From positions 155,372,001 to 155,436,000 of the forward strand of contig OZ024740.1 of assembly GCA_964016885.1 (NCBI GenBank): a stretch of 64,000 nucleotides of DNA. The letters are read 5' to 3'. The notes below the pieces were generated by a model. That model was given only the letters and a program-made list of their open reading frames with translations. It had not been told where the DNA came from and ran no database searches. How positions within the stretch are numbered: the first letter of the stretch is position 1; every line of letters begins with the position of its first letter. A program made the translations under genes and the position numbers. The stretch comes from Eledone cirrhosa (taxonomy: Eukaryota). Of the stretch, positions 1-64,000 are shown in pieces.

Positions 1-10
1 ATATATTTAT

Positions 11-3000
11 TTAGGTAAGGCGGGTCTTCTCTGTTACTGAGTACCGCCAAAGGTCTCGGTCCAGTGACATTGTCTTGGAGAGGTGTAAGTGTGTGATGTC
101 GGAGTTTATCAGCTCGTCCCAGGTTTTTCTAGGTCTGCCTATTCCATGACTACCGTCTATCTTTATTGCCCTGCACTTTGTTATACAGCTATCGACTTTC
201 ATGCGCATCACGTGTCCATACCAACGTAGCCTTCTCTCGAGTAAACAACATCTGATCCCTCTTATCTCTAATTTTTTCCTTAGTTCGTTTATGCTTTGCC
301 GTTCACGTATATTACTGTTACACATCCAGCGGAGCATGCAAGCTTCGTTCCTCTCTAGTCTGCGTATATCCTCTGCACACAATGCCCATGTCTCACTGCC
401 ATGCAACATTGCTGTTCGTATGCAGGCATCGTACAACCTGCCTTTCATTTTTAGGGAGAACCCTTTAGCAGCTAATAGTGGTATAAGCTCTCTGAACTTT
501 TTCCAACCAGTTCTGACTCTAGCTACAGTACTTTCAGAGCACCCTCCCCCACTGCTGATTTTATCGCCCAGGTAACGGAAGCTGTCCACTATTTCTATAG
601 AACCCTCTGCGCAATTGAAAGAGCTAGTATTTTGTGGGCACTTGCTGCTACTTATTGCACCAGAACACCGGCCACATGTAAAATCTATGTTCTTAGTTAG
701 CTTACCTGTGATCCCACTACATCTTTTATGCACCCATACTTTGCATTTAGGACATAAAATGGAGTTTCTACCTACGCCTTTCCTACACACCGAGCACGAC
801 CATTTCCCAGAAGGGATCGCCGCCTTGTTTTCTTTCCTACAAACTAGAACTTTGGTCTTAGCCAGGTTAATTTTAAGTCCTTTTGACTCTAGGCCGTGCT
901 TCCATGTTTGGAATTTCTTCTCTAGCTCGGCCATTGATTCCGCTATGAGTGTCAGGTCGTCTGCGTATAGGAGTTCCCATGGGCAGCCTGTCTTGAACTC
1001 CTCTGTTATAGCCTGAAGGGCAATAATAAATAGTAGGGGGCTGAGAACAGAGCCCTGATGGACGCCAACTTTTACGCTAAACTCTTCACTATATTCGTTG
1101 TTAATTCTAACCTTGCTGACTGTTTCTTTATACATGGCTTGTATAGCCCTCACAAGCCATTCGTCAACGCCTAGTTTTCTAAGAGCCCTCCAGATAATGG
1201 AGTGGGGGACTCTGTCGAAGGCTTTCTCCAAGTCGACAAAAGCTAAGTAGAGGGGTTTACCTTTAGCTAGGTACTTCTCCTGTAGTCGTCGTACTATGAA
1301 AAGAGCGTCTGTGGTACTTTTGCCTGACACAAACCCGAACTGCATTTCATCTAGGTCAATTCTCTCTCTGATTAGTTGCGCTATTACTTTTTCCGTGACC
1401 TTCATGACCTGGTCGATTAATTTAATGCCTCTATAGTTACTCCTATCTAGGGCGTCTCCTTTACCCTTATAACAGTTAACGATGATGCTGCTATGCCAGT
1501 CCTTCGGAACAACCCCATTCTGTACGACTTGGTTAACTATGCAGGTGACCATGGTGTGTCCCACCGTGCCAGATGCCTTCAGCATCTCAGCAACTATTTC
1601 CGAAGGCCCAGCCGCCTTACCCGTCTTCATATCCTTGATTGCCTTACTTATTATACTCCCCTCGACTAACACTGCTGGTCCCTCTATTGGGTCGATATGG
1701 GGGAGACTGTCTTTCTCCCATTTATTCTCCTCATTTAGTAGCCTTTCATAGTGACACTTCCAAGCTACCTTCTTATCAGCGTCGGTGATGGCAAGTGTGC
1801 CATCGTCGTTTAGTACACACTTCTCCCCGACAATATCACGGTTTTCCTTGACGCATTGCCTAGCAATCCTGAACACCTCACGTTTTTGGTCATCGCGTTG
1901 TAGAACATGCTTGAACTTTCTTTCCTCAGCTTCCCTTCTTGCTAAGTACACTTGTCTCCTAGCTTCCCTCCTGGCCACTTGATAGTCTTCTCTACTTCCC
2001 CCATCCCGCCATACTTTCCAAGCCTGCTTTTTGGCCTTAATTGACCCCTCCACCTTACTGTTCCACCACCATGTTACTCTCCTCCTGCCTACAGGCCTGC
2101 TCCAGCCACAGACTTCGTCTGTCGCCAACAGCAGGTTTGCTTTCAGAAATTCCCACTCTCCCTCTATATTGTCCGACTGTAAATGTTCTTCCCTACTGTC
2201 GAAAGCATCAAGTAATATGCTTTGAAATTTATTCCTGGCTGTGGGGTCCTTTAGCTTCCATATTTTTCTCGTGAGGATAGTCCTCTTCTGCTGTCGAGTA
2301 CGTCTCGTCCTGACTATGAGGTCGCTAATTATCAGTCTATGTTGGGAGGTGTATTCTTCATGGGGGAGGGATTTAGTGTTTACAACAGACACTCTGTCAC
2401 GTCTTCTGGTAAGGATATAATCTACCTGGCTTGTGTGTTCCCCGGATCTATAGGTGATCAGGTGATTGTCACGTTTTTTGAAGTTAGTGTTACAGATAGT
2501 TAGGTTATTTGCATCACAGAATTCCAGGATTCTGGAGCTTTCCTCATTTCTAGTACCAAACCCATAGCCTCCATGGATTTCGTCGTAGCCGTCACAATGT
2601 TGTCCAACGTGACCATTTAGGTCGCCTGCAATAATTATATAGTCACTGTCGGATATTTGGGAGGTAGTTAGCATGAGTGTCTCATAGAATCTGTCTTTTA
2701 TAGTGCCGGGCAGTCCGGATTGGGGTGCGTACGCAGATATTACTGTCACCGTAGTTTTATTGAGGACAAGTCGTATTTTAATTATTCTGTCGTTCACTCT
2801 ATTTACGTCTATTATCTTATCTGCCCACTTTTCTGCTACCATGATTCCTACTCCACCCAGCCCATCGTCGTTTCCCACCCAGAAAAGCTTATAACATCGT
2901 TTTTTACCCTCAATGAACCTAGCAGACCCTCCCCTCCACCTGGTCTCTTGAATACAACAAACATCGACCTCCTTACGTTCAAGCATTTCTACAACCTCGT

Positions 3001-3280
3001 TAGCGCGACCCTTTAGGGTGCCTACATTTATGGTACCAACTCTGAAGTTTTGGATTGCGTTTGGGGGTTGGGGGCGGTGGGGGGCGGGGGGCGATGGGGT
3101 TATGTTAGCCGTCCGCGATCGAAACAATGAGGAGTGCTCGCATTCTCGTCCAAGAGGTGAATTTGTCTTTATCTTCGGCATTGTCGCTGAGCGTCCAGAT
3201 TTTTCTCTCTCTCTCCTCCACTCTCCAGGATTCCGCAGTCCATCCATCCATCCATCATATATCGAAAGACAACCAGGCAA
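11..3280 (-). CDS. RTE-clade non-LTR retrotransposon polyprotein: APE endonuclease + reverse transcriptase + PHD finger
   Basis: Uninterrupted 1089-aa ORF with APE motifs (GTINVGTL, CCIQETRW, YAPQ, GDLNGHVG, SQVDYIL, SQHRLI), RT motifs (YRGIKL, QFGF, FVDLEKAFDRV, GVHQGSVLSPLLF, YADD, FRYLG) and RTE-type C-terminus ([18 protein letters not shown]). The true start may be the downstream Met (MPKIK). Confidence 0.95.
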   Translation of the reverse strand: MPGCLSIYDGWMDGLRNPGEWRREREKSGRSATMPKIKTNSPLGRECEHSSLFRSRTANITPSPPAPHRPQPPNAIQNFRVGTINVGTLKGRANEVVEMLERKEVDVCCIQETRWRGGSARFIEGKKRCYKLFWVGNDDGLGGVGIMVAEKWADKIIDVNRVNDRIIKIRLVLNKTTVTVISAYAPQSGLPGTIKDRFYETLMLTTSQISDSDYIIIAGDLNGHVGQHCDGYDEIHGGYGFGTRNEESSRILEFCDANNLTICNTNFKKRDNHLITYRSGEHTSQVDYILTRRRDRVSVVNTKSLPHEEYTSQHRLIISDLIVRTRRTRQQKRTILTRKIWKLKDPTARNKFQSILLDAFDSREEHLQSDNIEGEWEFLKANLLLATDEVCGWSRPVGRRRVTWWWNSKVEGSIKAKKQAWKVWRDGGSREDYQVARREARRQVYLARREAEERKFKHVLQRDDQKREVFRIARQCVKENRDIVGEKCVLNDDGTLAITDADKKVAWKCHYERLLNEENKWEKDSLPHIDPIEGPAVLVEGSIISKAIKDMKTGKAAGPSEIVAEMLKASGTVGHTMVTCIVNQVVQNGVVPKDWHSSIIVNCYKGKGDALDRSNYRGIKLIDQVMKVTEKVIAQLIRERIDLDEMQFGFVSGKSTTDALFIVRRLQEKYLAKGKPLYLAFVDLEKAFDRVPHSIIWRALRKLGVDEWLVRAIQAMYKETVSKVRINNEYSEEFSVKVGVHQGSVLSPLLFIIALQAITEEFKTGCPWELLYADDLTLIAESMAELEKKFQTWKHGLESKGLKINLAKTKVLVCRKENKAAIPSGKWSCSVCRKGVGRNSILCPKCKVWVHKRCSGITGKLTKNIDFTCGRCSGAISSSKCPQNTSSFNCAEGSIEIVDSFRYLGDKISSGGGCSESTVARVRTGWKKFRELIPLLAAKGFSLKMKGRLYDACIRTAMLHGSETWALCAEDIRRLERNEACMLRWMCNSNIRERQSINELRKKLEIRGIRCCLLERRLRWYGHVMRMKVDSCITKCRAIKIDGSHGIGRPRKTWDELINSDITHLHLSKTMSLDRDLWRYSVTEKTRLT

Positions 3281-3764
3281 GCGATAGTATAGGCCTCTGG
3301 CTTCTGATTGGTCCGCGTAATAATACTGGTGATGCGTGGGGGCTCTGGCTTATGATTGGTCCACGTAATAGCAGTGGTGGTGGGCGGGAGAGAGGGGTGT
3401 TGGGTAGCTAGATAGGAGGTAATGATTGAATGGGGTCCTTGCACATTTAACAAGCGATTAACAAAAATACAAAATTTGTTCTGTTCAATACGACCAAAAG
3501 CTTTCGTATCTAACAATTAATGATAACAAAAAATGTAGATTGTTTTAGCGATAGATTGGCTATTTGGACTTGATACGAAATATGGATTGTTTTGAAAATA
3601 CGCTAGAATTAGGAATTGAGGAGGTAGAGATGAATACGCTAGAATTAGGAATTGAGGAATTAGGATTGTGGAGGTAGAGATGAAGGAAAATATGTACATT
3701 ACGTTACATGAATATCGTGGGGTAGACAGCAAAGCAATGAAATTTGGCGAAGTGAATTCCTATC

Positions 3765-3810
<46 letters not shown>

Positions 3811-4058
3811 GGGGGGTGGCCGCATGATGGTTGTGTGTGTTAGGCGTTTGACCGCCATGCCTTCGAAGTAGCGGGGGGGGGGGGGGGTCGAGTAAGCGGG
3901 AGTTTCGAAAGAAGGAAGAAGGAAAGGATTTTGTTTTTTGTTTTGAAAATACGCTAGAATTAGGAATTGAGGTTTGAAAATACGCTAGGAATTAAGGTTT
4001 GAAAATACGGTAGATTAAGAATTAAGGAATTTATAAGAAGGAGAAGAGATAGGAGGTA

Positions 4059-4089
<31 letters not shown>

Positions 4090-4104
4090 CATACATATAT
4101 ATAT

Positions 4105-4137
<33 letters not shown>

Positions 4138-4139
4138 CA

Positions 4140-5358
4140 CTAGTTTGTAGGAAAGAAAATAAGGCACCGGTCCCCTCCGGGAAATGGCCATGCTCAGTGT
4201 GTAGGAAAGGCGTAGGTAGAAACTCCATTTTATGTCCCAAATGCAAAGTATGGGTGCATAAAAGATGTAGTGGGATCACAGGTAAGCTAACTAAGAACAC
4301 AGATTTTACATGTGGCCGGTGCTCTGGTGCAATAAGTAGCAGCAAGTGCCCACAAATACTAACTCTTTCAATTGCGCAGAGGGTTCTATAGAAATAGTGG
4401 ACAGCTTCCGTTACCTGGGTGACAAAATCAGCAGTGGGGGAGGGTGTTCTGAAAGTACAGTAGCTAGAGTCAGAACTGGATGGAAAAAGTTCAGAGAGCT
4501 TATACCACTATTAGCCGCTAAAGGGTTCTCCCTAAAAATAAAAGGCAGGTTGTAGGATGCCTGCATACGAACATCAATGCTGCATGGCAGTGAGACCTGG
4601 GCATTGTGTGCATAGGATATACGCAGACTAGAGAGGAACGAAGCTTGCATGCTCCGCTGGATGTGTAATAGTAATATACGTGAATGGCAAAGCATAAACG
4701 AACTAAGGAAAAAATTAGAAATAAGAGGGATCAGATGTTGTTTACTCGAGAGAAGGCTACGTTGGTATGGTCACGTGATGCGCATGAAAGACGACAGCTG
4801 TATAACAAAGTGCAGGGCAATAAAGATAGATGGTAACCACGGAGTAGGCAGACCCAGGAAAACCTGGGACGAGCTGATAAATTCCGACCTCACACACTTA
4901 CACCTCTCCAAGACAATGTCACTGGACCGAGACCGTTGGCGGTACTCAGTAACAGAGAAGACTCGCCTTACCTAAATACAAAGTAAAACCAACTAGTCAG
5001 TAGGCATCTTTTAACAAAATACACTCCCGTCCCACCACCCCATCCACACCGTCCCCTTCAATGCAAAGTTATGTTGGTGCCACAACATCCAGGCCGAAAG
5101 AAACGAGATTGTGTAGGTGTCACGACAAAAAAACACACAGTCCACGCTGTAATGTGGCCATGTAGGCAACACGGTAAAAACCTCCCAGTCCCACACTGTA
5201 AATGTGGTTGGTGTTAGGAAGGGCATCCAGCTGTAGAAAACCTGCCAGACAGTCCTATGCGAGCAAGACAACCACTCATGCCTCAAGTGGGAAAACCCCC
5301 GTCCAAACCCATGCAAGTGTGGAACAGGGACGTTAAACGATGATGATGATGATGATGA
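4140..5358 (+). mobile_element. 5'-truncated copy of the same RTE LINE (PHD region, C-terminus, 3' UTR, (GAT)n tail) with premature stops
   Basis: Near-identical to the reverse complement of 11-850; TAG stops near 4553 and 4613; 3' UTR ends GGACGTTAAAC(GAT)n. Confidence 0.93.
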
Positions 5359-5366
5359 TACATATA

Positions 5367-5406
<40 letters not shown>

Positions 5407-5447
5407 CATACATATATATATATATATACATACATATATATATATAT

Positions 5448-5508
<61 letters not shown>

Positions 5509-5524
5509 CATACATATATATACA

Positions 5525-5558
<34 letters not shown>

Positions 5559-5816
5559 CATACGTATATATACATATATATATATACATATATATATATA
5601 TATCGTTTCTGAATTTGTTTAGCAAGATTCTTTATCTGAAATCGTGTGTTGAAACCGATATTGTTATACTTTGGGAGGGTCATGTTGCCAATAAGAAACA
5701 CACGCACCAGTTGCTTTCACTTCAATTTATTATAAATTTATAAATTTACTAATCTACAAAACTTATAAATTTCTGGTTGGTTGGTTGGTTCCACAACCAG
5801 ATAGTTGTTTATATAT

Positions 5817-5861
5817 AGTCATAGTTCTTTCGTCACACACTCTGTGACCTCTTCAGTGACT
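5817..5861 (-). ncRNA. Minimal type I hammerhead ribozyme (PLE family H3)
   Basis: Reverse complement of the motif at 6055-6099. Confidence 0.72.
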
Positions 5862-6054
5862 GGGGATTCCTTTCTTTGTTCTGCCCTACGCCATTTTGTT
5901 TCTGTGTGTGTGTTGTGTGCTCAGTCTGCGCATGCGCCACATCCGGGTGTCTGTGTGTGTTTATGAACATAAACACACACAGACACCCGGACCTGGCGCA
6001 TGCGCAGACTGAGAAGAACAAAGGAGAGGCACAGAAACAAAGAAAGGAATCCCC

Positions 6055-6099
6055 AGTCACTGAAGAGGTCACAGAGTGTGTGACGAAAGAACTATGACT
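6055..6099 (+). ncRNA. Minimal type I hammerhead ribozyme (PLE family H3)
   Basis: AGUCA-CUGAAGA-g-GUCAC(agagugu)GUGAC-GAAA-G(aa)C-UA^-UGACU: stem I, core boxes, stem II, minimal stem III, CUA cleavage triplet. Confidence 0.75.
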
Positions 6100-6257
6100 A
6101 TATATAAACAACTATCTGGTTGTGGAACCAACCAACCAACCAGAAATTTATAAGTTTGTAGATTTGTAAATTTATAAATTTATAAATATATAATAAATTG
6201 AAGTGAAAGCAACTGGTGCGTGTGTTTCTTATTGGCAACCTGACCCTCCCAAAGTAT

Positions 6258-6328
<71 letters not shown>

Positions 6329-6331
6329 TAC

Positions 6332-6362
<31 letters not shown>

Positions 6363-6374
6363 CATATATATACA

Positions 6375-6430
<56 letters not shown>

Positions 6431-6481
6431 CATATATATATACATATATATATATATACATATATATATACATATATATAT

Positions 6482-6530
<49 letters not shown>

Positions 6531-6613
6531 CATATATATATACATATACATATACATATATATATATATATATATACATATATATATACATATATATATA
6601 TATACATATATAT

Positions 6614-7240
6614 GGAGGACTTTTGTCCTAAGCCGCCTGGACTACTGCTCCCAGCTGTGGTCACCCCATAGTGTCAAACTAACCACGGAGCTTGATGCAA
6701 TCCAGCGAAGCTACACCAAGAGGATTGCCAAAATGAGGGAGACAAGCTACTGGAAGAGGCTGAAGGAACTGAACCTCTACTCCTTGGAGCGAAGACGGGA
6801 GAGATACGCAGTGATCTACATGTGGAAAATCCTGGAGGGACTAGCACCAAACTTTGGCATTGGGAGCTGGACCAACCGTCGAACAGGACGTCACTGTGTA
6901 GTGCCAAAGGTCCCGTCTTCCACATCTAGAATAAGGAGCAGGTATTGCAATAGCCTGGGATTCAAGGGCCCTCAACTCTTCAACAGGCTGCCGAGGCATC
7001 TGCGAGACTTGCATGACGTGGAGGTGGATGTCTTTAAGAAACATCTCGACACCTTGTTATCCAGGATCCCGGATGAGCCCACAGCAAGACACGAGGGAAA
7101 CCTAAGGGAAGCAGCAACAAACTCCCTCCTACACCAGTGGCCAACCTATACAGGCTGGAGATAAAATGTGTAGCAACAAGGGCGGTGCCCCAGCATGGCC
7201 TCAGCCGGATGGCTGAAACAGGTAAAAGAGTAAAAGAGTA
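6614..7240 (+). mobile_element. CR1-like LINE 3' fragment (ORF2 C-terminus, 3' UTR, short GTAAAAGA tail)
   Basis: Translates [12 protein letters not shown]...[27 protein letters not shown]...GPQLFNRLP...FKKHLD, typical of the CR1 ORF2 C-terminus. Confidence 0.85.
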
Positions 7241-7247
7241 TATATAC

Positions 7248-7312
<65 letters not shown>

Positions 7313-7369
7313 CATATATACATATATATATATATACATATATATATATACATATATATACATATATAC

Positions 7370-7459
<90 letters not shown>

Positions 7460-7757
7460 ATATATACATATATATATACATATACATATATATATACATA
7501 TACATATACATATATATATACATATATATATATACATATATATATACATATATATATACATATATATATACATATATATATACATATATATATATACATA
7601 TATATATACATATATATATATACATATATATATATATACATATATATACATATATATATACATACATATATATACATATATATATACATATATATATACA
7701 TATATATATATATATACATATATATATACATATATATATACATATATATATATATAC

Positions 7758-7808
<51 letters not shown>

Positions 7809-7809
<1 letters not shown>

Positions 7810-8231
7810 CATCATCATCATCATCATCATCAACGTTTAACGTCCGTGTTCCACGCTTGCATGGGTTTGGACGGGGGTAGTCCCACTTGAGGCAAGAGTG
7901 ATTGTCTTGCTCGCATAGGACTGTCTGGCAGGTTTTCTACAGTTGGATGCCCTTCCTAACACCAACCACATTTACAGTGTGGGTCTGGGAGGTTTTTACC
8001 GTGTTGCCTACACGGCCACATTACAGCGTGGACTGTGTGTTTTTTTGTCGTGACACCTACACGATCTCATTTGTTTCGGCCTCGATGGCGCGGCACCAAC
8101 ATAACTTTACATAGAACGGGGTGGTGTGGATGGGGTGGGGGTGGTGGTGGTGGTGGGACGGGGTGTATTTTGTTAGAGATGCCTACTGGCTGGAGTAGGT
8201 TTTACTATATATTTAGGTAAGGCGGGTCTTC

Positions 8232-8232
<1 letters not shown>
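7809..8232 (-). mobile_element. RTE LINE 3' UTR fragment with (GAT)n tail
   Basis: Reverse complement of 12415-12834. Confidence 0.92.
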
Positions 8233-8289
<57 letters not shown>

Positions 8290-8414
8290 CATATATATAT
8301 ATACATATATATATATTTATATACATATATATATATACATATATATATATACATATATATATATATTTATATACATATATATATATACATATATACATAT
8401 ATATATATATATAC

Positions 8415-8509
<95 letters not shown>

Positions 8510-8581
8510 TATACATATATATATATACATATATATATATAAATAAATAGCTTAGAGTTTAATTTATATATATATATATAT

Positions 8582-8637
8582 ATTTCGTTTCTGAATTTGT
8601 TTTAGCCTATATTGGCAACATGACCCTCCCAAAGTAT

Positions 8638-8643
<6 letters not shown>
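8582..8643. mobile_element. Miniature PLE remnant: two outward-facing pLTR 3' ends joined together
   Basis: ATTTCGTTTCTGAATTTGTTTTAGC is the reverse complement of the pLTR end at 11466-11489 (1-nt indel) and is followed by the forward pLTR end ...CCCAAAGTATAACAAT. Confidence 0.75.
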
Positions 8644-8700
<57 letters not shown>

Positions 8701-8859
8701 CATATATATACATATATATATACATATATATATATATACATATATATATACATATATATACATATATATATACATATATACATATATATATACATATATA
8801 TACATATATATACATACATATATACATATATACATATATACATATATATACATATATAT

Positions 8860-8958
<99 letters not shown>

Positions 8959-8991
8959 CATATATATACATATATACATATATATACATAT

Positions 8992-9029
<38 letters not shown>

Positions 9030-9049
9030 ATACATATATACATATATAC

Positions 9050-9096
<47 letters not shown>

Positions 9097-9151
9097 CATA
9101 TATATACATATATATATATACATATATATACATATATATATATACATATAT

Positions 9152-9258
<107 letters not shown>

Positions 9259-9627
9259 CATATATACATATATATATATTTACATATATATATATATACA
9301 TATACATATATATATATACATATATATATACATATACATATATATATACATATATATATACATATATATATACATATATATATACATATATATATATACA
9401 TATATATATAATTAAGTTAAAGTGTACATCTACATATGTATACGGAAGTATTAGTATGCATATAAATACACACATGTATACATATGTACATGTACTCAGC
9501 TTTTCATTAGACACTTTACAGTGAGTGTCAGCTAGTCTGTATGTAACCACACAGACGGACCGGGTTTTAAAGTCATACGGGTTTTCAAGGAAACACATTT
9601 CCTCTATTCTCCAGAGGGCCAGACAGG

Positions 9628-9672
9628 AATATTGGACTAGTTTCGATGTTATTACATCTCATCAGCAATATT
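9628..9672 (-). ncRNA. Type I hammerhead ribozyme (family H1)
   Basis: Reverse complement of 10407-10451. Confidence 0.9.
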
Positions 9673-10096
9673 TACCCATCTTCCGGCTTCTCTGGAGAAT
9701 TGTAAAAGCACATATCGTTATATGCTTTTTCTATGAAAATTAGTAGTGGGTAGACTAATTTGCATAGAACGTGAGTCATTGTACGCACCGGTTCAGCGGA
9801 AACGATAAAAACAAATAACGAAACGAAATTAAATTTCGTTTCGCTTCTAACTCACTTTTGTATGACTGACGCTTAAACAATTAAGTTAAAGTGTACATCT
9901 ACATATGTATACGGAAGTATTAGTATGCATATAAATACACACATGTATACATATGTACATGTACTCAGCTTTTCACTAGACACTTTACAGTGAGTGTCAG
10001 CTAGTCTGTATGTAACCACACAGACGGACCGGGTTTTAGAGTCATACGGGTTTTCAAGGAAACACATTTCCTCTATTCTCCAGAGGGCCAGACAGG

Positions 10097-10141
10097 AATA
10101 TTGGACTAGTTTCGATGTTATTACATCTCATCAGCAATATT
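10097..10141 (-). ncRNA. Type I hammerhead ribozyme (family H1)
   Basis: Reverse complement of 10407-10451; 469 bp from the previous copy. Confidence 0.9.
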
Positions 10142-10406
10142 TACCCATCTTCCGGCTTCTCTGGAGAATTGTAAAAGCACATATCGTTATATGCTTTTTC
10201 TATGAAAATTAGTAGTGGGTAGACTAATTTGCAAGCGAAACGAAATTTAATTTCGTTTCATTATTTGTTTTTATCGTTTCCGCTGAACCGGTGCGTACAA
10301 TGACTCACGTTCTATGCAAATTAGTCTACCCACTACTAATTTTCATAGAAAAAGCATATAACGATATGTGCTTTTACAATTCTCCAGAGAAGCCGGAAGA
10401 TGGGTA

Positions 10407-10451
10407 AATATTGCTGATGAGATGTAATAACATCGAAACTAGTCCAATATT
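10407..10451 (+). ncRNA. Type I hammerhead ribozyme (family H1)
   Basis: AAUAUUG-CUGAUGA-GAUGU(aaua)ACAUC-GAAA-C(ua)G-UC^-CAAUAUU: 7-bp stem I, intact core, 5-bp stem II, palindromic ACUAGU stem III, GUC cleavage triplet. Confidence 0.92.
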
Positions 10452-10841
10452 CCTGTCTGGCCCTCTGGAGAATAGAGGAAATGTGTTTCCTTGAAAACTC
10501 ATATGACTCTAAAACCCGGTCCGTCTGTGTGGTTACATACAGACTAGCTGACACTAACTGTAAAGTGTCTAGTGAAAAGCTGAGTACATGTACATATGTA
10601 TACATGTGTGTATTTATATGCATACTAATACTTCCGTATACATATGTAGATGTACACTTTAACTTAATTGTTTAAGCGTCAGTCATACAAAAGTGAGTTA
10701 GAAGCGAAACGAAATTTAATTTCGTTTCGTTATTTGTTTTTTCATATATATATACATATATATATACATATATATATACATATATATATATATATACATA
10801 TATATATACATATATATATATATATATGTATATATGTATAT

Positions 10842-11489
10842 AATTTTGGTTTTAATTCTAATTCTTTTATGCTTACTGCCTCTGTACAGAGGCAGTAAGC
10901 ATAAAAGAATTAAAACCAAAATTAAATAGAAAATATGAGTGGAACAGCAACATCACAACTTATAATTAAGGACAAAATGAAAACACACACACACATAGAA
11001 CAAACAACTTACAATTAAGGACAAAATGAAAACACACACAGGACAAAATGAAAACACACACACACATAGAACAAACAACCAACCAACAATAAATAAATAA
11101 ATAAATAAACAAATAGATAAATGAACACAAACACACACAGACACCCGGATGTGGAGCATGCGCAAACTGAGCACACAACACACAGAAACAAAATGGCGTA
11201 GGATAGAAGAAAGGAAAGGCACAGAAACGAAGAAAGGGATCCCCAGTCACTGAAGAGGTCACAGAGTGTGTGACGAAAGGACTATGACTATATATAAACA
11301 GCTATATGGTTGTGGAACCAACCAACCAACCAGAAATTTGTAAATTTGTAAATATATAATAAATTGAAGTGAAAGCAACTGGTGTGTGTGTTTCTTATTG
11401 GCAACATGACCCTCCCAAAGTATAACAATATCGGTTTCAACACACGATTTCAGATAAAGAATCTTGCTAAACAAATTCAGAAACGAAAT
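10842..11489 (+). mobile_element. 5'-truncated Penelope-like element (end of GIY-YIG ORF + pLTR, hammerhead at 11245-11289) with short 5' fold-back
   Basis: Encodes ...KPKLNRKYEWNSNITTYN*, matching the end of 49001-49534; palindrome centred at 10885/10886. Confidence 0.88.
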
Positions 11490-11501
11490 ATATATATATA
11501 C

Positions 11502-11643
<142 letters not shown>

Positions 11644-11687
11644 ATATATATATATATACACATATATATACATATATATATACACAT

Positions 11688-11721
<34 letters not shown>

Positions 11722-11728
11722 ATATACA

Positions 11729-11760
<32 letters not shown>

Positions 11761-11761
11761 G

Positions 11762-11796
<35 letters not shown>

Positions 11797-11825
11797 TATA
11801 TATATACATATATATATATACATAC

Positions 11826-11902
<77 letters not shown>

Positions 11903-11908
11903 CACATA

Positions 11909-11986
<78 letters not shown>

Positions 11987-11994
11987 CACATATA

Positions 11995-12074
<80 letters not shown>

Positions 12075-12100
12075 CACATATATATATATATACACATATA

Positions 12101-12134
<34 letters not shown>

Positions 12135-12157
12135 CACATATATATATATATATATAT

Positions 12158-12993
<836 letters not shown>

Positions 12994-13000
12994 TATATAC

Positions 13001-13245
<245 letters not shown>

Positions 13246-13262
13246 TATATATATATATACAC

Positions 13263-13293
<31 letters not shown>

Positions 13294-13316
13294 TATATAT
13301 ATATATACATATATAC

Positions 13317-13461
<145 letters not shown>

Positions 13462-13475
13462 CATACATATATATA

Positions 13476-13555
<80 letters not shown>

Positions 13556-13569
13556 CATACATATATATA

Positions 13570-13695
<126 letters not shown>

Positions 13696-13720
13696 CATAT
13701 ATATATACATATATATATAC

Positions 13721-13811
<91 letters not shown>

Positions 13812-13877
13812 AGTAACTGTTAGCTAAACATCCAGATGAATATATATATATATATATACACATATATATATATACAT

Positions 13878-13908
<31 letters not shown>

Positions 13909-14361
13909 TAAATATATGGTTAGCTTTCCCCTGTGTTGTTTACTTGTCTCACTCGCTTTACGCGTTTCAATTGTCCTAATAACTTATTTTTGTTATTGTC
14001 GCACCAACGTGAGGTATGTGATTTTTAATGCGATGAAATACCAATGATCGTTGGCAAATCACTGATGAGGGACTCATTTTATAACATGTAATCCATGTGC
14101 AACCATGCCGTATTCTTCTCCCCATATTTTTCATATATATATATATATATACCAATAACTGTTAGCTAAACATCCAGATGAAAATGTAAAAGAAAAAGTT
14201 AAGTTCAAGCATCAGTTATTTCTTTTTTTTTGTTTGTTTGTTTTTTGCATAGTTTTATGTTTAATTTATACAAATATTTTTTTCGAACCTGAAAAAATAA
14301 ATAAATGAGTAAGTAAATAAAAATAAAAATTAGGAATTCAATTAATTCAGTTATTAGAATA

Positions 14362-14548
14362 ATTATTTCTACTTTTGGCACAAGGCCAGCAAATATCCAG
14401 TGCATTACTGGTACTTTATTTTATCGACCCTGTAAGGATGAAAGGCAAAGTTAAGCTCGGCGGGATTTGAACTTAGAATGGCAAGGACCGTAACTCTATG
14501 TGTCAAAGCATGGCGTCCGACCCTCTACCGATACTGCCAATCCACCAG
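14362..14548 (-). mobile_element. tRNA-derived SINE with Nin/Deu-like central domain (family S1)
   Basis: Reverse complement of the 62501-62690 consensus. Confidence 0.8.
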
Positions 14549-16171
14549 TTATTAGAATAATGAAAAGTATGTTGTATTTGGTATGGTGATGGTGGTGGTG
14601 ATGGTGGTGGTGGTGGTGGTAGTACTTTTGTGGTATATTGATAGTCAGAATGCTGGGAAAAAAGGCTTTGCTGTATTTATTTACAGTGCATTCTGATTTC
14701 AAATCCCACTGAAGTCAACTTTGCCTCTCATTCTTCTGGGGTCAATAAAATATAAAGTACCTGTCATGAACTGGAGTTTGATTTAATCAACTTTCTTCTT
14801 TCCTAAAATTACTGACATTGTTCCTATGATAGAAAAAATATTATTATTATTAGCAACATCATAAGTAGTAGCAGTAGTAAGTCAGTGATTTTTTTTGTTA
14901 TTTCTCTCTTTTAAGTTTTATTTCTTTTAATATATTCTTTTATTGTTTTACTGGTTTCAGTCACAGGGTTGAGACCATGCTGAAGGTTGAGACCATGCTG
15001 AAGTACAACCATGAATTGTTTTAGTCAATCATATATAATAAATATCATCAACTCCAGTACTATTTTCAGTTAGCTAATTATTTTTTTAAGGTAATTGGGT
15101 CCATGACCAACTACTCTCAGGTCCAAAATAATAGGAGGGGATTGGGGTGGGTGGACATTTGTTTAAATTCTTATAATCATGGGGGGGGGGGGGGTAATTG
15201 TATAACGTACATTCGTAAATATGGAATTTCTTGTAATGTTTTTTTTTGTCATATTATATAATGGGTTTTTTTAAAATGTAAAATAAAATTATTATTAGAT
15301 AATCCAGTTTCTGTATCAATATGAATCACTTACAATAAAATTTTGCCAGAGTTAGATTACTAAAATTTAATAAGCGGCGGAGGAGGGGGGAGTATTCAAG
15401 ACCTGAGAATACATAGAGGACCTTTTATTGACTTATTAAATTTGCATTAGTATATGTTTAACTGGTCCCCTTTGAGATCCCTCATCAGAAGGTTCAAGTG
15501 TATTAAATATAGGGTCCCCAGTCCTACTATGTCCCCATGTTTGCGACAGAAGACAAGATTTGAACTCAAAATGCACAGATATCTCAAGGTATTCCTCCCA
15601 ACACTATCAATTTTGCCAATTCACTGCTTTACACTGATATTTTATTTCATTGACACTGGAATCAGAATTTGAACTCAGTACACAGAGAGCCAGAACAAAT
15701 ACCAAAAGGCATTGAATCAGTTGCTCAAAGAACTACCAAATCACCACCTTTACATTAGTTTCATCTACTTAGATTATTTAAAACTTTTTTTTTTACTGTT
15801 ATTTTCCAAGAAGCTGGCTGAAGGGGAGGATAAAGAAGTGTTGGACATATCTGTCATGTGATTATTTTGATGTCACTAATAACTAACTTGTGTTGGGTGG
15901 AACATTCTTCTCCAGGGAAGGTCTTAGCATTTATTACCATCTGTCTATCTCATTGTCTTACAAGGAAGTAATCAATCTAGCTTGTGTTCACCTGGTTGAT
16001 AGGTGGTTAGGTGGCTGGCAGGTTTCTTGAACACAGCATACATTCATTCATCTTCTCTCTAGCAACTCCACAATTTTTCCTGAGTGCCCACATTGAGAGT
16101 GGCAGTCTGAGATATGTTAGTTGATAGTCCACAAAAACAAGATGTTGTAGGACAGAAAAAATAACAAATTA

Positions 16172-16319
16172 GCCACTGAGGAGGTCACTGAATGTGACGA
16201 AGGAGCTTTGACAAACAAATAAACAAGGTTATTAAACTAACAAACTGGATGCTTATAATAAATTGAAGTGAAAACCAACAGGTGCGTGTGTTTTTATTGG
16301 CAGCATGACCCTTCCCAAA

Positions 16320-16320
<1 letters not shown>
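16172..16320 (+). mobile_element. Degenerate PLE pLTR (family H3) with decayed hammerhead
   Basis: CACTGAGGAGGTCAC...GTGACGAAGGAGCTTTGAC and downstream ...TGACCCTTCCCAAAG(TA)n match the H3 pLTR. Confidence 0.7.
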
Positions 16321-16365
<45 letters not shown>

Positions 16366-16545
16366 AGGATAAAAAGGACGATTGATTATTCCTTCATTGC
16401 ATTTATTGATAGGTGACGCGCGTTTCGTCACTGATCAGCTCAAGGTTCGATCTATATCCACTGGATATATATATATATATATATATATAAATGGAAAAAA
16501 TGAAACAAAATTTCATTTCTCACTCTTAGTATGGCTGTTACTTAA

Positions 16546-16965
16546 ATATAAGTATGTATACATACATACATATATGCATACAGACGTACTGTAGTATGTA
16601 TATATATATATATATATATATACATGCACACATATATATATGTACGCATGGATTCACCGTACATTTATTATAATGCTCGGTGTGTTTCAACCATCTGGCA
16701 GGAAGGTATACGTTGCTGACGATAGCTAATAAGCTTGAAACTAGTACAGCGTTCCTTTGTCAGTGTTGAACAAATGAGCAACGATGGTTGCTAGACACTG
16801 TACGGCTTAATTCGGGATGTTTGTTTACAAACACACCGAGCATTATAATAAATGTTCAGTGAATCCATGCATACATATATATATGTGTGCATGTATGTAT
16901 ATATATATATATATATATACAAACTACTGTACGTCTGTATGCATATATGTATGTACGTATACATA

Positions 16966-16973
<8 letters not shown>
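16546..16973. mobile_element. Inverted-repeat element (arms about 140 bp) enclosing a hammerhead; PLE/retrozyme-like
   Basis: 16546-16687 is the reverse complement of 16829-16973 with a few mismatches. Confidence 0.78.
16710..16752 (+). ncRNA. Type I hammerhead ribozyme (family H2)
   Basis: ACGUUG-CUGACGA-u-AGCU(aaua)AGCU-u-GAAA-C(ua)G-UA^-CAGCGU; palindromic ACUAGU stem III, GUA triplet, U-U at the base of stem II. Confidence 0.82.
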
Positions 16974-17004
<31 letters not shown>

Positions 17005-20000
17005 CACATAGGTCACAAGAGGTTGGTCAATATAAGATGATATAGTTAAGGATAGATTATGTATGACGAAACAAAAAAATGTTTATAAATAAAAGATGGG
17101 ATGGTCATAAAAGGAATGTATTTCAGATCATTTTTTTCTACTGTCACAACAACAACAATAACAAAAACAATTAAATAAAAGGCAAGTAACAATAGTTCAC
17201 AGCCATAAATTCCAGCCAGTGAGTAAATAAATAAAAACTGCTGAATCATCACTGACCTTCAATTATCTTATGACACTAAGCTACCTTCATCATACACACA
17301 GAGAAAACAGCCATGTCCATTCAGATTAAATTCCATGGCATGAAGGCATGATATGAATTTAATTGGATGGACACCCAGATAATATACATACATTCACAGC
17401 AAAATCTATCTACACTCATATCTCAAAATAAATATACATAAACAGACGCTATGTAGTAGAATCAGACCCAAGACCATGTTTGCAAAGCAAACTTCCTAAT
17501 CATATAGTCATGCAGGCATTCAAACATTTAATTTGAAACTGTTTAAATCAGCTGATATTCAAAATTTAGTTTTTTTTTAGTGTGAAGGGAATCAGTGACA
17601 AATCTTCCATTGGCTTGGATGGTCTATCCCAGACATTTTTAATAATCTGCCATTTATTCCACAGAGCTATGCAAACTGAAGTTGTTGTTGCTACTGTTCA
17701 TACTTGCATAAGTTTAGCTGGCCTCTAATCTAAAGAAATTGCATCTCATAGGAGCACTTTTGGATGTTTTAATGATTGGGACACCAGTCTTATCATCTCA
17801 TTATTCTTCTAGTGGAAGATGGCAGCAGTTGAACCTAGAGTGCACAGGACCAGAACAGGTACTGTAAAGCCTCCCATTTTCTATTTTAACAGTTCTGCTA
17901 ATTCATTGTAATGGCTTAGCACTTTATCAATTCTAAAAATATGAAAAATAATGTTGACCTCAGCATGGCGCTCAGAGTACAGAGATCCAGAACATATACC
18001 ACAAGGAATTTAATCTGATACTCTAAAAATGTTGTGCCTAAATATACATTGAAATATCTGCAGTGGATGTGGACTCAGAAAATCTGAGCTGACAGAGCAG
18101 TCTAATTAACCCTGTCATGACAAATATTTCTAACAAGAATATACAGCCTTTGTGTTTTAATTATCAACAATTATGAGAGGTTTAGTGAAATAACTTTCTA
18201 CTTAATTACAAAAGACAAGCCTAAAATTTTAGTTTGGGATGGGTTGGTATTTAAAGGGTTAATGTAAGTTATTTTTCAGATATGTGAATTGAAGCATGTA
18301 AAATAAAGGGTCCTGTCCCAAAGAATAACAACATGCCTGCAGCGAATTTGAACTCACAGTACTCAAACTCACTGCCCAACAATAATTTTCTACACTGCCA
18401 TTTCATTTGGAGATTCTAACAATGAAAACATAATAAACTTATCAATAATAATGAAAAAGAAGGAAAAAATGGAGAAGTCAAAGAGGCTTCATCATATAAC
18501 TAAATATACCTCTTTAGTGATTAGATTTCTGACAAAATATTTGAATACCTCGAGGGAAAAGAGCAATCATATATCAAAGAAGAAGCCATCATTGCAATAT
18601 TTACAAAAATCGGAAATAACAGACCATTTATTTCTCCTTGTTACTTCAAACTGATGACCCCAAATGAGACATTTCATATAGAGAATTTGTCAGCACTTTC
18701 AAAACTCCTCTCTACAAAATAATCTATCTTTCAGATCTGCAGAAAGCTTATGTCAATCAATTCTCTCTCCCTTTGTACAAAGGAATATAACTATATCTAT
18801 ATCAAGTGAGAAATTGCTGTTATGCATATAAAAGAAATCGTTATTTGTAGTAGTAATAAAAGTAGTAGTATTTTTCTTTTTCTTTTTTTCGAAGGAGGCC
18901 AAATGATAAATTACATCTAAATGCTTCCTCATATGCTTCTCCCCACAACAAAGAATAGATGAACAATACTAGCATTATCTATAAAGTTAAATGTAATTTA
19001 GCTTTCTATGACAAATCTAGTTGGCTTCTTGAATATCTGTCAAAAATGTTGTCAGTGAAATAAGAAAGAAGTCTATTATGAAAAAAATAATTTTAATATT
19101 TGGCTTCTTTTTCTAGTTTTCAATAATTTTTTTTTATTTTGTTTTGTTTGAGAAATGCAAATGTAATATTAATCTTCGACAAAATGGACAGTGTGAACAA
19201 TTTGGTGTTTTCATTTTAAATTAGAAAAAAATAACTAGAATGCTTTGTAGATTTTATTTTGAAACATTTTTATTATAAATGTCTATATTTATAAACATAT
19301 CATGAATGGTTTAACAACCACGTCCTCCTCCTCATCATCTTATCGTTTTTATATCCATACAATGAATGAGACTTTTTGAGGATGCCAACCCTCACTTACA
19401 TTTTAAATAAAGTACTGATCTTTGCACATCAAACTTCTGAGCTGTGAGATTTATGTTTATGCAGTGTCAAAATGCAAAGTAATGAGAGAGAGAAAGAGAC
19501 GTGTATGCGTGCAGCAGGACTCTGTGCAATTTCCGTCTCTCTCAAATTCATCCACATAGAATTAGTTAGTCAACTCTAGTTTCTTATTATTAAAGTGAAA
19601 TAACAAAATAGGGTGCTGAACTGGCAGATACAGTAGACCTAAACCACTGAAAAAAACTGCTTTGAGGTATTTAGTCGCAGCCCTTTTACATCCTAAGTTC
19701 AAACCATGGCTGTGGTGTTAAGAGGTTTGCACTGTAAACACATGGGTATGGGCTTGACACTAGTGCCTGGTGCATTAGACAAGTGCCATCTTCCAAAACC
19801 TCAGGTTCAATAATGTTTTGCCAAAATATTTTCATAAAAAATAATTGCAATGTTTAACTTTACTTTCCTGCTTTCACTACTCCTTTTCTCTTTCTTTCTG
19901 TCTCAATAATGCAAATGGTGGCAGTATGAACAATTCCTTGCTTTCACTTAGATCTTGGAAAATACCTTGAATGCTTTGGTGATAATTTGTCTTATTATTA

Positions 20001-20299
20001 TTTGGACAAAATGTCTTGTAATGTAAAGGGCCATAACTAAACACTGCAAAGTGGTGTGTCTGACTCTTGCACATTTGTATCAGTCTACTGCCCTTTGTTA
20101 GAATGCATCGTTATTAACAACTTTGCATCCCTGAATACAAAGTCTCTTGATATGTTTATGCAACATACGAGGCAATAGTATCTCTTAATTCCCCATTGTT
20201 GCTGCTGTCACTGCTGTTGCTGCCTCCTACTCCTCTTCCTTTGACCACTTATTCATCACAGTGACCAAATATTCACTCTGTGGCTGTTCTTTGAAAAAG

Positions 20300-20480
20300 G
20301 TGCATGTTTGTTTTGTAGACTTCGAAAAGGCATACAACCTATTGTGGAAGCTTCTGCAGGAGTATGAGATCAATGGACAGCTTCTTCTTGCCCTGATATC
20401 TCTATATGAATACCCTAATATTTGTGTTTAGTTAAATGTTGCTAAGTCAAAACCATTCATTGTGGGTGTCAAACTTAGTG
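20300..20480 (+). pseudogene. Decayed LINE RT fragment (RTE-like)
   Basis: Translates VHVCFVDFEKAYN...LWKLLQEYEINGQLLLALISLYE...SKPFIVGV. Confidence 0.7.
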
Positions 20481-20688
20481 AAGTTATATTTAAAAATAAA
20501 AAAAAATACAGCCTTTAGATTAATTATGATTAATTTACACATTCAGTGATGACTAAAATCTGTAGTTCTGCCCAATAGTATACTATAGTAGTCTATTATT
20601 TAAAGATCTTAACATGCTACCAGCAACCTCGACTATCAAGGAAAGCTAATATTCAGAAGAAACTGTATTTACTACACTCATTTGTTAA

Positions 20689-21148
20689 GCCTTTTGATAC
20701 TAACCAAACTCAAACCACCCATTGTTCTGTGAAACAAAGCGACCTATTTTAAAGGCTTCTAGCTTGGATTAAAATTTTCCGACATAATTTGATATAAGAA
20801 CCTTTTGTTAAGTTATGTTACAAATAACATTGTTATAATGAAATAATCAATGACTTTAGTAAATCCTCCAAATTCTTCATTAATTAATTTAACCCTTTAG
20901 CATTTACATTACTTTATATATACTATTGTAATTTTGTGGTAAAGGCTTTATCTTACATAATTATTTCATATAATATTGAATCTACGAGATTTTGACGTTA
21001 TTTATTTTGAGAACAATACCTTAACATCAGTACCAGTTACAGCCGGTTTGAACAGAAAGAAGTGAGAGAATTCTGACTGGATATGGCCAGTTTACATGCT
21101 AAAGGGTTAAATAAAGTATTTTACATAAGAAATGTGGTAATGAAAGGG
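20689..21148. mobile_element. Older TTAA-flanked piggyBac-like non-autonomous element hosting a nested MITE
   Basis: TTAA-GCCTTTTGATAC ... GTAATGAAAGGG-TTAA; a related copy ends at 27332. Confidence 0.55.
20893..21106 (+). mobile_element. piggyBac-type MITE (family M1)
   Basis: TTAA on both sides; TIRs CCCTTTAGCATTT...ATGCTAAAGGG. Confidence 0.88.
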
Positions 21149-21670
21149 TTAAAATACTAAAATGATTAACAACATAACAGGCATTTAATGAGGCCATTAG
21201 CATATATACCAGACAAAATTCTCAGACATCAACAACAACAAAAACAAAATGTTTATTTCCTTTTTACATTTCTATCTTTGAAGTACTAAAATAATTAATT
21301 GACCATTCCACTATTTCTGAAAGAAATCAGAAAAGTGTCATATGCATTACCCTCTAAGTAACCCAAAGCAATATTAGAATTTAACACAGAAAGCAATCAA
21401 AACTTAATATATATAAGAAATAGAATTAGGATGTTTGCTCTAACATAGCTATATACATACTTGTATGTAGGGCTTGTATATCTCATAGTATATGATATGT
21501 TTACGAATAGACATTTTAAAGCCTTTAGCCAGGAATTTAAAAAGGTGGTGGTTGGTGCCACACACCTAATTCCAGGGTGTGTGTGTGTGGGGGGGCAAGT
21601 AACAGCTGTTTCTTTTGTAATAGACTCCTACCTATATACCTAGAATTTTACCAGCACTGAAATATATTGA

Positions 21671-21891
21671 CCCTTTAGCATTTGCATTATTCTATATTTA
21701 CTATTGTATTTTCATGGTAAATACTTTATCTCATATAATTATCTCACTTAATATCAAATCTACGAAATTTTAATATTATTTATTTTGAGAACAATACCTT
21801 AAGATAAGTACGAACAGCTGGTTTTGGCTGGTTTTAACAGGAAGAGGTGAGAGAATTCTGGCCGGATATGGCCGGTTTGAATGCTAAAGGG
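21671..21891 (+). mobile_element. piggyBac-type MITE (M1)
   Basis: Same TIRs and interior; TTGA/TTAA flanks. Confidence 0.85.
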
Positions 21892-23337
21892 TTAAATGCA
21901 AACACCAACACAAAGGAAACATAACCTTAGAATTTAGACCTTTTTTAGATGAAAAAAAAAAACAACTAAATACTGCTAGATTCTGATGAGCTAATGAAGG
22001 GATCTCTATATGGTTGGTCACCATGCAAAAGATAGCAGACATATTGCTTTCAAATTTGGGCTCTTTCTGTGTTCACATCCCACCAGGGTTGATAAAACAC
22101 AGTACTAGCATGGACAGTGAGCAGACAGATGGATGGAATGCCTGATGGTATTTGTCTTGACCTTTTGCATTCTGAATTCAAATATAACCATAGCCTACTT
22201 GAGTGGTGGACTTAATCCATCACCAATAGAGTTCACTCTGTTGGAAGCTTTTGAACCAGGTCTCTGGTTTGAATATACCTTCCCCCTCCCTTACACTAGT
22301 TTCAGAGGAACAAAAAAAGGTCATTGGACTGTCTTTTTTTGACTCAGTCATAAAAGGAATGGACACATTAGATAATGTTATGGAAAATAAACTATGTTTC
22401 AAAAGACTAGGTAATATCAGCTGGAATGCTTTTCATCATAGGGCTTATGTGATCAGAGTTGATCTAGGGTTTAACAACAAATAACAAAGATGTACATAAT
22501 GGTATTTTTTATGTCACAGCTGGCTCTGAAACAAGACATTAAGTCATTTACTGTCAATCTGCAGTCTGGAACCATTAAACAAGAAAATATATTATATGAA
22601 TTACTGAGGTGTTACTTGTTTTCCCCAGAGTCAAAATGTACAGCTAATGTACTCCTACATCAATATATACAAATGTATTTGTGTTTGATAAATAAATATT
22701 CTTAATGCACCAGCATGACATATCCTTTGCTCACTAATGCAATGTGTATGCAAACAGATGCATCAATATCCAAATACAAGTGGAAGTAAGCTTAGAAATA
22801 TGTTTTGGTGTGTGCGTTTGTGTATAAATGAATATACAGGAAGCTCCTAAATCAATGTAAAAACATATGTACATCTGATATAACACAAAGTTTTCCATAC
22901 TTGGTAATAATAATAATAATTGTTTCTACTATAGGTACAAAGCCTGCAATTTTGGTGGAGGGGAAAGTCGATTAAGTCGACCCCAGTGCTTTACTGGTGC
23001 TTTATTTTATTGACCCAGTAAGGATAAAAGGCAAAGCTAACACCAAATGTCCTCCAAAGTTCCATAAAAAGTTCTCGGGTTCTGTAAGATCAGGTGCATA
23101 TTAATAAAATTATACAAGAATTTATTATATGTTTATTTTTGCTTGTTTTTTAATGATTAAACTCTCTCTTTCAAATAATGTTTGCATCATTTAATATCTT
23201 ATTAAAATAAGAGTAGTTGGGATTGTCTGTGTAGGATCTGTGGAAATAATATAAGGGTTCACAACAAAATAAGTTTCAAAACCCCTGCTTTAGACAAAAC
23301 AGGGGAGAGAGAGAGAGAGAGATAGAGAGAAACTTAC

Positions 23338-23406
23338 CTTTTCTTTTCTCCTAGGTAATCCAGTAGAAAAGTAACAACAGCACCAATGCTTACGAAGCAT
23401 AACAAT
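23338..23406 (-). CDS. Candidate isolated 69-nt coding exon (hydrophobic/TM-like: LLCFVSIGAVVTFLLDYLGEKK)
   Basis: Pyrimidine-rich acceptor TTTTCTCTCTATATTGCAG, consensus donor AAG|GTAAGT, length divisible by 3, open frame; no partner exons found. Confidence 0.35.
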
Positions 23407-23742
23407 CTGCAATATAGAGAGAATGTAAATGAGGTGATGATCCAAGACAAAGATGAAAGAAATAAAAAGTACAAATCACTGTATCTATATGAAATTCGCA
23501 AGAAAGGTTTGCTTAATTTAAACACATTTGCAGAATCATTAGAGAGTCAGGCAAAATGCTTTTTTGCGGTATTTAGTTATAGCTCTTTTCATTCTGAGTT
23601 CAAATCCTGCCAAGGTCAACTTTGCTTTTCATCCCTCCAAGTGCGATAGAATAAAGTGTCACACAAGTACTGGGGTCAATATAATGACCTTTCCCTTCCC
23701 TAAATTGCTGGCCTTGTGAAAAAATCATAATCATTATTTTAA

Positions 23743-23947
23743 CCCTTTAGCATTTAAATCAATCATATCCGGCCAGAATGCTCTGACCTCTTTCTGTTTA
23801 GATCAGCCATAACTGGCTGCTCATACTGATGTTAAGGTATAGTTCTCAAAATAGATAATATAAAAATCTCATAGATTTGATATGTAAGGTAAAGCCTTTA
23901 CCATGAAAATACAATAATAAATATAGAGCAATGTAAATGCTAAAGGG
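23743..23947 (-). mobile_element. piggyBac-type MITE (M1)
   Basis: TTAA flanks, TIRs, interior in reverse orientation. Confidence 0.87.
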
Positions 23948-23959
23948 TTAAACACATTT

Positions 23960-24480
23960 AATGGAGCTTCAGTCCTGGGTCAAGTGAAGACCAAGAGGGA
24001 GCGCTTGAAAACTGGAATGGCTTCAGATGCTCACAACCCTCTCCCAATCAAGCAATATGATCGGTGGAAACTCCACCTTGGCATTCTATAGAGGGTTCGT
24101 GGCAGTAAAAAGCGACGATGTTCTTGGGGAAACTCTGGGCATCAACAAAAATCATCTAGCCACTATTTTCAGGGGGATCTTCAGTCTAGGGCCCATGAAT
24201 AATTTCCAGAAATCCCTGGCCTAGCTGTGCTACCAGGGAACTTTGCCAGCTGCATGGTGAGTGAATGGGCTTGCTCTGAATGTGCACCTGTAGATTAGAG
24301 GAGGGAAACTGGGACAGGGCACTTGCCCTAGAGATCAGGGCACTCCCCATTGAGGAATTCCCTTTATTTAATTTTTATTGTTACCTCTCTTTTGTTAAAT
24401 CTATTTTCATGTAACCCCCCCCCCCTCCTATATACACTATGGTTTTCTTGGTGTTAACCCTTGTGGTAAATAAAGAAATC
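23960..24480 (+). mobile_element. Decayed 3' fragment of the Tx1-like LINE family, followed by (ATT)n
   Basis: Translates FYRGFVAVKSDDVLGETLG...GPMNNFQKSLA, homologous to 30246-31115; ends GTGGTAAATAAAGAAAT. Confidence 0.8.
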
Positions 24481-24517
24481 ATTATTGTTATTAGTTATTA
24501 TTATTATTATTATTATA

Positions 24518-24845
24518 GGCGGTGGTTTGGCAGTATTAATAGAGCGTCAGACAACATGCTTTGCAGCATAGAGTTACGGCCTCTTAAATTCTAAGTTCAA
24601 ATCCCACCAAGGTTAGCTTTGCCTTTCATCCTTACAGGGTCGATAAAGTAAAGTACCAATAATGCACTGGGGTTGATTTAATCGACTTTCCCCTCCCCAC
24701 AAATTGCTGGCCTTGTGCCTATATAAGAAACCATTATTATTGTTACTTTGCCTTTCATCCTTACGGGGTCGATAAAATAAAGTACCAGTAATATACTGGA
24801 ATAATTGCTGGCCTTGTGCCAAAAGTAGAAACAATTATTATATTA
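24518..24845 (+). mobile_element. SINE S1 (full copy plus duplicated 3' half)
   Basis: GGCGGTGGTTTGGCAG head, GTTCAAATCCC B-box, GCCTTTCATCC...GGGTCGATAAA domain occurring twice. Confidence 0.8.
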
Positions 24846-26161
24846 TTGTCTTTATTTCTTTTCCTTTTCATGTCATTCCTGAAAAACAATTATAATTTTA
24901 TTGATAATATAACAAATATTCTGTCAGGTGAGTCTACTTTGTCTTTTTTTTTTATTGCTACAACCATGGCTTCAAATGTTTAGAAATTACTAACTCAATT
25001 TTCCTTCATTAATTTTATGGCATGGCAAACTGGTAGTCATTAAAGCATTCAATTAAATGCCTTGCAGTATTTGGTGCGACTCTTAGCACACTGAGTTCAA
25101 ATCTTACTATGGTCAACTGTGCCTTTCATCTTTTCAGGGTTGATAAATAAAAGTACTAGCCCAAGGTAGTAAATTAGTCTCTGTTTTGGCTTTGCTCATT
25201 CTGAGATCAAATTCTGATCCTTGTCATTAGAAAAAATAGTGACATGATATGACTAGTGTCACTATTATTTAAAATAGCCAAGAAACTTCCTATAGGATGC
25301 AGCCTCATAGGAAACCAGCTAAACCTGTGCAGGTGTGAGCCACAACTACAACAAAGGAACAGATATTTTGCTCAGACCAGTCTCTTCTATGTTTTATTTT
25401 TATTGATACTGCATTGGCTTCTGCTGTTCAAGAACTTTTATTTTCTCTTGTTTATGGCTTAATCAAAGGAGAAAAGAGAATACCTCATGGGGTGATGGTG
25501 GAGTAAAACTGGGCAACAGATTAAGTCTGCCACCAATCAAAAACAATCTCTATAAAATTTGCAGTAACCTAAAGTATTATTTGTAAGAGGGAAAATGAGC
25601 TACTAAAGCTTAAAGTTTTCAAAATATTTCTATTTGATGCTCTTCTACCATTAATCACTATTAATGTGTCACCTTCTTTACACTGAGCAACCTTTTAACA
25701 CACATCACTTCTTGAAAGAATCTCCATTATTCACCTCCCCTAGAGGCACACAAATTTATTTTATTTTAAAAATTTTATTCACATGCAAACCATCACTAGT
25801 TCCTTTAGATTAATGGTTTCTAATGTTTCTGTTATGCCACCCCACTATACTTAAGATATGCAACACCGTTGTTTTTATTATTTAAATTTAAGGACACCCT
25901 TGACTGCAGCCTACAACACCTTGGGGTAGAACTGTCCAAACACATTAATTAAGTTTTGCTATCAACACAAAATTAAGTAAATAAATAAACACTTAAGAAT
26001 CACATCACATATTATCAGTCATATGCCAGATTTTATGCAGAGTTACCAAATCTCAAATATTGGTAAGATTTGACTTAATTTTGGAATGCAATGGTTAGCC
26101 ACTGGATTGGTGGAATTATTACTTATTTTAAAACTACCATCTGTCCTTTAGATACCTTTAA

Positions 26162-26366
26162 CCCATTAGCATTTATATTTCTCTATATAAACTATTGTAT
26201 TTTCGCACTAAAGGCTTTATCTTTCATAATATCAAATCTATGAGAATTTGATATTTGTTTTGAGAACAATAAATCAACATCAGTATCAGTGGCTGGTTAC
26301 AACAGGTTTGAACAGAAAGAGGTGAGAGAATTTTGACCGGATGCGGACAGTTTAAATGCTAAAGGG
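26162..26366 (+). mobile_element. piggyBac-type MITE (M1)
   Basis: TTAA flanks and TIRs. Confidence 0.85.
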
Positions 26367-27807
26367 TTAACAAAGTTCACTGGATTGCAAGCATTTGGGC
26401 CAAGGCTCCAGTTTAAGGTTACTTACTTCTCTTCCTCTCACTTGTCTCAAAGGCCCAGAAAAAATGTCATGGGCACTGCCATTCCCTCCCTGACTGTTCA
26501 ATAAAAATGAACAGAGCGAATACACAACAAACCAGCAACTATAATCTAAAATGAGAGAATTTTTACCTTTCTACACATAATCACTAAATCTCAATTCAAC
26601 TGCACCATACCATGTTAAATAAGGAACTGACAAGATTGGATAATGTAATTCTACATACTCTTGGATTCCAAATAATAGAGGGACTTGTGATAAGTGAGGG
26701 ATTTGGAATAAGTGGGGGTGGGGCTGGAAAATCGGTAATTTTTCTAGGTTGTCTCTGTTGATTTTTTTAAAAACCAGGATTAGTCGTTTAGTTTACATAT
26801 TGAGACCCCAACCCATCCTATTTATTTTATAACATATGGGATTTCTAATAATGTACTTTTTTTGTCATGTAAAAGGTTCTTTAATGTCTAAAGAAAATTA
26901 ATTGTTGCAAGAATGTTACCACTTAAAATAATATTTTGCTGAAGATAGAATAGCAAAATTTAATAAGTGGGAAGGGGGTGTAAGAGCAGGGATGGAGGAT
27001 CTGAAAAATTAATAAGGAGGCAATTATTCATGACCTGAGAGTACTTCTAGAAAAAAAGAACAGCATACTCAATGATTGACTATTTGATATTGATACCAAG
27101 CCGCCTGAAACAACTCCTGGTTTTATGATACAAAACTGTTTGCTTTAAAGTGTTTAAATTTATTCAAAAACCTTCCTCCGTCATAATTTTATGTAAGGAC
27201 CTTCCTTCAGTTATGTTCCAAACACCAGCTTAATAATGAGAATGTTACTAAATTCCTCAAAATTCTTAATTATTTTCACAACTATTTGAAAATTATAGAG
27301 GCTTTTTTATTAGAAATACAGTAACAAAAGGGTTAATCATAGGTATGTTGGCTGCAGCTAAACAATGTTCTACAGATGCCCACAGAACATTTGAATCTAC
27401 TTACATATTGCTTTCTTTTTCTCTTTATATTTTGCACTTTTCCTTCTTATATATAAATAGTAGTAATATAAAGTATTATAAATTGACTTCACAACTAGTG
27501 TGACAGAAATTGAAATTTTTTATTTTATGACTCAACAAATCTTGCTTTTTGTATCGAATTTTCTGTTTTTCAAAATCCTTTCTTTTTTTAAAGTTGCTAG
27601 TGCTTTCTTTCTTCAACTTGGAAATATATCAAAATAACCAATTTCAAATGTAATTGTGTCAAGCTATTTTTTTCTTGAACTTAATCTTCACACACATCCA
27701 AAACAAAATAAATTAAATTAATAAAGCATGTTCATAAAGAATTTAAAGAATAAAAATATAACAATAATGATAATAACAAGAACAATAATAATAAAAGTGC
27801 TAATTAT

Positions 27808-27993
27808 AATTGTTTCTACTTTAGGCACAAGGCCAGCAATTACCCAGTGCATTACTGGTACTTTATTTTATCGACCCCGTAAGGATGAAAGGCAAAGTCA
27901 ACCTCGGTGGGATTTGAACTCAGATCGTAAAGGGACCTAACTATGCTGGAAAGCATGGCGTCCGACCCTCTACCGATACTGTCAATCCACTGC
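27808..27993 (-). mobile_element. SINE S1, young copy
   Basis: Nearly the reverse complement of 62501-62690; flanked by the direct repeat AAAAGTGCTAATTATAAT (target-site duplication). Confidence 0.87.
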
Positions 27994-28694
27994 CAAAAGT
28001 GCTAATTATAATGAAGATAATGAATAATTGTTTTGATTTTAGGCACAAGTTAGAGGAGAAAAGTCGATTATACTTAAATGGTACTTTACTTCATCAACCC
28101 CAATAGGATGAAATGCAAGGTTGACCGTGGCAAGATTTGAAAACAGAACGCAACTGAAAGCCGCAAAGCTCTAACAATCCTCCCAACCCACCACCCTTCT
28201 CACAAAATAATAAATAAGAAGAGTAAATAAAAACTAAAATAAGTAAAAAATGATTATGATTTTTTCACAAAGCCAGCAATTTAGGGAAGGGAAAGGTCAT
28301 TATATTGACCCTAAAATAAGTAAAAAAGGAAGAAAAATGCAACTTAAAATTCCAGTAAATTTAATAATAATGATTTCTTAAATTACTAAAAATGGTGATG
28401 TTGATGATGATATACATTTTAGCAAGGTATAAGTGCAGCTAAGCAAAAGAACGGAAGTGACAGCTTTTCAAAGAGGCAAGTTTGGTCTAATTCTTTTTGG
28501 AAGTGACCACAGGTAAAAAAAAAATAGTTTCTTTATTAGCCACAACAGCTTACACATATAATACAGTAAACATTATAAATATGGGGGTAACAATACATTT
28601 GAAGATGAACAACAATGTTATATAAAAATGGGGGTAGGGACAAGGATGTTATACAATAGACCTATGAAATTGATAAAACATAAAATAATTATAA

Positions 28695-28865
28695 AGTTCT
28701 TCTTCGCCCACTTATTCCTGAGAGAGTCGTGGAGAAGAGTCCTCACACACTCCTTCCAGTGGATCATGTCAGAAGCAACTGTCTCTAACTGATCTGGTTG
28801 GATCCCCAAGTAAGACCAGCCAAGCTCATGCATGTTATCCAACCATCTTGCTAGGGGTCTACTTC
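28695..28865 (-). pseudogene. C-terminal fragment of a different RTE-like LINE
   Basis: SRPLARWLDNMHELGWSYLGIQPDQLETVASDMIHWKECV resembles RTE C-termini (GRP..RW.D...LGI...W). Confidence 0.6.
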
Positions 28866-29087
28866 AAAAGAAGCAAAGGAAGAAAAGGGACAAGTAAATA
28901 TCACACACATATCTTTTAACGTCTTCTGCGGGCTAACACACTTCAGCTGCTGATTTTTGTCCTTTGAGGTAAATTTTACCCAATGCTTTCATTGACGGCA
29001 TCTTGCTGTTGTAACAGCTATCCTTGCATTGAGTTTTTCTCACTATGAATTCTAATGCACTTGCGGTCCAACTTGCTCTTTGAGAAA

Positions 29088-29120
<33 letters not shown>

Positions 29121-29122
<2 letters not shown>

Positions 29123-29577
29123 CCACTGTTAACCACTAAAGATTTCTCCCTACATACAAAAGAACGATTGTATGACACCTGTGTGCAAAGTGTGATGCTG
29201 CATGATAGTGAAACATGGGCTATGACTGTGGAGGATGTGTGTAGACTGGAGAGAGGCAAAGCTTGGATGAATTGAAGGAGAAGCTGGATTTAAGAGGAAT
29301 TCGAGGAATTGCATTTGTTTGGACATATGATGTGCATGGACAATGATCGTTGGGTGAATTACCAGGAAATGCCAGTGGAAGGAAGTCACAGTAGAGGCAG
29401 ACCAAGAGAGTCCTGGGCAGAGGTTGTGAGAGCTAACCTCAAATCACTGAGACTTACAGAGATGATGACAAAGGGTCACAATGTGTGGAGAGATGCTGCT
29501 CTGAGAAGGACCTGTTCGACCCATGCAGGCGTGGAAAAGCAGACGTAAAAATGATGAGGATGATAGTGATGATGATA
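29121..29577 (+). mobile_element. Older RTE LINE 3' fragment
   Basis: Decayed homolog (LYDTCVQSVMLHDSETWA...FGHMMCM...GRPRESW) with GACGTAAAA(ATG)n tail. Confidence 0.8.
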
Positions 29578-30245
29578 CACACACACATGTTCATATATAG
29601 AGAATGTGTATGTATATGTGACTGTGTATGTTTGTGTGCGTCTATGTGTGTGTAAAAGACCCTTGAATTGAAAAAAAATTACCATTACCTGAACAATGTA
29701 ACTGGTAGCAGAACAAAGGTGGATTCATTACATATCATTTTTTTTTGACAGATAAATCTATATTGATGTCCTTGTGTGGTACTATATAGATTTAGTTTCA
29801 GATGTCAGGGGATATAGAAAGATAGACTGCTAAATTGAGTCAGAGAAGAAAAAAGATAAAGAGGTAGATAGACAGTCAGAGGAGAAAAGAGAAAGACAAA
29901 TAGAGTTGTAGAAGAGATTGGATGGATAGATAGATAGGTAGGTAGCTAGATGGATAGATAGGTAGGTAGATAGATAGGTAGCTAGATGGATGGATAGATA
30001 GAGGGGTTGATAGATATGTTTCTTTATTAGCCACAAGGGCACAAAGGAAGGGGACAAATACAAAGGGGGAAGTTTACATACAATAAAAACGTTTAAAATG
30101 CTATCATAAATTTAATTTAAAAATTAATCGATTTTCCTCAATAGGGGGAGACATTTCATATGGGTAACACATACCCCCGAAAAAATGTGCAGCCCTGATC
30201 TCCAGGAGTACGAAGAGTTTGTACCCCTTTCCTCTCTTCCTCTAT

Positions 30246-33200
30246 CTACAGGCTGATACAGAGAGAAGGCCCATTCACTCGGACCATTCTCGCCACTTTC
30301 ACCCACCTTTCATAAAACTTGCTGGGGTACAGCACCTCTCTCTCCATCCTGATTCTTCTTCCAAAGTTGTATTTGAAAAAAAGAATCAGTTGTTGGCCGG
30401 GGAGAAAGTTGTCTGACCTCAGCCCTTTTAACCTCGTCCACCATACAACCTCTTTCGCCATAGCTATCACACAAAGGAAAACCACCTCTCCTTCGTTTTT
30501 GAAGGAGGGTGGCGGTTTGATCATGACAATGGACTCGGTGGTCAACCGGATTAGTCCCACCCGCGACAATAGTCGTTCTACATAGCTCCACAGGTCGGTA
30601 ACGCCCGGGCAGTGTAAGAATGCGTGCGCGACGGTTTCTTCGTCTCGCATGCACCTCGGACAGATCTTTTTCGAAGGGTTCCTGCCCGAGCGCCCATGTC
30701 TGTAGCGCTTGTCTCGAACCGGTAGAGCTCCTCGGTAGCACTGCCAGGCCAGGGACTTTTGGAAGTTGTCTATCGGTCCCGGGAGGAAGGTCCTACCGAA
30801 CAGACTGGCCAGTTCGTCTTCCTCTACGCCCAGAGTTTCACCGAGCACGTCGTCGCACTTGCTGCGGATCAACCCTCTATAGAATGACGAAGTGGAGTCT
30901 CCACTGATCGCCGGGTCCGCCTGCCAGAGGGCTGTGAACGCCTGAGCACATTCGATGTGCCAGTCGCCCATTTTCCTCGGTCTTTGCTTGACCCAGGACC
31001 GCAGCTCGGTCAGCGAGACGAGTCGTGGGAAGGCTCGCTTCACGAACGGGGCCCACACCGGTTGTCCGGTGAGGATTACGTAGAGATGCCGCAGCCTGAG
31101 CGCGTGTTTGCGCATTGTCAGCTACAGCATCACCAGCCCTCCGTTGGAAGCAGATGAATCTTCTCACCAAAGGAGCCGGCCTCTTCCAAAGGAATTGGAA
31201 GGGCGCGCGCTCCATTTTGGTCAGCGTTTTGGCTGCACGACGGTCAAGCGGTAATAGATAGCAAACGCTATAAAAGTGTTCGCCACCTGCGCTCGACCTT
31301 TCAAGGATAGTTTGCACTCGGCCCACTTCTGGGTGAGTGCAAACACCTTGGCCGTCACCTCGTTCCAGCTCTTCTCCACCTGGAGGTCCGGACCAAACCA
31401 GACTCCGAGCAGCTTTACCGGTTCTTCCGTCCAGCATCCGACGACGCCATCAGAAGGCATCGGTTTGCCTCTCCTCGATCCAAGTTGCAAACTGATGGAC
31501 TTGTCCTGGTTCAGCTTCGCTCCTGTGAACCTTTCGTATTCCTGCAGTAAGATTCCGACTTCCTCGATTTGCGAGGTGCTCGACACCATTACTGTCACGT
31601 CGTCGGCGTAGGCTGATGCCGCTTTCCGCAGTTCCGGTTCCGGAGGGATGCCCTGAAATAGCTCCAACTTCCATAGTAGTGACTCGAGAGTCAGTACGTA
31701 CAGCAGGGAGGAGAGAGAACATCCCTGTCGAATGGATCGCGTGATATGGAACGGCTCCGAGAGATAGCCATTCACCTTGACCCTTGAGCAGATGTTGCTG
31801 TTGTGCATTGCAGCAATCCAGCCCCTGAACGCAGGTCCGAAGCCTGCTGCCTCGAGCACCACATCCAGGTAATGATGGTCAACCCTATCGAAAGTCTTAG
31901 ACTGATCCAAGTTGATCAGGACCCCACCAAAGCAGGTTTTACACCATACGTTCTCTAAGATGTATCGCATGAGGTGGAGGTTGTCGTGTATGGACCTGGT
32001 CGGGATTGCGCATGTCTGTGCTTCTCCCACCAGGTTCTCTACGACAAGCGCCAGCTTCTTTGCCAACACCTTGGCCAAAATCTGTAACTCTGTGTTTAGC
32101 AGAGTTATGGGCCGGAAGTTGCCTATGTCATCCCCCTTATTCTCGTCCTTCCTGACTAGTGTGACTACGCCCCCGGTCACAGAACTGGGAATTCTCCCAT
32201 TCTGCTGCCAGTTGCAGTAGACCGCTTCCAGGAGACCGGACAATAAGTCCGGCATTGCTACGTAAAATTCGTAGAGTAGACTGTCGAGACCTGGAGATTT
32301 GCGTTTGCCGCATTGGCTCAGCGCGTCCCCTATCTCAGCAGCTGAAATCGGCTTTTCACAGAACTCCGCCTCGCCGTCCGATAGTCGCGGTAGGCCGTCG
32401 AGGTATGGACCAAAATCCATAGCCCCTCCCAGCGCACTGCCCTGCCCGAACAGTTGACCAAAGTGCCGCTGAAAGGCCACACACATCTGCTTCGGCTCAC
32501 GTATCACGTCTTGGTCTTTCAAAGACCGAATCGTGGACTTGTTGCCACTTTTTGCCTCCGTCACCCGGGCCCAGCTAACAGTTTTGGCTCCCTCATGATC
32601 CTTCAGATCACAAACTACTGACCTGCATAGAACCCATAGACAAGGTTGATAGAACCCATAGACAAGGACCTTGATAGAACCCATAGACAAGGACCCAGCT
32701 ACTAGAAGCTGAACTTGTCGTTACCGACATGCAAAGTCTACAGTAGACGGATTAGCACTTTAGTTAAACAGCACTTGACAGGGGCCATTGTCAACAACAG
32801 ATGGTGGTACTCTCTCAAGAGGGCAGTTAGATTAGACTCATTAGTTTTTAGTAAAGAATTAGCGTTAGATAGAAATAGGACCGAGAAGGAACTGGTAGAT
32901 AAAGTAGAAGAGACAATTAGAAGTGGCAACGCAGCCCTCGTGCTTTGCGTCGAAGAACTGGTCCAAGGCCGTTCTCGTTGCTAGCACGCTGGTTACGTTT
33001 CCACTTATAATTGCCTCTTTATCTACCAGTTCCTTCTTGGTCCTATTTCTATCTAATGCTAATTCTTTACCAAAAACTAATGAGTCTAATCTAACTGCCC
33101 TCTTGAGAGAGTACCACCATCTGTTGTTGACAATGGCCCCTGTCAAGTGCTGTTTAACTAAAGTGCTAATCCGTCTACTGTAGGCTTTGCATGTCGGTAA

Positions 33201-33866
33201 CGACAAGTTCAGCTTCCAGTAGCTGGGTCCTTGTCTATGGGTTCTATCAAAGTTGACCATGCAGGTCACTAGTTTGTGATCTGAATAGGCAACCATGAAC
33301 ATTTGTGGACAGCTTAACATGTCCCTATCCTTATTTCTAACTAGAACCCTATCTAGGTACGATCTAGATGTTCCGCTGCGATTAGTCCACGTCCACAGTG
33401 GCTCAGTCGGAAAATCCAGTCGATATCTATCGGCCAGGTCAAATCGGCCGATTAACTGTTTGAGGCTGTTACACACCCCTTTATCAGGACATGCCCCTAC
33501 ATAGTCCCAACGTGCATCTAGGATTCCATTCCAGTCCCCCACTAAAAGCAAGGAGCGGGACGTTCCCAGAAAAGTCTCTAGACGTTTGAAGAAGTCTGGT
33601 CGCGGTGTCCCGGATGGGGCATATGCGGCCACCAGCCTGAAGGCTCCACCTTCACTACCGTCATTGTTGAGGACCACCAGTCGACCCTCCGGGTCCAGAT
33701 GTACCGTCTGTGTTACGAGGCCCAGCTGTCGCTCGCTGCGGATCCTGAACTCGCAAATGGTTACTACATCCATACTGTGCGACCTGAGGTCATTTAAGAG
33801 TTTGCCCTGTTTCCAGGGCATCCCCTGGCCGCGTACATTCACACATCCAACTCTTATATTGGCCAT
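30246..33866 (-). pseudogene. Copy A ORF2 (APE endonuclease, RT, C-terminal zinc finger) with frameshifts, a deletion and an inverted duplication
   Basis: CVNVRG, AYAPS, VGDWNG, SYLDRVLV, YSDHKLV, YWKLN; KSPGLD, FRPITLLN, IRQGC.LS, AYADDVTV; CPRC...EETVAHAFLHC. Confidence 0.92.
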
Positions 33867-33873
33867 GTTGGTT

Positions 33874-33907
33874 CTGAAAAGTTAAAAGAAGAGAAGAAAA
33901 CACTCAC
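33874..33907 (-). promoter_or_regulatory. Splice donor plus branch/polypyrimidine/acceptor cassette between ORF1 stop and ORF2 start
   Basis: GAG|GTGAGTGTTTTCTTCTCTTCTTTTAACTTTTCAG|AACCAACATG. Confidence 0.55.
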
Positions 33908-35691
33908 CTCTTCGTCTTCCGGGGATCAGGCCGCACGATTTCCATGGGGGTGTTAGAGGGGTTGTCTGGGTGGGTGGTGGTTTCTGGCGGGGTGGGGATG
34001 GAGATGTTTGGTGGGGAGGTGGTGTCTGGGGTGAGGGTGGGGAGGCGGTGTCTGGGGTGAGGGTGGGGAAACTTTTTAAAAGGACGCGGTTAATGGGTTT
34101 AACACAAGGATACCCACGTCCTGAGGAAAGTTTTCCTTTAAAGACTTATAGGTGTCCGTAGGGACCCTAATCATCTTTAAATTAGGTTTGTCTACACAGT
34201 TCGAAAAAGTTTCCCCTTCGGTTTTCACCGAAGGGTCGTTGGAGATGACCTCCATTAAACTTTTATTTTTACTGTTTATGTATGTGTAATGTTCTTGTTG
34301 TGTTGCGGTGGTTTTTGTCTGTTGTTCTTGTGGGAGCTTTCGTTTTGTTGTAGGTGTTTGGAGTGATGTCGTGGTTTTGTTTTCGGGACGGGGGGTTTTT
34401 GTTTGTAATGTTTGTGTTGGTGGTTGTATGTTTGTAGTGATGTTTGTTGTTTTTTTGTTCTTGTGGTGTCTTTTCTTCTTTCTTTTCGAACGGAGAGGCT
34501 CTCCCTCATCATCACTTGGTGATGATGAGGGGGCCTCGCCCATTGTGGTGTCTGTGTTATTTGGAAGGGGTATGTTTTGGGGAGTTGTTGTGTCTGTGGG
34601 TGTTTTTCCAGTGGTTTTAGGTGGAGTGGGGTTGCAGGTTGGTTTGTTGTTTTTGTTTTGGTTATGTTTGCGTGTTGTTTTTGTTGTGGTGGTGGTGGAG
34701 GTTGTGTTGTTGTTTTGGGTGTTGGCAGTAGTGCCTCTTTTTTTTTTTTAAGTTAACTGAGGACAGTGACCACTGCTTAAACAGTGGTAACATGAAGGCC
34801 GCCTACCCTCAACAGAAATGTTTATGTGTGAAATTCCATCCAGAGGCACACGTTGGGGTATTTTAGCTATCCATTCTGGCCTCATTTGGACCAGAACTTC
34901 CATGCTTGTACTATTGAATGTGCCTCTGGAGGACTTTAACACCGAAATGATGGTGTCTTCATCGAAATCGATGAAGCCAGTTAAAATCCACCAGACGTTT
35001 ACATTTGGTGCAATGTTCAACATTTTTATCTTTTGTGTCCTTTTTCCCATATATGTGGGGAAAAAGGTGTAAAGGGGGGACACAATCGGCGATACAGAAT
35101 ATTTTTGTGCTGTCAATTGGTCTTTCAACAACACCGAAATGCTTCCAAAAAGTATTCCTTTTTGGATGAAGGCAATATCCTTCATGAAATTCTTCAGAAC
35201 CAGTTCAATGTCGTTTTGGGATAATTGAACTGGTTTTTTCGACACATTTGAAACCGTCCTAAAAATTACTGTTTTTAGAACAGTTTCTCTGCGTAACTGT
35301 TGAGAAGAAGTGATGCTGAAAAGTTACATACTGTTTTGCATCACTTAACATTTCCCTAGCATTGGAAATGTCAAGGTATGTGAACAGTTCCGTCTTTTGG
35401 ACGGTTTGAGCAAAGGAAATCTTTTCCTTGTTCATGGAGTTGTTGTTGGTGGTGTTGTTGTTATCATTGTTGCTATTGTTTTCTTGTTGTCATTATTGTT
35501 GTTGTTTATATCTTGCATGTTATTGGTGTTAGTGTTGATGTTACAATCAATGTCCGACATCTTGTTTTCAAAACTGACACATTTTCGATGTCTTTCAATG
35601 AGGTGGTGAGAGGAGGTGACTGCGAACTTAACACTCTTACCGCTTCTCCACCACTTCTAGTACTGAACGCAGCGTCTATGACTGAATCCAA
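33904..35691 (-). pseudogene. Copy A ORF1 (Tx1-type nucleic-acid-binding protein with zinc knuckle), frameshifted
   Basis: Homologous to 42264-43589 (FIQK..L.GS.S.L.KD, FFPTYMGK.TQ, VEGRRPSCY.C); reconstructed C-terminus ends MEIVRPDPRKTKR*. Confidence 0.8.
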
Positions 35692-35802
35692 GATTTATTT
35701 ACAATTTTTCCACCGATGAAATTTTTCAAATGAAAATTTCACCCCCAAGAAGGGGTGAAGATGACTTGACCCACCATCTGAAAGTTCAGACGTGGGGTCA
35801 AG

Positions 35803-35870
35803 CTATAAAATAGTATCAAATTTAACAATAAATTTTTGATTTCTTACTTAGAAAATCAGCAAAAACTTAC
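35803..35870 (-). promoter_or_regulatory. Putative 68-nt spliceosomal intron in the 5' UTR of copy A
   Basis: CTG|GTAAGTTTTT...GATACTATTTTATAG|C; positionally equivalent to the 67-nt segments in copies B and C. Confidence 0.65.
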
Positions 35871-35902
35871 CAGCAAACTGGCACACGTAGTGGATAGATA
35901 GA

Positions 35903-36003
35903 TTTCTATTTATTGCCACTAGGGCACAAAAGAAGGGGACAAATACAAGGGGGGAGTTTACACAAAAAGGCGAGTAAAGAAAACAAATAACAAATATAAA
36001 ATG
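35903..36003 (-). mobile_element. Short 3'-end stub of the Tx1-like family
   Basis: TTTCTATTTATTGCCACTAGGGCACAAAAGAAGGGGACAAATACAAGGGGGG matches the 3' terminus of copy A (30018-30080). Confidence 0.8.
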
Positions 36004-36173
36004 ATAGGTAGGTTGGTAGGTAGATGGGTGGGTAGATAGATGGATAGATAGGTAGGTAGGTAGAGATAGATAGATAGATAGGAAGGTAGAGATAGATAGA
36101 TAAGTAGGTAGGTAGATGGATAGATAGATAGGAAGGTAGAGATAGATAGGTAGGTAGGTAGATGGATAGATAT

Positions 36174-39100
36174 GTTTCTTTTATTTGCCATCAGGGCATC
36201 AAAAGTGGGACAAGTACAAAGGGGGGAGTTTACAAAACAAGGCGTCCTCAATAAGGAGGAGGCAATAACAAAATATAAAAATAAAATAAAATATAACAGA
36301 ATAAAATTTATAACAAAATCCTCAATAGAGAGGAGGCGCCTTGGGGGGTCGCACACACCCCCGAAAAAAGTGTGCAACCCTTTTCCTCAGGAGCACAGAG
36401 AAGGGGTTCTCCCTTGGTCTTTCATCTTCCTCACCTATAATCTGATGTAGAGTGAAGGCCCATTCACACGGGCCATTCTCGCCACTTTCACCCATCTTTC
36501 GTAAAAACGGCTGGGGTGCAGCACCTCTCTCTCCATCCTGATCCTTCTTCCGAAATGATATCGGAAGAAACGGACCAGTTGTTGGCCAGAGAGAAAGGTG
36601 TCTGACCTCAGTCCTTTCAGATGCGTCCACCATACAACCTCTTTCGCCATGGCTATTACGCACAGAAACACCGTCTCTCCTTCGTTTTTGAAGAGGGGAA
36701 GCGGCTTGATCGTTACAATAGACTCGGTGGTCAAACGGATCGGTCCCACCCTTGACAGCAGTTGTTCGACATAGCCCCACAGATCAGCAATGCCCGAGCA
36801 GTGTACCAATGCGTGTGCAACGGTTTCCTCGTCGCACACGCATCTGGGACAGATCTTTTTCGAGAGGTCCCTACCTGGGCGCCCGTGTCTGTAGAGCCTT
36901 TCTCGAACGGGCAGAGCCCTTCTGTAGCACTGCCAGGCCAGGGAACTCTGGAAGTTATCCATGGGTCCCGGGCTGAATGTCCTACCGAACAGGTTGGCCA
37001 GTTCGTCTTCCTCCATGCCTAGGGCTTCTCAGAGGGCGTCGTCGCACCTGCTAACCACCAGCCCTCTATAGAATGACGAGGTGGTTTCTCCACTGACAGT
37101 CGGGTCCGCCTGCCAGAGACCCGTGAGCGCCTGGGCACACTCGGTGTGCCAGGCGCCCAGTTTTCTCAGTCTTTGCTTGACCCAGGATTGCAGCTCGGTG
37201 AGTGAGACGAGTCTGGGAAAGGCTCGTCTCACAAACGGGGCCCACACCGGTTGACCGGAGAGGAATACTTGGAGGTGCCGTAGCCTTAATGCGTGTTTAC
37301 GGATCATTAGCCACGGCATCCCCAGCCCTCCTTTCGAAGGGTGTTGACAGCAGATGGATCTCCTCACCATAGGAGCCCGCTTCTTCCAAAGGAATTGGAA
37401 GAGTGCGCGCTCCATTTTGGCGAGCGTTTCCCTTGGGCAAGGCACAACGGTCAGGCGGTAGTAGATGACGGACGCTATATAAGTGTTCGCCACCTCCGCC
37501 CGACCTTTCAGGGACAGTTTGCACTCGGCCCACTTCTGGGTCAGTGCAAACACCCTGTTCGTTACCTCACCCCAGTTCTTCTCCACCTGGAGGTCTGGTC
37601 CGAACCAGACCCCGAGCAACTTCACCAGGCCCTCCGTCCAGCGCCCGACGACGGCATCGGAGGGCATCGATCTGCCCCTCCACGTGCCGAGTTGCAGACC
37701 GATCGACTTGTCCCGGTTCAGCTTAGCCCCTGTAAACCTTTCGTACTCCTCCAGTAAGGTGCCGATCACCCCGATTTCCGAGGCCGTAGGCACCATTACT
37801 GTTACGTCGTCGGTGTAGGCCGACACCGCTTTCCGCAATCCCGGTTCCAACGGGATGCCCTGCAACAACTCCAACTTCCGCAGCAGCTCTAGAGTCATTA
37901 CATACAGAAGGGAGGAAAGAGGGCACCCCTGTCGGATGGAATGCGCGATTTCGAACGGCTCCGAGAGGTAGCCGTTCACCTTGACCCTAGAGCAGATGCA
38001 GCTGCTGTGCATGGCATTGATCCAGCCCCTGAAAACGGGTCCGAAGCCTGCCGCCGCTAGCACCGCATCCAGGTAACCATGGTCGACCCTATCCAATGCC
38101 TTAGATTGATCCAAGTTGATCAGGGCCCCACCAAAGCCGGGTTCGTTCCCAACCCTCTCTATGATGTATCGCATGAGGTGGAGGTTGTCGTGGATGGACC
38201 TGGACGGGATAGCACATGTCTGCGCATCTCCCACCAGGTTGCCCACGACAAGCGCCAACCTCTTTGCTAGCACCTTGGCCAAAATCTGTAACTCTGTATT
38301 TAGCAGAGTTATGGGCCTGAAATTATTTATATCGTCCCCCTTGTTCTCGTCCTTCCTCACTAGCGTGACTACACCCTTGGTCACAGCACAGGGAATTCCC
38401 CCGTTCTGTTGCCAGTTGCAGTAGACCGCCTCGAGGAGATCGGGGAACAAGTCCGACATAGCTAGATATAGTTCGTATGGAAGACCATCGAGACCCGGGG
38501 ATTTGCGTTTGCCGCATTGGCTCAGCACGTCCTCTATCTCAGCAGCTGAAATCGGCTCCTCGCAGGACTTCGCCTCCCTGTCCGAGAGACGCGGCAGGCT
38601 GTCGAGGTATGGACCGAAGTCCACATCCCCAACCGGCTCCCTGCCCCTTCCGAACAATCCGGCAAAGTGTTTTTGAAAAGCCTCGCACATCTACTTAGGT
38701 TCAAGGATCAACCGTCCATCCTGGTCTCGCAAAGACCGGATAGTGGATCTGCTCCCTCTTTTGGCTTCTGTCACGCGGGCCCAGCTAACAGCTTTGGTCC
38801 CCTCATTTCCCAGAGCACGTATTTTGCTTCGGACGATGCAGCCTTCGTGTTTCACATTGAAGAACTGGCCCAGGGCCGTTCTCGACACTAGCACTCTGGC
38901 CACGTCGCCGCTTCTAATTGCCTCTTCTACACTATCTACCAACTCCCTTTCCTTCCTATTTCTATTTGAGGCTAACTCCTTACTAAATTCTATAGAGACT
39001 ACTCTAATCTCTCTTTTGAGAGATCCCCACCACCTGCTGTTGACGATGGCGCCCGTCAACCGCTCCTTAACTAAAGTGCTAATCCGGTCCCTGTAAGCCT

Positions 39101-40466
39101 TACTTGCCGGTAAAGACAAGTTGAGCTTCCAGTAACCAGGTCCCTGTCTATGAGTTCTGTCAAGGTTGACCATGCAGGTCACTAACTTGTGGTCTGAATA
39201 GCCAACCATGCGCATTTTTGGACAACTTAAAAAGTCCTTATCCTTAATTCTAACTAAGAATCTATCTAGGTACGACCTAGATGATCCGCTACGATTTGCC
39301 CAAGTCCAGGTTGAAAGTTTGATCATCCAGTATGACGCGTTCAGGGATCTGGGCGATCCTTTCGGGCCTCATTTGAACTACAAGTTCGAGGCTCGTTCCA
39401 CTGAACGCGTTACCCGATGTCTTTCCCATGGACACCAGTGTGTCATCATCCAAGTTCAGGAAACCTGTCAAAACCCACCATATGTCCATAATCGGCAGGA
39501 TGGTGTGGATTTTTATTTTTTGTGTTCTTCTACCCATGTACGTAGGGTAGAAGGTGTATGCGGTGGATGTGATTGGTTTGATGGACAGTTTCACTGCTGT
39601 GTCCCTGTCCTTCATGAGAATGGATAGACTCCCGTAGAGTCTATCCTTCTGAATGAAGGTGATGTCCTTCATGACGTCTTTTAAAACCAGCTCTATCTCA
39701 CTCTGTGATGGTTGAGCTGGTTTTTTGCTTTTATTTGAGATTGTCCTAAACATGACAGTGTTTAGGAGTCTCTGGCTTTTTAGTTCTGGGGGGGGGGGGG
39801 GGAATGGATCTTGAATGAACCATTTTCCCCGTACACTATATATTTTTTGGCATCTGCCAATAGCTCCTTCGCTTTGGTTATATCTACTGGCAGATAGTCG
39901 AGGGTTTTCCTTGCCGTCTGGGCGAAGGAGGCCCTTTCCCTGCTTGTGTTGCTGTTGTAGTTGGTGGTGTTGTTGCTATCATTGTTGTTGTTATCACAGT
40001 TATTGGTCTTGTTGTTGTTATTGTTATTGGTGTTGTTTTCGTCCATGGCATTGTTGTTGTTGTTGTTGCTGGTGCCTCTGGTTCTTTGGTTTGTTGCCAT
40101 GGCAACGTCAAGTTGTCAGTCAGCAAGTGGAGAAAATCCTTCCTCTGGCTGACCTTTGTTTTTGACCTCTGCTACTGTGACAGTGGCAGGGGGAAGCTGT
40201 AAGTTTATCTTCCCCTTTCCTCCTTCGAATTTTGGTGAAGAAGCTTCAGCCATTTTAAAAAATGTTAACTTTTCAACAAGAAAAAACTTTTTTTGTTTAA
40301 CTATTTCGCCTAAAGGCGTAGAATATTTTGAGAGACTGACCAGATCAAAGTTTGACCTGGCAGTCCCTCTACAAAATGGTACAAAAATTAAAGTTTACAA
40401 ACAAGAATTTCTATAGAAATTTAAACAGAACTTACTCAGCAAGTTATACGCTTGTGTCCATCCCAG
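36174..40466 (-). mobile_element. Tx1-like LINE copy B; internal deletion removes ORF1 C-terminus and endonuclease N-terminus (junction about 39313)
   Basis: ORF1 part 39313-40254 joins directly to TWTWANRSGSSRSYLDRFLV; ORF2 36435-39313 has stops and AYTDD. Confidence 0.92.
40369..40435 (-). promoter_or_regulatory. Putative 67-nt spliceosomal intron in the 5' UTR of copy B
   Basis: TGA|GTAAGTTCTG...CTTTAATTTTTGTACCATTTTGTAG|AG. Confidence 0.68.
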
Positions 40467-42263
40467 AGATATAGATAGGTAGATGGATAGATAGATAGGA
40501 AGGTAGAGACAGATAGATAGGTAGGTAGGTAGAGATAGATAGATAGATAGGAAGGTAGAGATAGATAGATAGGTAGGTAGGTAGATGGATAGATAGGAAG
40601 GTAGAGATAGATAGGTAGATAGGAAGGTAGAGACAGGTAGATAGGAAGGTAGAGACAGATAGATAGGTAGGTAGAGATAGATAGATAGGAAGGTAGAGAT
40701 AGATAGATAGGTAGGAAGGTAGAGATAGATAGATAGGAAGGTAGATAGATGGATAGGTAGGTAGAGAGATAGATAGATAGGTAGGTAGGTAGAGATAGAT
40801 AAATAGGAAGGTAGAGATAGATAGATAAGTAGGTAGGTAGATGGATAGATAGGAAGGTAGAGATAGATAGATAGGTAGGTAGGTAGGTAGAGATAGATAG
40901 ATATGTTTCTTTTATTTGCCATCAGGGCATCAAAAGTGGGACAAGTACAAAGCAGGGAGTTTACAAAACAAGGCGTCCTCAATAAGGAGGAAGCAATAAC
41001 AAAATATAAAAATAAAATAAAATATAACAAAAAATAAAATTTATAACAAAATCCTCAATAGAGAGGAGGCGCCTTGCGGGGTCGCCCCCCCCCCCCCGAA
41101 AAAAGTGTGCAAGCCTTCTCCTCAGGAGCACAGAGAGGGGGTGCTCCCTCGTTCCTTCCTCTTTTCCACCTACAGGCTTATGTAAAGAGAAAACCCATTC
41201 ACACGTGCGATTCTCGCCACTTTCACCCACCTTTCATAAAAACGACTGGGGTGGAGCACCTCTCTCTCCATCCTGATCCTTCTTCCGAAATGATATCGGA
41301 AGAAACGGACCAGTTGTTGGCCAGAGAGAAAGGTGTCTGACCTCAGTCCTTTCAGACGCGTCCACCATACAACCTCTTTCGCCATGGCTATTACGCACAG
41401 AAACACCGCCTCTCCTTCGTTTTTGAAGAGGGGAGGCGGCTTGATTGTTACAATAGACTCGGTGGTCAAACGGATCGGTCCCACCCTTGACAGCAGTTGT
41501 TCGACATGGCCCCACAGATCGGCTACGCCCGATCAGTGTACCAATGCGTGTGCAACGGTTTCCTCGTCGCACACGCATCTGGGACAGATCTTTTTGGCGG
41601 GGTCCCTACCCGGGCGCCGGTGTCTGTAGAGCTTTTCTCGAACGGGTAGAGCCCCTCAGTAGCATTGCCAGGCCAGGGACTTCTTGAAGTTGTCCATGGG
41701 TCCCGGGCTGAATGTCCTACCGAACAGGTTGGCCAGTTCGTCCTCCTCCATGTCTAGGGCTTCTCCGAGGGCGGCGTCGCACCTGCTGCGTACCAGCCCT
41801 CTATAGAATGTTGCGGTGGATTCGCCACTGACAACCGGATCTGCCTGCCAGAGGGCGGTGAGCGCCTGGGCACACTCAGTGTGCCAGGCGCCCAGGGGGG
41901 GGGGGATTTTTTAGGAGGGCGCGGTTGATTGGTTTGGCGCGGGGGGGGGGGGGGGGGGCACATCCTCCGTGAAATTTATTTTCAGTGTTTTATAAAAGTT
42001 CATTGGGACTTTAATCATTTTTAAATGAGGTAGTCCCACAGCAGTTATAAAGTTAGGCCCTTCAGTTTGGACCGAAGGGTTTGATGAAATTGTTTTCAGT
42101 AGTTCTTTGTTGTCTGTGTTCATGTATGTATATTGTAAAGTCTTTTTTTGTGTAGCAGTTAGTGTTGTGTGATGGGGAGGGGTGGTTTGTATATAGTTTG
42201 TGTTCTCTTGGGGAGGGTTAAAGTTAACAAGTGTGTCTGTGGTGCGCCTCCTCTTCTTTCTTT

Positions 42264-43384
42264 TTACTGTTTGGAAGGGATCTTTTTCGTCTTGCGACGA
42301 AAGGGGTTCGTCTTCTTTGTTGGGTGGGAGGGGTATGTTTTCTGGTAGTGTTTGCGGTGTGTGTGTTTTTGTATTTGTTTTGGGTGGGGAGGGGTTGGGT
42401 GGGACAGTATTCTGTGTTGTTTTTCACGTGTTTGTTGTTGTTGTGGTGGTGGTGGTGTTGTTGGTTTTTGTTGTTGTTGTGGTTGTTTTTGTTGTTGTTG
42501 TTGTTGGGGTGGTGTTGGTGTTGGTAGCAGTGTTGTTTTCTGTGTGAGCTGGGGACAGGCAGCCCTCAGGTTACCTCTATTGCCACAGAGGTAACAGGAG
42601 GGACGCCTACCCTCCACAATAATATTGAGGTGGGTACGGTCATCCAGCATGACGCGCTCAGGGATTTGGGCGATACGTTCTGACCTTATTTGTGTCAGAA
42701 CTTCGATACTCGTTCCACTGAACGCATCGCCAGATGCCTTCCCTATTGAAATGAGGTTGTCCTCGTCTAAATTGAGGAAACCGGTTAGTAACCACCAGTA
42801 GTTTATGTTTGGGGTGATGGTGGTTATCCATATTCTCTGGGTTTTTTTACCCATGTAGGTGGGGAAGAAGATGTAGTGTGTGGAACGAATTGGCGACACA
42901 GAGTATTTTTTCGCCGCCAATTCGTCTTTCATCAATATGGATAAACTCCCATAGAGTTTATCCTTTTGTATGAAAGTGATGTCTTTCATCGCTTCTTTCA
43001 GTACTAACTGAATTTCAGCTTGAGATGGTTGTGCTGGTTTTTTTGTTTTATTTAAAATTGTACGGAATACGACAGTTCGTAATTCCGTCTGTTTTTTTAG
43101 TTCTGGAGGTGAATTTATAGAAAACGAACCGTTTTCGCCAAAAGATAAATATTTTTTGGCTTTTTCCAGCATTTCTTTGGCTTTTGAAATATCTTCAAGC
43201 ACATAAGTGACTGATAATTTAGCCGTTTGTGCAAAAGATATTTTGTTTTCGTTGTTGGTGTTTGTATTGTTTTGTTTCTCATCGTTTGAGTTGTTTTCAT
43301 CTTTGTTGTTGTTGTCTTTCTCGTTTGGTGTGTGGATACTTGTGACGTTTGTGTTGTTGTTGTTTTTGTTATCTTTATTGTTGC

Positions 43385-43415
<31 letters not shown>

Positions 43416-43589
43416 TTCAGTTTCTTGTATAGTTGTGGCTACATCAAGTTGTCGGTCAACAGGTGAAGAAAATTCTTCCTCTGGCTGACCTCTGCCTTTG
43501 GCATCTGCTGCTGTGACAGTGGCAGGGGGAAGCTGTGAGTATGACTTCCCTTTTCTTTCTTTGAATGTTGGTGAAGATGCTTCAGCCAT
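42264..43589 (-). CDS. Copy C ORF1 protein (N-rich low-complexity N-terminus, conserved core, degenerate zinc knuckle CYLCGNRGNLRAAC); C-terminal part frameshifted, homology continues to about 41900
   Basis: Long ORF starting MAEASSP; homologous to ORF1 of copies A and B. Confidence 0.82.
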
Positions 43590-43721
43590 TTTTATCAAAA
43601 TATGATTTTTCGAAATTTTTCGAAATTTTTTGAAAGATAAAATTTTTACAACACTATTTCGCCTAAAGGCGTAGAATATTTTGAGAGACTGACCAGATCA
43701 AAATTTGACCTGGCAGTCTCT

Positions 43722-43788
43722 CTACAAAATGGTACAAAAATTAAAGTTTACAGTTCACAATTTCCAGATAAATTTAAACGAAACTTAC
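43722..43788 (-). promoter_or_regulatory. Putative 67-nt spliceosomal intron in the 5' UTR of copy C
   Basis: TCG|GTAAGTTTCG...CTTTAATTTTTGTACCATTTTGTAG|AG. Confidence 0.68.
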
Positions 43789-45124
43789 CGAGCGAGCTCA
43801 GCACATGTGTCTATCCCAAGACTGATAGATTAGAGACAGATAGATAGGTAGGTAGGTAGATGGATAGATAGATAGGAAGTTAGAGATAGAGAGATAGGAA
43901 GGTAGAGATAGATAGATAGATAGGTAGGTAGGTAGATGGATAGATAGATAGGAAGGTAGAGACAGATAGATAGATAGGTAGGTAGTTGGATAGATAGATA
44001 AATGGATGGATAGATAGATAGATAGGTAGGTAGGTAGATGGATAGATAGATAGGAAGGTAGAGACAGATAGATAGATAGGTAGGTAGTTGGATAGATAGA
44101 TAAATGGATGGATAGATAGATAGATAGGTAAATAGATGGATAGATAGAGGGAGACAGAAAGGAAGACAGAGTTTTCTCTTTATTCAGAGAACAGAAAAGA
44201 TTTAAAGTAATTCCAACTGTGCCAGATTAGGTAAATATAATTTGACAATATGAGTGAAAAACTGAAAAATGATTCAATGTGGAGGAAAGGTGATAGATAA
44301 GGATTAAAATATTTCAAAAAATGAATATAGGTTTTGAAAGGTCCACATATGATAAGCTTTTGTAAATAGAATAAAATAAAATGAGATATGTAGATTTTAT
44401 TTTCATTTAAAGATTTCAATGGTATTATAAGCATGACTTAGTGGTGATAGTGGTTATGGAAGCAGAGTGATAAAGAGAGTGAAAAGGCAAGACAGATAGA
44501 GAATGAGCATATGCAAATGATAGATAGGACTCTCTTTCTTTTGCAAACACACACACAAATACATGATCAATAAAAACGGATAAAAATCACAAACAATTAA
44601 ACTAGAATACTCAGTATATCATGTAGAGAGAGTACATTCATTTATTTAAAATCTAACTGTTACAGGTGTAATTCTGTTTCTGCCAGTTAAGTATCCATCA
44701 GCTGCTCTCTGAAGAATTCTCAACTGAAAGAAACAGAACTACTCCAATAAGAGTCACCTCTTAAATACATTAACATATGCACACACGTGGGATAAATGAA
44801 CAAACGCAGCCAAGCTCCTCATCAGCCACTACTCAGGCAATAGATTTTCTTGCATAAAAGTGGGATTGTATAATATTGAGCCCAAGTTGTATGATGGCTT
44901 GAGTAAACCACTGGAAAGATGTGTATGAGACAACACAACATCACTGTGACAGAAGAACGCAACAAAGTATTTTTCAACAAATAAGAATAGAAAGTCTTAC
45001 GACGGGAAACAGAACAGGATAGAGTATAGGCAATCAGACAAGTTGTGTAAAATCTAACACAGGAAGGAAGGAAATATATGTACATATATATGTGTGTGTG
45101 TGTGCATATATAAATATATATATA

Positions 45125-45475
45125 TGGAGGCACATGGCTTAGTGGTTAGAGCATTGGCCTTGCAATCGAAAGGTTGTGAGTTCAATTCTCAGACCGGGTG
45201 ATGTGTTGTTTCCTTGAGCAAGACACTTTATTTCACATTGCTCCAGCTTACTCAGCTGTAGAAATGAGATGATAGGGACTGGGGTCCCTATCATTCCACT
45301 GAAAAGTGGTCGTGGAGGTGCCACGGCAAAAAAGCACCCAGCACTCACTGTAAATGAGGTTGGTGTTAGGAAGGGCATCCAGCTGTAGAAATCAAGCCAG
45401 AATCAGTTCCCGTCCCACCCTTGCAAGCAGGGAAAAGCGGACGTAAAATGAAATGATGATGATGATGATGATGAT
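45125..45475 (+). mobile_element. tRNA-derived SINE (family S2) with RTE-derived 3' tail
   Basis: A-box TGGCTTAGTGG, B-box GAGTTCAATTC, central CCTTGAGCAAGACACTT, tail TTGGTGTTAGGAAGGGCATCCAGCTGTAGAAA...GGACGTAAAA(TGA)n shared with the RTE 3' UTR. Confidence 0.85.
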
Positions 45476-45479
45476 ATAT

Positions 45480-45590
<111 letters not shown>

Positions 45591-46582
45591 AATCATCATC
45601 ATCTCATCATCATCACTGTTTAATGATAGCATTTTCCATGCTAGCATGGGTTAGATGAGAGTTGTCCCATTATGAGACAAATAAGATGAGGTGACCATGT
45701 CTTGCTCATACAGAACTGTTTCTGGCTTGGTTTCTAATGCTGGATGCTCTTCCATATGAGTGTTTGTATATAATTAATGTCTGCCCGATATAGATAATTG
45801 CTACCTTAGGTTTAAAAACATGCCCCTGTTTTAGCCATAAAGTATTATTATGGTCTACTTGGACCTGCTTTTCATTAGGCAAATAGATAAGATGGTTGAC
45901 ATTACTTCCCATGAGATCTCGTGAGATCAAAGGGAGGTATCTTATGGTTATTCAAGGGAAGTATTCGATGGTTAAATAGATTTTCATATCGAAGTCAGTA
46001 CTCAAATGGCGCTACAGATCTCTCCAATGGGCCAGGAGCCTGCATCTCTCTTCTATATCTTCCCACATTTACCAAGTGCATTTTACTATGGCACCAGTAC
46101 TAGAGAGGTTGTAATATCTTTAACACAGCTCACAAGGCCTCTTGGTTCTATTTTTGACAGCTTTTCTATCACGCACCAACCACATTACAGAGTGTACTGG
46201 GTGTGTTTATTATATAGATTACCAGCATTAGAGAAGTTCATTGACTGAAGTCCTTTGACCTCTTTTTGATATAGGTGTACTGAGTGCATTATTTGTGCCA
46301 CCAGTACGAGGGAGGTTGTCAATTATTGACTCATTGCAGAGCCAATGAATGAAAGGAGAGGGAGAAAAGGAAGATAAGTATGAAGTTATATGTGTATGTC
46401 AAGTGTAGTGGGATCTCCCAATAGTAGGGATGGGGTATTGTGATTATAACAGTTTCAAAGGGTTTATGACAGGTGTGTCAGGATTTTAGAGGAGTTGTAC
46501 AGGGGTGAGTATAGCTAGTAAGAAGTGTTAGAGAAAAAATAGATATATATTTACATATATCTCTGAGTGTACGTGTGTATGG

Positions 46583-46652
<70 letters not shown>

Positions 46653-47299
46653 GTATATATACATATATAGTTTGGATGGGATCACCCATGTAAACTCTCA
46701 TATCTCAAGAAGTGTCAATTAAGAGTCGGGATCCGATCACATGATCAAACCCAAGCTGATCAATATAGAAACAATTGTAATATGAAATAAAGTTTCACAA
46801 AAAGCTGCAATTCTAATTCTCTCTCTCTCTTTATATATATATATATCTCAAAGAAAGCATTTTTTGTTTTGAAGACAACGAGCAAAGTTTGAAATTGAGT
46901 TAGAAATAGAAGCTATCGCTGTATTTTGACTAAAGAAAATTAGCCTGATAGTGGGTTTAAAACCCTCTAAATGGAAAAGGATGCGTACTGACGTACTATA
47001 CACACACACACACATATATATATATATAGAGAGAGATATAGTAAGAATGTATCAAATAGAGTTTGTCTTTCAAACTGAAGTGTAAACAACATAAGCAAAC
47101 AGATAAAAATGATACGTTATTTCTAATTAGTTTATTTCAGAACTCATTTACTGGAATCCATTCTATGATGGCATTATTGATTAAAATAAGAAAATAATGT
47201 TATGGGTGGCAAATTGACAGAAACAGGAGAATGCTTAACCCTTATATTACCATATTTCTTTCTCTTGCTGTCTCTCTATTTATCTATCTATCTAGCTAG

Positions 47300-47570
47300 A
47301 TATTTATCTATCTATCTATCAACATCATCACTGTTTTATGTTAATTTTTCCGCACTAGCATGGGTTATCTATCTATCTAGCTATTTATCTATCTACATGT
47401 TTATCTATCTATCATCCCCATCATCACCGTTTTATGTCAATTTTTCCACGCTAGCATGGGTTATCTATCTATCTAGCTATTTATCTATCTACATATTTAT
47501 CTTTCTATCATCCGTATCATCACCGTTTTATATCAATTTTTCGCGCTAGCATGGATTATCTATCTATCTA
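47300..47570 (-). repeat. Three tandem ~98-bp units of RTE/SINE 3' tip plus (ATCT)n
   Basis: ATCATCACYGTTTTATRTYAATTTTTCC...CTAGCATGG repeats near 47323, 47420 and 47517. Confidence 0.75.
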
Positions 47571-48213
47571 ACTAACTCACCTTAGCCACTAAGTTTTCAT
47601 GATGACTATATATATTCCTACTAATTACACAGATCTACAAAATTTCAAAAACTTATGCTATCCTGGGAATTACCTTATCAGAGGCAGCACCTCATTAGTC
47701 TACTTGATCAAGGCTGACCTCTAGGTAAATAATAAAATTATATATTTAAACACAAGTATACAACATACATAAGTAGTGCAGCTAGAAACAGAAGTGGTAC
47801 AAGCAAAGAAATCATAGCAATATCCAGTAGTTAGCTGACAAAAAGGAATATATCCGTGTTTTTTCTGTTGTCCATCCTTATTGCATATTCTGACATATAT
47901 ACACACACATGTATATGCATGCACACATATACAGCTCTGTATAAAAAACGTTTTTTTCCCCCTTTCAGATAGATACACTCCATCCCATCATCACCTTTTC
48001 AAAACAAGTATATCATACATAAAATGCCAGCATCAACAGTTTTCCAAGAGATGGTAACATGAATGAACCTGTAATTTTCCTCTAAAAAAATGTTTTCCCA
48101 TTTCTGCTTTGCTCGTCTCCTCAGTTTTTCTATTTCTTCTTTAATTTCTCATTCTTTCTCCTGATGAAGGACCAGTGTCCGAAGACGTTTGCTTTGTTAT
48201 TTTTGTTTGCCTT

Positions 48214-48252
<39 letters not shown>

Positions 48253-49000
48253 CACAGCCACAACATTATATCACAATATATTTGAAACAAGATTGAAACC
48301 AAAATTTATCTGAGATTAGGAAGCTGAACAGGAAATATTCTTCATACATTAAAAATGAACATCGATTTTATTTTATTTTATTCCTTTTAATATTATATTT
48401 TCTTCAAATATCATAAATATATTCAGTGGTTGCTTTGGAAATGTCAGATAGCATTTGTCTCATTAGATCATCTGGTCGTTGAGGAAAGAATAGTTACACA
48501 CACACACGCACACACACACACACATATATAGGGTGTCTCCCCAAAACGTATACACATTTATTAGAATGCTATTAAAGTATGTATACATTTTTGGAGGACA
48601 CCTTGTGTGTGTGTGTGTGTGTAGTATATACATAACCATAAATAGTATCCTTAATACTATATATATATATATATATGCATATATTGCTTTATGCAGACAT
48701 GCATGCATATATACACACATAGATACATGCATGCATGTATACATATTTACATATACATACATAATTACATACTTACACTCACATTCTTCTGAAATATAAC
48801 ATTAAAGAATTAGTGGTACCAACATTTTGAAGTGGTACCAACATTTTGAAGTCTCCATTTATCTGATTCTTGTAAATGAAAGCATGTGATAATAAAACTG
48901 AAATTTATCAGAATTTTCTTTTCTGACTTCCAATCAATGTTAATTGTGGATTTAAAGATTTAATTGTGGATTTAAAGATTTAATTTAATACCAGAGTGTA

Positions 49001-49534
49001 ATGTTCATCGATACAACCCCTAGAGGTGAATTAGCTTACAAATTTAGAAGGGCCCTAGATAAACATAAACTCAATATTAAGATAGTAGAAAGACCAGGTA
49101 CCTCCATAAAAACACTTATTAGCAAGACATACCCTTTTCAAATACCCCCCTGTATAGATAAGAAATGTATAACCTGTAAATTAAGCCCCCATATTAACTG
49201 TAAAACTAGAAATGTAGTATATAGCATAAGATGTACTGAAGGACAATGTAGAGATAAAAATATAGTGTACATAGGTGAGACAGCTTGTAGTATAGGGGAA
49301 CAGATAAATGAACACTGGCGAGACCTTCAAGATAGTAAAGAATCATCTGTACTCTACCAACATGCTAAAATAGAACATAAGGGTAAATTAGAGAACATAG
49401 AAATAAAAATAGAATCTACACACAGAAAAGACGCAATGTTTAGACAAATCACAGAGGCAATAAACATAAAAGAATTACAACCAAAATTAAATAGAAAACA
49501 TGAGTGGAACAGCAACATCACAACTTACAATTAA
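49001..49534 (+). pseudogene. Penelope-like element ORF C-terminus: Cys-rich linker + GIY-YIG endonuclease
   Basis: C...C..C...C.TRNVVYSIRC...YIGET...EH...QH...H...RQITEAINI...LNRKHEW is the PLE GIY-YIG pattern; 5'-truncated. Confidence 0.9.
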
Positions 49535-49924
49535 GAACAAAATGAAAACACACACACACATAGAACAAACAACCAACCAGTAACATGTAAATAAACAAAT
49601 AAATAAACGAATATAAACACACACAGACACCCGGATGTGGCGCATGCGCAGACTGAGCACACGACACACACACAGAAACAAGATGGTGTAGGACAGAACA
49701 AAGGAGAGGCACAGAAACAAAGAAAAGAATCCCCAGTCACTGAAGAGGTCACATAATGTGTGACGAAAGAACTTTGACAATATATAAACAACTATCTGGT
49801 TGTGGAACCAACCAACCAACCGGAAATTTATAAATTCCTAAATTTATAAATTTATTATAATAAATTGAAGTGAAAGCAACTGGTGTGTGTGTTTCTTATT
49901 GGCAACATGACCCTCCTAAAGTAT

Positions 49925-49930
<6 letters not shown>
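49535..49930 (+). mobile_element. PLE 3' pseudo-LTR (family H3) with hammerhead at 49736-49778
   Basis: GUCA-CUGAAGA-g-GUCAC(auaaugu)GUGAC-GAAA-G(aa)C-UU^-UGAC; AATAAA downstream; ends in (TA)n. Confidence 0.86.
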
Positions 49931-49987
<57 letters not shown>

Positions 49988-50057
49988 TGATCATCATTTC
50001 ATTTTACATCCACTTTTCCCTGCTTGCAATATATATATATACATATATATATACATA

Positions 50058-50095
<38 letters not shown>

Positions 50096-50267
50096 CATAT
50101 ATATATATATACACACCCACATATATATATATATACACACCCACATATATATATATATATATACACATATACATATACATACATACATACACACCCACAC
50201 ATATACACATATATATATATATATACCTGTATTCAATATATGTCCATACATATATATATATATATAT

Positions 50268-50949
50268 TGTGAAATAGACTGGTTTACACACGTGGTTGTC
50301 GCTAACCAGCTCGCTACTCTATATCGCTGTATAATGGATGCTGGCATTTAATGTCCGGATAAAGGTTCTAGACACTACCACTGCTACTATCACTATCCTA
50401 TCGCCATGGGACTTGGAGACATTCTATTATACAACGATGTGGGACTGCTATTTCTAATAACCAACTTTTCACTATCTTATTAATTTGTGTTTGAGACACG
50501 TTGGCTGAGAGCTTTTGACAGGAGCGGAAATATTTGTTTTCTAATCTCCTGCCACCACATAAATTTGTAAATCGGTGGCCGATCAGGGGACAGAATTGTA
50601 TCAGATTCCAGTTGCTAATCACTTTACTGTGTCAGCCGTCACAAACAGTCATAGCTGGCATGGACTGGTGTTGAATTCTGTCGATCGATTGGTTATTGAT
50701 TAGGCAATACCCACTGATGAAGCCACATGCGCCGATTATGTATTGTTGCATAATATATGCAGACAGAGGGTGCAGTGCACCATACTGCTGAATTAAGTCC
50801 GGGAACTACTATAGGCACCCGTTAACGTGTGTTGTATTGAAGCGAATAACTATGTGTAAACTCTGGGAATGTACTCTACGTTGCCTATTGAGTACGCTCA
50901 GATACAACCGGTCCTGGCATTGATAAATATGCTAGGTCCATCAATTCCT

Positions 50950-50950
<1 letters not shown>
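50268..50950 (+). mobile_element. Non-coding insert in (TA)n, probable PLE pLTR with a split hammerhead-like motif
   Basis: More CpG-rich than its surroundings, bounded by (TA)n; CCCA-CTGATGA...TAAA-CTC-TGGG. Confidence 0.45.
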
Positions 50951-51002
<52 letters not shown>

Positions 51003-51733
51003 GGTTCCACACATTTTTTGTCAATCAAAAATCAAATTTCACTTAGAAAGTCAGAAGCACGTGGTTGCAAGCATCAAACGTATTAACCACACTGGCCCAT
51101 GCCTGAACAATACATATTTTCATGTTATTAACACTTTGGGATCAACATGTTTAAGATGCTTAAAGCCTATACAACTTCGAAAGTAAACAAGGACAAAGAG
51201 CTTACATGAAACCAGTCAAGTGTAAGAGATTTAGACTGACAAAGAAGCTAGACATTAGCTCTGCAACGTTCACTTCGATTATGAAATAGGAGTACATCAA
51301 AGGGCAAAACTATTGATTTTTTCCCATCAGGATGTTTTTACTGGGTCAATAGAATCATTGATTTGACTGAAACCATTGATGATTATTACAATGCATTCAG
51401 CAAATCAATAAAATATTGTACTAAGTTTTCATGGCTCATCTTGTGAATAACCTGTTTTGTTTTTCTACAAAGTCCACAAACACTCTGGTTATAACACCCA
51501 CAAACACACAACTGAAGGTAAATAATATAATAAAACAGCAAGAATCATTATCATCATCAGCATCATCGTTTTTATATCCATTTCTCCATGCTAGCATGGA
51601 TTGGACAAAACTTTTTGAGGCAATATTCTAATGCCTTTTGATGCCAACCCCCTGATGAAGTCACAGAATATTTATATCATCACCATTCAATGTCTGGTTT
51701 CCCATCTATACATATATCAACGACTAGCATTAA

Positions 51734-51938
51734 CCCTTTAGCATTTAAATCGGTTGTATTCTGCCAGAATTCCCTCACTTTACTGTTCAAACCGGTTGCT
51801 CATACTGATGTTAAGGTATTGTTCTCAAAATAAATAATATAAAAATCTCATAGATTCAATATTACGTGAGATATGTGAGATAAAGCCTTTACCGTGAAAA
51901 TACAATAGTATATATAGAGTAATGTAAATGCTAAAGGG
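51734..51938 (-). mobile_element. piggyBac-type MITE (M1)
   Basis: TTAA flanks and TIRs. Confidence 0.87.
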
Positions 51939-54078
51939 TTAAACTAATACACAAAAGTTAATTTGTATTGTTTCGTTTTTTTTTCTTCTTCTTGTGGTCC
52001 TTTCTTTTACACACACATAATTATATATACCTATACATACAAAATATGTTTCTATACAGTTTCCAACTATTAAATTCACTCAAAAAGCATTGGTCAGCTC
52101 ATGGCTATATGAGAAGTCACTAGTCAAAGGAGCCATGTAGGACAAGAGAGGATCTCTTTTAAAGGACAGTTAAATCATATTTAACTAAAGAATGACATTC
52201 CAATATATCAACATTTTTTCTTTCATTCCTATTTTTTTTTATTGTTGTGGTTTTCTTTGTTTGAGCCAAAATGACACTAGGAATGTTTGTAGTTGTTACA
52301 GCTCATGTCTAGCTGTTACAGCTCTCATGTCTAGCTGTTACAGCTCATGTCTAGTTGTTGTTACAGCTCATGTCTACATAAATTTAATTGTCATCCTATA
52401 AGTTTGCACTCATAAGAGGTCTTTCATCTGTTTCAAGATACAAATAATAATTGTTTCTTGGCACAAGGCTAGAAACAATTAAATAATTGTTTCTACTTTT
52501 GGCACAAAGCCTGCAATTATCCCAGTGTATTACTGGTACTTTATTTTATCGACCCCATAAGGATGAAAGGCAAAGTTAACCTTGGCTGGATTTGAACTCA
52601 GAACAATCCACTAGTTATTAACATATGCACTAAACATGTTAAAGGTAGTAGCCAGATTTTTTCAAATCATACCCCACTGTCTTAAAATACAGAAGGATCC
52701 TTTAGATAATGTAGTTTTAGAGAACACCCCTAAAGAGAAGGATCGTTGAGATAATGTAGTTTTAGAGAATACCCCTAAAGAGACAGGGTGGTCATCTCCT
52801 TCATCTCACATACTAACTTCTTATAAAAGAAAACGGCAAATTAGAAAATATAGTCTTAGAAACCCATAAAAAATTTAAAAATATAAAACAGGATGATCAC
52901 AGCCAGAAAGTCTTGGATAATAAATCTGCCCAATAAGAACTGTCCTGTAGCTTAACAACAACATAACTCTGCATACCTCAGTTAGCCTGGCTGACAATAT
53001 ATCCCACTACTATTTAACAATTCATCAAATGGGCATATTAAAATTTATATGAAAGTTTAACATACACAAAGGTGAAAATTTAGATATTCTTGGAAAGCTC
53101 AATATTATTTTTGGACATCAAGCTGAAGCATATATATATATACAGTATCCCCCTACCCACCCTCTCCCTTTTAAAGAGGTTGTGTAGGTGTCACAACAAA
53201 AATCACCCAGCCTATACTGTAAAGTGGTCATGTAGGTGTCATGACAAAATGCATCCAGCCTACACTGTAAAGTGGCTGTACAGGCATCATGACAAAAAGC
53301 ACCCAGTACTCACTGTAAATGAGGTTGGCATTAGGAAGGGCATCCAGCTGTAGAAACTAAGCCCAAATCAGTTCTGTATGAGCAAGACATGGTCACCTGA
53401 CCTAGCTTTGCTCACAACAGGACAACTTGTCTAACCCATGCTAGTGTAGAGAATGGACGTAAAACGGTGATGATGATGATGATGATGATGTGATCAATCT
53501 TGGCACAGTATGACTACATATCTCAAAATTCTTAGCTTTTGAAAGAGATGATTGCAATACATTTGTAGACAATATGGCAGCCTTGTTTGGGATGTACTGA
53601 GTTGAACAGCAGGTGGCAGAATAGGAGGGATAAACCATAAGAAACATGGCTAAAAGAGATGTCGTGAGAAGTAGGTGAAGAATGTTGCGATCACTTAACC
53701 CTTAATATCCTATAATGATTTAGTAGAACATATCTAAAATTAGGCTTGTTAATTCAAATATTTATAGTGTCTTTATTACTGGACAGATTATTACAAAAAT
53801 TTGCAGTATTAAATTAAAGACCTCATATTTTAATGTGAAGCAGTCATAGTCCTGTTTTGTACTTTTAAAGATTGTCTTGCTAATGTGGTTCCATTAGTTT
53901 GTTAATTTGAATGTTTATAGTATCTTTAGTGGAGATTGTTGTAAAAATCATGCATTCCTGCAGGATTAAAAAAAAAGGATTAAAAGAAGAAAAAATAACT
54001 TCTTTACATTTGAATAGTTAACAGAAGAAAACCAGATGTAAAAATATTTGTTCCACACCAGAATCTCAATTTCCTTAA

Positions 54079-54290
54079 CCCTTTATCATTACTCTATATT
54101 TACTATTGTATTTTCATGGTAAACACTTTACCCCACATAATTATCTCAGATAATATGAAATCTATGAGATTTTGATGTTATTTATTTTGAGAACAATACC
54201 TCAACATCAGTATGAGTGGGTTACAGCCAGTTTGAACAGAAAGAGGTGAGAGACTTCTGGCTGGATATGGCCGGTTTAAATACTAAAGGG
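54079..54290 (+). mobile_element. piggyBac-type MITE (M1)
   Basis: TTAA flanks, slightly decayed TIRs. Confidence 0.83.
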
Positions 54291-56115
54291 TTAACCTGTT
54301 CTACTATTGCCAGAATGAGTGGGGGGGATTAAATCAATTTTAAAATCGCTGTAAAACAATGTAAAATTTAAAAAAAAATGAACTTTTTAGTTTTGATATC
54401 TATTTATTCTTTTACAAAATATTCTTATATATTTTCTATATTTAAGAGAATAATTAAGATGAATTGGCAACAATTTCATTGAAGAAATGTCATTATATGC
54501 TGATTCAGGAATAATAGATCTATATATGTATTCACACACACAGGCATATATATACATACACATAAGCAGTACCCCAGAATAACCACAGTCTAATCACTGA
54601 AACCAATAGAAAAAAAAGAATTAAATGTGAGTGTGCATATATATATGAGAGAGAGAGAGAGGGAGAGAGAGAGGGAGGGAGAAAGAGAGAGAAGTGGGGT
54701 TTTTAGATAATATCCATCATCACTGATTTTTATTCTCATTTTTCCATACCAAGATATAGGTTAGATATGTGTGCAGGAGAAAAGCCAGACTATATATATA
54801 TAGAGAGAGAACAGCTGTTTACCAGGTGTCTCTCTATTCAGTTCCTAATCTGGTGAATGACTAGAAATGCAACCCTTAGTCAGCTGAACAGTGAATTAGC
54901 TGTATATTACATTATAGGAGCTAACCAAACATTTAGTAGGAAGTGTCTATGAGGTTACTCAATCAACATAAAATAGCAGTTGAATTACACTCTATCCGCT
55001 GAAATGTCACTTGGTTGCCTTTAACTGAGTTCACTGTATAGCAAGCATTGGTGGTGAATTGGTAAAGTTATTAAAGTGTTAAATTAAAGTGAGCTCCTCT
55101 AATGGTTCACAGGTATCACCTAGACTGTAGTGTTAAAACTAGGTACTATATGACCTAATCTATTTAAGTTTCAAGGAAGTCATGCCCTTTTCCACAGGCA
55201 GTAAATTTGCAGAGTCATTAGAACATCACATTTAAATGTCTTGTGGTATTTCTTCCACTTCGCTACTCTGCTATGGCCAAGTTTGCTTTTCATCTATTTG
55301 AGGTCAATAAATAAAGTACCTGTTCAGGGCTGTGGATTGACAAAATTATTCAACCAATCAATAAGGTGCCTTGCAGTATCTCTGCCAGTTCTGTGTGATC
55401 TGTTAAATCCTGTCTCCTGTCACTGGAAAAATGGTGACATGAAATAACAGGGGCTTCTATCATTAACCCCCCCCCCCCCCACACACACACACACCTTCTA
55501 TGAGATGCAACCTCATATATGCAGGGAAATATATTTGAACCTTCCATTTTATGTTATTACAAGCTTCACAATGATGGATCAATAATAAATAAAAGAATAG
55601 AAATCATACTGTGGAGACGAATTCAAAATGTGGTGATACATCATTATTGGGTTGTCTATGGTAAAAAGAAAAAGAAAAATGTCCTATTGATTTATATGAC
55701 CATAGCTTATGGATGTCATATTAACATTTGGCTATAAATCTTTTATTCTTTCAGTCATTGAGCACACATTTACTTCAGGGCTACAGTCAATTACAATCAT
55801 ACTATAAGAGTATATCACTATTACTTATTTAAAAAAAATTTAATCTCAGAAGGATGGAGACAAATTTAGCCTGGGAGGGATTTGAATTCAGAACCTAAAA
55901 GGACATAACCAAATACACTCCAAAGTAGTTTGTCCAACACTACCAATTCTTCCATCAATTATTTATAGATAATAAACACTTTCTGATAACAAAAACTACA
56001 ATTATCATCTGCTTGAATCCAGCAGCAGACCTACAATCTTTATAGCAAAACTGACATGAATACACTACAGACCTTTCAAAGAAGACACCAACATAATTGG
56101 TCCCAAACTGCTGAT

Positions 56116-56150
<35 letters not shown>

Positions 56151-56154
<4 letters not shown>

Positions 56155-56535
56155 TCATTTTATGTTTGCTTTTCCATGTTTGCATGGGTTCAGTACAGCA
56201 TCTCTTCACAAGTCATGATCTTTTGTCATCTTTTCCGTGAGCTTCAGCAATTTCGGATCAGCTCTCACCACATCTGTCTAGGTCATACTTGATCTTCCTC
56301 CACTGAGATTTCTTGGGACCCCCCCCCCCCCCCCTTCCGTGATTATCATGCATGCGTATCACATGCCTATACCGGTGTAGTCTTCTCTCTTGCACACAAC
56401 ATCTTATTCCTCTTGTACCCAGTCTTTTTCATAGTTCGTCCATGCTTTGTCATTCATGAACATTAACATTGCACATCCATCATACCGTGCACACTTCATT
56501 TGTCTCCAGCCTTCACATATTGCACACATCTCTCT
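56151..56535 (-). mobile_element. Older RTE LINE 3' fragment
   Basis: Decayed reverse-strand homolog of the RTE C-terminus and tail. Confidence 0.72.
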
Positions 56536-57017
56536 CTACACACATACAAACACATTATATATATATATATAAATTATCATCATCATCATCATTACTATCA
56601 TTTAATGTCAGTTTTCTCTGCTAGCAAGAATTGGATGGGTTGCTGCAGACTGATCAGTACACAAGCAGAGCTACTGCCCTCTGAAATGAGCCAGGGGTTT
56701 GCATCTTGCTTACATACATTCCCATACTCTATCAATTGATCTGATGGACTGGGGATCCACACCTCACTTTAAATATTATCAACACCATATTTAAATTATA
56801 TTGTTTTATAATTTTGTATCAGGTATAGCTTAACTGACTTGGCAGAGTTAATTGAGCATAGGGCAAAGTGTCTTGCAGTATTAGTTATAGTTCTCTGCTC
56901 ACTGCATTAAAATCCTGCTGGAGTCAACTATGCTTTTCAACACTTTGGCAGTCAATAAAATGAATTTCATGTACAGGGTAGTGGATGGCAGAATAGTTAG
57001 AGTGCTGGATTAATTAA

Positions 57018-57211
57018 CGCTTTAGCATTTACATTACTCTGTATTTATTATTATATTTTCATGGTAAAGGCTTTATCTCACATAATTATCTCACATTATT
57101 TATTTTGAGAACAATACCTAAACATTGGTATGAGAGACCGGTTATAGACAGTTTGAATAGAAAGAGATGAGAAAATTCTGGCCAGATATTGCCGGTTTAA
57201 ATGCTAAAGGG
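57018..57211 (+). mobile_element. piggyBac-type MITE (M1)
   Basis: TTAA flanks, TIRs, small internal deletion. Confidence 0.83.
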
Positions 57212-57746
57212 TTAATCCATCACAACTTGGTCTTTGAGTGGTTTGCTATGTAGCAAGCATTCAGAACAGGTAGGACTCACATTTAAGAATGCTATCATTC
57301 TCCCCATCAATCTTGACATCCCTGAAAAGAGTCATGAGCACTGTCCTTCCTCCTGACTAGGACAAAAAAAAAACCAAACCAAAAAAAAAAAAACGAAAAT
57401 ACACTCTCTGCTGCAAGCAGTCAAACTAGGTCTCTCTAGTATGCAGTTAACTCCCCGTCTTCCTATTGACATAACCATTAATGTGTTTCATCTCCCAAAC
57501 TCCGTAATTACTATATCATCCATGACTATAACACTTCATTAAGGTGGAGGGTTCGCTTTCTAGATTATATTTTTTTCCTGGAAACATTGAGACTTATGGT
57601 GAATGTTCAAGATGCACACTACATTGACCACCAGACATGCTAACCTGGGAGTAGGGATCTTGGATTGGTTATGTGCACTGCACCTTCTTCCCCTGATAAC
57701 TTTATGAACAAACTATATAAGAAAAATCTGCTTGTAATAAATTATA

Positions 57747-57788
<42 letters not shown>

Positions 57789-58298
57789 CACAAAGATCAA
57801 CATTACATAACAAAAAATATACAAAACAAAACAGACTGAGAGAAAGAATGTGAGATGGAGAGAGAGATAGAAAGATAAAGAAAGAGGCAGACAACTAGAG
57901 AAAAAGGAAGATCGACAGCATACCTAATATATGAGAGCAGAAGTAGAGCAAGCAATATGTGTTATGAATTATTAATGAGCTCCTAGGGATAAGCATAAAG
58001 CTGGAGATTTCATTATTCTTATGTATGCGTGTGTTTAAACATAAAACTACGTACAGGCATATATACACATAAATACACTCTTATGTTCATGGCTTGTTTA
58101 ATTTCACTATTCAAACTTTTGCAAACATATTTTAATGACTGCTGTTCTTTATATGTTAAGATTCCTATTTAGTTTTGTGTATGTGTGTGTGTGTGCACAT
58201 ACATGAGATATATAGACAGACAGACAGTGTTTATATGTGTCTCATTCTTACCCTCATCTTGCTATTTTCTACATTAATCTGCTTATATAACTGCAGGC

Positions 58299-58339
<41 letters not shown>

Positions 58340-58428
58340 GAAGTTCTATTTAAATTGTTGGGATACAACAAGCAAATATTTTTATAACTGATATAAAGCA
58401 CTCAACAAATTATTGGATTAAAAATGCA

Positions 58429-58784
58429 ATATATTAACAAATGGAAACTATATTTATAAAACCATATTTATTTCATTATACATATTTCAAGGACACCAAG
58501 TTAAATTATGGTGTGCTTTCATCAGATAAAATATAATATAGAGCAGTTTTATAAATAAATATTGACATACCCTTAAAGAATGCGACCATTTCTGTTGGAA
58601 GCTCCCGGGAGCTTCCAACAGAAATGGTCGCATTCTTTAAGGGTATGTCAATATTTATTTATAAAACTGCTCTATATTATATTTTATCTGATGAAAGCAC
58701 ACCATAATTTAACTTGGTGTCCTTGAAATATGTATAATGAAATAAATATGGTTTTATAAATATAGTTTCCATTTGTTAATATAT
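58429..58784. repeat. 356-bp spacerless palindrome; each arm carries an outward-facing hammerhead-like motif
   Basis: Centre GCTCCC|GGGAGC at 58606/58607; arms complementary as read by eye; CTGATGA-AAG..ACACCA...TGGTGT..CTT-GAAA-TATG-TA at 58688-58734. Confidence 0.9.
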
Positions 58785-58989
58785 CATATATATATATATA
58801 TTCGACCAACTGGGTGAAACGTATGTAGGTGCTGTTTTAAATAAACATGTTTTAATGGTCTATTCTGCGATTTTTTACTTTCCCACGTATATATATATAT
58901 AGTAATAATAATAAATTTGAAGACTAAAATCCAAAGAGGGCTCGATAAGGATAAATATATATCAAATATATAAGAACCGTAGAGCAAAT

Positions 58990-60557
58990 ATTTATTAAAA
59001 TAACAGATTAAAATTTAAGCAAAGAATCGCTGCTTTCACCCTTAACAGGATCTTCTGAAACTAACAAAGTCAATCTGTAAACGCAGAAGTGGATATTTCA
59101 AAAAACGTTGCAACCGGAGGAAGACAGGAAGACGATACTTTGGTTCGTGGAAACGTTCCCTGGCAAAGAATGGGAAAAAACGAATATAATACGTCATTAA
59201 TAGGAGCGGTGAAAAACAATTACGCGCAAAGACAGAACCACGTTTATGGTATAAAAGAGGTCGTAGACTAATGTCCTCTTAGATGGTTCATAGAGACGTT
59301 CTCTGGCAATGAACGGAAAAAACGAAGATAATACGTCATATGTGGAGCGTGGAGAACAATTGCACGCAAAGACAAAACCACGTAAATGGTATAGCAGAAG
59401 TCGTAGACTAAAATTCTAACTAGGAGACCGAATGAATCTCTGCTTCAGAGTTAAGAATAAAGTAAATAAATACAATGCAGAGGTAATAGAAATTAAATAA
59501 ATACATACACGCATACAAATACGTACATACACAAGGATACGCGAAACATAGGTATACAAAACCACACACATATAAATATGTGTGTGTGCGTGTATACAAA
59601 TAAATAAATAATTAAATAAACGTATATAAATAAATAAATACGTATATAACAAGCGCACACACATACCTACATGTAAATACACAAATGTTTGGAGACGTAA
59701 GTTAACCAAAACATGAAGTACACATATACACACACCCTACATACGTACAAACCTGCATACTCACACATGCAAAACTCCCGTAAACTTCATTGTAATAAGT
59801 GGAATGGTCGTTGAAAATATGCTCGTTAGTAGATAGACGGGAAAGCCTCAACAAAACGTTTCTTACCAGGTTCTTGGTTATGCTGGCAGGATGGTTGGAA
59901 AGCTTACTTATGTAATTAAGCGTATCATTCAGCTTTCTATACGTGTAATACAACCCATTCGATAAATTGAGGGTAAGGTCGAGGTAATTAACGACCGAGA
60001 GATTGGCCTCAACCTGTATAGAGAGATTGAAGCCTTTAAAGAAAGCTGTGAGTTCTTTTCTGAAGCTGTCGCAAGCACGAGGTCCGCACTTAGTCATGGT
60101 CAAAAGACCATCATCACGGTCTCCTAGTTAGAATTTTAGTCTACGACTTCTGCTATACCATTTACGTGGTTTTGTCTTTGCGTCCAATTGTTCTCCAAGT
60201 TCCATATATGACGTATTATCTTCGTTTTTTCCGTTCATTGCCAGAGAACGTCTCTATGAACCATCTAAGAGAACATTAGTCTACGACCTCTTTTATACCA
60301 TAAACGTGGTTCTGTCTTTGCGCGTAATTGTTTTTCACCGCTCCTATTAATGACGTATTATATTCGTTTTTTCCCGTTCTTTGCCAGGGAATGTTTCCAC
60401 GAACCAAAGTATCGTCTTCCTGTCTTCCTCCGGTTGCAACATTTTTTAAAATATCCACTTCTGCGTTTACAGATTGACTTTGTTAGTTTCAGAAGATCCC
60501 ATTAAGAGTGAAAGCAGCGATTCTTTGCTTAAACTTTAATCTGTTATTTTAATAAAT
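58990..60557 (-). mobile_element. Internally deleted Penelope-like element (Naiad-like RT fragment) bracketed by ~440-bp inverted pLTRs
   Basis: 58990-59430 is the reverse complement of 60117-60557 (few mismatches); each arm has an internal ~140-bp duplication and a decayed CAGAAGA...GAAA motif. Confidence 0.82.
59785..60119 (-). pseudogene. PLE reverse transcriptase fragment (catalytic RDDG motif to thumb)
   Basis: RDDGLL...GP...D..RK.L...FK...VNYLDLTLNL..G.Y..YRK.ND...YI...SNHP...RLS.LS is the PLE RT/thumb pattern; RDDGL fits the Naiad clade. Confidence 0.85.
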
Positions 60558-60558
60558 A

Positions 60559-60612
<54 letters not shown>

Positions 60613-60991
60613 TCAGGTGACTGTGTCTTGCTCATACAGAACTGGTTCTGGCTTGGTTTCTACCACTGGATACCCTTCCTAATGCCAATCACATTTAGTG
60701 TGTACTGGGTGCTTTTTGTCATGACACCTACACAACCACTTTATAGTATGAGCTGGGGATTAGGGAGGTAGATATAGGGACATGAGTGAGGGTGGGGTGT
60801 TAGGGTATGGGTGGTGTGTAAGGACATAAGAGGAGAAGGTGCATACTAGATGTATGTTGTTTCAAACTGTGCATGGGGGAAGATGGATCTTCTTTATTAC
60901 TGCATAACACCAAGATTTTGGTCCTGTGTCATCGCCTTTGAGAGGTGCAATTATGCAAGATCAGCTTTTATCACCTCATCCCATGTCTTCC

Positions 60992-61038
<47 letters not shown>

Positions 61039-62500
61039 CGAAGGAGGTGTGGTAAGGAACCAGATGGACCATAACGCACCAGAGAACTCAATACCTAGGG
61101 TAGTAGAGTGGGTAATAGGGAAATGTTTGACCCCAATGGCTTGGGCTCTGCCGTCGGGGTCAAACATTTCCCTATATATACATATGGAGACAGAGAGAGA
61201 GGGATGAAGAGAGGGGATAGATGAATAGAAACATGAATAGTAAGAAATTTTTGAAAGATAACTAATGTTGATAGTCATGATAATAATCAAGAAAATTAAT
61301 CAAATAAATTTTTTCTAAAAAGAAAAACATGTCTAGTTACATACATATGTTGTTTAAGGATTTCCATGTCAACAGACTGTAAAATAATTTAGTGGGTGTG
61401 GCTAGTGGATAAAAAATAGTAAGATGATAGATTGGATAAGAGAGGATTTGGAAATGCTATGAGCACTGCCTCTCTACATGTGTATGTGTGTGTATGTGAA
61501 GACAAGTGACCTAGTGGTTAGGATGTTTGGCTCATGTGTTTGATTCATGGTAGCAAGTAGTGTCCTTGAGCAAGACATTTATTTCAAGTTGATTCAGTCC
61601 ATTCAACTGGCAAAAATTACTTTTATCTATAATTCAAAGGGCCAGCTCTGTCACAGTGCCATGTTCAGCCACTTGCATGTTAATTTCACAAGCAGGCTAT
61701 GCCATTGATCAAACAACTAGAACAGTTGTCACCAGAACCATCATTGTTTTTATGGCTACTTTTCCATGCTCACATGGGTTGGATGAGCTATTTTGAGACA
61801 CACAGACACACTCATACCCCCCCCCCCCCCCCATTTTACATATCAAAGTTAGCTTGGCGCAAGTAATTGGAATTGAAAAGTTATACATACAGGTAGTAAA
61901 TTCAAAAATTCTAATCATCCTAAAGCTAAAAGGCTTATCTGAGGGTACAAATAAATTTGTATGGCTGTTGGTACCTCCTGGTGGTACCTCCCACTGCAGG
62001 GGCCCTGGGACAATTGCTACCTTTGCCCCCCATTAAATCTAGTCACAGACACACATACACACACACAAACACATATATAATTAAACACATACAGATTTAT
62101 ATACATACATATATATACAGACACACACAACATATATACACATACATATATTTACAGGGTTTGTTGTCTCTTAGAATATATATATATAAATATAATAAGG
62201 ATTGGTAAAACAATGAGAAAGGAATGCAAGTATCAATTGACATGGAATGATCCAATTTATTTATGTGTACAAGAAAACCAGGATTTGAAAGTCTGTGAAA
62301 TATTGTAATTGTATTGTGATAAATCAATTTGAGTTTCTTCCAGCTTATTGTCACACTGACATTTGTTGCTTGAAGAAATGCACCAAAACATTGTGGTTAA
62401 ACTATCATCCTGGATATAACAGACAATCAGTCAGGTCATCTGTTCTCACGGCTGTTGGCTGTCACTCCAAAAATATTTTTCATTATTTACATTTCTCATG

Positions 62501-62690
62501 GGCGGTGGATTGGCAGTATCGGTAGAGGGTCGGACGGCATGCTTTCCAGCATAGTTACGTCCCTTTACGATCTGAGTTCAAATCCCGCCGAGGTTGACTT
62601 TGCCTTTCATCCTTACGGGGTCGATAAAATAAAAGTACCAGTAATGCACTGGGTAATTGCTGGCCTTGTGCCTAAAGTAGAAACAATTAT
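62501..62690 (+). mobile_element. tRNA-derived SINE S1 with Nin/Deu-like domain, young copy
   Basis: TGGCAGTATCGG A-box, GAGTTCAAATCCC B-box, GCCTTTCATCCTTACGGGGTCGATAAAATAAAAGTACCAG domain, AT-rich tail; further copies at 14.6, 22.9, 23.5, 25.0, 28.0, 52.5 and 62.7 kb. Confidence 0.85.
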
Positions 62691-63180
62691 CTACATTTCT
62701 CATTATACTTATTTATATATACATATATAGGCAGTGAATTGGCAGAGTCGTTAGAATGTTGGATAGAATGCTTTATGATATTCGTTCTGGCTCTCTGAGT
62801 TCAAATCCCGCCGAGGTCAACTTTGCATTTCATCCTTTCAAGTTCCATAAAAAAAGAAGTACAAGTCTAATACTGGGGTGGATTCTTCCGCTATATCTCT
62901 TTCTAGTTTTTCTCTCCCTCACTTTCTATCTTTCTCTGGAAGAAATCTGCTGGCCTGGAGAGGAATGGTCTCTGCCAGGCTTAGAATGCTCAAGAAATGC
63001 TGTATGTCAATACGACACCCCTATGACTATATCAAGAGTTACAGGACCATACAAACACATACACACACATATACATATATATATATATCATGATCAACGT
63101 TTAACATCCATTTTTCATGCTAGCATGGGTTAGACAAGTTGTCCCATTAGAGGCAAGTTGGGTTAGGTGACCATCTTTTG

Positions 63181-64000
63181 TTCATCATCATCAACGTTTA
63201 ACGTCCGTGTTCCACGCTTGCATGGGTTTGGACGGGGGTTTTCCCACTTGAGGCAAGAGTGATTTGCTCGCATAGGACTGTCTGGCGAGTTTTCTACAGC
63301 TGGATGCCCTTCCTAACACCAACCACATTTACAGTGTGGGGCGGGGAGGTTTTTACCGTGTTGCCTACACGGCCACATTACAGCGTGGACTGTCTGGCGG
63401 GTTTTCTACAGCTGGATGCCCTTCCTAACACCAACCACATTTACAGTGTGGAGCTGGGAGGTTTTTACCGTGTTGCCTACACGGCCACATTACAGCGTGG
63501 ACTGTGTGTTTTTTGTCGTGACACCTACACGATCTCATTTGTTTCGGCCTGGATGTTGTGGCACCAACATAACTTTACATTGAAAGGAGCGGTGTGGATG
63601 GGGTGGGGGTGGTGGGACGGGCTGTGTTTTGTTAGAGATGCCTACTGACTGTAGTAGGTTTTACTTTGTATTTAGGTAAGGCGTGTTTTCTCTATTACTG
63701 AGTACCGCCAAAGGTCTCGGTCCAGTGACATTGTCTTGGAAAGGTGTAAGCGCGTGAGGTCGGAATTTATCATGTCGTCCCAGGTTTTTCTGGGTCTGCC
63801 TACTCCGTGGCTACCGTCTATCTTTATAGCCCTGCACTTTGTTATACAGCTGTCGTCTTTCATGCGCATCACGTGACCATACCAACGTAGCCTTCTCTAG
63901 AGTAAACAACATCTGATCCCTCTTATTTCTAATTTTTTCCTTAGTTCGTTTATGCTTAGCCGTTCACGTATATTACTATTATACATCCAGCGGAGCATGC
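63181..64000 (-). mobile_element. RTE LINE 3' end (continues beyond the window) with ~112-bp tandem duplication in the 3' UTR
   Basis: Encodes ...[15 protein letters not shown]...IEKTRLT*; segment about 63277-63388 repeats at about 63388-63500. Confidence 0.93.

Follow-up and report, generated by a model that had tools for sequence, protein, structure and literature searches.

L1/Tx1-type LINEs of Eledone cirrhosa keep a 5' splice donor at their ORF1 stop that is functional in at least one copy

The stretch of 64,000 nucleotides of Eledone cirrhosa DNA analysed here (the window) carries on its minus strand three LINE copies arranged head to tail, each inserted in the (CTAT)n tail of the preceding copy. 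Copy A (about 40900..43820) has lost the ORF1/ORF2 junction and most of ORF2 by deletion, and copy B (36170..40460) has lost the junction by an internal deletion. Copy C (30015..35890), the third unit of the array, is an L1/Tx1-type LINE that is full length, broken, and embedded in a (CTAT)n microsatellite. Its ORF1 (33904..35680) contains frameshifts and a 26-bp duplication, and the reading frame of the family stops at a TGA at 33906-33904. Its ORF2 (30246..33866), which specifies an AP endonuclease, a reverse transcriptase (RT) and a zf-RVT domain, is interrupted by the loss of ~80 nt near 33725 and by an inverted duplication at 32668-32930. An AATAAA (30023..30028) stands immediately ahead of the microsatellite tail. 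Between copies B and C (35890-36244) lies a second short 3'-end piece with an AATAAA of its own, which is probably a very short truncated insertion into a microsatellite tail. The window also contains an RTE-like LINE with an open frame of 1112 aa (endonuclease, RT and PHD finger) at 11-3349 on the minus strand, and more RTE-like pieces at 4140-5255 and 63387-64000.

The LINE of the array belongs to a larger set of related subfamilies, to which we gave labels of our own (A, B, C, Y, U, T, V1-V3, W1, W2 and Z). Subfamily Y, a young sister of C with 96% DNA identity in ORF2, retains an intact ORF2 of 1145 aa and an ORF1 of 638 aa in many copies; the separate upstream ORF1 was intact in 7 of 20 Y loci. 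The Pfam domains of ORF2 are PF03372 (the N-terminal AP endonuclease), PF00078 (RT) and PF13966 (zf-RVT), and the best match of the intact Y ORF2 among solved structures is human L1 ORF2p (E 6.5e-52), far above R2. A domain search with the Y ORF1 returned a zinc-knuckle match only, and a weak one (E 0.24). All 12 aligned full-length Y copies have their 5' ends in (CTAT)n, and the target of V1, V2, W1 and W2 is (ATT)n. Members of the Tx1 clade are known to use such targets; for example, Kibi inserts in (TC)n and Koshi in (TTC)n microsatellites (PMC4494074). The element resembles Tx1, Keno, Kibi and Koshi in having two ORFs, an AP endonuclease with an RT, and insertion into microsatellites, and it differs from Kibi and Koshi in its targets, (CTAT)n and (ATT)n (PMC4494074). 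Judged by domains and target rather than by a reference RT tree, it fits a microsatellite-targeting LINE of the L1/Tx1 type. L1-Tx1 families are reported to have been active recently in Octopus vulgaris (PMC13282606). Very young subfamilies with intact ORFs were found here at loci L112-L131 and L299-L318, and sister subfamilies alternate between (CTAT)n and (ATT)n as target. Tandem arrays have units of 5.84-5.9 kb, and at least eight ORF2 starts lie within G000:C1:423.36-423.42 Mb.

Where ORF1 of copy C ends, the sequence GAG/GTGAGT (33902..33910, minus strand) places a 5' splice donor over the stop codon. It is followed by a pyrimidine-rich spacer (33877..33901), of which the composition is kept among related copies and the sequence and length are not, and by an acceptor-like CAG (33874..33876) 7 nt ahead of the ORF2 ATG, which is found at that offset only in subfamilies C and Y and for which no use was detected. 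A preliminary description had drawn attention to this arrangement, and its positions are correct to the base, with GTGAGT starting at 33907, the AG ending at 33874, the ATG at 33866, and 34 nt from donor to acceptor. The GTAAGT that it reported near the 5' end is likewise present (35865..35870), starting at 35870, and the tandem duplication of 26 bp in ORF1 was confirmed at about 34068-34017. Its reconstruction of the ORF1 frame stood in part: termination as KTKR* at the TGA inside GTGAGT is backed by the family, but the INRVLLK frame of the broken copy C itself reaches a later TAA. The KTKR* frame matches the C-terminus of the intact ORF1 of subfamily Y. It is the commonest phase in related copies, yet it appears in just 11 of the 27 that have a usable upstream anchor, because old copies carry indels. 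Removal of the 34 nt would, as was claimed, join ORF1 and ORF2 in frame in subfamily C (phase 2 plus 7 nt). The junction is not a peculiarity of one degraded copy, as had been thought, since 181 copies share it with an exact match of 23 nt downstream. It is present in 29 of 29 other aligned C copies, in which the spacer varies in length by pyrimidine units.

The donor has been kept far beyond subfamily C. Of 174 copies, 159 have G/GTRRGT 20-60 nt upstream of the ORF2 ATG, and so do 11 of 12 subfamilies, the twelfth being a single copy with CTAAGT; shuffled sequences yield a GGTRRGT in the 40 nt upstream of the ATG in 0.05-0.2% of cases. In the 11 subfamily majorities, donor positions -1, +1, +2, +5 and +6 are invariant (by construction of the match), the columns flanking the donor agree at just 36-82%, and ORF2 DNA identity between subfamilies is 66-96%. 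As the subfamilies share an ancestor, these occurrences are not independent origins, and the argument, made within one genome, is that the motif stayed while its flanks drifted. It stayed in subfamilies that differ in target and in the end of ORF1 and that have unrelated 5' UTRs. By a simple count of U1 pairing, the donor ranks first or second among the 278-318 GT sites of each element in 9 of 9 elements. Moreover, it lies in phase 2 in C, A, U, W1 and W2, in phase 1 in Y, V1, V3 and Z, and in phase 0 in V2 and the single T copy. The phase has switched inside each of three clades, and the stop in the motif may be TAA, TGA, TAG, or none. Thus, protein coding is not what holds the motif in place.

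One way to account for its constancy is that the motif is a signal for translation, serving termination at ORF1 and reinitiation at ORF2, which mimics a donor and is spliced by accident. Its fixed place 28-44 nt ahead of the ORF2 ATG, the accompanying pyrimidine tract, and the AAC or CAAC that mostly precedes the ATG would all suit such a role, and reinitiation or coupling has been described for L1 and SART1 (PMC5972666). However, the letters that never vary coincide exactly with the 5' splice consensus, and they are kept in all three frames, be the TRR a stop or not. The site is also spliced in vivo, as set out below. We regard this explanation as improbable. For the termination-reinitiation of mammalian L1 and SART1, the accessible part of that report describes no donor at the stop (PMC5972666).

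If the motif is a donor, its partner has to be considered. The acceptor previously proposed was the CAG 7 nt before the ORF2 ATG, paired either with the ORF1-stop donor, so that a micro-intron of 34 nt would be removed and ORF1 fused to ORF2, or with the 5'-UTR donor at 35870, so that an mRNA for ORF2 alone would arise. Neither pairing gained support. When the inter-ORF region was aligned for conserved signals, the donor was conserved, but the YAG was not: four of the 11 subfamilies (C, Y, V1 and V2) have a consensus YAG in the spacer, and the other seven lack it, although one of three U copies has a YAG there. In subfamily A, which includes copy A of the window, the donor is present, and an AG before the ATG was found in 0 of 22 donor-bearing copies. 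As for the fusion, the spacer YAG is in frame in C and, through a different AG, in V2, but not in Y and V1, and two of four is within chance. In Y, a one-base shift lets ORF1 end as KGE* at the next TGA and puts the equivalent splice out of frame.

The second pairing does have points in its favor, in that the CAG at -7 scores high in C and a 5' GGTAAGT is present at the expected place in A, B and C. The same GGTAAGT is missing there in Y and U, however; A has the 5' donor without the AG, and Y has the AG without that donor. In addition, copy L031 starts right at the acceptor, but it lacks a 5' exon and is a plain truncation into the microsatellite. The start of this 5'-truncated copy falls on the first base past an AG of the 33874 type or one base away from it, which is compatible with chance truncation.

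A LINE RNA that makes ORF2p copies itself. Either of the RNAs first proposed would make ORF2p (the fused RNA as a full template, the ORF2-only mRNA in cis), and either should therefore have left retrocopies. Such copies exist in humans, where spliced L1 RNAs retrotranspose and leave precisely deleted copies known as SpIREs (PMC5860796). A search with the acceptor-side pattern of the C type covered 182 genomic copies and revealed none without the 34 nt and none joining the 5' donor to the acceptor; 181 were unspliced, and one was a 5' truncation into the microsatellite. The corresponding Y-type search gave six exceptions against roughly 410 copies, all with point changes or deletions elsewhere and none spliced. 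From the donor side, 23 exceptions were obtained against ~956 C- and Y-type copies, with no clean GT-AG product among them; they consisted of point mutants, chance matches, an unrelated stretch in the ORF1 of other subfamilies, and a single deletion of 130 nt. The donor-side pattern detects only acceptors with a purine at one position and does not cover the conserved TAG at ORF2 +2807. The 130-nt deletion (L211) runs from the donor into ORF2 (+93, behind a CAG); it is in frame and misses a GT-AG join by one base, and microhomology is as likely a cause.

Assembled contigs, a shallow test, pointed the same way. In run X4, which comprises 88 million letters of contigs, none of the eight joints listed used the 33874 acceptor or joined the 5' donor to the AG before ORF2, and two contigs traversed the spacer unspliced. 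A segment of 34 nt probably falls below what this host can splice, and the small intron of the first proposal is probably not in use. Taken with the retrocopy searches, these data make the ORF2-only mRNA very unlikely and the micro-intron slightly more unlikely still. Other possible acceptors within ORF2 were rejected. The AG of the ORF2 Arg5 codon was dismissed because an AGA codon will always suit one of the phases, whereas the phase of the donor varies, and the conserved YAGs at +415, +1841 and +2807 track conserved residues.

We show herein that the donor has been used in at least one copy. A contig of 542 nt from X4 follows the 3' end of ORF1 and exits the element exactly at the donor. 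The 27 letters past the donor have a single match in the 3.0 Gb genome. It lies on the same strand as the C copy L015, 22,483 nt downstream of it, and starts directly after a pyrimidine tract and CAG; the intron is of the GT-AG type and 22,483 nt long. The junction (G000:C3:34982284>35004768) connects the copy at G000:C3:34980313-34982284 (L015/L069) with an exon at locus L319, and this downstream exon encodes a Sulfotransfer_2 domain (E 6e-33). Among 89 loci, L015 is the best match to the variants of the contig, and among the loci examined it is the only one with the variant at the exon end. The GT-AG splice of this contig implies that X4, a run of unrecorded kind, is RNA. The splice is carried by one contig, whose 27-28 far-side letters are fewer than the 31 that the search tool demands for bridging, and runs X1, X5 and X6 added nothing further on splicing. 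In this transcript, the AG 34 nt away was bypassed in favor of an acceptor 22 kb downstream, which also speaks against the micro-intron.

In this radiation of L1/Tx1-type LINEs, the GTGAGT at the ORF1 stop is a 5' splice donor that has been conserved and is functional in at least one copy, and the preliminary description was right to see a real donor in the stop codon. It agrees with U2-type 5' splice sites in consensus and in conservation, and its GT-AG use was observed once, in a related copy. A donor that is real, conserved and working thus stands at the end of ORF1, and its partner acceptor is a candidate only. The single splice demonstrates that the donor is able to function, but not which use the element makes of it.

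ORF1p is required by LINEs in far greater amounts than ORF2p, and translational control on a single bicistronic RNA is the accepted explanation of how this is achieved. That selection has maintained a donor at the ORF1 stop throughout a radiation points instead to control by RNA processing. The reading that we favor, with a probability of about 0.45, is that the job of the donor is to splice out ORF2 as a whole, giving an ORF1-only mRNA; here the acceptor, the mRNA and the purpose are what we infer. Part of the RNA would be spliced from the ORF1-stop donor to an acceptor that coincides with the ORF2 stop or closely follows it. The entire ORF2, about 3.45 kb, would thereby be removed, and the unspliced RNA would stay both the message for ORF2 and the template for insertion. 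The purpose would be an excess of ORF1p. With its junction at the stop codon, the ORF1-only message would escape nonsense-mediated decay, and ORF2 would likely be translated off the unspliced RNA by reinitiation over the pyrimidine spacer, the mode known from other bicistronic LINEs.

In copy C the candidate acceptor is the ORF2 stop itself, a TAG in a pyrimidine-TAG context (30246..30262, minus strand). In C, Y, A, U, T, V1, V2 and part of Z, ORF2 terminates with CTRTAG, after which a G and a run rich in purines mostly follow. In W1 and W2 it ends in TAA, and the top-scoring acceptor lies in the 3' UTR. By a crude score of our own, the AG at the ORF2 end ranks 2-6 among about 260 in U, T, V1 and V2, and 12-43 in Y, C, A, W1, W2 and Z. 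In six of ten subfamilies, namely Y, V1, V2, U, T and, in one copy, Z, the predicted spliced frame would meet a stop within three codons; no early stop follows in C, A, W1 and W2, with 33-50 extra codons in C and about 40 in A. For the Y element, none of the 15 joints listed out of 309 starts at the donor, and a joint linking the donor with the end of ORF2 was thus not among them. Nor did any retrocopy join the donor to the ORF2 end among the ~956 C- and Y-type copies or the further loci examined. Preferential copying of the RNA that made ORF2p would likewise explain why ORF1-only retrocopies are absent. The 3' UTR of W1 and W2 (L307-L316) contains a strong textbook acceptor about 150 nt past the ORF2 stop.

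A comparable arrangement is known from Ty1/Copia elements. Drosophila copia and Arabidopsis EVD (shGAG) produce a Gag-only RNA, for which a conserved U1 site enables splicing and blocks early termination; the spliced RNA yields abundant structural protein, the unspliced RNA is the genome, and the intron of copia is about 3 kb (PMC5580714). As in those elements, a conserved U1-binding donor is found here at the end of the structural gene (PMC5580714), in our case ORF1. Unlike the present element, Ty1/Copia elements have LTRs and a single Gag-Pol frame, in which splicing creates the stop (PMC5580714), whereas this is a LINE whose ORF1 already ends in a stop and whose spliced isoform is predicted. 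It is conceivable, with a shade less confidence than we place in the excision of ORF2, that a non-LTR element uses its whole ORF2 as an intron under regulation, has arrived by convergence at the Copia route to an excess of structural protein, and in doing so offers ORF1 exons to its host.

The main rival to ORF2 excision takes the site to be a binding site for U1 snRNP without productive internal splicing. U1 might guard the bicistronic RNA from early cleavage and polyadenylation, or aid transcription, stability or export, and splicing into host exons would be a side effect. That the donor is much better conserved than any acceptor, that the spacer is free of AG in most subfamilies, and that spliced retrocopies are lacking are all as this explanation would predict. 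Several subfamilies also have donor-like motifs some 25-55 nt inside the 5' end, and in EVD, U1 is reported to suppress early termination (PMC5580714). However, AATAAA and ATTAAA lie mostly upstream, in ORF1, and none is found in ORF2 of Y, C, A and W1, so that little would be left downstream for U1 to protect. The fixation of the site at the very end of ORF1 would also go unexplained. We consider a U1 site of this kind somewhat unlikely, and prefer the excision of ORF2. Donor-like motifs at varying positions ~25-80 nt from the 5' end were noted in A, C, Y, U, V1 and W1, and in the CTAT-targeting subfamilies they adjoin a shared promoter-like motif.

Functional splice sites within a LINE are not new in themselves, and the present element shares them with human L1 (PMC5860796). 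The SpIREs, by contrast, stem from a 5'-UTR donor and are dead-end products (PMC5860796), and the donor here lies at the ORF1 end, is conserved, and has left no spliced copy that we could find. In the part of the literature that was covered, neither a conserved donor at the ORF1 stop of a LINE nor a spliced LINE RNA for ORF1 alone turned up. What is new here is evidence of splicing from the ORF1-stop donor of a LINE.

The donor may matter to the host as well. Close to a thousand genomic copies carry a working donor able to divert host transcripts, as in the sulfotransferase gene. In that case, a spliced host transcript crosses an intronic, 5'-truncated C copy, and the LINE part is out of frame with the host exon. 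The C-type copy in the sulfotransferase gene cluster is likely an instance of exonization that alters a host transcript. In vertebrates, exonization of L1 ORF1 (Lyosin, L1-RFX5 and others) has spliced an ORF1-derived exon to downstream host exons (PMC12129022), and the sulfotransferase case is alike in joining an ORF1-derived exon to a downstream host exon. It differs from Lyosin and L1-RFX5, which are old, conserved and in frame (PMC12129022), in being out of frame and in using the conserved donor of the element itself. A paralogous sulfotransferase exon sits upstream of the L015 copy.

Follow-up and report, generated by a model that had tools for sequence, protein, structure and literature searches.

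The window, a 64,000-nt stretch of the Eledone cirrhosa genome, contains three LINE copies arranged in tandem (A, B and C), for which GATA repeats are the target. Their features are as follows.

30017..35891, minus strand: LINE copy A, with a broken ORF2 (APE, RT and zf-RVT) and an internal inversion, flanked by (GATA)n tracts; ends approximate
35871..35891, minus strand: short first exon-like segment of copy A, slightly truncated at its 5' end relative to its own family
35803..35870, minus strand: 68-nt intron-like segment of copy A, with a GTAAGT donor, a TTAAA branch-point-like motif at -19, a U-rich tract and TAG
35764..35803, minus strand: hairpin 1 of copy A, whose G1, the last intron base, is paired with U40
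35738..35759, minus strand: hairpin 2 of copy A, from folding
33902..33907, minus strand: GTGAGT donor of copy A, overlapping the ORF1 stop codon
33874..33901, minus strand: pyrimidine tract and CAG of copy A, upstream of the ORF2 ATG (33866) and 34 nt from the donor; family-specific
36172..40466, minus strand: LINE copy B, in which an internal deletion fuses mid-ORF1 to early ORF2; 3' end approximate
40369..40435, minus strand: 67-nt intron-like segment of copy B, from sequence
40330..40369, minus strand: hairpin 1 of copy B, G1 paired with C40
40307..40318, minus strand: hairpin 2 of copy B, with TAG|G at the loop end
40905..43819, minus strand: LINE copy C, with ORF1 from 43589 and ORF2 mostly deleted; 3' end approximate
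43722..43788, minus strand: 67-nt intron-like segment of copy C, from sequence
43683..43722, minus strand: hairpin 1 of copy C, G1 paired with C40
43660..43671, minus strand: hairpin 2 of copy C, with TAG|G at the loop end

Copy A presents the Pfam domains Exo_endo_phos, RVT_1 and zf-RVT in that order, and copy B presents RVT_1 and zf-RVT. ORF1 precedes ORF2, as in APE-type non-LTR retrotransposons of the L1/Tx1 group; the elements have no LTRs, carry AATAAA at the 3' end, and include 5'-truncated copies. TATC-type flanks are found at most aligned 5' ends, as expected of simple-repeat insertion in the microsatellite-targeting Tx1 families, and a repeat flank was counted at 162 of 170 5' ends, a count that is partly circular because these ends were located via the repeat. 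In the direct-repeat scan, the signal was swamped by microsatellites. The elements are putative Tx1-group LINEs; none of the 120 protein matches listed is labelled Tx1, and the closest named protein among them is from Argonauta hians (62%). ORF1 yielded no Pfam family of note, and a comparison with 858 candidates (242-772 aa) brought up no homolog at E <= 0.001. A self-cleaving ribozyme was ruled out by an Rfam search over 35400-44000, which returned 10 matches at E <= 5, none of them a ribozyme and none near the gathering score; HDV and hammerhead cores are presumably absent as well, judging by eye. In copy A, the first exon-like segment contains ACGTG, which we take to be DPE-like.

The group is abundant, with several thousand candidate full-length leaders, and the family samples used here were not drawn at random but comprise the 30 best among 429-1261 candidates. 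The ORF1 tree conflicts with the leader groups (module swapping) and therefore gives no direction of change; leader similarity suggests that families E and F are derived.

The leader contains a segment with the layout of a U2-type intron. In all seven type I representatives, a GT donor, a branch point, a U-rich tract and a YAG occur at fixed spacing, with an intron length of 67-69 nt and the branch-point motif at -18 to -20. Among the three leader groups to which these representatives belong, sequence identity reaches 0.77 at the donor, 0.67 for the branch-point motif and 0.78 across the last 13 nt; exon 1 stands at 0.33 and the remaining intron positions at 0.27-0.41. In family G, GTAAG was parsed in 15 of 21 copies, the other 6 being parsing errors, and all 15 rows displayed read GGTAAG. 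The motif tallies of families C and B include copies fetched for being mutated at the AG. The full set of U2-type motifs is lacking at the type I position in families E and F. The TAG is a putative 3' splice site, at which no splicing was seen.

The original prediction placed a 40-nt hairpin exactly at this site in all three copies, and such hairpins are indeed found, with folding energies of -25.0, -26.4 and -27.3 kcal/mol in A, B and C, respectively, the first base of each being the G of a TAG. When the 40-nt hairpin is folded with one extra base on its upstream side and two on its downstream side, the z values are -6.0, -7.1 and -8.4, and none of 300 dinucleotide shuffles reached values as low. 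In each copy, hairpin 1 is also the most stable 40-nt window within a context of about 340 nt. The second hairpins are present too (-14.5 kcal/mol in A, -4.5 in B and -4.5 in C). Hairpin 1 is weak in families F, H and I (z of -1.4, -0.5 and -1.5).

The hairpins had been described as different sequences, with no evident primary sequence shared between A and B/C. This does not hold: ungapped, A and C match at 19 of 40 hairpin positions, against a shuffle mean of 10.1 (P 0.002), and over the entire leader, also ungapped, at 60 of 127 (shuffle mean 35.9; maximum 56 in 10,000), an identity that rules out convergence between the hairpins of A and of B/C. Given the ungapped leader alignment, together with the compensatory swap of four of the nine lower-stem pairs between A and B/C, the three copies share one homologous structure rather than independent ones; and since the B and C hairpins are identical at 38 of 40 positions, the three copies amount to two data points of it.

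The claim that structure is conserved fared better, as the stem pairs do present compensatory changes. Among 12 leaders, both sides change in 8 of 16 pairs, and the fraction of cells that pair is 78.5%, compared with 65.8 +/- 2.0 after shuffling, while a control with the pairing slid by -1 still pairs in 59.7%. These 12 rows all come from a single genome and stand for some three leader lineages, hence few covariation events. The RNAalifold consensus has only 6 pairs (-0.62 kcal/mol), which is weak because registers slip. Variants common to at least three copies number 19 in the introns and 4 in hairpin 1, of which 1 breaks a pair; private variants number 81 and 60, respectively (Fisher p 0.022 for shared against private), and 37 of the private hairpin variants break pairs. 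Overall, stability above shuffles and compensatory change are those of a conserved RNA structure, although the alignment consensus is weak.

It was also proposed that the hairpin masks the acceptor. This agrees with folding models, in which the acceptor G is predicted to be paired with a probability of 0.88-0.99 in all eight AG-bearing representatives, through three different pairings across families, and to be unpaired in family F, where the AG became AA and the probability at the former acceptor is 0.16. The coincidence of hairpin start and acceptor stands for copies A, B and C, but fails in family F, whose hairpin lacks the AG (AA in 25/25), and in family D, which has no 40-nt hairpin and whose leader shows no significant alignment to the others. 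Family F has lost both donor 1 and the AG and kept hairpin 2 and a weaker hairpin 1; it is very young, with 791 candidates at 97-99% identity, and thrives without donor 1 and AG 1.

Donor 1 is absent from E as well, and in both families a GTRAGT lies 34 nt upstream of the hairpin instead (5 of 5 copies in E, 24 of 25 in F). A YAG follows 60 nt from the shifted donor in 23/27 copies of D, 5/5 of E and 25/26 of F, and a further YAG lies at 91-92 nt. The 60-nt AG of D, E and F is predicted to be paired within a stem (0.96-1.0); this shifted 60-nt intron was recognised post hoc.

With respect to splicing, no leader-spliced genome copy was found among 851 B/C seeds (upper 95% bound of 0.35%), among the non-canonical A hits (0/2 and 0/1), at the C exon-1 hit (0/1) or among the F hits (0/11), so spliced retrocopies of the kind seen with L1 SpIREs do not appear in these sets. 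RNA was represented by X4, a single contig-only run that was taken to be RNA because it is small and contains one exon-exon join. In two of its contigs, at depths of 31.5 and 2.5, the sequence runs across the acceptor unspliced. No leader-intron joint is among the X4 joints listed, in contigs that drop rare forms, and when X4 was compared with the C-family leader, no joint emerged and positions 772-827 of copy L065 were left uncovered, which speaks neither for nor against splicing. The prediction that intron retention is favoured thus fits both the DNA (0/851 spliced) and the unspliced RNA contigs.

A second donor behaves differently. Of the 87 ORF2 starts examined, 78 have a GTRRG donor that overlaps the ORF1 stop, and in one X4 contig this donor of copy L064, which has no leader, is joined exactly to a host exon that follows a CAG at a distance of 22.5 kb. 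The contig was assigned to L064 by 18 of 18 alignable variants (20 tested), other copies agreeing at 5-10. Given the exactness of this join, the spliceosome uses at least one signal of the element. The distal ORF2 acceptor that had been postulated as the alternative is not a general feature: 29/32 copies of one junction type have an AG in the interval from the ORF1-stop donor to the ORF2 ATG, compared with only 3/55 of the others. Copy L065, which is missing most of ORF2, was ruled out as an ORF2-spliced copy, its break preceding the donor.

Copying through RNA is expected to strip a retrotransposon of its introns, and leader splicing in human L1 leads to dead-end copies. A putative leader intron locked by structure appears to be the best reading of the sequences. 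We hold, with moderate confidence, that the leader carries a conserved intron-like segment of 60-69 nt and an acceptor-pairing hairpin that likely blocks its excision, so that the RNA that is reverse transcribed keeps the intron. Pairing of the acceptor AG in the hairpin would block excision, and the RNA template would retain the intron; the donor and branch point may recruit U1 and early spliceosome factors and thereby help transcription or 3'-end control. Rare spliced molecules would not be used as templates; they would probably lose ORF2 too, via the ORF1-stop donor, and may serve as ORF1 message. Against a locked intron, the two unspliced X4 contigs fit a segment that is never spliced equally well, and after type I splicing the last G of exon 1 would usually rebuild the same stem base. 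We offer only tentatively, as a rather doubtful extension, that the leader holds a "decoy intron" that is inherited, complete as a spliceosomal intron and with its acceptor locked in a stem, the lock being re-made as the donor moved. The element would then profit from having an intron, through U1 loading, escape from surveillance of intronless RNA and a separate spliced ORF1 message, without losing it in reverse transcription.

It is possible, if somewhat unlikely, that the hairpins are instead a separate cis-signal for ORF1p/ORF2p binding, 5'-end completion or translation control, that the upstream motifs are internal-promoter or U1/protein sites and were never an intron, and that the coincidence of hairpin and AG was inherited. 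Such a signal would account for family F, which retains hairpins 1 and 2 without the AG, for hairpin 2 being found in nearly all leaders, D included, for a bulged U near position 31-32 common to leaders, and for finding neither a spliced DNA copy nor an RNA joint. It would have a parallel in human L1, where, according to the available text of PMC5860796, the conserved donor is retained for a transcription-factor site (RUNX3 binding) rather than for splicing. It sits poorly, however, with conservation that peaks at the donor, the branch point and the YAG at fixed spacing, with the decay of the AG and its pairing only in the lineage without donor 1, and with the 60/91-nt donor-to-AG spacing that recurs in D and F.

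We consider it improbable that the leader intron is spliced routinely, yielding an ORF1-only subgenomic mRNA from which leader intron and ORF2 are removed, like Ty1/Copia GAG, with the hairpin tuning the ratio. The frequent donor at the ORF1 stop, its use in RNA and the Copia precedent (PMC5580714, in the part available) point that way, yet a leader joint was not seen, the contig of higher depth is unspliced, and leader-spliced retrocopies are missing (0/851) though such an mRNA would retain the 3' tail; moreover, the one join seen from the ORF1-stop donor leads to a host exon, and the copy concerned has no leader. Chance, i.e., an AT-rich leader mimicking splice sites beside neutral inverted repeats, is very improbable: the window holds only two independent sequences, all families share descent and branch-like motifs arise easily in AT-rich DNA, but the hairpin z of -6 to -8, the compensatory changes, the depletion of inherited stem-breaking variants and the conservation peaks argue against it.

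The locked leader intron resembles several known systems in part. Comparisons rest on the accessible portions of the sources cited. Kibi, Koshi and crocodilian Tx1 are likewise two-ORF APE/RT elements with simple-repeat insertion and head-to-tail stacking (PMC4494074); the elements described here insert into (GATA)n/(TATC)n, and the portion of that paper available mentions no leader intron or splice-site hairpin. Human L1, with its 5'UTR splice sites and SpIREs, is likewise a LINE whose donor close to the 5' end is conserved and whose RNA is mostly unspliced; spliced copies there amount to about 1.8% (about 2% of full-length copies), and the authors suggest that structure may hide the site (PMC5860796). 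The L1 sites are, however, described as cryptic by-products with varying acceptors, whereas here a complete short intron is conserved, its acceptor is predicted to be masked, and none of 851 copies is spliced. In MLV, a stem with exchangeable sequence attenuates the 5' splice site and keeps genomic RNA unspliced (PMC2794156); that is a retrovirus and a 5' splice site, shown by experiment, and here a non-LTR element and a 3' splice site, by prediction only. The Ty1/Copia element EVD (shGAG) likewise retains an intron in full-length RNA and has a conserved donor at the end of its first ORF, with U1 controlling termination and acting without splicing (PMC5580714), but it is an LTR element with its intron at the GAG/POL border, and the text available describes no acceptor hairpin; here the intron is in the leader. 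Unspliced or 3'-splice-mutant introns shield intronless retro-elements from HUSH silencing (PMC8770142); by analogy, such protection may be a benefit of a locked intron, although that work concerns human cells and gene-derived introns, and spliceosome recruitment was not needed. Antisense TART RNA contains introns (PMC1636488). The main text of PMC13282606 has no match for "intron" or "splic", and no report of a leader intron or hairpin of this kind was found in the open literature, with subscription papers and Repbase reports outside our reach.

The RNA join shows that the ORF1-stop donor is a working splice site. If the locked-intron reading is true, it would reveal a way for a non-LTR element to keep an intron, here under apparent selection. 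The idea can be tested directly in a reporter, since the leader is about 170 nt long and variants of it occur naturally, the AG being absent from F and the donor displaced in D, E and F.

The window holds three LINE copies, which we take to belong to the Tx1 group, arranged head-to-tail with (GATA)n tracts between them:

~30017-35891, minus strand, non-LTR retrotransposon (LINE copy A)
~36172-40466, minus strand, non-LTR retrotransposon (LINE copy B)
~40905-43819, minus strand, non-LTR retrotransposon (LINE copy C)

Each copy is broken; Exo_endo_phos, RVT_1 and zf-RVT domains were found on their ORF2 pieces, and the nearest named ORF2 relative among the matches listed is from Argonauta hians, at 62%, which points to a probable octopod as host. 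The genome size is 3.0 Gb. Early ORF2 of copy A contains an internal inverted rearrangement of ~590 nt (window ~32670-33250). Other elements were also observed: a 1112-aa uninterrupted frame of a different LINE type (window 11-3349, minus strand), which carries APE and RT plus a PHD-finger insertion, and, in another genomic stretch (L062:1947-4133), a 728-aa open frame with start MQILSKGLKFTP, by motif presumably a Penelope-like element.

The three 40-nt hairpins of the original prediction do begin at the G of TAG, with folds of -25.0 (A), -26.4 (B) and -27.3 (C) kcal/mol and z-scores of -6.0, -7.1 and -8.4, respectively (equally low shuffles: 0/300). A GTAAGT donor lies 67-68 nt upstream of each, preceded by an exon-like first segment of ~30 nt that starts at the element's 5' end. 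While B and C are identical at 38/40 hairpin positions, copy A had been described as unrelated to them in sequence, which is wrong: A and C, compared ungapped, share 19/40 hairpin and 60/127 leader positions, the latter exceeding the maximum of 56 in 10,000 shuffles. Pairs 2-39, 3-38, 8-33 and 9-32 are changed on both sides in A relative to B and to C, as is pair 4-37 relative to C.

Further families of related leaders were drawn from genome searches and neighbouring stretches (candidates: A 429, B/C 1261, D 659, F 791, G 817), and 40 candidates were scored in each of these large families; the smaller groups are E, with five copies, and H, I, J and G2, with one copy each. Twelve leaders align nearly gaplessly over the acceptor and hairpin region. 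Of 191 cells, 78.5% are paired under the structure of copy A, against 65.8 +/- 2.0 when shuffled (0/500), and 8/16 pairs are changed on both sides (12/500), these shuffle counts not being probabilities because the rows are related. With the structure shifted by -1 as a control, 59.7% of cells still pair, and RNAalifold retains only 6 pairs because pairing registers slip. In four families, the intron holds 19 variants common to at least three copies and the hairpin 4, 1 of these 4 pair-breaking; private changes are 81 and 60, respectively, and 37 of the 60 break pairs (Fisher p 0.022). The hairpin is weak in F (z -1.4), H (z -0.5) and I (z -1.5), and Rfam returned no family match.

The acceptor G is predicted to be paired in 8/8 AG-bearing representatives (probability 0.88-0.99; 0.95-0.99 in copies A, B and C), as G1-U40 in A and G1-C40 in B, C and J; in E, G and G2 (H and I in context) it pairs in a shifted register, with a partner C one base nearer. 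For the A of the AG, little pairing is predicted in copies A, B and C (0.06-0.19). The proposed tie between hairpin and acceptor is only partly upheld: F, the youngest family, keeps the hairpin although its donor reads GA and its acceptor AA in 25/25 copies, and is a counter-example by the strict test that came with the original prediction. Its stem base is predicted to be open (0.16). E (5/5) no longer has the original donor; its AG is retained. A cis-signal acting independently of splicing, to which F's retained hairpin would conform and under which the hairpin's start at the AG would be inherited by accident, is a possible explanation to which we give the smaller part of our belief.

A second donor, GTRAGT, lies 34 nt ahead of the hairpin in E (5/5) and F (24/25), from which YAGs follow at 60 nt, in the hairpin's 3' arm, and at 91-92 nt, in a smaller downstream hairpin. 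D has no 40-nt stem, and its leader alignment to the others is not significant; in 21/27 copies two AGs again follow its donor, at 60 and 91 nt. For the AG at 60 nt, pairing is predicted in D, E and F (0.96-1.0). This pattern, recognised after the fact, suggests that the intron may have moved and remained masked. The smaller hairpin, with a pyrimidine 5' arm and a YAG|G loop end, occurs in B, C, D, F, G, H and some E, and not in A or I (window 40307-40318 and 43660-43671; L073, L080, L070, L084), and is possibly a second masked acceptor. In one F copy (L252) a deletion takes it out almost exactly, as if reverse transcription had skipped the stem. Eight F copies (L242, L245-L248, L250-L252) carry GCGAGT as shifted donor, which would be either a small GC-donor sub-lineage or recurrent mutation. 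The C leader occurs on two ORF1 types (L065:765-2570; ORF1 tree), and the E leader resembles A/F but its ORF1 groups with C; such swaps point to recombination between subfamilies.

Comparing the three leader groups with one another gives identities of 0.77 for the donor, 0.67 for a yTnAy-like motif at -18 to -20 and 0.78 for the last 13 nt; other intron parts reach 0.27-0.41 and exon 1 0.33. The segment measures 67-69 nt in 7/7 representatives with the original donor. Judged from sequence, such a pattern is characteristic of splice signals under selection. Ahead of this donor by 20-24 nt, and at only ~10-15 nt from the 5' end of the element, is a GACRY-like motif (window 35884-35889, 43806-43811 and family leaders); by motif it is a possible DPE, which would place the transcription start within the TATC repeat that flanks the element.

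Of the 851 exact hairpin seeds of B/C type, none belongs to a spliced leader copy: position -2 is A in 844, and in the remaining 7, all point mutants, the intron is present. Other spliced-copy probes (A, 2 and 1 matches; C exon 1, 1; F, 11) gave only point mutants or small indels. In human L1, by contrast, PMC5860796 reports 116/6,609 spliced copies, a rate at which 0/851 has a chance of 2e-7. Spliced copies would be expected from routine subgenomic splicing; we consider it unlikely.

At 78/87 ORF2 starts, a GGTRRG donor and the stop codon of ORF1 overlap (window 33902-33907 in copy A). Across several families that stop is TGA, TAA or TAG, each fitting the donor consensus. An AG precedes the ORF2 ATG in 29/32 copies of one junction type and 3/55 of the others, being only 34 nt from the ORF1-stop donor in the window; a general splice from exon 1 to a distal ORF2 acceptor, as originally envisaged, is hence unsupported. 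In contigs of sequencing run X4, one tracks ORF1 of a genomic copy (L064) up to this donor and then enters a unique exon 22.5 kb away, preceded by a pyrimidine tract and CAG and encoding a Sulfotransfer_2 domain. Variants assign it to that copy (18/18 alignable, 20 tested; other copies 5-10). Given the exact join, X4 behaves as RNA and the donor works; the copy has no leader, so the join is uninformative on the leader intron. At this locus (L064:5314-7285 and L061:1502; G000:C3:34982285 to 35004768) the copy is 5'-truncated, lies amid sulfotransferase-like exons and is joined by splicing to the Sulfotransfer_2 exon that follows (contig depth 115). Its ORF1 has a premature stop, so a fusion protein would not be expected. 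Two other X4 contigs run unspliced across the leader acceptor: one is B-like, has a depth of 31.5 and reaches approximately the 5' end of the element; the other is A-like, with a depth of 2.5. No leader-intron joint is listed in the X4 contigs; this supports intron retention weakly, since contigs carry no strand information and lose rare forms.

Stem pairing, both-sided changes and the variant pattern establish the hairpin as a conserved structure, and chance is very improbable. The structure is real and sits at a conserved intron-like signal; its splice-control role is putative. Conserved intron anatomy and a conserved stem, probes without spliced copies and a functional donor at another point of the element form the observed basis for a leader intron locked by structure, a reading we hold at even confidence. 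Structure at an acceptor can hinder AG recognition and exon-2 docking. A stem of ~-25 kcal/mol starting at the last intron base would do so here, so that full-length RNA would retain the leader and pass it to new copies; the donor and the branch point may still engage U1 and early factors. Each part has a precedent: splice sites attenuated by RNA structure in MLV (PMC2794156), full-length RNA under U1 control in Copia (PMC5580714) and protection from HUSH by unspliced introns (PMC8770142).

No report of a conserved LINE leader intron with an acceptor hairpin was found in the openly accessible literature. Splice control in retroelements is known; in a LINE, an intron-like leader signal whose acceptor opens a hairpin would be a new form of it.

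What the first reader, a model, noticed from the sequence alone, without database searches (positions are those of the whole stretch)
35803..43788. An intron-bearing LINE: conserved 67-68 nt GT-AG intron retained in the 5' UTR of every genomic copy
Seen: about 20-35 nt from the 5' end each copy has GTAAGT...T-rich...TAG (A 35870-35803, 68 nt; B 40435-40369, 67 nt; C 43788-43722, 67 nt). Splice signals, length and position are conserved although A is otherwise hard to align and B/C differ in the interior. Established: retrotransposition of spliced RNA erases introns; intron retention is known for Penelope and retroviral genomes, but I do not know of it as a conserved feature of L1/Tx1 LINEs. 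Inference: the family splits its RNA into an unspliced transposition template and spliced mRNAs (one donor, alternative ORF1 and ORF2 acceptors), like a retrovirus. This is the best candidate for an undescribed system in the window.
Basis: partly seen in the sequence, partly recalled or inferred. Interest (0 to 1): 0.9.

Follow-up and report, generated by a model that had tools for sequence, protein, structure and literature searches.

The report
Retained leader intron in Tx1 LINEs
These jumping genes keep a short intron-shaped stretch at their front end in nearly every copy examined, and sister families that lost its splice-start signal carry a new one 32 bases further on, so the signal is likely needed for making the element's RNA, although splicing itself has not been seen.

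Summary
The 67-68 nt GT...AG segment is real and lies inside (TCTA)n-targeting L1/Tx1-type LINEs, after a 31-nt leader and directly before a covarying hairpin. It is not family-wide. Eight of 12 sampled leaders keep donor and acceptor (67-69 nt apart). Three large subfamilies (D, E, G) lack that donor, carry a consensus donor 34-35 nt before the hairpin instead, and two of them have lost the old AG. This turnover argues that the donor is selected as a U1 site and that the segment likely behaves as an intron. No spliced genomic copy was found (0 against 161 unspliced C-type), a bound (~2%) that does not exclude human SpIRE-like rates. No RNA run was available. The proposed ORF2 acceptor occurs in only 2 of 7 lineages, so the retrovirus-like one-donor/two-acceptor model is not supported; a second donor on the ORF1 stop is better conserved. 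Closest precedents: the Penelope 5' UTR intron and the human L1 5' UTR donor. The scan reported this segment and the ORF1-stop donor earlier in other windows of this genome; the donor shift was not in the notes I saw.

The parts
40903..43819 (-). Copy C: LINE with leader and ORF1 (ATG 43589), joined at about 41895 to the last ~1 kb of the element (internal deletion of most of ORF2)
43789..43819 (-). Copy C 31-nt leader upstream of the donor; ends near the CGC motif that is (near) invariant in all 12 leaders
43722..43788 (-). Copy C 67-nt GT-AG intron-like segment (class I)
43683..43722 (-). Copy C hairpin 1; begins at the G of the acceptor AG
   Evidence: (z -6.7 for 43650-43721)
43658..43676 (-). 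Copy C hairpin 2
36172..40466 (-). Copy B: LINE with leader and partial ORF1 (ATG 40253), joined at 39313/39312 to ORF2 lacking the endonuclease N-terminus; junction not at splice signals
40369..40435 (-). Copy B 67-nt GT-AG intron-like segment (class I)
40305..40369 (-). Copy B hairpins 1 (40369-40330) and 2 (40323-40305)
30016..35888 (-). Copy A: near full-length, decayed LINE of a diverged subfamily; ORF1 start reads ATA at 35679; inverted duplication at 32904-32668
35803..35870 (-). Copy A 68-nt GT-AG intron-like segment (class I)
35738..35803 (-). Copy A hairpins 1 (35803-35764) and 2 (35759-35738)
   Evidence: (z -7.6 for 35731-35802)
33902..33909 (-). Second donor AG|GTGAGT overlapping the ORF1 stop codon; best U1 match on the sense strand of copy A
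33874..33901 (-). Pyrimidine tract and CAG 7 nt before the ORF2 ATG (33866): the proposed ORF2 acceptor, present only in subfamilies A and E
43834..44148 (.). (TCTA)n-type target microsatellite upstream of C
40467..40903 (.). (TCTA)n-type target microsatellite between C and B
36005..36172 (.). (TCTA)n-type target microsatellite between B and A, followed by a ~100-nt 3'-end fragment of another copy (to 35902)
29921..30016 (.). (TCTA)n-type microsatellite behind the 3' end of A

Best explanation
The segment is an intron-shaped part of a structured LINE leader whose splice donor is likely under selection as a U1 snRNP site and which is likely spliced in only a minority of transcripts, while the unspliced RNA is what is found copied into the genome. 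Shown: the anatomy (31-nt leader, donor, about 67 nt AT-rich, AG, two hairpins), its conservation, and the shift of the donor in subfamilies D, E and G. Inferred: U1 bound 30-70 nt from the start would let an otherwise intron-less element be transcribed and processed like a host mRNA (relief from early termination, better export or translation, as proposed for Penelope). Inferred: class I families would splice to the AG at the hairpin base (67-69 nt), class II to the next AG, in the 3' arm of hairpin 1 (59-60 nt). Inferred: a spliced copy would lose the donor and part of a likely internal promoter and be a dead end, like human SpIREs. If the leader splice is coupled to use of the ORF1-stop donor, the product makes no ORF2p in cis and would rarely be copied.
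For: GTAA and TAG invariant in 8 of 8 class I leaders; GTAAG plus AG invariant among deep lineages A, C, F, H against 14 of 58 interior columns (0.24^7 about 5e-5, columns treated as independent). No AG in the 34 nt before the acceptor in 4 of 4 deep lineages (shuffle probabilities 0.11-0.28 each). All 4 leaders without the first donor have GTAAGT, GTGAGT or GTAGGT at one homologous place while their flanks are 37-56% identical; 0 of 8 class I leaders have it; family-level in D 24 of 25, E 24 of 25, G 27 of 28. The old AG is lost only where it would give a 35-nt intron (E, G); the next AG lies 59-60 nt from the donor in 4 of 4 class II leaders. On the sense strand of 12 full-length copies GT[AG]AGT occurs only in the leader and at the ORF1 stop. 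Penelope has a 75-nt intron 46 nt from its start, spliced yet retained (PMC2377424 passages). A 5' splice site protects from Restrictor independently of splicing (PMC12211998 passages).
Against: No splicing was observed. Zero junction copies against 161 unspliced C-type matches; none for A or D patterns or in 305 held sequences. The G of the AG pairs with the far end of hairpin 1 in 10 of 12 leaders, and E changed it with a compensating change, so it is partly structural; the class II acceptor CAG lies in a hairpin arm and is also kept in class I. D and D2 keep the old TAG. The ~70-nt spacing between the CGC motif and the hairpin persists in class II, so length alone is not an intron signal. 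A donor-like word arises by chance in 4-20% of shuffles of one such spacer, and the number of independent donor shifts is unresolved (1-3). The leader donor is only a moderate U1 match (rank 4-6 among about 290 GT sites in A and C; not in the top 7 in D and E). In human L1 a conserved 5' UTR donor is explained by a RUNX3 site (PMC5860796).
Confidence: 0.5

Rival explanations
1. U1 docking site only: the donor is selected to bind U1 (anti-termination, protection from premature polyadenylation) and no functional intron exists; the AG and T-rich tract are kept for the hairpin and the promoter.
For: The donor is present in 11 of 12 leaders as a consensus word (H2 has GTAATT) whereas the AG at the hairpin base is not universal; no spliced copy; a second donor at the ORF1 stop lacks a conserved nearby acceptor; splicing-independent effects of a 5' splice site or intron are published (PMC12211998 passages; PMC8770142 abstract; both mammalian).
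Against: TAG is invariant and preceded by an AG-free zone exactly in the class whose donor lies an intron length away, and decays in 2 of 3 lineages where it does not.
Confidence: 0.28
2. DNA-level promoter motif: GTAAG and the T-rich tract are factor-binding sites of the internal Pol II promoter and resemble splice signals by coincidence, as with RUNX3 in human L1.
For: Position +32 from the 5' end; an adjacent CGC motif is conserved in all 12 leaders and its distance to the hairpin is fixed; D and E keep AAGT without GT; human precedent (PMC5860796 section 10 and Discussion part 1).
Against: The replacement motif varies only within the 5' splice-site consensus (GTAAGT, GTGAGT, GTAGGT) and the same set recurs at the ORF1 stop, 2 kb from the promoter; G has lost AAGT altogether and is a large family (937 first-look candidates).
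Confidence: 0.13
3. One reading: one leader donor spliced alternatively to ORF1 and ORF2 acceptors gives separate ORF1 and ORF2 mRNAs, as in a retrovirus.
For: A and E have a pyrimidine tract and CAG 7 nt before the ORF2 ATG.
Against: B/C (17 of 17 ORF2 starts seen), D, F, G and H have no AG there; no A leader joined to it in the genome, although such an RNA would make ORF2p in cis and should be copied (cis preference as stated in PMC5860796).
Confidence: 0.05
4. Chance and common descent in an AT-rich leader.
For: Single-leader chance of a donor-like word is 4-20%; the leaders are homologous.
Against: Invariance of the signal columns over lineages with 44-57% interior identity, and the correlated donor shift.
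Confidence: 0.04

Closest known systems
Penelope (Drosophila virilis) 5' UTR intron and Chlamys-3_cRei (PMC2377424 passages; PMC8557442 passages)
   Same: Short intron a few tens of bases after the start, overlapping an internal promoter, retained in genomic copies, splice sites conserved across diverged elements.
   Different: Penelope-like elements have a GIY-YIG endonuclease and pseudo-LTRs, and their splicing is shown by RT-PCR or Iso-Seq. This element is an APE-RT two-ORF LINE, splicing is unshown, and the donor has moved in some subfamilies.
Human L1 5' UTR donor G98U99 and SpIREs (PMC5860796: abstract, sections 7 and 10, Discussion part 1)
   Same: A conserved donor in the 5' UTR of an L1-group LINE; most RNA unspliced; spliced copies would be dead ends.
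   Different: Human introns are 500-900 nt with several acceptors, about 2% of full-length copies are spliced, and donor conservation is put down to a RUNX3 site. Here the unit is minimal (59-69 nt), tied to a hairpin, and no spliced copy was found.
Tx1-clade microsatellite-targeting LINEs Kibi (TC)n and Koshi (TTC)n (PMC4494074 passages); L1-Tx1 families of Octopus vulgaris (PMC13282606 passages)
   Same: Two ORFs, APE plus RT, insertion into a microsatellite, tandem clustering.
   Different: Target here is (TCTA)n. The passages seen describe no intron in these elements ('intron' and 'splic' 0 hits in the main text of PMC13282606).
Retroviral and Copia-type spliced subgenomic RNAs (recalled, no call)
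   Same: Possible split into an unspliced template and a spliced mRNA.
   Different: No conserved second acceptor for ORF2; no LTRs or env.

Membership tests
L1 group non-LTR retrotransposon | ORF2 with N-terminal APE endonuclease, RT and C-terminal zinc-binding region | tested here: met
   L046 ORF2, 1144 aa: Exo_endo_phos, RVT_1, zf-RVT (below cut-off); best solved relative human L1 ORF2p, E 3e-47
L1 group non-LTR retrotransposon | Separate ORF1 upstream of ORF2; no LTRs | tested here: met
   ORF1 of 570-640 codons before ORF2 in full-length copies of about 5.7 kb; zinc knuckle only weakly matched (E 0.24-0.29)
Tx1 clade | Target-sequence preference | tested here: met
   Most 5' and 3' ends abut (TCTA)n-type repeats; read by eye, not counted
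Tx1 clade | RT groups with named Tx1 elements in a tree | not tested
   No named Tx1 reference came from any call; the label rests on features and on earlier notes
Spliceosomal GT-AG intron | Consensus donor, AG acceptor with T-rich tract, workable length | tested here: met
   Class I leaders; for class II only the donor is independently supported
Spliceosomal GT-AG intron | Removed from RNA | not testable with these tools
   No run on record as RNA holds the family
Spliceosomal GT-AG intron | Precisely intron-less retrocopies in the genome | tested here: not met
   0 junction matches against 161 unspliced; upper bound about 2%, so weak
Penelope-like elements | GIY-YIG endonuclease with telomerase-related RT, pseudo-LTRs | tested here: not met
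   APE endonuclease, L1-like RT
Retrovirus-like alternative splicing (one donor, ORF1 and ORF2 acceptors) | Conserved acceptor before ORF2 | tested here: not met
   AG present in A and E only, absent in B/C, D, F, G, H

The most novel reading that the evidence does not exclude
A whole radiation of L1/Tx1 LINEs depends on the host spliceosome: a minimal leader intron, whose donor has slid by 32 nt in some subfamilies, and a second donor on the ORF1 stop sort the RNA into a spliced ORF1 message and a hairpin-guarded unspliced template, so that a LINE retains an intron through target-primed reverse transcription as Penelope does.
Probability: 0.3. Interest if true: 0.8.

Novelty: new variant of a known kind. 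Interest (0 to 1): 0.55.

Why it matters
LINEs are taken to be intron-less because they copy themselves through RNA; retained introns are a hallmark of Penelope-like elements. A selected, movable splice donor in a large, recently active LINE family would show that LINEs can use U1 or a retained intron to pass as host mRNA. It gives a natural two-class experiment (donor at +32 or about +65) for asking why retroelements keep introns and how they keep spliced RNA out of the copying pathway.

Tried and rejected
RNA evidence: no RNA holder listed. Runs X1 and X4, of unrecorded kind and kept as contigs, were laid on a C element and X4 on an E element plus an A leader. No listed joint matched a predicted intron (111 and 6 joints were not shown); one X4 contig crosses the E leader unspliced. 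None of this is used as evidence either way. Spliced-copy searches were negative. They have gaps: miss acceptors followed by G; B, E, F, G and H junctions were not searched genome-wide; the exact patterns match only 26 of 30 C, 17 of 30 A and 15 of 25 D copies. My first reading that D and E refute a splice role (no GT) was dropped when the replacement donor was found. My first reading of a 13-codon mini-ORF before ORF2 was dropped: it is the ORF1 C-terminus in intact D and E copies. Internal deletions of window copies B and C do not lie at splice signals. Distant relatives from metagenomes (about 22-29% ORF2 identity for most): 2 of 33 with a crudely called ORF1 had a donor-like word touching the stop (36 of 80 loci examined); their leaders were not analysed. 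ORF1 had no protein relative at E 0.001. The leader tree does not resolve class II. RNAalifold alone recovered only parts of the hairpins, so the structure was given by hand. Literature searches showed no report of a conserved leader intron in Tx1 or other LINEs; the library lacks most subscription papers and Repbase reports, and no supplements were read.
Full report
Setting. The window holds three minus-strand non-LTR retrotransposons in tandem, each set in a (TCTA)n-type microsatellite: C (43819-40903), B (40466-36172) and A (35888-30016). All three are damaged. Intact relatives elsewhere in the 3.0-Gb genome are about 5.7 kb long, with an ORF1 of 570-640 codons and an ORF2 of about 1145 aa carrying APE, RT and a C-terminal zinc region; the closest solved protein is human L1 ORF2p. 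The Tx1 label rests on these features and on microsatellite targeting as in Kibi and Koshi (PMC4494074 passages); I had no named Tx1 sequence for a tree. My calls do not name the host; earlier notes call it octopus-like.

The observation. The three segments are at the stated places with the stated lengths. They lie inside the element: copies agree from 31 nt upstream of the GT. In best-hit copies the signals are near constant: C 28 of 29 GTAAGT and 28 of 29 TAG, A 28 of 30 donors and 30 of 30 TAG. These copies were picked by likeness to the query, so they show family consensus, not selection.

Hairpins. The acceptor G is the first base of a hairpin, followed by a second one (z -6.7 and -7.6 for the two-hairpin stretches of C and A). 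On 12 leaders, 11 of 22 hand-set pairs show changes on both sides; 78% of cells pair against 66% in shuffles and 36-57% in slid registers. The controls favour a structure derived from these sequences, so this is support, not proof.

More subfamilies. Tandem neighbours gave further leaders: D, E, F and G are large families (1198, 858, 822 and 937 first-look candidates); D2, F2, H, H2 and B2 are known from one or two copies each. They fall into two classes. Class I (A, B, B2, C, F, F2, H, H2) has GTAA at about +32 and TAG at the hairpin base, 67-69 nt apart. Among the deep lineages A, C, F, H the interior is 44-57% identical and 14 of 58 interior columns are invariant, whereas GTAAG and TAG all are; none of the four has an AG in the 34 nt before the acceptor (shuffle chance 0.11-0.28 each). 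Class II (D, D2, E, G) has no GT at +32 (D 25 of 25, E 25 of 25, G 28 of 28 located). All four have a consensus donor 34-35 nt before the hairpin, as GTAAGT, GTGAGT or GTAGGT, with flanks only 37-56% identical among D, E and G; no class I leader has one there. The old AG survives in D and D2 but is TAA in E and GTG in G. The next AG lies 59-60 nt from the new donor in all four. On ORF1 and ORF2 trees class II needs three changes; the leader tree is unresolved, so the shift may be one event spread by module swapping or up to three events.

Reading. A donor that is replaced when lost, and varies only within the U1 consensus, is most simply a selected U1 site. An AG that is fixed when it lies an intron length away and decays when it lies 35 nt away points to real acceptor use. 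Against this, the G of the AG is also a hairpin base (paired in 10 of 12, compensated in E), the class II CAG sits in a hairpin arm, the spacing from a conserved CGC motif to the hairpin persists in class II, one spacer holds a donor-like word by chance in 4-20% of shuffles, and the leader donor is only a moderate U1 match.

Spliced copies. The C junction pattern found 0 matches against 161 for the unspliced form. C and A leaders not followed by G gave one match each, both with the segment in place; the D pattern gave one point mutant; 11 matches to the C/D ORF1 end not followed by G were point changes or small indels; a script over 305 held sequences found 63 donor-side ends not followed by GT and none joined to a downstream AG. 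Zero of 161 bounds spliced templates at about 2%, the SpIRE rate in human L1 (116 of 6609, PMC5860796 section 7). So routine splicing of the copied RNA is excluded, rare splicing is not. RNA could not be examined.

A CAG before the ORF2 ATG exists in A and E only; B/C, D, F, G and H have the pyrimidine tract without AG. What is conserved there is a second donor on the ORF1 stop: GTAAGT in B/C (17 of 17 ORF2 starts seen), GTGAGT in A (3 of 3) and E (9 of 9), GTAGGT in D (6 of 6), and mostly so in F, G and H, with single decayed copies. It is the best or second-best U1 match on the sense strand in all 12 copies scored. Earlier notes of the scan had reported it.

Comparison. It works most like the Penelope 5' UTR intron (75 nt, 46 nt from the start, spliced in most transcripts yet retained; PMC2377424 passages; PMC8557442 passages), but the element is not Penelope-like. 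Within LINEs the precedent is the conserved human L1 5' UTR donor, rarely spliced and explained by a RUNX3 site (PMC5860796). A splicing-independent benefit of an early 5' splice site is published for mammalian cells (PMC12211998 passages; PMC8770142 abstract only); its presence in this host is assumed. Nine searches showed no report of a conserved leader intron in Tx1 or other LINEs, within a library that lacks most subscription papers.

Verdict. Real feature, partly misdescribed: not in every family member, and not tied to an ORF2 acceptor. Most likely a selected leader donor with a retained, occasionally spliced minimal intron (0.5); U1 site alone 0.28; promoter motif 0.13; retrovirus-like two-acceptor scheme 0.05; chance 0.04. 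New variant of a known kind, interest 0.55; RNA reads would settle it.

Noticed in passing
window 33909-33902 (-); L046, L137, L145, L355, L365, L380: A near-consensus 5' splice site overlaps the ORF1 stop in all seven lineages looked at, with TAA, TGA or TAG as stop, and survives a 1-nt register shift in E. No conserved acceptor follows before ORF2. Already in earlier scan notes.
   Followed up: partly
L050 (G000:C1:211902100-211912099); similar spacing at C1:212381784-212384721: Tandem array of ~950-bp units, each holding the C leader, the whole intron-like segment and 9 nt of hairpin 1, then unrelated (TG)n-rich sequence.
   Followed up: no
12 leaders, alignment A2 columns 54-57 and 188-191: A TCGC motif just before donor site 1 is kept even where the donor is lost, and is complementary to the GCGA arm of hairpin 2: possible alternative pairing or promoter box.
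   Followed up: no
subfamilies A-H: Leader, ORF1 and ORF2 trees disagree (A and E share ORF2 but not ORF1; C leaders occur with two ORF1 types; window C and B differ so): module swapping between subfamilies.
   Followed up: partly
Most copies found by their 5' end run to a 3' end about 5.7 kb away, and many sit head to tail with other subfamilies in one microsatellite.
   Followed up: partly
window 32668-32904 and 33017-33253: 237-nt inverted duplication (97%) inside ORF2 of copy A, with a short tandem repeat at 32620-32695.
   Followed up: no
window 11-3349 (-): An unrelated LINE with one open frame of 1112 aa: APE, RT and a PHD finger behind the RT.
   Followed up: partly
window 5658-6265: A ~600-nt nested palindrome (arms of 106, 122 and 46 nt, 94-100%) between (AT)n tracts, like a head-to-head pair of a short element.
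   Followed up: no
L110 and L111, minus strand ~220-1: Two loci carry the same chimera: an E ORF1 joined directly to a G leader that lacks its first ~30 nt.
   Followed up: no
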